The position numbers were made by a program, and so were the translations under genes. A stretch of DNA of 51,140 nt, from positions 191,425,045 to 191,476,184 of the forward strand of contig NC_068982.1 of assembly GCF_001194135.2 (NCBI RefSeq), written 5' to 3'. Under the pieces are notes generated by a model. That model made no database searches and had not been told where the DNA came from. It saw nothing but the letters and a program-made list of their open reading frames with translations. Each line of letters opens with the position of its first letter. Within the stretch, counting starts at the first letter, position 1. Source of the DNA: Octopus bimaculoides. Taxonomy: Eukaryota. Shown here piece after piece: positions 1 through 51,140 of this stretch.

Positions 1-312
1 GCACGAACCCAAACTGCATCTCATCTAAATTGATTCGCTCCCTAATTAGTTGGGCTATGACCCTCTCTGTAACTTTCATAACCTGATCTAACAGCTTGAT
101 GCCTCTGTAATTATTTGTATCTAAAGCGTCCCCTTTACCTTTGTAGCAGTTGACTATGATGCTGCTACACCAGTCATAGGGTATGACTCCTTCGTGTATC
201 ACCTGGTTCGTAATACGGGTGACTAGGCTATAGCCAACACTGCCAGATATTTTGAGCATCTCTGCAGTGATTCCTGATGGGCCGGGGGCTTTCCCGGTCT
301 TCATACTCTTTT
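1..312 (-). mobile_element. RTE-clade LINE reverse transcriptase fragment (open frame running off the window edge)
   Basis: Minus-strand translation MKTGKAPGPSGITAEMLK...YKGKGDALDTNNYRGIKLLDQVMKVTERV...EMQFGFV has the KAPGP, YKGKGD, NYRGI and QFGF motifs of non-LTR RT. No stop in ~100 codons. Upstream part is cut by a SINE. Confidence 0.9.
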
Positions 313-329
313 TATCAGCTGGTTAAAAA

Positions 330-892
330 GCAAAGTCAATAAGAACCCCAGTACGCAACTGGTACTTGATTTTATCAACCCCAGAAAGATCAAAGACAAA
401 GTTGACCTTGATGGAATAATAATAATAATAATAATAATAATAGGAATTCTTAATTTGGGCAGAAGGGCTGAAAACCAGGGGAGGGTAAATTGAGTACATT
501 GACCCCAGCACTTAACTGGTACTTTATTGACCCCAGAACAATACAAAGCAAAGTTGACTTCAGTGGGATTTGAACCCAGAATATAAAGCTGCAAGAAATG
601 CTGCTAAGCATTTTGTCCAGCATGCTAACAGTTCTGTCAGCCTTAACAGCAACAACAATGATGATAATAATAATAATAATCCTTTCTACTATAGGCACAT
701 GGCCTGAAATTGGGGGGGGGGGGGCTAGTCAATTACATCAGCCCCAGTATTCCACTGGTACTTATTTCATCAACCCTGAAAGGATGAAAAGCAAAGACAA
801 CTTTGGCAGGATTTGAACTCAGAACGTAAAGACAGACGAAATGCTGCTAAGCATCTTGCTTGGCATGCTAACCATTCTGCCAACTTGCCATC
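330..892 (-). mobile_element. Three head-to-tail copies of tRNA-derived SINE family B separated by (AAT)n/(AAC)n/(GAT)n
   Basis: Repeated units (~336-412 partial, ~440-642, ~680-892) match the plus-strand full copy at 34739-34955 (GGTGAGCTGGCAGA A-box, GAGTTCAAATTCC B-box, GAGGTCGACTTTGC..CATC..GGGGTCGAT..AAGTACCAG body). Confidence 0.85.
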
Positions 893-1689
893 TTAATAAA
901 TAAATAAATGATGATGATGATGATGATGAACTGTCTTAAAATAACATTTTATATATCAAGTGGAAGTTAGGCAACCGTTAACAAAGGTTGTGATTATTAA
1001 CGTAGAAACCCAGCTCTGACTGTTATTAATGGAAGTGGGGGGGGGGGGTTAAAGCAATGTGTGTATAGGAGAGAGAGAGAGAGAGAGATGATAATGTCCC
1101 TGACAACAAGAAAATGTGTTAAAGTAGGAAATGGTAAGGATGTTATTATAAAAAAAGCACAAAAGAGTGAATGTTTTAAATGATGATTTTGGTAGGTTCC
1201 GAGAGGTCGTCTTTTAAGGGTAATTGGCCAGGAATTAGTTGTGACCTTTCATTTAGTCTTTGAACTGTTGGTCAGATTCTGGCACATGAAAAAGATGAGT
1301 TAATTAGACAAGCTGGTGTGACTTTCTTTTGAAATAAGGAAAACTGGAGAAGCTAAAGAATGGCTGTGTTGGCGGCAAATGATATTAAAGTGTGTGTGTG
1401 CGTGTGTGTGTGTGTGTGCGTGCGCGTGCAAATGATATTTTATTCTTGCCACTGTTGCAGCTGATGTTGATTTTATGATTGGGTCATTGTGTGCTTTTCC
1501 AAAGACCTGTGGAATATAAAGATCAGCAAGTGCAGAGATACAGTTAAAAGAAATGGAAACAACACACTCCTAACACAAGCCGTGACACACTTTTGACTTG
1601 TGAACCTTTAATGTACTTTGGTAGAATATTGTGGTTGCAAAACAAAATACAATGTCCCTGCCGGCAATTAATATGTACACCTTGGCTGA

Positions 1690-2090
1690 TGCTGGTGTTG
1701 CGTGACTGGCACCCATGCCAGTGGCACATACAGGCACCTTTCAAGCGTTGGGCCTCACGAAGGCAAAGTGGCTGAGCTTCTTTTGAGTGTTGGGCCTCAT
1801 GGAAGCAATGACCAAGACCTTTGGCATTATGTCTTGCTTGAGAAGAAGACTGACCAAGCCAAGCAAAATCGCAATCGTGGCAGATATCAATGTCACACAA
1901 ATGGCACTTGTGCTGGTGGCACATAAAAGCACCCATTACACTCTCAGAGTGGTTGGCGTTAGGAAGGGCATCCAGTTGTAGAGACCATGCCAAATCAGAC
2001 TGGAGTCTGGTGCAGCCTTCCAGCCTTGCCAGCCCTGATCAAACTGTCTAACCCATGCCAGCATGGACTACAGACGTTAAACGATGATGA
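1690..2090 (+). mobile_element. RTE LINE 3' end ending in (GAT)n
   Basis: Similar to the 3' portion that follows the RT-coding fragment at 10780-11130. Ends ...GACGTTAAACGATGATGAT. Confidence 0.7.
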
Positions 2091-3083
2091 TAGCAGTTGC
2101 CAGAAATATGCTTTGATATGTAAATTCGGCAATCCAACAGTGTTACACTGCTAAATATTTAAGTAATGCATTTGTGGATAGTTAATGGATGTCGAACTGA
2201 AGAAAGAATAAGAACTCCCGAGATATGCATATACACCCATTACCCAGTTTCTCTTATCTTTGATTGCATTGTTTACATAGACATATTCATATACAAAATG
2301 CCATAACTTTCAGGGCTGGCTCTAATTGCTATAGAAAACTTGCAAAGATACACTTAAAAAATAAGATCCCTTGTTTGGAAAACAGGAAAGGATTAGTGAC
2401 AGGAAGAGCATCAAGCTGTAAACCCCTGCCCCAAAATCAATTCCCATCCAAGACATGTTAGCACAGAAAAGTGGGGTCAGTAAACAAACCAATCACATGA
2501 GTGAAGTGAGTTCCCCTTAAAGTGGTGTGGCTTCCTCTCCTAGATGAAGCTGTTTACATCACTTAACATGATTTAACATAACTGAAAAAGGCATGAATAC
2601 CATACCTTTGTTGATTAACCTGAGGTCAGCCTTGATTGAGCTGACTTATGACTGAAGATGTTCCAGTCATAACAACTCACCCCCACCCCAGCCATAGTAT
2701 ATCTAGAAGTACATTATTCAATGTCTTTCCTTTTAAGATGATAGAAGAGAGATAGGTTGTTATTTCGAGCTGACTGAGTGACCATGCAGAGGTTTCCTTA
2801 TTTTCTCAATAAACTTTGTTTGGTGATGTTTTACGAAAAAGAAAAGAAACCAGAGGGGTTTTGTTGTTTTGTTTTTTAAGGACTTGTTTTAATTATGAAA
2901 GGTAGTTTTTGTAGGGTTTTTCAAAGCTAGTGGAGGAGAGAGTGGAAGAAACTGCAACCTAAGAATTTCTGCAGTTGGAAGCAATGCCCCAAGATATTGG
3001 ATTATTCTCAGAGAAATTGAAAAACCAGGTCTAGACAGTATACTCTGCTAGAGGCACTGAGGGTCAGGTATTGGTGACATTAA

Positions 3084-3292
3084 TCCGTCAGCATTCAGGT
3101 TTCTCTGTCAAATGTGATGCTTATTTATTCACATAGTTTTTAATTACCTCATAGCTTTCAAATTTCGATGATGTGTTTGTATATTTTTAGAATGACATTG
3201 CAGGGTAGGCGTGAGAGGCTAGATCCAGCCAGTTTGGACATAAAACAGATAAAGTATTTGGGCCAGATATGGCCAGTTTAAATGTTAAAAGG
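3084..3292. mobile_element. piggyBac-type MITE (degenerate)
   Basis: TTAA at 3080-3083 and 3293-3296 flanks imperfect TIRs TCCGTCAGCATT / AATGTTAAAAGG. Confidence 0.45.
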
Positions 3293-4470
3293 TTAAACTA
3301 GGTAACATTAAACCTGGTGTGCATTCTAGTTATGTCTGAAACAAACTCAACTAAATCTTTCATTTCTCTAAGAGAGCAGAACTACCAATATTCGGTCACA
3401 GGAGTTAAATTGTGGAAGCTAGTTCTACCCCTAAATCTTAACAGAAGTTTAACATGGTCTCTCCCTATTGTTATAACAGAAATATCATATTTAACCAAGT
3501 TATTTTTAGCTACTATTCATCATGTGTTGATAATAATCTTGGATAATTTCAAATGTAGAGCTTATAGTTTACTTTTTAAAATGGTTTTGTATTTCATTTG
3601 ATGTATTTATTTATTTAGAACATACAAAACTAGCAAAGAAACTGACTGCATTCACAGGTTATAAATAAACCATCATTTTATGAACGGCTCTATTATTTTG
3701 AAGTAGTGATGCAAATCTAAACTCGTTAAATAAACAAATTACAACAGAGATTTTAATTAAAGTCCTCCACAATCTTGGCTCCCTTCAATGCAGTTTATTG
3801 TTAAGACTAAAACATTAAATTGAATTTATTGGGATTATTTTTTTTTTCTTCAGTTTTTATTCCAGTTCCTTCCATTATGTCACCAGAAGAGGGTCTTGCT
3901 TTTTCTCTTTTTTTTTCTTTACTTGCTGGGTTTTTTGGCGGCAGGGGCAGAGCCCATGACCTTTGTAGGCCATTTATGTAATTCACTCCCTTAAATGTTC
4001 CAAGGACTGCATCCAGCTCCAGTGTCTGTTTTGGCATGGTTTCTATGACTGGATGCCCCCCTCCTAATGCCAACCACTTTACAGTGTNNNNNNNNNNNNN
4101 NNNNNNNNNNNNNNNNNNNNNNNNNNNNNNNNNNNNNNNNNNNNNNNNNNNNNNNNNNNNNNNNNNNNNNNNNNNNNNNNNNNNNNNNNNNNNNNNNNNN
4201 NNNNNNNNNNNNNNNNNNNNNNNNNNNNNNNNNNNNNNNNNNNNNNNNNNNNNNNNNNNNNNNNNNNNNNNNNNNNNNNNNNNNNNNNNNNNNNNNNNNN
4301 NNNNNNNNNNNNNNNNNNNNNNNNATATTGTATATTGTATATTATATTATATATTGTATATTCCATATTCTATACCCCACATTAGTTCTGCAGGAATATA
4401 AATAAAACATAAAAAACAGACAGTGTTGGAACTCTTTTAAACAAAATAATATATATATATATATATATAT

Positions 4471-4618
4471 GATGGGCTTCTTTCAGTTTCTATCTACCAA
4501 ATCCACTCACAAGGCTTTGATTGGCCTGTAAAAGAAGACACTTGTCCAAGGTGCCACACAGTGGAACTGAACTTGAAACCATATGGTTAGCAAGTAAACT
4601 TCCTCCCACACAGCCATG
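4471..4618 (-). mobile_element. SINE family A, 5' half
   Basis: Reverse-complement match to the head of 49533-49930 (GGTTCAGTCCCACT..CCTTGGGCAAGTGTCTTCT..GTGGATTTGGTAGA.GGAAACTGAAAGAAGCC). Confidence 0.8.
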
Positions 4619-6019
4619 CTTACATCCCATGCCTGACACACATTAATGTTTTGTTTTTTGTGGGTGTACCATAGCCATTAACAGAAACGCAACCCAGAGG
4701 TCAGTGTTAGCAAAGATAATGTTACAAGTTGAAAACCTAACCCTATCAGAACCCTGTCAGAAAATAAAAAACTAAAAAGCAGTTAGTATTTGTGCAGAGT
4801 TGGAGGGGAAGAATTCTTATGCTGCAGATAAGACCCTTCTTAGAGAAAGACACACACTATATTTTCTTTTTCTAAAAGAAAAAAAAAACTTGATAGAAAT
4901 ATTCTTTCGCCTGACACAGAACAGTAGTCCGACAGAAAGAGTAGTAACCAAGCCTGTAATTTTAGTGTCTATATATAGTAAGACGTTCTCATATTTAGCA
5001 CCAACTTGTTCCACTGGAAACTGTTGAATCTAAAAGAAACCGTCTGATATAAACATGGCAGCAGATGTTTTTTGTAACTAAAAGTGTAGAGAGACAGAAG
5101 TGGTAAAGACGACAATAAAGACACAGGAGGAAACCATTCCAGTTCCTTAGTTTATTAAGATCAGAGGGGGTGTGTCATGTCACCATATCTAGCATGGTGC
5201 ATTGCTTTATACAGAGTGTAATATATATCATTTATTGTAATGTATCGATAAGTTCTGGCAGATTCAAATGTGAATATGCTGATCTCTGTTGTATTTCATC
5301 ATCAGAGAATACGTCCACCCTTTAGATGCTGTGAGCTTGTAATCCACACAATGCATCAATTCACAATCCTCAGATATTCATGTTTGAATTTGTCAAGAAT
5401 ATATTAAGAATGAGCAGTTGAGTAATTGCCTGGTATCTTGCTTTGCTTTGCGCATCTCATGCCATTCCTCTGTTCCCAAGCAAGGAATGGCCAGACATGT
5501 TTTTCATGAAACACTAAAAACTGATGACACTGCTTGTATGAGGGTGATGCTTGTTTACAACCATCACATGGTGTCAAAACAAAGCTACACACACACACAC
5601 ACACACACATACAAGGTTTGATAACCAAAAAAAAAGTACCAGGACTGTTGCTATGGCAACTGAGCACAGACAGAAGCCTCTTTGCACAGATTGACCTTTG
5701 AACCCTGTTGCATGTGCACACTAAGTTATAATGTTCTTGCTCACTTCCATTGTTTATTGCAGTCACTTTTGATGAACTGCTAAGTTGTCAAGCAGTGGTA
5801 GGGGACAAACAGAGAGGCAAAGACACACACATATATATACATATGCCATGTTAAAAGCACCCAGTGCATACTATGGAGTGGTTGGCACCTAGGAAGGGCA
5901 CCTAGTCATAGAAACCATGCCAAAACAGACAATGCAGCCAGGGGGTGGGGCCCTGGCCTTACCAGTTCTGGACGTTAAAGGACGATGACAGTGATGATGA
6001 TGATGATGATATATACATA

Positions 6020-6241
6020 TTCATTCTTTTATTCTTTTGCTTGTTTCAGCCCTTTGACTGTGGCCCTGCTGGGGCACTGCCTCGAAAGGTTTTAGTTGAA
6101 CAGATCAACCCCGGGACCTTTTTCTTTTTTAAGCCTAGTACTTTTCTTTTGGTCTCTTTCTTTGAACCACACCAACACTGGTCGTCAAGCAGTGATGGGG
6201 GGTGGGGAACAAACACAGACACAAAGACACACAGATATATT

Positions 6242-6284
<43 letters not shown>

Positions 6285-6328
6285 NNNNNNNNNNCACAGA
6301 CACAAAGACACACACAGATATATTATAC

Positions 6329-6359
<31 letters not shown>

Positions 6360-6473
6360 CCACTCACAGGGCTTTGGTTAGCCTGAAGCTATAGTAGAAG
6401 ACACTTGCCCATTGTGCCACGCAGTGGGACTGAACCTGGAACCATGTGGTTGGGAAGCAAGCTTCTTTATCAC
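6020..6473 (-). mobile_element. SINE family A, near full length, with internal (TA)n microsatellite
   Basis: Head, internal microsatellite (with N gap) and 3' tail (..CAGTCAAAGGGCTGAAACAAGCAAAAGAATAAAAGA) match the other family A copies. Confidence 0.85.
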
Positions 6474-7304
6474 AGTCATTGTTGCATATAGAAATAGTCA
6501 TTGAGTTTGAAGTGTGTCAAGGCCAGAGAGAAGGGATTATAATATGAGACTAAACTGAAACCCTAGAAGCTTCCCACAGTGAAAAGAATGTATTAAATTC
6601 CTTGAATTAAATTAAAGAAACAGAGAATATTTAGAGAAAGTCTGAAACATCCTGTGATGGTAATTCAATTCTTCTGAGAATTAAAGAACGACCAATGAAA
6701 GCAGAGAGAGTGAATGGAATTGGTATTTTTATAGTAAAACCAAAATACTACAGCATTGTCTTTGACAATTGTGTCTATTCCATAAGAAAATAGTTTCATC
6801 TACAGAAGCAGGATATTAACGTTTGGGCCACGGCAAGACCAGTCTCTATGCTAGATATAGCAGCCTAATGTCTTAAAAAAATAAAGACACATTAGGCAAT
6901 GAAGTTCTAGTTATCCATAAATGTGATGGTCATGGCTTGATCAGTACGGACCTAGGGCTAAACAATATTACCGATAAATCTCAAGATATATTTTACTTGA
7001 TTCATTTATTAGACTGTGGCCATACTGGGGCACCGATTGAAGAATGTTTAGTCAAATTAACTGACCCCAGTGCATATTTTTCAAGCCTGGTACTTATTCT
7101 ATCAGTCTCTTTTGCCGGACACTGGCATCAGCCACAACAATGGTCTCACTTGGCTTGACAGGTTACCACAATCACGGTATATCACCAAGGGTTTTGGTCA
7201 CCTGTCACTGACTCTATGAGGCCTAACACTCAAATGGTGCTTTTCATGTGCCACTGGCACAGGTGCCAGTCTGAAGCACTGGCATCGGCCACACATGTAT
7301 ATAA

Positions 7305-7342
<38 letters not shown>

Positions 7343-7886
7343 ACACACAGAGTTTGCATGTGTGTATGTATACACACATTTACAGGCATTATATGCTTGT
7401 ATTTGTATGTGTGTGCATGTGTATGCTTTTGTTTTTTCCCTTGAGGGGTCTGGCTAAAAACCCTAAAACAAAAACTAACATCTACATTTCTAAATCTATT
7501 TTAATCTATTTTATAATCAGGAATATATAATATAAACGAGCAAACGAGGTTTCATTTTCCCACTTAATGTGGAAAACTGCCAGATCTTGTACAACAGCTG
7601 CAAACATCTTTAAACAATTCCCAACTTCATTTAACAAACAAACAAAAAAAAGGGAAAAAAACTACTATTTTTTTTCTTTCTTTATTGTATTTTTCTCTCT
7701 TTTATCCCCAAAAAACTGAAAGGTTTTAAAAAAATGTTAGTATTTCTCTTTAAAATTTTGTCGTTAAATTCAAATTCAGTTATTAAATAGCAGTTAAAAA
7801 CGCCTTCGTCTGAACTCATTAATTGAGATACTTAAGAAGTTCTCCCAAAACTGTTTCTGTTGCCAGCAGCACAACAGAGAAGGTAT

Positions 7887-8046
7887 TTAGACGATGATAG
7901 CTGCTTGCTGGGCCTTTTCGTGTTTCTCAAATATTCCCCTAACCGAAGCTGTGCCAAATTTAGCAGCCCCTTTTTCTACAAAACATACCTCCTTCCCTAC
8001 ATCGCTTAACTTAGATCTGGGTTTGTCAGTACATTCATGAGAATCC
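7887..8046 (-). CDS. Candidate terminal coding exon of an unidentified minus-strand gene: (x)DSHECTDKPRSKLSDVGKEVCFVEKGAAKFGTASVRGIFEKHEKAQQAAIIV*
   Basis: Acceptor ctctgcag|G, phase-2 start, 52 open codons to TAA in non-repetitive, GC-richer sequence. Followed by an AT-rich UTR-like stretch with AATAAA near 7681-7686. No family recognised. Confidence 0.45.
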
Positions 8047-8094
8047 CTGCAGAGTATATAATAATCCTTAAAAAATACATATCTTTCTTTCCTT

Positions 8095-8478
8095 TTTTTT
8101 ATCTTTCACTTGCTTCACTCATTAGACTGCGGCCATACTGGGGCACCACCTTGAAGAATTGTAGTCAAACAAACCGACACTGGTATTTTTTTTTTTAATC
8201 TACATACTTATTCCATCAGTATCTTTTGTCAAACTGTTAAGTTATAGGGATGTAAACACACCAACACCAGTTGTCAGGTGGTGAGGGGGGATAAAATACA
8301 CACACATACTAACAAGTATTATATATCTATGACATGCTTCTTTCAGTTTCCGTCTCCCAAATCCACTGAAAAGGATTCATCTACCCAAGGCTGTTTGTTG
8401 TAGAAGGTGCCATGCAATGGGACTGAACCTTGACTCCTGTGAATGGGAAGCAAGCTTCTTACTACACACAAATGCCTG
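8095..8478 (-). mobile_element. SINE family A copy
   Basis: Head and tail match 49533-49930 in reverse orientation. Confidence 0.8.
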
Positions 8479-8584
8479 CACCTATAAATAAAAACCTTTC
8501 AAAAAAGGGGTCCCAGTTCTACATTATTATCTACAATTGTAAATTATTCAAATACGATATTTGCATTGTTAATAAGAATATTGG

Positions 8585-8840
8585 AACGAGCATATGACAT
8601 AGTGGTTAAGAGCGCAGGCTACTAACGCCAAGATTCCAAGTTCGATTCCAGGCAGTGACCTGAATAATAATAATAGCATCGAAAAATACGTTAGGAATGA
8701 AGACTCAGGTTCGAAATTTCCCCAAGACACCTGATGGAGGCTGGAGGGTATATCAGCCGAAACGTGTTAACAACAAACAAGATGAGGACAAATATCCATC
8801 AAATGTAAATAATGTAAACAAGATGAGGACAAATGTAAAT
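8585..8840 (+). mobile_element. SINE family C: tRNA-like head + (AAT)n + hammerhead-like 3' module
   Basis: A-box TGACATAGTGGTTAAG and B-box AGTTCGATTCC, then ACAC-CTGATGGA-GGCTG-loop-CAGCC-GAAAC-GTGT, and a duplicated terminal AACAAGATGAGGACAAAT. Confidence 0.7.
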
Positions 8841-8919
8841 TTTAAATTATCAGTTTTGGATTAGAAAATGAAAACAACACTACTATGACAGAATTATCAG
8901 CTGACAACAATAACAATCG

Positions 8920-9128
8920 TTTCTGCTCTAGGCACAAGGCCTGAGATTTTGGGGTAGGGGGATAGTTGATTACACTGAACACAGTACGCAACTGGTACTT
9001 ATTTTACCAATCCTGAAAGGATGAAAGGCAAAGTCAACCTCGGCAGAATTTGAACTCAGACCATTACTGCAGATGAAATACCGCTAAGTGTTTTGCCCAG
9101 CGTGCTAACGATTCTGCCAGCTCACCAC
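8920..9128 (-). mobile_element. SINE family B, full length
   Basis: Reverse-complement match to 34739-34955, flanked by (AAC)/(AAT) repeats. Confidence 0.85.
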
Positions 9129-9285
9129 TTTGATAATAACAACAACAACAACAAGTGGTGGTAATGTTTAGAGATGGTAGTGCCAGGAAGAGCAAGTTTG
9201 GTCAAGAACCTGAAATCACATACATGTTGACTCATCAGTAGAATTAGCTCTTCAAGAGGACGGCACTTGTCTTTGAAACGAAATA

Positions 9286-9406
9286 TTATCCATTGATAAC
9301 TGTGAGGTCGTAGAATGAACTTATTAACCCCATGCGGCCCTGTTTCATGTTTCCCTGTTCCTTCTTTGCTTTGTTTGGAATTATAGCCTTTCTAGGGTCA
9401 TTAATG
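9286..9406 (-). CDS. Candidate (alternative terminal) exon: (x)INDPRKAIIPNKAKKEQGNMKQGRMGLISSFYDLTVING*
   Basis: An ~80-nt polypyrimidine tract (9420-9500) precedes the acceptor ctaaaag|C. Only the phase-2 frame is open (39 codons). Confidence 0.3.
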
Positions 9407-9730
9407 CTTTTAGACATGAGAGGGAGGAGACAGAGAGAGAGAGGGAAGAGAGCGAAAGAAGAGAGAAAAAAAAGAGAGGAAAAAAAGAGAGAATGCTTTA
9501 AGGAAGACTTTGGAAAGAATTGTCTTTGAGTCACTGAAGTCAGTTCTTAAGAAAGAAAGAAATGCTGCTGCAGGGTGACTAAATGGTTTAGAAAGAATGG
9601 TGGAGGATTGTGGAAGAGGAAACCACCAAAAATTGTCAAAGTCCATTGGGTATCATCATCGTGTAGGGAGTCGGGGAGGGGAGAACTGGAACACAAATAA
9701 CATGGTAGATGTTCAGCAATACAGTGTGTA

Positions 9731-9763
<33 letters not shown>

Positions 9764-10344
9764 ATCGTTTCAAATTGTGGTACAAAGTCAGTAATTTCAG
9801 TGCCAAAATTGAAACCGATAAAGAATTGTTAATGCATTGAATAAAATGAATCATAGTGTTTCTTCCAGTTCTTCATGTTCAAAGTTCAAATGCTGCCAAA
9901 GTTAATTTGCCTTTTATGCTTTCAGGGTTGATAAAATAAAGTACCAAGTTCAACTTTGTCTTTTGTCCTTTTGGAATCAAAAAATTAAGTACTAGTTGCA
10001 TACTGGAGGTAACGTAATTGACTTACCCGCACCCATGAAATTACGGACTTTGTGCCAAAATTTGAAACCATTATTATTAAAAAGACCCATGCGTACTCAA
10101 GAAAACCCGTACTTCACAGCAGAAGTGTTACATCTGCTCCCCCTGGAGAAGATGATTGGCCTGCAAAAGTCTTGTGCTGGGGCTATGGGGAAAGCACCCA
10201 CGCTGGTGCCACATAACAGAGCTCGTAAGAACATCCAGCCATAGAAACCCTGCCAGAACAGACCGGGGTTTCGGTGCAGCTCTCCAGCCTTGCCAGCCCT
10301 GGTCGAACCGTCCAATTCAGACCAACATGGACACCAAACGTTAA

Positions 10345-11130
10345 GTAGTTGATAGCTTCCACTTCCTAGGTGACCAAGTCAGCAACAGAGGTGGATGCTC
10401 TGTGAGCATTGCCACTAGAATAAGAATAGCCTGGGCAAAGTTTAGAAAGCTCTTACCTCTGCTGGTGACAAAGGGCCTGTCCCTCAAAGGAAAAGGCAGA
10501 TTGTATGATGCCTGCGTCCAGACAGCCATGCTACATGGCAGTGAAACATGGGCTGTAACTGCTGGATGTGCAATGTCAATGCAGACATATGACAGAGTGT
10601 AAGCATCTTGAGAGAAAATTTGGGCATAAGAGGCATCAGATGTGATGTGCAAGAGAGATGACTATGCTGGTATGGTCATGTGACGCACAAAGGAAAGAAA
10701 CGTTGATCCCTAACTGTGAAGGGAACCCGTGGAAGAGGTGGAAGACATTGGATGAGGTGATGAAGCATGATTTTTGAATGTTGGGTCTCACGGAGGTGAT
10801 GACAAATGACCGAGATCTTTGGCAGTTTGCTGTGCTTGAGAAGACTCCATCAGGCCAAGTGGAATCGTAGTCATGGACAATGCTGGTGACACATAAAAGG
10901 TACCTGTGCCAGTGGCATGTAAAAGGCACCCACTACACTCTTGGAGTGGGTGACGTTAAGAAGGACATCCAACTATAGAGACCAAGCCAAAATCAGACTG
11001 GAACCTGGTTCAACTCTCCAGCTTACCAGTTCCAGTCAAACCATCTAACCCATGCTAGCATGGAAAATGGATGCTAACTAAACGATTGTCCAACCCATGC
11101 CAGCATAGAAAGCGGATGTTAAACGATGAC
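10345..11130 (+). mobile_element. 5'-truncated RTE LINE (RT C-terminus plus 3' UTR, (GAT)n(TAT)n tail)
   Basis: Translation VDSFHFLGDQVSNRGGCSVSIATRIRIAWAKFRKLLPLLVTKGLSLKGKGRLYDACVQTAMLHGSETWAVT is a typical RTE RT thumb region. Frameshifted downstream. A separate tail-only copy lies at ~10150-10340. Confidence 0.85.
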
Positions 11131-11143
11131 GATGATGATGATG

Positions 11144-11187
<44 letters not shown>

Positions 11188-11998
11188 CATCATTATCATT
11201 ATTATTATATAAACTTATTGTTTGACACAAACAGCTCTAAAAACACCTTTACCAAAGAGAATTATGAGAATTATTGCTATTATAATTCCTATTTAAACAT
11301 TTATAATTTGTAATTAAACCAAACAAATGAGAACAACTCAGCAGTTTTTAATTACAAATCTCTGTTGGACATTTGATTTCTTTTGTTGAAACAATTAAAT
11401 ATTTAACGAATATACTTTTGATTTTTTTTTTTACTTATTTTCATTTTTTGGTTTACTTAATGACAAATATGAACTGTAGCGTCAGGCCTAATCTCTTAAT
11501 GTGTGTGTTTTTGAACTCCGAACGTAAACGCAGATGAAATACTGCTCAGCACCTTGCCTCGCACGCTAATGGCTCTGGCATCTTGCCACTTAAGTGTTTA
11601 TAGATTAACCACAGAGAGCTGAAAAGTTGACCCTCATGGAATTAGAACTCAGAACAGTAGAATAACCAATTATAGATGCAGTAAATCTGCATGTCTTATT
11701 GTTTTCCAGTTTTGATTAATTTTGATTTGGCAGGTTTTAAGAAATAGGAAATCTGTGCTGTGGCATTCATACCTTTCTCATGGGAATAGGTGTTGAAAAT
11801 AAAATGGTAATTACTGACAGAAGGCACTAAAACTGGTTCCTTGTGAAAATCTTAGAAATTTTCACTTCTTCCTTTTACATCGCATTTAACCATTCCAATG
11901 GCACCGATTAAACATTCCTTATTTATTCATCCTTACAGAAATGTTCCTGAAATAGTTTTCTTAATACAATCCTAAGCCTAACCCCAAAACAAACCCTG

Positions 11999-12385
11999 TT
12001 ATGAGTGTGTGTGGGTGGGTATGCATAGGTGTGTGAAAGAGAGAAAGAGTGTGTGTGTGTGTGTGTGTGCATGTGTGAGAGAGAGAGAGAGAAAGAGTGT
12101 GTGTGTGTGTGTGTGTGCGTGTGTGAGAGAGAGAGAAAGAGTGTGTGTGTAGGGGTGTTTGAACACAACTCTTACTAAGGCTGTGTAAAGCACAACTTTA
12201 TTGCATTTTAACACACACAGACACACACACACAGACACACACACACACACACAGACACAGACACACACACACACAGACACACACACACACAGACACACAC
12301 ACACACAGACACACACACACACAGACACACACACACACACAGACACACACACACACACAGACACACATACAGACACACACACGCA
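11999..12385. repeat. Compound microsatellite block: (GA)n(GT)n units, then (ACACACACACAG)n
   Basis: Directly visible. Source of several C/V- and T/H-rich spurious ORFs. Confidence 0.95.
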
Positions 12386-13831
12386 CAGAGAGTGTGAGAG
12401 AGAAAGAACAAGATCAGATTTGTTTGTAAACTAATAAAATGGATCCGAGTTATTTTCGAAAGTTAGGAAGAAATAGTTTGAGGGTCAGCGAGTCTTATTT
12501 ATGAAAGTTGTGTAAAGTTTTTAGAAAAGGAATAAAAAAGATGGAGAAATTTTGAGTAAAATGTTCAGAACAGTTTCAAATAGCATTTTGCATTCACACA
12601 CACATAGACATACATACAGATATATACACACACACAGAGGTTTTGAGGTATGAACTTGAAGAAGCTTACTTTTTAATTAATATGCAAATAATGTTAATTG
12701 CAAAGAGGTTTTAATTGTTTAAGGTTAGGTTTTCAAGTGTCGTTGCTGTTAGCAACACAAAAAAAGATAGAAAGAGAATGAGTAGTGAATGTTGTCTGAC
12801 ACAGGAGAAGAAAGAGAGGAATCCCTCTGAGGAAACGTCTTAGAATTGTTGCTATAAGGCAAGAAATGGAATTTCTTCATTTGGTCACAATCATCATCAT
12901 CATCATCACAACATGAGACATTGGAGATAATCTGATCTAACTCAAACAACTATTCCACCATCACCACCACTGTTTAATGCAAAATATTATCATCATTAAT
13001 CATCACTATTATCGGCATCATTGTTTAAGGCAATGGACTCATAGAATTGGCAAAGAAACAGACAAACTATTCCAGCTAGAGTTCAATTTTGCCCTGCATT
13101 CCTCCATGGTCAATAGAATAACATGTCAGTCAAACACTGGAATCAATGGTAATGGGTCCTTCGTGATTTCTGGTTTTGTACCCAAATTAGCTACAATTAT
13201 TATTATTATTATTATTGTTATTGTTGTTATTAAAACGATGAGCAAAAGTTAAGTTTTAAGTTTCTGATAAACTGGAACAGCAATGAGGTTTCAATTCCTG
13301 ATCGATTCCCAGTTTACACCACATGCAAAGAATTCCGTGCCCAGTTAGAAAGAGAATATTTCCCTCCCCCTCCACCTCTTCCTCCTTTACAACAACAACA
13401 ACAACAAAGAGTGCCAGACTAAATAATATTTTATAATACTTAAAAAAACGTGACCCTTTTACTTAAAACTAAAGTTATTCCAAAGTGGAACGAATCCTGT
13501 TCAGACAGCATAGGAACTGCTAAGTGGTAGCCAGATCTGCTAAAAATAGTCACTAAAATCTCCTTCAAATCACACCCTACTCTCATCAAATAAAAGGAAG
13601 TATATTCAATCTTTGATACAGTTTGCCTGAATAAAAGACAGGATGGTCACATCTGGAATATCTTTCATTAGAGATCAGCTGAAACTAGTACTAAACAACA
13701 AGTATGAGGTAATAATATACAGGGGTTGGCGGGGTTGGCTATCCTTGTTCCTCTCTGCTAACCATCATCATCATCACCAACATGAACAATATGGTGTCCC
13801 ATTACAGTAAGCTTTGTTCACACTAACAAAC

Positions 13832-13900
13832 CTTTCTAAGTAATGTCACCAGATGACGACTGGAGACTGGATTAAAATTGTTCTCTTCTCCACCAAATGT
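13832..13900 (-). CDS. Candidate 69-nt internal exon (TFGGEENNFNPVSSRHLVTLLRK if phase 0)
   Basis: Acceptor gtcaacag| and donor AAG|gtttgt. One frame is fully open. Could be chance. Confidence 0.25.
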
Positions 13901-14084
13901 CTGTTGACATTAACAAAAAGGTTTCCTCGGAAAAGTCTTCTTTGTATTAAGTCTAGAAAGAGGTTAAGCCTGACACCATTTCTTTGAGGTTGTCCTAACA
14001 TTTCAACAGATTTCTGTTCAAGCAATTTGAGAAATGGTGTCAATTTTTAAATATGGACTTAAAAATATTGATATAAGGGGCTGA

Positions 14085-14163
<79 letters not shown>

Positions 14164-14331
14164 AAGACAGACATTTGTGAAGTTGTGTAGAGAGACCATC
14201 ATCATCAGCATCATCATTCAATGTCTGTTGTCCAGGCTGACGTCTGTTATATAGACTTCTTCTTTTGTTATTGAATTGCAGCCATGCTGGAGCAGTGCCT
14301 TCAAGGTTTCTAACTTTCTAAAATAACTGAC

Positions 14332-14474
14332 CAGTGGTTCCCAACCTTTTCACTACCAAGGACCCCACTTTTATTTACATGAGTTTTCTCACGGACCCCA
14401 GGAAAGGTCTGTCAGCTTAACATGTTCACAGACAAACGGTACTACCTTTGCAGACCACAGGCTGAGGACCACTG
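14332..14474. mobile_element. hAT/Charlie-type MITE
   Basis: TIRs CAGTGGTTCCCAACCT / AGGCTGAGGACCACTG, with internal GGACCCC repeats. TSD not clear. Confidence 0.6.
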
Positions 14475-15134
14475 AGGTGACCGGATCCTTTTTGCCAAAC
14501 TGCTGGTCATGGAGATGTAAACAAACCAACATTGGTTGCCAAGAAGTGAAAGACAAACACAAATACACAAACACACACACACGTGCGCACACACACATGC
14601 TTGCATGCACACACACACACACACACACATGCTGAGCTTCAATACAGTTTCTATCTACCAAATTCTCTCACATGGCATTGGTCAGTTTGGCATGAAAATA
14701 GAAAACACTTGTCCAGAGCAGAGTGCAACAGGACAGACCCCAAAAGCATTTTGTTCTGAAACAAAGTCCTCAACTACAGGAAACGTTATTCCATTCTAAA
14801 TCAGAAATATTCCTTGATGGGTGAGAGCTGGTGTGGTGGTGTTCATGCCTTTCCTATTACAAGATCATCATCAGTGTGAATGAAATGATTCAAACATTGT
14901 CTACTGAAAATGGTCGAATGAATGTAGCAGCTTCCAGGTGGTCGGTTGACCTGCAGAAATGAGTAGTCAAACATCCCTCAACTTATATTGTCTTGTTAAA
15001 GAAGGGCACGTTGAAAAGTATAGTCATAGGTACTCAATGGTTAGGGTAAGACAAACAGGATGGTCACGGGTGGAAAGCCTTTGATTAGAGGGTTGCTCAA
15101 TCCAGCTTGAAAAATTAAAGAGCCAATGTTTAGA

Positions 15135-15287
15135 TTTTAATTTTATGGCCGAACAAGCCTCTTGCTGCTCTGAGTTTCACCTGTGGGTCTCCACGAGCTT
15201 CAGGCAGATGATGACTTACCTGAAGATCCTGTGCACCCACAGGTGGAACTCCTGAACAACAAGAGACTGACTCAACCAAAATAAAAA
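15135..15287 (-). other. Long RNA hairpin / inverted repeat with G·U-biased stem
   Basis: 15146-15170 pairs with 15254-15278 (17 WC, 7 G·U, 1 mismatch on minus-strand RNA). 15172-15203 pairs with 15220-15251 (26/32 WC). 16-nt loop. Confidence 0.85.
15220..15251 (-). CDS. Candidate 32-nt microexon GAGTTCCACCTGTGGGTGCACAGGATCTTCAG (EFHLWVHRIF+AG if phase 0)
   Basis: Pyrimidine-rich acceptor tctcttgttgttcag| and perfect donor CAG|GTAAGT. Lies inside a long hairpin (see findings). Confidence 0.45.
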
Positions 15288-15361
15288 TAGTGTCAATCTT
15301 TCCTATGGTATTGAGTACTCTTTCTTCCAACAACCAACACTAAACATGTGTATGTGTATGC

Positions 15362-15414
<53 letters not shown>

Positions 15415-17837
15415 GGGGGGAAGGTCAATGTTTCTAAGAATGTGAAAAACATTTTATTCTCCTGAAACAAGGGGTCAATTTTAATAGGATGGGAAACCTC
15501 ATTCCATCCCGAGAAGGAATGGTTGTCACCCACTGACTCTCTCTCTTCCTCTATACACACACTCTTTTCTCTCTCTCCATCTTTCCCACACGATGTCCTA
15601 CTTCTCATTTAAATTCTAAGTACTGGGAAGGGTTTAGAAATGGTTCACAACTGATGTAGATAGAGCGAGGGTAGGGCAGACAGCATGCCTTCACCATCTG
15701 TCATTAACTTCAGGATTAATAAAGTTGGCTGCGTAATTAACATGTCACTGGGTGTAATTAATAAACTTTACAAGAAATAAATGGAATCTCTTGGTATAAG
15801 AAGGGCGTTGTCTATTGAATCTAACCCTATTGTTGTTGGGTATCCTTGATCAAGTAGACCTATGGTTAAAGACGCCTTTCTAACTATGACCACCAGCTTT
15901 TAGAGATATTCTGGACTATCAAAAGTAGTGGTTGTCAGTCTTTTTAATGCCCGGGCTAGATACAAAACCTGGATTTTTTTAGGGGGCTCAAAGCAAAAAA
16001 TAAAAGTAAAACAGAACTCAATCGAAAAATTTATATTTCTAGAGGGAAGACCGTTCGAAGGATGCTTGAGGGTCGCATGCTGCCCTGACAGCCGCTGATC
16101 CAAAGCGCTTTTCCTTTCTTTTCAAGACTGCATGGTGCGATTTGTGAGATTTGGCTACTATTTCTAACAGTTAAAGGGACCGTGTAGACTCGCCATTAGG
16201 AACCAAAATCTTGCGTCTATTAACGAATGTTAATTACGATGAAGCATCTTAGTTCAGTGCTTGACAAATATTATAAACGATGAGCCTCTACGTGTACCGG
16301 ACGATATGCTAGAAATACAGCTGAATATCATTTAAAGAACACCTTACAGTCTTAAAAAAAAAGAGGAAACATTGGATAATATAGTCCTAGATACATTGCG
16401 GAACCTCTTTTATGGTAAGGGTTATTTTCAGAACTGATGGCCAGTTAAAATATACGAAAGAAAGAAAAAAATCAGGAAGTTTTTATTTTTAATAAATTGC
16501 AAAAAGCCAAGCGACACGTTGGTAGAATCGTTAGTGCGTCGGACAAAATGTTTAGTGTCATTTTTTGCGAAAGTTTACATCCCGAGATAAAATTCTGCCG
16601 AAGTCGACTTTCATCCTTTCAGGATCGATAAGATAATTCGATGCAAAAGACTGACCACTTTCCACCAAAAACTGTATTATTATTATTATTATTATTAAAA
16701 GGGCACAACCGTTAGAAAGTCAGAAAAAACAGTTGCGGTATTTGTTCTAGTTTAAATCCCGCCGGAGTCACTTGGTCTTTCATTCCTCCAGGGTCAATNN
16801 NNNNNNNNNNNNNNNNNNNNNNNNNNNNNNNNNNNNNNNNNNNNNNNNNNNNNNNNNNNNNNNNNNNNNNNNNNNNNNNNNNNNNNNNNNNNNNNNNNNN
16901 NNNNNNNNNNNNNNNNNNNNNNNNNNNNNNNNNNNNNNNNNNNNNNNNNNNNNNNNNNNNNNNNNNNNNNNNNNNNNNNNNNNNNNNNNNNNNNNNNNNN
17001 NNNNNNNNNNNNNNNNNNNNNNNNNNNNNNNNNNNNNNNNNNNNNNNNNNNNNNNNNNNNNNNNNNNNNNNNNNNNNNNNNNNNNNNNNNNNNNNNNNNN
17101 NNNNNNNNNNNNNNNNNNNNNNNNNNNNNNNNNNNNNNNNNNNNNNNNNNNNNNNNNNNNNNNNNNNNNNNNNNNNNNNNNNNNNNNNNNNNNNNNNNNN
17201 NNNNNNNNNNNNNNNNNNNNNNNNNNNNNNNNNNNNNNNNNNNNNNNNNNNNNNNNNNNNNNNNNNNNNNNNNNNNNNNNNNNNNNNNNNNNNNNNNNNN
17301 NNNNNNNNNNNNNNNNNNNNNNNNNNNNNNNNNNNNNNNNNNNNNNNNNNNNNNNNNNNNNNNNNNNNNNNNNNNNNNNNNNNNNNNNNNNNNNNNNNNN
17401 NNNNNNNNNNNNNNNNNNNNNNNNNNNNNNNNNNNNNNNNNNNNNNNNNNNNNNNNNNNNNNNNNNNNNNNNNNNNNNNNNNNNNNNNNNNNNNNNNNNN
17501 NNNNNNNNNNNNNNNNNNNNNNNNNNNNGAAATGGTGACGATAGCTATTCGTTAAAGTACGGAAGAGCAAAAGAATTAAAATATTTATTCACACGCAACA
17601 TTAGCAGCAAGAAGGCAATTTCTCCCGATTATTTTTAACTCAATTAACTTTTTTTAGTAGTTAAGAGGGGGATAGCAACCAGAATGTTTCGCGTTCGTGC
17701 CTTCCCCCCTCCTCTCCCCCCCCAAAAAAAAAATTACAGTTGTACGTAAACTGAAATAGTTACCACTGGAAATAAAAACTCGTCATTTCAGTTAACCCGT
17801 AACATTGTATCCAGGTTTAAGCATTTTTGAGAGATAG

Positions 17838-18150
17838 GTGCCGGCGTGGGTGTGTGATAAGAAATTTGCTTCCTAACCGCATGATTCTAGGTTCAGTCCC
17901 ACTGCGTGGAACCTTGGGCAAGTGTCTTCTACCATAGAAGTGGATCTGGTAGAAGGAAACTGAAAGAAACTCGTCGTATATGTATGTCTTTGTGTCTGTC
18001 CTTGCCCTCCATTACTTAACGGTTTGACAAAAAGAGACCGATAAATAAGTTTAATAAGTTCCAGGCTGCAAAAGATAAGTACTAGTGGTGATTTGTTCGA
18101 CTAATCACTTCACAGTGGTGCTCCAGCATGGCCGCACTCCATTGACGAAA
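17838..18150 (+). mobile_element. SINE family A copy
   Basis: Head, short internal microsatellite and tail GGTGCTCCAGCATGGCCGCA match 49533-49930. Confidence 0.8.
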
Positions 18151-18174
18151 ACTAGGAATATATAGATATAAGAC

Positions 18175-18497
18175 TGGCCCTCCGTCGCTTACGTCGACGA
18201 GTGTTCCAGTTGATCCGATCGACAGAACAGCCTGATCGTGAAATTAACGTGCAAGTGGCTGAGTACTCCACACACAGGCGTACCCTTAACGTAGTTCTCA
18301 GGGAGATTCAGCGTGACAGAGAATGTGAGAAGGTTGGCCCCCTTTGAATTACAGGTACAACTCATTTTTACCAGCTGAGTGGACTGGAGCAATGTGAAAT
18401 AAAGTGTCTTGCTCAAGGATACAACGCGTCGCCGGGAATTGAACTCACGACCATACGGTCGTGAGCCGAATACCCTAACCACGAAGCCACGCGCCTT
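18175..18497 (-). mobile_element. tRNA-derived SINE family D
   Basis: Minus-strand head GGCGCGTGGCTTCGTGGTTAGG..GAGTTCAATTCCC..CCTTGAGCAAGACAC. Its 3' ~185 nt is shared with 39445-39630. Confidence 0.8.
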
Positions 18498-18512
18498 CAC
18501 ACACACACACAT

Positions 18513-18550
<38 letters not shown>

Positions 18551-18567
18551 TCACACACATATATATA

Positions 18568-19838
18568 TAGGGTCATCCCATAAATAATGCAGTTTTTCAG
18601 TTGCATGAACTAAAAGTTGGAGGGGTACTGGTTAAACTACCTGCATCAACTTGCTATAAAAGCAGGTAGTAATTTTACCTGGTGCTTATTCTTAGTGCAA
18701 GTTTTGAAGAGTGCAGTTCGATTTTAACAGTTATTTTTTCAAGGCTATAATGGAAGGGACAAAGGAGCATAATCAGCATGTTTTTCTGTAGGAGTTCAAT
18801 GAAGGCCACAACGCAACAGAAAGTGTGAAGAATATTAATGCAGTATATGAGGATCGGGCAATAAGCAAAAGCCAGTGTCAACAGTGGTTCCAGAAATTCC
18901 AAGCTGGAAACTACAGCCTAGAAGACGAGACTCGTCTTGGAAGATCTGTAGAGCTCGACGAGGACGTCTTGCAAACCCTGGTGGAACAAAATCCCATCGT
19001 AACTGTTGAGGAACTAGCAGAGAACTATTCATCGACACCAGCATGCCATCGGAAAAGTCAGCAAATTGTGTCAATGGGTTCCTCACAAACTTTCCGAGTC
19101 TAATCACATGTAGTGAGTGAATGTGTTCTCTTCTTTGCTGTCGCGTCTCACGAATGAACTTTTTTTGGACTGAATAGTGACTGGTGACGAGAAATGGGTT
19201 CTCTATAAAAATGTCAAGCGCCAAAGACAGCGAGTAAGGGAAAAAAGAAACACTGGCATCTCAGGCTAAAGAAGGTCTTCACCCACATAAGGTGTTGTTA
19301 TCTGTGTTGTGGGATATGAACAGTTTAGTCCACTTTGAACTTTTAAACTCAAACCAAACGATAACAAAGATCTACTTTGAGGAGCATAAACAGCTTAAGT
19401 CAGTGCTTGAAAAAAAAAAAAAACCGACCCTCTTTGGTTTCAAGACGAAAGATGTTCTCCCATCAGGAAAAAGCTCAGCCACATACAGTGAGGATGACAT
19501 TTCAAAGACTGGAGCAGTTTGAATGGGCAACAATGACCCATCCATCATATTCGCCGGACACTGCCCCATCTGATTATCATTTATTCCGCAGTCTTCAAAA
19601 ACATTTAAACCGAAAAGATATGAATTCTGTAGACGAGGTCAGAACAGTAGGGGATGGGGAGTATTTTTTGTCACGGACAAGTAAATTTTGGAAGAGGGGT
19701 CTGGCAAGTCTACCGGACAAATGGAAGAGCATTGCAGAAAATGAAGGAGAGTATAGTTTAAATTAAAAAAGAACTTTATCTTAATTTTGAAAAATAAAAT
19801 AAGTACTAAAAAACCGCATTATTTATGGGATGACCCAA
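18568..19838 (+). mobile_element. Full-length but decayed mariner (DD34D) transposon
   Basis: ~28-bp TIRs (TAGGGTCATCCCATAAATAATGCAGTTTT / AAAACCGCATTATTTATGGGATGACCCAA) with TA on both sides. Transposase remnants: HTH (18825-19030), WVPH (19075-19086), IVTGDEKWVLY, HQEKAQPH, HPSYSPDTAPSDYHLF. Contains stops and frameshifts. Confidence 0.95.
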
Positions 19839-20160
19839 TATAATCTTTTTACTGGTTTCAGTCATTAGACTGCGGCCATGCTGGGGCACCGCCTTGAAGC
19901 ATTTTTAGTCGAACGAATCGACTCCAGTACTTGCTTTTTTTTATAATAACAAAATCTTCTGTCAGTTGTTCGTTACTTCTTCACGCAACCTGAGAAATAC
20001 ATTTTCATTCACTCACTCAACAGCGACCATAAGCAGCATTTGACAAAACGCCAAACACACAGCTGGAGGTCTTAATTTGTTGTTTTCAGCAGCTTCCAGC
20101 CTCACAGTTTCCTATTGGAGTTTTGAATTTGATATCTTGTGAGCGTTTCTTCAGACTCAC

Positions 20161-20214
20161 TGAGTGGAAAAAACCACCTAGTCTACGTTCATTATGAAGT
20201 GATCTCTTTCTTGC
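20161..20214 (-). CDS. Candidate 54-nt exon ARKRSLHNERRLGGFFHS (alternative acceptor at 20270)
   Basis: Acceptor tctattcgtccacag| and donor TCA|GTGAGT. A phase-0 end would fit the phase-0 reading of the 15220-15251 microexon. Confidence 0.25.
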
Positions 20215-20285
20215 CTGTGGACGAATAGAACTAGAGAGAGTCGACTTCTTCCAGAATGAAGAGTAACATTCTAAAGACAACAGCA

Positions 20286-20317
<32 letters not shown>

Positions 20318-21290
20318 ATTAATGATGCTGACGACACCGAAGGAAGACATCCAAACATCGCGGAATCCTCTCTCTCTCACTATCACTACTCGAACTCGGT
20401 TCAAACATGGATGCTTATTCAAAACCAGGTGCAGCTGTGATAACGCCATTAACCGAACCACACACATACATACACTCGCGCGCGCATACAAACACATAAC
20501 ACACGTGCCCACATATATACACATGCATACACATACACGGATACACACGCACGCACACGCATACACATACACGGACACACACGCACGCACACGCATACAC
20601 ACACGCTGTGGTGGTGGCTGGCTGTGCTATATTTGATAATCTCCAGCCAACCATCTGTGACGTCAGTCAATGATGTGAGTTGATAGTTGAAAGGAAAAGT
20701 TTAATTTTTCGCGCCTAAATGCTTCATGAAACTTTCCAGAACACCAAGGTGAGCCTATATAATCCCCGAAGTTTAAATTCTTGGCGGNNNNNNNNNNNNN
20801 NNNNNNNNNNNNNNNNNNNNNNNNNNNNNNNGGGGGGGGGGGGGATCCTATTTATTGCATTTCAACACTCAACACCTTTCCTAAGTCATTATTCCTGTTG
20901 TATCAGTCAACTATGTTCAATTTATAAGAAACATTTCAGGTCTCATCTTTTAGCAATCCCATATTTCTTAGTTTAAAGCAGCATAGTTGTTAGAGCATAA
21001 ACATGTTCAGAAGGAAATTCTTCCAGAAGTTCAAATCCAGCCTTTTATCTTTTTGGGGCCGATAAAATAAAGTACCAGTCAAATACAGGAGTCAAATTAC
21101 CCCTTCCTCTTAAAACTGCTGGCCTGGTACCAAAATTAGAAATAATTTTTTTTTTGGTTCACTCGCACAACATATATTTCACTAATTATACACATGTTTA
21201 TAAATAAAGCTTAGAATAATTAATGAATATTGTTAAAGATAATTTTTTCTCTTATCAATTATTCAAAATGTTAACACTACTTTCGACCTT

Positions 21291-21674
21291 TGTAACGGAT
21301 TCGAATCCGAATTGCTGGATAGCCGACTAGATACCACGACCTAGCCACAGTAGTTTCACATGATCGGCCGATTAATCTACCAATCAGCGACAAACCATCG
21401 CTATATAAAGGTGGTTTTTGGTGGTAATCCCAGAATGTTGAGACAGCCACTCAGTGTCACCATTCCCGTTCACCACCAGCCATTGGCAGATTACCACAAA
21501 TATATTGCAGCTATTTCCCAGTTGTGATGAGCCAACCATAGATTACTATATCAGTTAAATTGTCATAGATCCCAGTAGTATGTCTCTCCTGATGTGTAAT
21601 TGTCACAGTTTTTGATAAAGGACCAACACAGCAAACACTAAGTGCAGTAAATAAATTTTCTATTAATGTTTACA
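21291..21674 (+). mobile_element. Solo-LTR-like element
   Basis: Starts TGTAAC and ends GTTTACA, with CCAAT (~21380), CTATATAAAG (~21401) and AATAAA (~21649) in LTR order. No matching TSD found. Confidence 0.5.
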
Positions 21675-21949
21675 AGTGTTGTTTATTACTTCTACATGCA
21701 GCCCTAGAAATACATTTTCATTCACCAACAAACGCCCACGACAGAACATATAAAATGATAAACAACATGATAAATTAAACTGAAAGTTAACAGATAATCG
21801 TTAATAGTCGGAAATGAAATACAAGAATTCGTCATTTTTTTTCTTTCCGTTTTGAAGTATTTTATTTGTGTTGTAAATAACCTAAAGAGAAGGGAAAATG
21901 AGAAGAAGGGGGGAAAATGACCCCTAAACATCAATGACAATAATTCTTT

Positions 21950-22150
21950 TTAATTTTGAAGGCCAGCAATGGGGGGTGCGGAGTCGTCGGTTATATCGCT
22001 TCCAGTATATTTATCTGATACTCAATTTTATCAGCTCCGAATGGATGAAAGGCAAAGTCGACTTCGGCAAAATTTCACCTCAGAACGTAAAGCCAGAAGA
22101 AATTCCACTAAGCATTTTGTCCGGTCTGTTAACAATTTTACCAGTTCGCT
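21950..22150 (-). mobile_element. SINE family B copy
   Basis: Reverse-complement match to 34739-34955. Confidence 0.8.
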
Positions 22151-23318
22151 GCCTTTAAAAGTCATAATTAAAAGACTTCTTTCTCGCTTTTTNNNNNNNN
22201 NNNNNNNNNNNNNNNNNNNNNNNNNNNNNNNNNNNNNNNNNNNNNNNNNNNNNNNNNNNNNNNNNNNNNNNNNNNNNNNNNNNNNNNNNNNNNNNNNNNN
22301 NNNNNNNNNNNNNNNNNNNNNNNNNNNNNNNNNNNNNNNNNNNNNNNNNNNNNNNNNNNNNNNNNNNNNNNNNNNNNNNNNNNNNNNNNNNNNNNNNNNN
22401 NNNNNNNNNNNNNNNNNNNNNNNNNTACTCGGAATACCTAAATCTATTTTCATATTTTCCTGGATTGTTTTAGTCTTGTTATCAATCCCGCAGTTATATC
22501 TTCTTCACTCCGAAGATCATTACTTTTTAAACTCATATAAAGAGTAACTTTCAGATAATTTATCGAAACCAACTCCCCAAAGTAGAAGATTATAAGATTT
22601 AAAAAAAAACAAACACTTTTTTGTGTGTAAACTAGTTCTGATAAATTCTTATTTAAGCCCCGAGAAAAAAAAAACAATCTTCTTATTCCTAAACACATCT
22701 AGAATTAAATCAAAAATATCAAATATTGTAAATAATAAAATAAACGAACCCATTGGCGATTATTAAGTTAAATTTCTGTTAGTTTCACTTTACCATTCAT
22801 CATTTTCTGTATACAAACATTGAAAGATTATCGACTTGATGTGACTCCTTCCTGTAAGTTTCTTCTTTTTGTGTGTGTGTGTGTGTGTGTAACGCAAACA
22901 GTAAAGCACGAATCGATCAGAAATATTGTATGACACAAAACTTTTGCCTCCCTTCACATACCTTGTGACAATTGTATACATACGTTTACAGATTTGATTT
23001 GTCTTGCGAGTATTTCTATGATGTTCCACGTAAAATGAAAAGCGTTCAGTAAAAAGAAAGCAAGTTTTTTTAAACAAGAAAAGACGTAAATACATTTGAA
23101 GGAAATTGGGTTTGAGGCTAAATGACATCACAGAGTGGCACCATATGGCAAACATTGACATAGATTGTAGAAGATCGATAAAACTGCAACGTCATACAAT
23201 CTCGTTTACTCCTTTGATACTTAGAAATAGATCTGGGCGCATCTACCCCGCCAAGTAAATCTATATTATGAAAGAATATACATTAAAACCATGCCTTTTT
23301 AGAAACAAACAATTAGTA

Positions 23319-23949
23319 CAATGGGGTACCCATATACGAACGGTTCTCTAAACAAACAAATCGAGTAACGAACGGTTTCTTCTGAAGTCAATTAATAACG
23401 AGTTGGAATTTGATCAACGAACCACGAGTAGACTACATACGCGTATAAGCGCTGTGAGAGTATATACGAATAGTACGCTCAATGGAAAATTGTACAGCAA
23501 ATAGTTTTTCTGAAGAAAATTATATTTAGCCAATGAACTTAAATTTGAACAACAAACCACGAATTGACTACGCACGCTTAGAAGTGGCTGGCAGAGCGTG
23601 CACAAGCTGTCCGTTTACATCCATGTACGAATGTTACATAACTTGCACATTTTCATGTTTTATATAGAAAATATTTTTTGCTAAAACCATAACCATGGAT
23701 CAACAAAAGCAAGACAAAAGGAAAAACACAAGCGCACACACGCGTGCGCTTATACATTTATGTATTTATGCATTTGCTTTTGATGACTGGACAAATAAAG
23801 CTTCATTTCATGTCTTTTTTACGGAGTTTAAGTGTGGCTTGGAACAAATGACTCATATTTATATGTATTTCAATTACTCGTGTAACGAACACTTTGGTTA
23901 ACGAACAGGGCTCCGAAATGAATAATGTACGCGTGTGGGTACCTCACTA
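23319..23949. mobile_element. Tigger/pogo-like non-autonomous DNA element
   Basis: TA|CAATGGGGTACCCATATACGAAC versus the reverse complement of the right end TAGTGAGGTACCCACACGCGTAC (differences mostly transitions). Subterminal (G)TAACGAAC repeats at both ends. Confidence 0.55.
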
Positions 23950-24128
23950 TTCCTTAAAAATACATTCGTAGACATCGACGGCTGTGAGCGGTTCATTATC
24001 TAAACATATTGTAGAGTTTTATAGTCTATATTATGTAATCACGATATCTTTGTGCTTCGGTCACCATTCCTTCTTCAGTGAGGGCGGTGAAGAGCATACA
24101 ACGCTAACGAGGTCTAATATGTTGAAAC

Positions 24129-24173
24129 ATGGCTGGAGTTATCTCCCGTGTATTTGTGGGTTGTAGGATGTTG
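24129..24173 (+). CDS. Candidate first coding exon MAGVISRVFVGCRML
   Basis: AAAC-ATG-G context and donor TTG|GTGAGT. No reliable downstream exon found. Confidence 0.2.
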
Positions 24174-24829
24174 GTGAGTATCAATGTGTCGAGCTAAAAG
24201 CGGTCTGAGTCGTGGGTCTCCCTTCAGCTTTGTTTGGAGTCCTTTATGGTCCCTAAACAGACTCGTGAAGCTCTGCTCTTGCGGATCCCTTCATGAGACA
24301 AAGAGAAAGAATCTTCCAACCGACGAGGACAACTCTACAAAGTTACTTAACCCGCAAGAAATAGCAGCTAAATCCGCCCTCGAAATACATCTTACCAACT
24401 CGAAGACCAAAGTACATTCACTGCTGCGGTCTGAAATACACTGTGTCTGGAAAAGTCTAGATGGTCATGACTGGAGTACTTTTGACCCTCGGTCTCCTGG
24501 ATCATAGTTGTCCTGGGGCTAAACAACAACGACGACGATGACGACGACGACACTGTTAATAACGATTGCTATGGCCACAGCGTTTAAGTCTCAAACCCAA
24601 ATTCCTCCTCCTCCAATTCTGGTTCTCCTCTTCCTTTCACCATCAGGTCAGTAAACATCTGGGTATGGCAACCACTAATGTCACTGAGATATTGGGATAA
24701 AGAAAATAGGGTTATTATAGTTAATTTCTGTAGTTAATTACTCACAGATGCCATTCGCATTAAAAAACAACAACAATTAAGTTAGTGTTAACATATTTAA
24801 TGGCGGAAGATTAAAAAAACGAAGTAGAC

Positions 24830-24875
24830 AGACAGGCAGACAGACAGACAGACAGACAGATAGATAGATAGATAA

Positions 24876-24935
<60 letters not shown>

Positions 24936-24952
24936 ACAAGTAGATAGATAGG
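24830..24952. repeat. (GACA)n(GATA)n tetranucleotide microsatellite
   Basis: Directly visible. Confidence 0.95.
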
Positions 24953-25252
24953 TAGCAATATAGTGTTAGCATATTCAATGTAGGAAGATTTAAAAACTAG
25001 AAATAATTATAGGATGACTAAGAACTAGTGTGGAAGCCTCTACGATATTTGCAGAAGTAATATCAAACAATGTTGCTTGCTTTTCCCACTCCCCCACTTT
25101 TGATGGTGGTGGGCTTGGTTGGTGTTATGTGAAGCTGGTAAATGAAGATGTATTTCGTTGGCTGTGTGAATAAATAAGTAAAGCGAACATGCTGGACACA
25201 AAGATATTTGGTGTTGGCTATTTACACTGAACTTTATAAATGTTTGCTGACT

Positions 25253-25303
<51 letters not shown>

Positions 25304-25399
25304 CTCATCGCGTCTGTAGATGTTACTTAAGGGACATTGAGTGAATGTTCAGAATGGGTCCGTCCGACATCCTGGAGTTGTCTGCGTAAATGCCCAGGG

Positions 25400-26755
25400 C
25401 AAGAGTGGACACGCATATCACTCAGCCGCCTTCAGCATTCTGCGATTAATCGAGCTGCAAAACGGTCTTTTATAGGAGACAATAGGAACATTCGAGAAAA
25501 CCATATCACGCCACAGCCTCACGCTGAATGGTCAATTATTAGACCGATCACATGAAACTATGGTGAAGCCAAATATGGGGATTTATTGTACCATTGTGAA
25601 GCTAAGTGGTTAAGTAAGGCCCAAATGCTTAAGCGATTTTAACAACTGAAGGAAGAAGTGAAAATTCTTATGAATGTTAAAGGTGTTCCTATTATAGAAC
25701 TGGAAGATAAAAAGTTTCAAAGTGACTTAGCATTTTTAGTAGATATAGCTAGACATTTAAATAATTTGAACTTGAAACTACACGGCTCCAATCAGTTAAC
25801 AACCAGTTTGCTTCTTCATGTCAAAAGTTTTGAATCGATGCTTCATTTATTTGTCTCACAATTGAAAAGAAAGTGCTTCACACATTTTCCGAAATTGAGC
25901 GAACAAAATCTGACGAATGTGAAAGTCTTTTGAAGAAATTTGAAAGTAGATTTGAAGAAATACAAGATAAAATCGATCTACGTGTTTTTGAAACACCTTT
26001 TGATATGTGTCCTGAGGAAGCTCCGGATTCCTTACAATTAGAATTGATTTGCAGTCGGAGAACTTAATAAAATCGAAATATAGTAATTTGTCTTTATTGG
26101 ACTTCTACAAACGTATCAATCCTGAGAAATTCTCTGCTTTACATAAAAATGCCTTGAAATTCGTATCTCAATTTTCGACAACTTGTGAGCAGTTTTTTTC
26201 CAAATTGAATTATGCAAAAAATCTTCTTCATACCAGACTTACTAACGAAAACCTGAGTAATAAACTAAGAATAGCAGTTTCTTCAAAGTCATTGATATTC
26301 CTAAACTTTCAAAGAAAGAAATATTTTTAAAGTAGTTTCATCCTTCTCACTAAACAAAGTCAAATTTTAAAGTTAAGGTTGATTAGCTTTGATAAAATTA
26401 TCACTCGGATAAATTTGTTCAAATATGTCATTTACACATAATTCTATTTAGGTATTAATCTAATGTTTCAAAATTAAATTTGGTCTGTGCTTGACTTCAG
26501 ATTTCTCCAACATCAGGATAGGAACATTTTGAAAAATATAGAATACCTCGTAAATAATATAAACATCCTAAATTCAGTGGCGGCGTTAATGAAGATGTTA
26601 CGCGTTAGTTTGATGTTAAACTTATCTTTATTAATGTACATCGAATTATACATAGATATATACACAGATACAAGAACCAGAAGTTGTGATCCGCCTGCGG
26701 AGCTTTTTTCTTTGGAAACTTTTGCCCACCGTACTAAAAAGTCTCCCCCACCCTG
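25400..26755 (+). mobile_element. Decayed hAT (Charlie/SPIN-like) transposon, 3' half
   Basis: Translated remnants YGDLLYHCEAKWLSK (EVRWLSRG-type), DLAFLVDIARHLNNLNLKLHG and FSTT-CEQFFSKLNYAK..RLTNENL (hAT dimerisation domain). Right end AAGTCTCCCCCACCCTG. Confidence 0.85.
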
Positions 26756-28809
26756 CTCTCAACCAATAATGCAAAGCATTTTTATCAGCCTCTCTAATCA
26801 TTTCACTAACTCCCCAATATTATTACCATGTTTGAACATGACTAATGTCTGGCGTTTTTTTCTCACAGTATAAATTATTTTTAATTAACGATTTAATACT
26901 CTTTAATTTGAAATATGCTAATATTAACTTATCTATCTTACTATCTGTCTCCTGATTTATAATTATTTCAACTTAATTATCTCATTGCTTTCTACACAAC
27001 AATATTAACATTAACCTGTGTGTCCTGCTGTTTGCCAAGCTGCCTGTCTGCTTCACCATAATTAGTATTAATTAACCATTTAATACTCCCTCCATTCAAT
27101 AACAAAATATGTTAATATGAACTTAACTGTGATGGTTAATGTTGTTTCACTTTAAACTGCGGAAATCCGTGGGTGGCGGGTGGGATTCCTGTAGAATGAC
27201 TTTCTGGGAGAAGTTGGTTTAGGAAAATTGTTTAGTCTAGATGTATGGGGTGGGATGAGAAATAGGGTTTTCTAGAGAAAGACAGGGTATGTGGATGTGG
27301 GGGGTGATTTAGATGGGGATTAGTGTTTGTTAGAGAAAGGATTGTAACCTTGACCTTCATCTGTTCGCAGTGACAAAAGTTGATAGTTAAACGGGGAATA
27401 TTTGTAAGAGGTTTTTAGGAAAAAGACAGACACTGCGATCTGTTGAGTCTCTCCACACGAACGACACGCTTCGCTTTCAGCTCCATGTACCGCCAGAGCA
27501 ACAACTCTGAAATGACTTTGTTTTCGCTTCTTTATACTTAACCAGTTTCAAAACATGAGGTGATGACATGCAACGTCGGTCGAGTAGACACGGGAAAGTA
27601 GTGTTCACTGCTCCACCAGACGGCGCTTCGAAATGACTGTTGCCGCTTTTGTAGCACCCATTGCTTAAAGCGAAAAATATTCTCCACGGCAAATTAGCAG
27701 CGGATACGGCCAGTAGCATGTATGTAATAGCATGGTTTAAATGCATACATATTGGTCTCCAAGTAAGCTCAAACGACACTGTAAGTTTACAACTCTATTC
27801 CGTCTGTGATTCTCCGAATAAAGAGGCTCCCTACTACGTCCGATTGTCACTTATATAATGTGGCTGTGGCCATGTTTAATTGAGTTCCTTTTCTCCGTTT
27901 CTCTAAGGACTCCCGGCTTGTAGTTTGGTGCTATCGCGTATGCGCTGGCGTCTCACACACATGAACAATTCTTCTTGCACATGCGCTAACTGTCTCGACC
28001 AAACTCAATGCCGTCATCTCCCATCTTTTCTAGAAACACTTTAAGCAAGTCTCTTTCTATATATACAAAATACACCTAATGTCCCCACGCATTCATTCAT
28101 TCACCGCTGTCACACTATAGATATATATCTATAAAACACAACTGACTTCCTTACAGAAATCTTATGCAAGACATTAACATTGTACGTAACCCACTGCCAA
28201 GATAAACTTCATAATCTTAAAAGTCGAGTTGTTGTTGTATATCACCGCATAGCTATCGAACACAAGAACACAGTTGGCGATGTCTGTCTGCCACACACTG
28301 CTAAAACCACCGTCGCCAACATCGTCTCTTCAACCAGAATCTACCAGAACAAGCAAGACCGAGCGTTCTGAGAAGTATCGCAATAATAATAATAATGATG
28401 ATTTCTTAATTAACCACAAAAGGTTTACATTAAGAAAAACATTATGGACAGAACAGGACAAACAGAATGTAGGGTCACCTGAAAGTCGTGTAAACAATTT
28501 TAAAAAATCGATTATAACAACACAATTTGGATCTTATCGGTTTGGCTGAGCCAAACCAACTAGATCCCAAAATTCCCCAAAGGAGGGAGACCTCCTAGGA
28601 CTGCTCGTGGACTGCCCACAAATCCACAAAAGTCCTGACCACCAGGGTAAGTGCTCTTTCCGCTTTGTCTACAGACGCATGCTTAAAGTAGGCCCATTCA
28701 CTCGAGCCATTCTTGAGACATTCGCCCACCTTTAATAAAATTGCTGGGGTGAGGGCAGAACCTCCCTCATCACCCTTACTTTCCTTTTCAAGTAAAACTT
28801 TAAAAAGTT

Positions 28810-29530
28810 GATAAGGACTTGGCCAAAGAGCAAAGTGTCTGTCTTCAGCTCTTTCAGTCTGGTCCATCACACAACCTCATGGCTTCTGATCTTTACTGAT
28901 TGGAAGTGTTATCATATATGTTTTTGTCTTGGTATAAAAGATGGGCTACAGCAAATATTCTGCTCAATACCACAGATTTACTTGTCGGCTGTTTTACCTT
29001 TATCATTTGAGCGTGTTCCTTGGTGGCTGACGATATGTGCATCCCTGATCATGAGCAGAAGTAGTGGGGGAGCATCATAGCCATGTGTTGAGAGGAATTC
29101 TTTGAGGTTTGAATAATTCACCTTTGGAAACATGGGTGTTTCGTTCAATATCCTTAAACAACCCTTATTCAGGGACCTTTTGAGCGGGATGGGCTACTCG
29201 ACCTGAAGAAAATTCTAACTGGGCTCCACCTGAAGGACCGGCAACTCGGGCAGTCGCCCGGAGCGCCAAGGAGGGCGTGACAAAGACAAGTAAATTTCCA
29301 CGGCTGTCAGCTTGTACACACCAAAGTTCACTTCGCCCTCGGGGCACCAGCAACCCTAGGGCCGGCTCTGCCCACCTGCAAAGTAATGCGCTGTTTATAT
29401 TGATATGAGATCACCATATCGTGCACATATGGCTGTGATGCATGTGCCTGGTGTAATCATGATTGGTATACCGATTTTCGTATATCTTATCCCAGAGTCA
29501 CTTTCATTAGTATGCACTGCTCTCTTACTC
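28810..29530 (+). repeat. Interspersed repeat (unclassified, (AAT)n tail) interrupted by a MITE
   Basis: 29165-29530 is homologous to 43225-43460 elsewhere in the window. Confidence 0.65.
29233..29370. mobile_element. 138-bp hAT-type MITE with 8-bp TSD
   Basis: TIRs AAGGACCGGC / GCCGGCTCTG, flanked by TCCACCTG and CCCACCTG. The paralogous copy at ~43279 has a single CCCACCTG (empty site). Confidence 0.8.
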
Positions 29531-29656
29531 ATTAATAATAATAATGATAATAATAATTCTTTCTACTAAAGGCACAAGGCCTGCAATTTTGGGAGAGGGA
29601 CTAAGTCGATTACATTGACCTTCCAGTACTCAACTGGTACTTAATTTATCGACCCC

Positions 29657-29705
<49 letters not shown>

Positions 29706-31179
29706 TTTAACATTATCATCCAATGATTTTTGCCTTCTTTTTTTTAGCCTGTTTTCCTACTGCAATCACATAAAGGAATGCCCTTAAGAATATGGCGCAA
29801 ATTCTTTGTTTGGTTTTAAGTCTTAAAATCGTTTATTTCACAAGAGGTGGAGGTGAGGAGTTGTGGACAAACAACAACAACAACAATTACAATATAATCT
29901 ATAAAAGCTCGATGTAAAAAAAACATAGCAGNNNNNNNNNNNNNNNNNNNNNNNNNNNNNNNNNNNNNNNNNNNNNNNNNNNNNNNNNNNNNNNNNNNNN
30001 NNNNNNNNNNNNNNNNNNNNNNNNNNNNNNNNNNNNNNNNNNNNNNNNNNNNNNNNNNNNNNNNNNNNNNNNNNNNNNNNNNNNNNNNNNNNNNNNNNNN
30101 NNNNNNNNNNNNNNNNNNNNNNNNNNNNNNNNNNNNNNNNNNNNNNNNNNNNNNNNNNNNNNNNNNNNNNNNNNNNNNNNNNNNNNNNNNNNNNNNNNNN
30201 NNNNNNNNNNNNNNNNNNNNNNNNNNNNNNNNNNNNNNNNNNNNNNNNNNNNNNNNNNNNNNNNNNNNNNNNNNNNNNNNNNNNNNNNNNNNNNNNNNNN
30301 NNNNNNNNNNNNNNNNNNNNNNNNNNNNNNNNNNNNNNNNNNNNNNNNNNNNNNNNNNNNNNNNNNNNNNNNNNNNNNNNNNNNNNNNNNNNNNNNNNNN
30401 NNNNNNNNNNNNNNNNNNNNNNNNNNNNNNNNNNNNNNNNNNNNNNNNNNNNNNNNNNNNNNNNNNNNNNNNNNNNNNNNNNNNNNNNNNNNNNNNNNNN
30501 NNNNNNNNNNNNNNNNNNNNNNNNNNNNNNNNNNNNNNNNNNNNNNNNNNCTTCCTCTTCCTCTCTGTTTCTCCTCTCATTCCATTTCTTCGTCTCTATC
30601 CTTCTCCTTATCTTTCTCCCCACTCTTTCTCTTTCTCATTCTGTCCCCTCCTCCTTCTCTCTCTTTCCCTCCACATCAAATTGACATTAAATAATAAAAG
30701 AACACACATCCCCCCTCCGCGCACCACCACCATATTCTCCCATCCTGTCCAAACAACCGATGTCGTCTTTTTCGTTCAGTTTTTCTCCTCCTCCCCTCCT
30801 TTTCCTCCTCCTCCCCTCCTCCTCTTCCTTATTAATTCTGTTTTAGATAAAACCAAAATGTAGTTTACTAAACAGAATAATGATATCTTGAATAAACTTT
30901 CGTGAACTAAAGAAAATATGCCTCGTTCATGTTGATGTTGATGTTGTTGTTGCTGTTGCCTGTTATATTTTTAGTCCTGTCAGACTAATTCACATATCAC
31001 TGACCTAGAACTACTTCCACGCTTCCAGATTTCGTAGCAGTCGAGGCTTCGGTGTACACTGTATCGCAGACATTGTGTACGCGCATACACACACACATAC
31101 TTCTTTGGCGATATATCTTTATCTTTTACTTAGAATAACTTAGATAGGTTTCGGCCAGAACAGACCCAGACCATGTCTA

Positions 31180-31891
31180 ACTTAATAACACCATCTGGTG
31201 AAGTCTTTTAGTCATATACGGGGCACCATGGCCCACTCTAGCAAAAAGTTATTATTGCTGGCGACATTTCCGGGTGTAGGAGGTTGGTCCGGGATTTTTT
31301 GAAGAAATTTGTCCACAGAACTTCTGAATTTTATGGGATCCGTTTCCGTTTTGAAACGGATGTATTTTGGTATTAAAGAGAGCTGGACCGGTTGAGGTAA
31401 AGTAATGGTGACGTAATGATGCTATGTGTCCTGAGTTCGATTTTAGTAGTGGGCGGATAGCACAGGGGCCAAGTCTTGGATGGATTTTAGAATTGATGCC
31501 AACATTATTTGTGCAATATTGATGGAATATTTTCCACATTACACAAATGATGCAGCGCTCCCGGCGGCGTCGCAGAGAGTAGAGATTGAGTTTTTTTTTT
31601 TTTTAGTCGACTTCAATAGTTAATACCCGTCATGCCATTAATCTTTCTTGTTATTTACCTCTGGAGTGCTTCCACTTTCATAATGAGTTGCTTCGTGTGG
31701 GAAGACCACAGTGGGCAACAGTATTCAAGGTGAGGTCGGGCAAAAGTAGAGTAGAGAAGGATGATGGTGTGGGCATCTCTAGACCGGAAAGTTCTCAGAA
31801 TCCAGGAGCACATCTTGCGGGCCAAGTGGGAACTCCAGCTTAGATTGTTATCAACAATTACTCCAACATCTCTGATGTTGTTGGATGGCAT
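31180..31891 (-). mobile_element. CR1/L2/Jockey-type LINE 3' fragment
   Basis: IRDVGVIVDNNLSWSSH..LLYSTFARPHLEYCCPLWSSH..KVEALQR (31655-31891), then LYSLRRRRER..MWKIF..RLGP..HHYFTSTGPALFN (31252-31580). Confidence 0.85.
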
Positions 31892-32107
31892 AGACTGTGG
31901 CTATGCTGGGGCACCGCCTTGAAGGAATTTTTTGTACTTATTTTTTTAAAGCCTGGTTCTTATTCTATCGGTCTCCTTTGCCGAACCGCTAAGTTATGGG
32001 GACGTAGACACCCACACCAATTGTCAAGCAGTGGTGGTGGGGGGAACAAACACAGACACAATGACACATTAATACATCTTATACAAATACAGACACATAT
32101 CCTTTTA

Positions 32108-32677
32108 TTCTTTCACTCGTTTCAGTCTTTTAACTGCGGCCATGTTGGGGCACCAAGGTCATGAGAGGATAGAAAGATAGGATGTTTCCAATGCAGCGCT
32201 CACCCGAGCTTCAGAGTATCTACACTATCGGATTCCAAACTAATCTGGACATTCTTCAGGTATAGATAATCCAGGTTTCACAACGGTAAAACCATAGTGT
32301 GGGTTTAGAGTGACACATCTTCAGACATTGCATGAAAGGAGTTAAAGACGAGCCATTCTAATGTTTAAAACTGCAAATATTACGGAAATTTTCATTTGGA
32401 ACCTTTGCGTAAACTGACGTTGGAAGTAGAAACAGTGGTAACTGACCATTAATGACTTACTTGGTCTTCTTGTTTGTTTTGTATTTTATTCTTCACTAAA
32501 CCCACACTCGGGTTTTACCGTTTTAAAACCCGGATTTCTAGGTTAGTTTGGAATCCGATAGTGTAGATAGCCTGAAGCTCGGGTGAGTGCTGCATTGGAA
32601 ACATCCTACTTTTCTATCCTCCCAGGATTTTGGTGCCCCAAAATGGCCGCCGGCAAATGACTGAAACGAGTGAAAGA
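32108..32677. mobile_element. Foldback/MITE-like element with ~185-bp inverted arms
   Basis: 32108-32310 is the reverse complement of 32493-32677, apart from a ~17-nt indel and scattered substitutions. ~180-nt spacer. TA on the left, TG on the right. Confidence 0.85.
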
Positions 32678-33951
32678 ATGTATGTCTGTATTTAACATCC
32701 TTCTTCTACGCTTGTATGTGTTAGATGGTTTATCAGGATCCGATGGGCCCAAGGACTACATTGTACTCTAATGCCTTCATTGACATAGTTTCTATGGCTA
32801 GATGCCCTTCTCAATGTCAACCGCTTTACAGCGTGTTCTGTGAGCTTGGTTTGTGCCACCAGCACTAATGAGGTCACAATACAGCTTGCAAGAATATAAG
32901 CACCGAAAAAGGTGGCTCTACGCTGGGAGACGAAGTATGAAAGAAAGCGCCAGACCTGGACAGGAATTATGCAGTAGAGAGGGCGGGGAAATCCGACAGG
33001 GTGACTAGGCGGGGCTAGGAAGATATAAAAATAAGGATGATGAGATGTCTGGATGTACCCTCAAGGTATGAGATGGGAAGTGAATGGTTTGGGGGTGCAA
33101 GAAAGTATGGGGGAGTGAAAGATGAGGAATGAGTGAGGGTGAGGAGGTAATACAATGAATACAGAACAAGTGTTGAATGGATAAGTAAGGATGACAGGGG
33201 AGAGTAGGTGACAACTGCAGAGATTGGATAAGGTTAAGGAGTGAAGGAAAAATGTGGTGAAGTTACCAACGTTACATAGGGGAGAAGAGAATAGCAGAAT
33301 AGCAGAATAGCAATGTTGATACAGTTGGCAGGGGGGGGGATGCGAGCGTGTGTACATGTGTATGTGTGTGCGTGCTTGTGTGCGTACGAGTGTGCATATG
33401 ATTACACGCATATTGATGCAGTAAGTTCAGCATGGAGGAATTCCAACCATGTTTCGTGGTTTGCTACCACAACAGCTCCTTTATAGGATCCAGTTAGCTG
33501 AAGACTTCATCGGGAAGAACCACGTCCGGTTTCGGCCCCTACTCCTCTACCGTTTTCGACGTCGCAGGCCCCACCTCTTTTCGGAAGTGTCTTCAGCTCT
33601 GGTGTTGAGTGCATTTCNNNNNNNNNNNNNNNNNNNNNNNNNNNNNNNNNNNNNNNNNNNNNNNNNNNNNNNNNNNNNNNNNNNNNNNNNNNNNNNNNNN
33701 NNNNNNNNNNNNNNNNNNNNNNNNNNNNNNNNNNNNNNNNNNNNNNNNNNNNNNNNNNNNNNNNNNNNNNNNNNNNNNNNNNNNNNNNNNNNNNNNNNNN
33801 NNNNNNNNNNNNNNNNNNNNNNNNNNNNNNNNNNNNNNNNNNNNNNNNNNNNNNNNNNNAAATTCTCTTTAAATACTATTCACCATTGTTATTGCCGAAG
33901 TTTCAGCGATAGAGCTTTAGTTAGAAACAAATTCCTTCTTTACGGGATAAA

Positions 33952-33984
<33 letters not shown>

Positions 33985-34738
33985 CGCCTCCCCTTCCCTT
34001 CAGTAACTTTGAAAACTACGTTTTAACGCTAAAATAAAAGAAACAGAAAAACAAGGAGTTGAGGCTTTCGTGTATTTTCCAAAGGCACCACCGCCTTATT
34101 TGAAGGGGTGGCTTAACTCGGAATCGAACCTTGCTCCCATCCATCCATCTGCCTGTTGTTTATCTATCTGTCTATCTATATTTCTTTCTACCTACCTACC
34201 TACCTACCTACCTAAGTATTAATCCTTGCAGACTTCCTTATATTATGAATTACAAAATTCCTCACGTTTTTCAGAAAGAAACGTTCAGACTTCAGCGGAA
34301 ACCTTCACACCACTGGTTGTGGGTGGGGAAGTGTCTAATGTACCTGTTAGTACACAACAGAAACAGGCTCCGTTCCTACTTCACGGTTGACTGGTTAGTG
34401 TTAGAGAGGATATCCAGCTGTTAACACAGAAATCGCAGACAAACGGATCCATGGCTGAGATTATTATCAACAATGGCAAGAATTTATCTCTATAGGAAGC
34501 AAACTAACACTACTTCCGCTCATAAAAGTTAGACTCACTCCCCTACTATATTTCAAATTTAAATAATTTTAATCGTTTAAAACTTGAGAGTTATCTCCCT
34601 TGCCGTTTTTTATCCGAATTATTCATTTAGATAATTGTTCTCGCTACTAAAATCGTGGCATTCTTTTGTTTCCCTGGAACTGTCACAGATACGAAATGTA
34701 CGTAAGGGTTTTTGATACTCAATATATTATATAGACTA

Positions 34739-34955
34739 AGGTGGTGAGCTGGCAGAGTGGTTAGCACGCCGGGCGAAATGCTTGGCGGTATTTCGTCTGT
34801 CTTTACGTTCTGAGTTCAAATTCCGCCGAGGTCGACTTTGCTTTTCATCTTTTCGGGGTCGATTAATTAAGTACCAGCTACGTACTGGAGTCGATCTAAT
34901 CGACTGGCCCCCTTCCCCAAAATTTCCGGGCCTTGTGCTTAGAGTAGAAAAGAAT
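34739..34955 (+). mobile_element. SINE family B, full-length reference copy
   Basis: A-box GGTGAGCTGGCAGAGTGG, B-box GAGTTCAAATTCC, conserved body, 3' end GGCCTTGTGCTTAGAGTAGAAAAGAAT. Confidence 0.9.
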
Positions 34956-34993
34956 ATTTCATATAGACTTAAACATACAAATATTTATATATT

Positions 34994-35026
<33 letters not shown>

Positions 35027-35336
35027 GAAGCGCGTGGCTCAGTGGTTAGTGTGTTGAAACACTTGATTGTAAGATTGTTGTCTTGATTCGTGAACCGCGC
35101 GATGCGTTCTTCTCTTGAGCAAGACACTTCATTTCCCGTTGTCTACAATCCAGGCAAAAGATGAGTCATCCTACGACGGATCAAGAGGGAGATTTATCTT
35201 TTATCCGGTATTCCTTCGGTATTGGTCTACAGTGTCGGTGTGACGTGATGATGTCAATCACCCTCTTTTTTCAGCCTAAGCCTCTTTATCTATGTCATGA
35301 AGGAAAGTTGTGTGGGTGGATGAATGACGGGGATTG

Positions 35337-35407
<71 letters not shown>

Positions 35408-35879
35408 GGGCAATACACAGTGCAATTTTCTAATAAAGTTCAACAGGTCTTCGACTTTAATAAAACAATAGGCAGAGTGTATATTGTGTCACAGTAAGAC
35501 ATTACATGGACGTGTTTTGATTTATACCGTTGTTCATCTGATGTCGAATGGAAACGTAAAATAGAGATTTATGTATTTATTTATATCTAGGTCAAAATAG
35601 AAAGAGAGAGTAAAATAATTATTTTAAAAATAAATGTAGGAGAAGAATAAAGTAAACAAATATATGTATATAAAAATGAAAAAATAAAGAGATAAATAAA
35701 CGAAAATTAAAAGAACGTCCTTAAAGAGGCGGGAAGCTTTTGTAGAAAACGTTAATGGAAGTAACAGACGGTAATTTGAACAAAATAAACATCAAGCAGA
35801 CGATAATAAAAATTGATTCACAGCTATTGTTGGAATATCATAGAAGATGCAGCGGTTAACGGAGAGGGAGAGAAAATTT

Positions 35880-36720
35880 GGAAATTTTAAGACATTAATT
35901 GAAAGCGTATGCTAAGAATATTTTTGGTAATATAAGCAAATGAAATAAGACTAGGACTGACTCCTTCTATTCAAAAGTTTATTCCTAAAAACAGTTTAAT
36001 ACTTAACATCAAATAACAACACAATAACTTAATCCCTAAGTTAAAACTGTTGGCAATAATCCATTGCTAGAATTAGACTATCTTATCTACAGTGTTCGTA
36101 TCTAAGCAATTGGAATCTAAGGGGTGCCCCTTAGAATTAGGAGTTAGATACACTGCTATTCCTACTAGCCAAGTTAGAAAAGGTTATATTTTGGGCTAAG
36201 TCAGATTTAGTGGAACAAGATAATTTAAGAGTATCTTTTTTTTATCAAACATTCGGTAGTATTTATTCTGAGGATTTTACGTAAGAAGAGAAAAAATATA
36301 TTTTAGCATTATAAGGCGGATTATGCCAGTAGATACGTCTTTTTCAATTTCTGTTTTTTTGTATTTCTATAAGAAATGAGTAACAGTGGATCTGTGTAAT
36401 GTTTTCTGGTTACGACCTCATTGGAATATATTTTTTCTCGATTGCAGAAATGTTAGATAATTTAAGTGAAATTTCTTGAACTAAATACTTAATTAAATTT
36501 TAGAGGTGGCTAGCTTACCAGCTTAGATTTGAGACAGGGTTATATAAATGAAATTAAGGATTACGTCTGAAATGTTAACTCTGTAATGTTAGCACCTAAA
36601 TTGGGGATAATCGAACTTAATTATTTTTTAATTCTTTCAGCTGGTTTGTGGATTACAGTTGGTAAAGTTTAGCAATCCATCATTACTATACAAGTCACTT
36701 TCAATTTATAGAAATTTCTT
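35880..36720 (-). mobile_element. Highly decayed Penelope-like element remnant
   Basis: Fragments RIYWHNPPYNA, LKLSCSTKSDLAQNI and GHPLDSNCLDTNTV occur in the order expected for the PLE RT-to-GIY-YIG linker (W.NPPYN, LKLSYS, CPL.G.CL). Many stops. Confidence 0.6.
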
Positions 36721-37281
36721 TTGAGTTAGAAAAGGAGACATAACCAAATAAAATCTGCAGCAAATAACTTATGTGTTGTTGTTGTTTTAGCCACAGGTCA
36801 ACAGTACAAGATCAGTTCTATGATAACCCCTCCGCCATTTATTCGGTTATTGTATATCAAGAAGTTTATTGTTTGTATTCTTCCTTCCTCAAATAAGTAG
36901 GGCGATAGCATAAAATTTTACTTATAATGAGTTAACCTCATTCTCCTGGATATATTTTAGGGCAACTGATTGTACTGGTGATGTCTACAGCAGTAGAAAT
37001 ATGTTTCCACATCTCTTCGCTTGTCTCCGGACAAGTAAACTGAATTTTCCCCAGTGGCATTTCAGATTTGGAGAATCTTTGATTCTTGAGGTTATCTCCC
37101 CTTCTCATTTTGTCTATCTTCTTTTGAAACGTAAAAATTTCAATAAATCAAGAATTTGTCTTGTATGATATTTAATATGCCCTTATGGTTCCTTTCTTTG
37201 CTACACATACAACATACATACAACATACATACAACATACATACATACGTACATATACAAATAAATAAATGTACATACACAT

Positions 37282-37338
<57 letters not shown>

Positions 37339-38220
37339 GTGTGTGCGTGTATACACACACATATATTCGTTGGTAGTTTCACAGTGCTATGAAATGCAAT
37401 TAGGCGAAAAAGTATTCAATACGATGGGCAAATTTCCAGCTTATCAAGGAGCTTCCGATGTTCTAGAATTTTCCGATCGGTTTTGATTAGATGACTTCGA
37501 AAACAACTTTGGTATTTTGTTTATACAAAAAGTAACAACGCGTGAAAAGAAGAAAAAGAAGAAATAAGATTTTAGCATTTTCTAAATATTTTTACACATT
37601 TCTGAAGATGATATTTCGGGGTGGGACGAATATTTAAAGATAAATTGGTTTCAAGCTGTGCTCAATTTATGAATGGAAACTTTGATCTTGTAAATCAGTT
37701 TCTGGAGAAGAAAATTTAGAAATGGAATTTGCTTGGAAGTGACTTTTAATGAATATGTATTTTGGAGTGTTGTTAAAGATAGTTCCAGAATAAAATTTGG
37801 CCCTACCCAAAAATCTGTATAAATTCTTAGAAAATTCAGAATTTTTTTTTCTTCTTTTTTTGCGCACTATTCACTTGTGTGTGTGTGTCACCTGATTACG
37901 GCCAGTCTGTGTAGGAATAGCAGAACGTCTGTCATTTGAAGGTCGGTAACGATGCAGGCTTAGCATTGAGTGTGCAATATACATACATACATACATATTC
38001 ATATGTATATCGAACAATGAGAAAGGATTTCAACAATGCATTGGTGGATAAAGATTCTTTATTTGTATATTAAGGCTACCAATAGTTTCATGTCACAACG
38101 TCCTTAACAATTAACGAGCCTATAATATGGAATATCGGTGTTCGTCTCCATTTTGGATTCCACGTAGATTTTTATAATCCAGGCTGCTTTCTGTTTAGTT
38201 CTTAAATAACTTCTATATAG

Positions 38221-38528
38221 TGTGGTATGACGTCAGCAACTGGGGAACTGACCGCTGATCGGAACCATGAGCTGACCGGAACTGGGAGCTGAACGGAAGA
38301 GGAAGAGGGGCAGAGGGAGCCTCGATTGGGATTTCCTGCCCTTTTTCGAGCGGGTTGTTGCGACGCGAGGACGTGCGAGGCGATCGTCCAGGTGAGGGAG
38401 AGGCAGCTGCTATTTCTAGCGTTCTTCGGGTCGAGCCAGGCGCAAGGACAGGATACCACAGGACAGACTCGTGCGGTGGAAGGAAGACGAGGTAAGCCGA
38501 TTACTTCTAATCACTCGCATACACCACA
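38221..38528. mobile_element. GC-rich solo-LTR-like insert
   Basis: TGTGGTATG...CATACACCACA ends, flanks TATAG/TATAT (4/5 TSD). Contains TGACGTCA, three ~17-bp GGAAC..GCTGA tandem units and a plus-strand donor GAG|GTAAGC. Confidence 0.5.
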
Positions 38529-38601
38529 TATATTATTACTAGTTATGAGTTACAGAGCAAACGTAGGAGAAATAGAAATAAGCATAAGTTTATAGAATGC
38601 T

Positions 38602-38744
38602 TCCTATGTGCGTTTCACCATTACGCCACCTATAGTTGTCTGTAACTTAATAAAATAGTGTTCCTTGATGATCCGTTGTCACTGAGTGTCGGGAACACCT
38701 ACCATAGGGTCCTAAATAACCATAATGGTGAAACGCACGTAGGA
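38602..38744. mobile_element. 143-bp MITE-like element with 22-bp TIRs
   Basis: TCCTATGTGCGTTTCACCATTA (38602-38623) versus TAATGGTGAAACGCACGTAGGA (38723-38744), 21/22 complementary. Confidence 0.6.
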
Positions 38745-38749
38745 TCTAT

Positions 38750-38940
38750 TATTATATGAATCTGCGTTGATATCTTATAATTATTTTGATCGAATTAGTA
38801 TGTATCTTGCCACTCCGAGTTTCGCCTATGGGTTCACAGGGTCTTCGGTAGACATTTCTGGGTGTTCGTGAAGCCATTGACCTTTTTTCAAACTGTCTCT
38901 GACAAGTACAACTGCCCTCTGCAGCCACAATCAAAGCTCA
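38750..38940 (-). mobile_element. Possible Penelope GIY-YIG endonuclease remnant
   Basis: RNVYRRPCEPIGETRS resembles NVVY.IPC..YIGET. LNRKQPGL*KSTWNP at ~38150-38200 resembles a PLE C-terminus. Confidence 0.35.
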
Positions 38941-38959
38941 CAATTGCAAGAGATTGACT

Positions 38960-39127
38960 CGACTAGGTGTGGTTGTGTGTAAGAAGCTTGCTTCCCAACC
39001 ACGCGGTCCTGGGTTCAATCCCATTGCGTGGAAACTTGGGCAAGTGTTTTCTACTATAGCCTCGGGCCGACCAAAGCCTTTGTGAGTGGATTTTGGCAGA
39101 CGGAAATTGAAAGAAGCCCGTCATACG

Positions 39128-39164
<37 letters not shown>

Positions 39165-39242
39165 GTGTGTGTGTGTGTGTNNNNNNNNNNNNNNNNNNNN
39201 NNNNNNNNNNNNNNNNNNNNNNNNNNNNNNNNNNNNNNNNNN

Positions 39243-39273
<31 letters not shown>

Positions 39274-39400
39274 GTGTGTGTGTGTGTGTATATATATTGT
39301 ATATGTGTGTGCGTATTTGTGTCTGTGTTTGTCCCTAACCAACTCTTGACAACCGGTGTTGGTGTGTTTACGTTCAAAATAGACTGCTAGAATAAACACC
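38960..39400 (+). mobile_element. SINE family A with expanded internal (TG)n
   Basis: Head and post-microsatellite body match 49533-49930. 3' tail is truncated. Confidence 0.85.
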
Positions 39401-39444
39401 AGGCTTTAAATATATATAAAGATGTGTGTGTGTATATATATATA

Positions 39445-39812
39445 TGGTTGGCACTCCGTCGGTTACGACGACGAGGGTTCCAGTTGATCCGATCAACGGA
39501 ACAGCCTGCTTGTGAAATTAACGTGCAAGTGGCTGAGCGCTCCACAGACACGTGTACCCTTAACGTAGTTCTCGGGGAGATTCAGCGTGACAGAGTGTGA
39601 CAAGGCTGGCCCTTTGAAATACAGGTACAACAGAAACAGGAAGAAAGAGTGAGAGAAAGTTGTGGTGAAAGAGTACAGCAAGGTTCACCACCATCCCCTG
39701 CTGGAGCCTCGTGGAGCTTTTAGGTGTTTTCGCTCAATAAACACCCACAACGCCCGGTCTGGGAATCGAAACCGCGATCCTACGACCACGAGACCGCTGC
39801 CCGTACATACCC
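39445..39812 (-). mobile_element. SINE sharing the family D 3' module but with a different head
   Basis: 39445-39630 matches 18175-18360. 39630-39812 carries an unrelated tRNA-like head (GTCGTAGGATCGCGGTTTCGATTCCCAG). Confidence 0.8.
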
Positions 39813-39849
39813 ACAAGCTTATATGCGCTTAAACCTGTGTGCGCGCGCG

Positions 39850-39885
<36 letters not shown>

Positions 39886-41514
39886 GTAATAAAGAAGCGC
39901 CTATGTTTCTGTTTGATCTTTTTCATATCACCTTCAGATTGTGCGACTTCGAAACATTAGCGTTCCTAAATCATCCATCTCATTTCCAAGCTATCTCAGC
40001 ATCATCGTCAGAATGAAACGATGATAGAAGACTTATTTTCGCACGCTTTGCCTTCTGTAGTAAAGGATAGTTTTTTTCTTGCTTTTATTTCTTTTGCTTT
40101 CGTACTATTGAAAAATATCTTTATTTATATATCATCCATGTGTAAGAAGACCGTATTGCAGCAAATAGTTTGTTCTGTTGGTCACTCTGTAACAATTACA
40201 CCATCTCTGACCATAATCCCGCTAAATTTCTAAGAGAAGAGGTGACTGGAACGGCGGGTGATAGTGAAATCTTTTAAACATCAAGCGATGCGTAATAAAA
40301 GAACTTTTTATATTTAACCGAGATCGCCAATTTTTGAAAAACCGCCAGCTGCTTTGTTAACAAATGTTCTGTCGCCACTGTTCGGGATGTAACACTATGC
40401 TACATGAATCGGCAGACATTTCGTAAATGCCAGTGTAATCAAAACAGCGACGACAATGATGAATACTTAGAAAGGAAGCGGGAGCTGGTTAAATTGTTTT
40501 ATAAATATACGTAGGACGCGCTTCTGCAAGGCAGCTGCTATTCACTTCATTTTTATCAACTGCAGAAACATCAAGATCTACAGAAGNNNNNNNNNNNNNN
40601 NNNNNNNNNNNNNNNNNNNNNNNNNNNNNNNNNNNNNNNNNNNNNNNNNNNNNNNNNNNNNNNNNNNNNNNNNNNNNNNNNNNNNNNNNNNNNNNNNNNN
40701 NNNNNNNNNNNNNNNNNNNNNNNNNNNNNNNNNNNNNNNNNNNNNNNNNNNNNNNNNNNNNNNNNNNNNNNNNNNNNNNNNNNNNNNNNNNNNNNNNNNN
40801 NNNNNNNNNNNNNNNNNNNNNNNNNNNNNNNNNNNNNNNNNNNNNNNNNNNNNNNNATATATATATATATTTAAATAGTGTGATGGCTGACAGACAAAAT
40901 GTCTTCCGTATGTAGTTACAGTACTTCAAGTTCCGAATATAATTACTCTCGGTATTTAGTTACGTCCGTTCACACTAAGTTCAATTTCTATTTGGTTCAA
41001 CGTTTGTTGTTCTGGTAATGTGGCCGTTTAGTTCCTGGTTGTTCTTCGTCAAAGGTTTATGGTCAGCAGACTTACGGTCAAAGACGTTCTGAATGAAACT
41101 GAGCAATCTCTTTCTATCTCAGGAACTCTATTATTTAATGTGTCTTCAACTACATCACCGTAATAGGTATGAACACCAACGTAAATATTTTACGACCAAT
41201 CAGCTTCGACCGGTATTTAATCAGTAACGCAAGAAAGAAAAGTTTTGTGAAATTCCTGCCACATTTTGCATTTTTAAAGGTTCTAGAAGATTTGCCCAGG
41301 GTTATAAAAAAAAACTGGAATACTGAATCCCAAAACAGAATCGACTCGGACGCTCTACAGAACTCGGGAGATAAGTTTCGTGAAAGGTGCTCTGGCACAA
41401 ACAAACACTACCATGTTCGGAAAAGAATAATCAAATTTACTCTATAATGCCTGTCCGACTGCCTGACTGACTGTCTGACTGTCTGCGTACATACATACAT
41501 ACATACTTACAAAC

Positions 41515-43130
41515 AATATCCCACAATGCATTTGCAGTACCAGTGCTGATCCCAATATTTGGGATACTTGATTGGTTTGTAGAGGAAACCCACTCCATAG
41601 ATATCAAAACCCGCAAAATCCTGACAACAACTGGGAACTTCTACAGAAACAGTGATGTTGACAGGCTCTGCCTAAGAAGAAATGGAGGTGGTAGAGGCCT
41701 GAGATAAGTGCAGACGGCCTTCGAATGCCGTAAGGTATCACTCAGGCAGCACCTGCTGAACAACAGCAGCAGAAATAAATATATAAAAGCAGTCCTGAAA
41801 AGTAAAGTGAGCAACATTGTACGAGTTGGCAGTGAACTCCTCAAGAAGCACTCTCTTCCTGATGATCTCCTATACAGCCCCGAAACAGCTGGGCTCTCTT
41901 ACCTCAGAGAAGACCTGGATGGAAAGCACTCAGCATACAAAAAAAAGACTATGCATGAGTATGTTGCCCAGAAGCTTGAAGAAGAGAGTANNNNNNNNNN
42001 NNNNNNNNNNNNNNNNNNNNNNNNNNNNNNNNNNNNNNNNNNNNNNNNNNNNNNNNNNNNNNNNNNNNNNNNNNNNNNNNNNNNNNNNNNNNNNNNNNNN
42101 NNNNNNNNNNNNNNNNNNNNNNNNNNNNNNNNNNNNNNNNNNNNNNNNNNNNNNNNNNNNNNNNNNNNNNNNNNNNNNNNNNNNNNNNNNNNNNNNNNNN
42201 NNNNNNNNNNNNNNNNNNNNNNNNNNNNNNNNNNNNNNNNNNNNNNNNNNNNNNNNNNNNNNNNNNNNNNNNNNNNNNNNNNNNNNNNNNNNNNNNNNNN
42301 NNNNNNNNNNNNNNNNNNNNNNNNNNNNNNNNNNNNNNNNNNNNNNNNNNNNNNNNNNNNNNNNNNNNNNNNNNNNNNNNNNNNNNNNNNNNNNNNNNNN
42401 NNNNNNNNNNNNNNNNNNNNNNNNNNNNNNNNNNNNNNNNNNNNNNNNNNNNNNNNNNNNNNNNNNNNNNNNNNNNNNNNNNNNNNNNNNNNNNNNNNNN
42501 NNNNNNNNNNNNNNNNNNNNNNNNNNNNNNNNNNNNNNNNNNNNNNNNNNNNNNNNNNNNNNNNNNNNNNNNNNNNNNNNNNNNNNNNNNNNNNNNNNNN
42601 NNNNNNNNNNNNNNNNNNNNNNNNNNNNNNNNNNNNNNNNNNNNNNNNNNNNNNNNNNNNNNNNNNNNNNNNNNNNATATTCCCATAAAAGTGTCTGTCA
42701 AATGTAAGCATAACAGGTCGGATATTGTTGTTTGAGACAGAGGGGCGAAGGTATGTACTGTCATAGAGGTCAGCTGCCCTGCAGATATAAATATCTCTTT
42801 GAAATCAAAGAGAAAAGACTGCTTCGAAACCTCTATCTTCTATATCCAGACTACGAATTCATATTCCTACCAATAATAACTGGAGCACTAGGTTTTGTTA
42901 GTAAATGCTTAAAGAGAATCTGGATAAACTGGGATTTTCAGAAAGAGAAATCGACCAGATGATTCGTACATTACAAGTGCAATCTGTGAGTGGAACAGTA
43001 AAAATATGCAAGACTTTTCTCAAGTTCCAAATGTCTGTGTTAAGTACATCCCAAAGATGGAACCTTGTATCTTTGTTTGAAACCGGCTCCCTTCTCAGTG
43101 GAAGATTTATAATAATTAAAAAATGGAAGA
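41515..43130 (+). mobile_element. 5'-truncated R2-superfamily (R4/Dong-like) non-LTR retrotransposon with RLE endonuclease
   Basis: HNAFAVPVLIPIFGILDW..DIKTRKILTTTGNFYRNSDVDRLCLRRNGGGRGL (RT C-terminus), KTMH, then after the gap HNRSDIVV..CTVIEVSCPADINI..PIITGALG (PD-(D/E)xK RLE). Stops and frameshifts present. Confidence 0.85.
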
Positions 43131-43159
43131 GACATGCATACATACATACATACATACAA

Positions 43160-43460
43160 AAATACCCTGTTGTTGATGTTCAAATTTCAATGAAGGAGCC
43201 TTGGATCTAAGTTAAACAAACCTTATCCAGGGACTTTTTGGGCTGGATGTGCAACTCGACCTGAAGAAAACTCTGAGTCCCACCTGCAAGACCATGCGCT
43301 GTTTGTCTTGATATGAGATCACCATGTCGTGCACATATGGTTATGAATCATGTGCCTGGTGTACCCTTATCAGACGGGTAGTCATGATGGGTATAATGAG
43401 CTTCGTATATTTTCACTCCAGTGTCACTTTGATGGTATACACTGCTGCTCTCTCACTCGA
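43160..43460 (+). repeat. Second copy of the 28810-29530 repeat (no MITE)
   Basis: Matches 29165-29530 across the MITE insertion point. Confidence 0.7.
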
Positions 43461-45279
43461 TGAATATATTGAAATGCTATACGGTAATTGTAGGGGCTGA
43501 AGAAGGCAGCCCCTTACTTCTCCTTTTACCTCTTATTTCTAATTACTACGATCAAGCAAACACTAGCAAAGTTTTGTGAATGGAATTCGGTAGATAAAAA
43601 GCGCGTGGAAGCCGTCCGAAGATCGATCCCTGTCACCCTGTTAAATACCACCACCAATACCATCACCACCACCAATACCACCACCACCACCACCACCACC
43701 ACCACCAGGTCACCCTTCCTCACAGAGTTATACTAAACAAACAACGAATATATCTGGTATAATAGACGTTCCAGTTATGACCTCTCTCTCTACTATTTAT
43801 TCTAGACAGAAGATCTAGGACCGTATTTTGTAATGTGTCCTTCCTTCTGTAAAATATAAAGTGAGGAAGATTTGGCTNNNNNNNNNNNNNNNNNNNNNNN
43901 NNNNNNNNNNNNNNNNNNNNNNNNNNNNNNNNNNNNNNNNNNNNNNNNNNNNNNNNNNNNNNNNNNNNNNNNNNNNNNNNNNNNNNNNNNNNNNNNNNNN
44001 NNNNNNNNNNNNNNNNNNNNNNNNNNNNNNNNNNNNNNNNNNNNNNNNNNNNNNNNNNNNNNNNNNNNNNNNNNNNNNNNNNNNNNNNNNNNNNNNNNNN
44101 NNNNNNNNNNNNNNNNNNNNNNNNNNNNNNNNNNNNNNNNNNNNNNNNNNNNNNNNNNNNNNNNNNNNNNNNNNNNNNNNNNNNNNNNNNNNNNNNNNNN
44201 NNNNNNNNNNNNNNNNNNNNNNNNNNNNNNNNNNNNNNNNNNNNNNNNNNNNNNNNNNNNNNNNNNNNNNNNNNNNNNNNNNNNNNNNNNNNNNNNNNNN
44301 NNNNNNNNNNNNNNNNNNNNNNNNNNNNNNNNNNNNNNNNNNNNNNNNNNNNNNNNNNNNNNNNNNNNNNNNNNNNNNNNNNNNNNNNNNNNNNNNNNNN
44401 NNNNNNNNNNNNNNNNNNNNNNNNNNNNNNNNNNNNNNNNNNNNNNNNNNNNNNNNNNNNNNNNNNNNNNNNNNNNNNNNNNNNNNNNNNNNNNNNNNNN
44501 NNNNNNNNNNNNNNNNNNNNNNNNNNNNNNNNNNNNNNNNNNNNNNNNNNNNNNNNNNNNNNNNNNNNNNNNNNNNNNNNNNNNNNNNNNNNNNNNNNNN
44601 NNNNNNNNNNNNNNNNNNNNNNNNNNNNNNNNNNNNNNNNNNNNNNNNNNNNNNNNNNNNNNNNNNNNNNNNNNNNNNNNNNNNNNNNNNNNNNNNNNNN
44701 NNNNNNNNNNNNNNNNNNNNNNNNNNNATATATATATATAATACACACACACACACACACAGAGCAGAGAGAGAACAGAACTTGCTGTCATCATTTTCAG
44801 ATTAGTTTTCAGACTGGCGCGTGGCCATTCTGTCACGGAAATATCTACTTGCATATGTATTTATATACTTATTTATTTATCATCGCCATCGTCATCGTCA
44901 TTTATTAGTAGTAGTATTAGTAAAGCGGCGAGCTGACAGAACCGCTAGTGCGTCGTTACGTTCTGAGTTACAAATTCCGCCGAGGTTGACTTTGCCTTTC
45001 ATCCTGGGACTGTTGAGTTGTTATAATTTCTTTCCAAACTCCTGATCCCGGGGAATTTAACAGCGTTGGTCCAAGTAGATGTTTGGTAGATTAGGGAATA
45101 CAATTATTAATTCAGATCCCGGCTGTTTTTGTTATGACTTTTGTCTGGTCCTGAGGCTTTTGTGGTTTTAGATTCCTTTTTTGAGTGTTAGCTCCAGCGA
45201 AAGGATCATCAGCGTCGTCTATGTGCACCTTGTGTATTTGTCATTTTGTCTTTCTCTCATCTCTTTGGCACTTTTAGAA

Positions 45280-45491
45280 CAGTGACTGTCAACCATTTTT
45301 TTTGGGGGGGGGGGCTATGGCCCCCTTTTATTTGTATTTCACTTGAGTGGATCCTCATAACTATTCCATGCTTAAACAATCCTATTATATTTTTATAATT
45401 AAGTATTATTAGGAATGGTATAAAAAATTTGTTAACATATCTTGTGTATCGTAGAGCTGGGCCTCCGAGGGACCGTGATTGAGAACGACTG
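45280..45491. mobile_element. hAT-type MITE
   Basis: TIRs CAGTGACTGTCAACC / GATTGAGAACGACTG. Internal ATCCTATTATATTTTTATAATTAA is shared with 47292-47539. Confidence 0.65.
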
Positions 45492-46539
45492 ATTTAAAGG
45501 TATTTTGTTTCAGAAAATGTCTGATTCGAGATTACTTGGTATTGCAAATGAGGTTCTGTCATATGGAATTCGATGTTACAGTTATTGATGTTACTGTTGA
45601 TAATGATGATGATATTAATTACTCCTGACTTTACTGTATACAAATATTTGGAAATAGTCTTTTTTTATTATGGCTAATGTTGTTGTTGTTTTTCTTTTAT
45701 TTCTTTGTTTAAAAAACGTTTGAGTCCAACGTTTATTTCGGTTGAATTTGGTGCCGGAGTATTGCATTGTCCCTGGTTTTTATGAGATTAACAAGTTCCA
45801 GGATGTAATTTTATGCTCATCTAAGAATGATTTCAACTGTTGGCACAAGGCCAATCANNNNNNNNNNNNNNNNNNNNNNNNNNNNNNNNNNNNNNNNNNN
45901 NNNNNNNNNNNNNNNNNNNNNNNNNNNNNNNNNNNNNNNNNNNNNNNNNNNNNNNNNNNNNNNNNNNNNNNNNNNNNNNNNNNNNNNNNNNNNNNNNNNN
46001 NNNNNNNNNNNNNNNNNNNNNNNNNNNNNNNNNNNNNNNNNNNNNNNNNNNNNNNNNNNNNNNNNNNNNNNNNNNNNNNNNNNNNNNTGAAACACATTTC
46101 AGTTGGCTTTTTTTTTATTATTTATTCTTTAAAGCTTGTAAAAGTGATTTTGCTTTCTTCATTGATGTTCAACCGTTGTGATGGTAATTGGTGGATGGTA
46201 TGGGGGGGGGGAGTTGGGAGGCGGAAGGAAGGTTGTTTGCCAGTGACTGAAGTCGATCTAAAGTGTGTATCGTGGAAAGCGATGTCTGCGAAGAGTTGCT
46301 GTTGTTTGGCGACGTGTGTGCGTGTGTGTGTGCGTGTGTGTTTTATTTAGAATACGAAGCTGAGTTAGGTCTGTGGTGGTGATATTCCATGCGTTTCAAC
46401 AAAACAAGTAATGTAAATATCATCAAAGAATTATTTTCAAAAACAGGAGACGCTGAGTGTGTTGAAGTCGCTGCCTTGGGGGGTCCTAATGGGACAGGTC
46501 CTAGTTCCAGTACAACAACAACAACAACAGCTCATAAAC

Positions 46540-46636
46540 CTTCACTTCGAGAAGGAATTAAACCGAAAACACCGTGTTTATTTCTGGAATAATAAATCTG
46601 ATAGTTTAAAAATGGTTTTTCCATACACAGCAAGAT
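46540..46636 (-). CDS. Candidate 97-nt exon ILLCMEKPFLNYQIYYSRNKHGVFGLIPSRSE
   Basis: Strong acceptor tcttttcctttttttttcttcgacag|, weak donor AAG|gtttat, one open frame. Confidence 0.25.
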
Positions 46637-47291
46637 CTGTCGAAGAAAAAAAAAGGAAAAGACATTGGTTGCCATTGGAGCAAGACTTGGTTGAATTGTG
46701 CCAAGCTCTTGCTAATTGTTTTAACCCCTTCGTAATACAGCCTCAAGCAGACGTAGACAAACCCCCTATCGGTCCTGCCACCCTTGACCCAGCGGAGCAT
46801 CCCGAATGTAATAGTTGGAGAGAGAGACAGCTGCTATAGCTGACCAAACTGGAGCAACGTGTCACTTTGTCCAGGAATCGAACCTGTCATATATTGTTGG
46901 TGCTTTGTCAAAGTTGTTGGTTGAGTTAATGATTGGAAATATGCTTCTTGGCTGCTGGAAGAAGTAACCGAACAACACTCGCGAACATTTAACTGAAGAA
47001 TTTATAGTTGTACATAAAAGACTAACCACGTTGGCCTTTTATAATTAACAACAGCAACGATTACAAATTGGGGGTGAAGAAAAACACTGCACCGGGTTCA
47101 AAGAAGTTACTTATGAGACCTTGTATGAATGTTTTAGTTCAGTCTCTCCTAGAACCTGGAGTTGTCTGCATAAATGTCTGGAACCATTGTATAGCAAGAA
47201 TGGAGCCACATATCGCTCAGCTGCCTCAACATTCTGCAAAGAGCGTAAGCGGCAAAAGCACCTTTTTATAGGGTGCAAGAAGATTCTAGAA

Positions 47292-47539
47292 CAGTGTTTC
47301 TCAACTATTTCTTATGGACTTTCCCGATTCCCATTTCACTCTACTGGACGCTCGTAGTCATTCGAAGTTTTTAAAAATCCTATTATATTTTTATAATTAA
47401 ATAGATTTAGGAATTGTATTAAAAAATTGTTAAAATATTCTGTGCATTGAAAAACTAGAACCAGTTTATTGCACATAAATTTTAACAAAATCTTCTGTGG
47501 ACCCTCAAGGCCCATATGGACCCAAATTCAGAATTATTG
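47292..47539. mobile_element. hAT-type MITE (same family as 45280-45491)
   Basis: CAGTGTTTCTCAAC left end, TTCAGAATTATTG right end, 8-bp flanks TTCTAGAA / TTCTAAAG. Confidence 0.65.
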
Positions 47540-47899
47540 TTCTAAAGTATTGAATCATGCGACGGCTTCGCACTGACTGGCTGCTTAATAAACCGATCAC
47601 GTGAAACTATTGTGGTTCGGTCGTGATGTCTGACCTTGCGGTTAGGTTTCGAATCACCGCTACAAACCCATGACATTAGGGTCTTAAGTCCAACACTCCT
47701 GATCACTTGACCACGTGCCTCCAGCATCCGTATGGTCGGTAAATCGCTCTGAGTACGCTAAGAACTTATGGTCTGTCATCGCATTACAACATAGGTCTTA
47801 CACTTTCTCCTTGTTTAAATTCTCTTACACTTTTTCTCTTCGTCAGTCCTCCCAACAATCAACAGAAGATGAACTTCCTACAAACTGGATAGCAGAACA

Positions 47900-48060
47900 A
47901 CAAACGGCCTGGACGACACAGGCTTCCTTTCCCAGCTCGAGCCAGCAGGACGGGACTGAGGGGGGCGGTAAAAGGCCGGACGGTATGACAATTTTTCCGT
48001 TCCGTGGTGGTGGGCCTCTCATGTGGAATGCCACATGCTGCAATTCACTCTGCCAGGAAT
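47900..48060 (+). mobile_element. CRE-clade-like non-LTR retrotransposon RLE remnant
   Basis: With one frameshift: [38 protein letters not shown], matching the EP.GL.R.DGKRPDG.T..P...G..L.WD.TC motif. Confidence 0.65.
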
Positions 48061-48129
48061 TTGGAAACACCATGCTGTACTACTTGGCATTCATGCCAGA
48101 AGCTCCAATGCGAACATTTCAGAGTGTTT

Positions 48130-48777
48130 AGGTGCCAGTCTTAGGACATGAACCGAGAGTGATAAAAATCAAACATCCAGTCAATATCATGGAGTTTGGA
48201 GTGGTCACTAGTGATGGCAATATTATACCTCCATTAGTCTTTCCGCACGACCTCAGACTTGACATGGGGGCCTACATCAAGTGCCTGGAGGAGGTAGTGC
48301 TGCCCTGGGTGGAGAGGGTGGCTGCTGGAAGACCCTATGTCTGGCAACAGGACTCTGCACCCTGCCACACAAGCAGGAGAACTCAGTCATGGCTGTCATA
48401 TAATTTCTGTGATCACATCACCCCTAACATCTGGCCACCAAACTCCCCAAACTGCTACCCCCTAGATTATTATGTGTGGGGTGCAGTTGAGCAAGAGACC
48501 AACAAAACTCCTTATAACACCAAAGATGAACTGAAGGCAAGGATTATGGCAGTATTCAGCAACTTAAACAACGAGACCGTTTAGAAGAGTTGCAGGAGAT
48601 TCCAAAGTGGTCTGGAGGCCATGGTTGAAGCCAATCGCGATTTTATTGAATAAATTTTCTCTTTAAGTATTTCAAGATATTTTTATGTCATTTTTGTAAA
48701 TATATCTGTTAAAATGAGATGTCAGTGTTATTTTCATTTTTATGTAATTTAGACGACAGTTTATTCACCGAACCCTA
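48130..48777 (+). mobile_element. Tc1/mariner maT-type (DD37D) transposon, 3' half
   Basis: 150-aa ORF containing QQDSAPCH...WPPNSPNCYPLDY, with 37 residues between the 2nd and 3rd catalytic D. Right end TTATTCACCGAACCCTA. Confidence 0.9.
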
Positions 48778-49532
48778 TGCAGAGGAGGTAGATATCCATC
48801 TATATTGCAGACGTGTATGGGAAGCGAGTCATATAATTGCGTATCCTGTCCCCAGATACAATGTAATAACTGTAATACGTCCATGATACCTCCAACTGTT
48901 ATTATTCACTTCATCGCTCATTTCAGACACAATCACACACGTTCACACACACGCACACGCACACACACACACACGCGCACACACACACACACACACGCAC
49001 GCACACACACACGTTCACACACAAACATGCTCTCTTTTTTCCCTCTCTCTCTCTCTCTCTCTGACCTTCAAAGAGTTTCCTGTTAGCCTCTACACAATCC
49101 TAACTTTGTGGCCATATTTAGATTTACTAACTTGAAACTATATTAGAAGGCCTTTAGTGAATAGAGTTTGTTGTGTGGATGGTGGTGCTGGTGGTAGTGA
49201 GGTAGTAGGGTGGTGATGGTGGTGGGAATTGTGGTGGCGGCGATGCCGATATTGATAGTGGTAATCGTGGTGGTGGTAGTGATGGTGATGGAGATAGTGG
49301 AGGCAATCTTTGGTGTGTGTGTGTGTGTGTGTGTTCCGAGGCAGTGTTTATTTCTGCGCCAATGGACATTGAAAACGTGAAATAATCACAGAACCAAGAT
49401 ATGATGTAATTAGACAAACCCGTATGTGTTTAGAGTTGGAGGGGGTGAGGTGAGAAACTTCAGCAGCCAACATGGCGTCCGTAAACTTAATTCGACAAGA
49501 AAATTTAAATCAGTCGATATATCGGCGCAAGA

Positions 49533-49688
49533 ATGGCTGTGTGGTAAATGCCTTGCTTACTAACCACATGGTTCCGGGTTCAGTCCCACTACGTAGCACC
49601 TTGGGCGAGTGTCTTCTACTATGGCCTCGGGCCGTCTAAAGCCTTGTGAGTGGATTTGGTAGACGGAAACTGAAAAAAGCCTGTCGTG

Positions 49689-49721
<33 letters not shown>

Positions 49722-49930
49722 TTGTGTGTCTGTGTTTGTCCCCTTCCCCCAACATCGCTTCACAACCGATGCTGGTGTGTTTACGTTCCGTAACTTAGCG
49801 GTTCGGCATAATTGTCCAATAGAATAAGTACTAGGCTTACAAAGAATAAGTCCGGAGTCGATTTGCTCGACTAAAGGCGGTGCTCCAGCATGGCCGCAGT
49901 CAAATGACTGAAACAAGTAAAAGAATAAAA
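49533..49930 (+). mobile_element. SINE family A, full-length reference copy
   Basis: A-box-like GGCTGTGTGGTAA, B-box-like GGTTCAGTCCC, internal (TA)n(TG)n, tail GGTGCTCCAGCATGGCCGCAGTCAAATGACTGAAACAAGTAAAAGAATAAAAGA. Confidence 0.9.
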
Positions 49931-51140
49931 GAATATACATATATAAAGATACATCGCCATGATTGACCACTAACCACTAAAGCTTTGTAGGTAAGTGGTT
50001 ATACACCATTAGGTGTACACCCGCTTCCGTACATTAAATTCTGAAGAAACAACGAAACGCAGATTCCGATCCATCAACACAACAATATTTATTTACAGAG
50101 GAAATAGGCAGCACTTCGCCCTTTGGTTGCTGAGACGCCTTCTGAATGATTTCCGTGGTTATTTGTGAAGCTCTGGTGCTGACATGTGAGAGAACTCTGT
50201 TGGACGTCTGACCTCTTCGTCGGCCGGCGAGAAAAGNNNNNNNNNNNNNNNNNNNNNNNNNNNNNNNNNNNNNNNNNNNNNNNNNNNNNNNNNNNNNNNN
50301 NNNNNNNNNNNNNNNNNNNNNNNNNNNNNNNNNNNNNNNNNNNNNNNNNNNNNNNNNNNNNNNNNNNNNNNNNNNNNNNNNNNNNNNNNNNNNNNNNNNN
50401 NNNNNNNNNNNNNNNNNNNNNNNNNNNNNNNNNNNNNNNNNNNNNNNNNNNNNNNNNNNNNNNNNNNNNNNNNNNNNNNNNNNNNNNNNNNNNNNNNNNN
50501 NNNNNNNNNNNNNNNNNNNNNNNNNNNNNNNNNNNNNNNNNNNNNNNNNNNNNNNNNNNNNNNNNNNNNNNNNNNNNGCTGAAAGCACGAAAATAGAAAA
50601 TTTGGAGGAACGCCTGAGGCAAGATGGCCACTGAAACCACCCACAAGATATGGTACAAACACACACAAAGAAAAATCAAAGAAATGAATGTACACTTGTG
50701 AGATACATGCATGCAATGTACAAATGAATTGACAAAGACAAAACAACCGTGATGACAACTGTCCAGGAAACTGGAATCACGCGATGTAAAAGTCTGATTG
50801 TTTGTTTTTTTCTGAAAGGAAAGAAAATATATGAGTGCACAAGTGTGTGTGTGAGAGAAAACACAGAACATAGTAAAAGTGTCTGTAGAGAAAAATCCAG
50901 TTCGTATAAGAGTTACACAAAAAGATAGAATGTCCATACGCAGGAAGTTGCGGTCAAGGAGCAGAGCTGTAGTTGAGCGTCGGATGTTGGTTGGGACCTG
51001 TGTTACCTGGTACGGAATATTCTAGTTGGTTAGTTCTGACTGTTGTTCGTGAGTGGATACTCCACTCATACAGTGAAGATAAAACCGAGTGTGTTGATAT
51101 TGGTGTGTCCCTGGTAGTGGGGTTGCTGGCGCACGACATT

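Follow-up and report, generated by a model that had tools for sequence, protein, structure and literature searches.

New hairpins, new miRNA genes among them, are documented to arise in a single step by template switching during replication (PMC10710096; Monttinen, Frilander and Loytynoja). The octopus locus described here resembles the hairpins produced in this way: it is an inverted duplication at one locus, has a short spacer and no transposon hallmarks, and is of a kind that provides an RNA stem-loop immediately. At the same time, the published cases mostly have miRNA-sized stems and an origin inferred from outgroup genomes, whereas the present stem spans ~60 bp, its arms have diverged by ~26%, and a template-switch origin is an inference.

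Other described systems invite comparison as well. The canonical animal pri-miRNA, as measured by Drosha, has a stem of ~35 bp (three helical turns) and single-stranded basal flanks, and in a mirtron the hairpin ends coincide with those of the intron, so that the stem has the 5' splice site at its 5' foot and the AG at its 3' foot. Like the locus presented here, pri-miRNA hairpins and endo-siRNA loci of the Drosophila hpRNA type are strand-specific, thermodynamically exceptional stem-loops with a small terminal loop; here, however, the stem is almost double that of a pri-miRNA yet falls far short of the hundreds of base pairs typical of hpRNAs, and no Rfam family match was found. MITEs and foldback elements are likewise short, almost wholly self-complementary and at home in transposon-rich genomes, but the target-site duplication and the further copies that go with them were not found in 51 kb. 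Finally, the geometry matches that of duplexes between an exon and an intronic editing complementary sequence, as at the GluA2 Q/R site, and that of stems which sequester a splice site, such as the stem-loop at the donor of MAPT exon 10. Here, too, a segment that looks like an exon is paired with the bases that follow it, and the top of the stem carries a consensus donor. The exons of those systems, however, are established coding exons for which editing or regulated splicing has been demonstrated, whereas the exon here is hypothetical.

The locus lies in a 51,140-nt stretch of the Octopus bimaculoides genome, the whole of which was analyzed and is referred to below as the window. A first-pass annotation had proposed that minus-strand RNA folds into a hairpin that buries a 32-nt microexon together with its splice signals, and that a one-sided excess of wobble pairs reflects selection on RNA structure. 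Here, we examine the fold, the history of the two arms and the splice-like motifs, and weigh the explanations that the locus admits.

A stable hairpin on the minus strand

Folding of both strands places a hairpin exactly where it had been annotated. The element is a hairpin-forming inverted repeat, an imperfect palindrome of 133 bases at 15146-15278 (Table 1). Minus-strand RNA (15287-15135) reaches a minimum free energy (MFE) of -81.1 kcal/mol, compared with -39.95 +/- 3.87 kcal/mol for 200 dinucleotide-preserving shuffles (z = -10.63, with 0 of 200 as good), whereas plus-strand RNA reaches -58.3 kcal/mol (z = -6.87); the asymmetry between strands that had been claimed is thus borne out. The minus-strand MFE structure contains 53 pairs, 46 of them Watson-Crick and 7 G·U. 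The fold is autonomous, remaining unaltered when 501 nt are folded, and the upper 68 nt by themselves fold at -39.3 kcal/mol.

To place these values in context, stability was scanned across the window in 150-nt stretches at a step of 30 on both strands. Even off-centre, the hairpin locus scores -75.8 kcal/mol against a background of -28 +/- 10; only a (GT)n/(ACAT)n microsatellite outscores it, and the next non-repeat structures lie at about -58. Microsatellites apart, nothing else in the window is therefore as stable as the hairpin, which lies far beyond chance.

Table 1. Coordinates of the hairpin, its parts and the repeat remnants in the window.
Feature	Position	Strand	Basis and remarks
5' arm, 62 nt	15217..15278	-	MFE pair list and ungapped arm alignment; contains the pyrimidine-rich tract, the bulged AG and the putative 32-nt exon
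Terminal loop AGUCAUCAUC, 10 nt	15207..15216	-	MFE; identical in the 501-nt fold
3' arm, 61 nt	15146..15206	-	Pair list and arm alignment; supplies the G of 7 of the 8 G·U pairs
AG, putative splice acceptor	15252..15253	-	In a 2x1 asymmetric internal loop facing A15171; P(unpaired) = 1.00 for both bases
Putative 32-nt exon	15220..15251	-	Pairs at 26/32 positions with 15172-15203; mean P(unpaired) 0.19; coding and homology support absent
GUAAGU, within the window's sole CAGGTAAGT	15214..15219	-	GU paired at the top of the stem, remainder in the loop
Pyrimidine-rich tract AGUCUCUUGUUGUUC	15254..15268	-	Wholly within the outer stem; mean P(unpaired) 0.01
Mos1-type mariner remnant	18825-19766 (18.8-19.8 kb)		HTH_48 and partial Transposase_1 DDE domain (Pfam); split into several ORFs
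hAT-superfamily remnant, GTF2IRD2/EPM2AIP1-like	25658-26330		Best protein matches at 24-76% identity
Non-LTR reverse transcriptase fragments	1-320, ~10.3-10.6 kb, ~31.7 kb		Matches with RVT_1, endonuclease and PHD domains at ~50-67% identity
Interspersed repeat with core TTTCAGTCATTTGACTGCGGCCATGCTGGGGCACC	19856-19890, 32120-32154, 49879-49913, arm 32534-32679	+, +, -, (arm)	At least four copies

Divergence of the arms and the polarity of wobble pairs

Ungapped alignment of the two arms over 61 columns gives 45 Watson-Crick pairs, 8 G·U pairs, 2 C·A mismatches (minus strand) and 6 transversion-type mismatches, along with one indel, the extra base at 15253. The arms have therefore diverged by ~26%, counting 16 substitutions and the one indel. 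The alignment reproduces both pair counts of the first-pass annotation, namely 24 of 25 positions between 15254-15278 and 15146-15170, 7 of them G·U, and 26 of 32 between 15220-15251 and 15172-15203. The first-pass annotation had drawn a 16-nt apex holding the GUAAGU, with the capacity to pair further; in the MFE structure the loop measures 10 nt, and the G and U of the donor are paired (P unpaired 0.00 and 0.02).

The one-sided wobble bias stands in part. In the outer 25-bp stem it is complete, with 7 G·U pairs, one mismatch and not a single C·A. The inner stem, however, holds two positions, 15246/15177 and 15233/15190, that are C·A on the minus strand and G·U on the plus strand, and these favour the plus strand, such that the count for the whole stem is 8 to 2 and not 7 to 0. 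In 7 of the 8 G·U pairs the polarity is the same, the U coming from the 5' arm and the G from the 3' arm. CpG deamination was considered as their source and rejected, since only 1 of these 7 sites stands in a CpG context. The 5' neighbours of the wobble Gs (A, A, G, U, C, G, U) are uninformative with respect to an ADAR-like preference.

Selection or neutral decay

A sign test on the 8-to-2 wobble bias returns p = 0.055 one-sided and 0.11 two-sided. As a neutral null, a perfect palindrome was built from both arms and decayed in 2000 runs, each with 16 substitutions (10 transitions and 6 transversions) placed randomly on either arm, and both strands were folded. The better strand of the simulated hairpins has a mean of -74.4 +/- 6.0 kcal/mol and is at or below -81.1 kcal/mol in 13.6% of runs, so the stability of the hairpin is explicable without selection; it is what an inverted duplication of such age is expected to have, and the asymmetry alone is remarkable. 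In 1.9% of neutral runs (p = 0.019) the two strands differ by 22.8 kcal/mol or more, and a chi-square on the four transition-mismatch types, a test picked after the data were seen, gives p = 0.009. Of the 10 transition differences, 8 are G·U on the minus strand, which is why the plus strand is ~23 kcal/mol weaker.

The asymmetry is thus nominally unusual, and strict neutrality predicts neither the asymmetry nor the polarity of the G·U pairs. Because the asymmetry is reached in only 1.9% of neutral runs, and the stability in 13.6%, selection on RNA structure is suggested, not shown. The case for selection that the first-pass annotation made from the wobble bias accordingly finds weak support. 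An excess of A-to-G changes on the sense strand of transcribed regions is known from mammals, and strand-biased mutation, for example such a transcription-associated A-to-G excess, would explain the asymmetry equally well without selection. The asymmetry points tentatively to the minus strand as the one that matters, through either weak selection on the RNA or a transcription-linked A-to-G bias. Either account, selection or mutation bias, would imply that the minus strand is transcribed.

Splice-like motifs in the hairpin

On the minus strand, splice-like signals stand in the right order: a branch-like UUGAC at about -45, a tract with 10 pyrimidines in 13 positions, CAG|G, and then CAG|GUAAGU, the putative donor motif CAGGUAAGU lying 32 nt downstream of the pyrimidine tract with its AG. 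The acceptor AG (15253-15252) is bulged just as had been annotated, facing a single A and fully unpaired. CAGGTAAGT is present once in the window (both strands, ~102 kb), at the apex of the hairpin; given ~0.4 occurrences expected by chance under uniform composition, a lone occurrence is not significant. At 26 of 32 pairs within a 53-bp hairpin, the putative exon-intron duplex also has the double-stranded length of an ADAR editing duplex (at least ~20-30 bp including the exon).

Signs of a gene were sought around these motifs. The 32-nt putative exon holds no recognisable coding sequence in any of the three frames. For the 67-aa ORF that spans the hairpin, no homolog was found at E <= 10 among 5.8 billion proteins, and neither were homologs found for three more long ORFs elsewhere in the window. 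Exact matches to the 67-aa ORF, to its 101-aa and 90-aa neighbours and to two mariner ORFs are absent from the record. No host-gene Pfam domain was detected within ~5-6 kb of the hairpin on either strand: among all stop-free segments of at least 50 aa from 8.5 to 19.7 kb, the mariner Transposase_1 was the only domain present. Protein homology and Pfam searches of the window ORFs thus revealed no neighbouring exon or host gene around the hairpin. The proposal of a real 32-nt microexon comes down to motif matches, with homolog, Pfam domain and coding signal not found in these searches. Non-coding DNA very commonly contains pseudo-exons with good motifs. From its sequence, 15220-15251 is best read as a putative pseudo-exon, delimited by flanking consensus motifs alone, and the splice-site-like motifs in the hairpin are most simply coincidental.

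Searches for small-RNA and transposon signatures

At the gathering score, no family of Rfam 15 matches anywhere in the window. When 14900-15500 was scanned permissively, the best Rfam match on the hairpin was the plant family MIR2646, at 26 bits against a threshold of 245 bits. The dimensions of a canonical pri-miRNA do not fit, with 61 columns and 53 pairs from 15278/15146 to 15217/15206 and a lower stem that runs ~35 bp past the expected position of the basal junction. A mirtron-like precursor, raised in the first-pass annotation as an alternative, fails on geometry: the order of the splice motifs is inverted relative to intron ends at the base of a stem, the AG (15253-15252) lying within the 5' arm and the GUAAGU (15219-15214) at the apex. 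Two further candidates were set aside. The plus strand carries ACTTACCTG, as a U1 snRNA pseudogene might, and U1 gave no match in the permissive Rfam scan; for a SINE head derived from a tRNA, no tRNA-like sequence is present in the whole window. No hairpin fragments occur in the supplements of PMC9699675, a weak negative as these files contain 8-mer target sites and not miRNA sequences, and 17-18-mers of either arm are without match in the literature searched by sequence.

The first-pass annotation had stated that neither arm resembles any repeat in the window, and this stands: blastn of 14800-15600 and a degenerate arm pattern (up to 3 mismatches) both return only the two arms. The single-locus status of the hairpin is thereby shown within the 51-kb window, and the arm pattern has zero matches in IMG/VR viral contigs and in JGI metagenome contigs. 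The flanks, ...GATTTTAATTTTA|T and A|AAATAAAAATAG, contain no target-site duplication (read by eye, with no flanking direct repeat listed); TTAA is present on the left flank only, TA is asymmetric, and the pairing fades into A/T-rich flanks. A faint resemblance to part of the arm core, in effect an incomplete third copy, is found at 15055-15080, where CACGGGTGGAAAGCCT matches CACAGGTGGAACTCCT at 81% over 16 nt next to an adjoining 12-nt inverted match; the similarity is probably due to chance.

Discussion

Overall, we favour a reading of the hairpin as an imperfect inverted duplication at a single locus, with arms of ~62 nt on either side of a 10-nt spacer, embedded in transposon- and microsatellite-rich non-coding DNA, and we would give this reading about an even chance of being right. 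In this scenario, a one-step fold-back or replication template switch, the most likely origin, would have created a near-perfect palindrome whose arms then diverged by ~26%, and any minus-strand transcript through the locus is predicted to fold into an autonomous hairpin of ~60 bp. If the region is transcribed, as part of an intron or by intergenic read-through, the hairpin may serve as a generic dsRNA substrate for ADAR or Dicer, and a dedicated role would not be needed to explain it. The reading has a price. It leaves the 22.8 kcal/mol asymmetry as an event seen in just 1.9% of neutral runs, it does not account for a G·U polarity of 7 in 8 (p = 0.009, by a test picked post hoc) or for an outer stem with 7 G·U pairs and zero C·A, and it must accept as a coincidence that the window's one perfect 9-mer donor consensus falls exactly at the apex. 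A transposon origin would recast the same palindrome as a copy of a non-autonomous DNA transposon of the MITE or foldback type, the hairpin being a by-product of long terminal inverted repeats. As in many MITEs, the entire element is palindromic with a very short spacer, DNA-transposon and retroelement remnants abound in the window, and 51 kb is compatible with a family of thousands of copies in a gigabase genome; nonetheless, a second copy of the arms is absent from the window even at 3 mismatches, the flanks lack a target-site duplication, and an arm difference of ~26% would make this an old copy if it is a MITE at all. On balance, we find the transposon origin quite unlikely.

Alternatively, the minus strand might encode a lineage-specific small-RNA precursor, either a young miRNA-like gene or a hairpin-RNA/endo-siRNA locus, in which Dicer, alone or together with Drosha, would release two or three duplexes of 21-23 nt from the ~60-bp stem. 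This is an unlikely reading, but one with definite attractions: the stem is long and nearly unbroken, with a 10-nt loop and a strongly folding upper part (68 nt at -39.3 kcal/mol), the fold holds in its 501-nt context, the asymmetry favours one transcript, new miRNAs are known from one-step inverted duplications (PMC10710096), and a gain of many novel miRNA families has been reported for octopuses (PMC9699675). It has to contend with 61 columns and 53 pairs where Drosha measures ~35 bp with single-stranded flanks, and with the negative searches of Rfam families, of the PMC9699675 supplements (a weak test, limited to 8-mer target sites) and, for 17-18-mers of the arms, of the literature. The model put forward in the first-pass annotation, a real frame-shifting 32-nt microexon of a minus-strand gene whose tract, body and donor are sequestered in the hairpin and whose inclusion would depend on opening of the helix or on ADAR editing of the stem or the bulged acceptor A, is very unlikely in our estimation. 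It would make sense of near-consensus splice signals in the correct order with the window's only CAG|GUAAGU as donor, of a tract that is fully paired (P unpaired 0.01) beside an AG that is fully exposed (1.00), and of a strand asymmetry at p ~0.02; the U residues of the G·U pairs lie in the pyrimidine tract and upstream of it, which would fit joint selection for U-richness and pairing. Against this, no homolog, Pfam domain or neighbouring exon was found, pseudo-exons with good motifs are common and ~0.4 CAGGTAAGT are expected per window, and an exon of 32 nt shifts the frame. Its most elaborate form seems more improbable still: an evolved minus-strand RNA switch in which the hairpin would hide the tract, body and donor of a frame-shifting "poison" microexon and expose only the AG, a helicase or ADAR editing of the stem or acceptor A would decide inclusion, and the one-polarity G·U pairs would record selection that acted jointly on pairing and on the U-richness of the tract. 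Explanations other than an inverted duplication, a small-RNA locus, a MITE and a microexon share the remainder.

If the locus is only an orphan inverted duplication, as we favour, it is one hairpin among many of its type in a large genome rich in repeats, and its main value is as a worked example of how wobble counts by themselves overstate selection at the RNA level when they are not set beside the mismatches that favour the opposite strand and a neutral-decay null. If, on the other hand, a spliced microexon, discrete small RNAs or compensatory changes that keep the pairing in related species prove to be real, it would offer a clean single-locus case of a structured RNA element born from one duplication.

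Surroundings of the hairpin

The window is part of a gapped draft scaffold, with 13 runs of N of 10-850 bases, and the analysis is blind to the 4554 bases that these runs total. GC content is ~21-44% per 2-kb bin, the lowest bins containing assembly gaps, and microsatellites are dense throughout. One of them, a self-pairing (GT)n(AT)n tract at 15347-15406, lies ~60 nt upstream of the hairpin in the minus sense; sub-threshold Rfam matches to mir-297, mir-466 and mir-1277 at this tract were rejected as low-complexity artefacts.

When five long, non-obvious ORFs of the window were submitted as a chimeric protein query, the only matches were hAT/GTF2IRD2-like, at 24-76% identity and from assorted animals, and a chimeric query of the transposon ORFs returned reverse transcriptases and transposases of assorted origin at ~50-67% identity. 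One weak match among those to window ORFs is to an Octopus sinensis protein (E = 8.6e-4), and no near-identical annotated protein was found for the ORFs queried.

Microsatellites often follow the interspersed repeat with core TTTCAGTCATTTGACTGCGGCCATGCTGGGGCACC; a tRNA-like head for it was sought in the window and not found, and its core has no match in the literature searched by sequence. Two oppositely oriented copies of this one repeat form a second inverted repeat, with arms of 146 nt (32107-32252 and 32534-32679) that are 88% complementary and 281 nt apart. Used as a comparison, this inverted repeat has unbiased wobble positions, with the plus strand favoured at 6 and the minus strand at 4. 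If transcribed, its arms would form a dsRNA much longer than the hairpin at 15146-15278.
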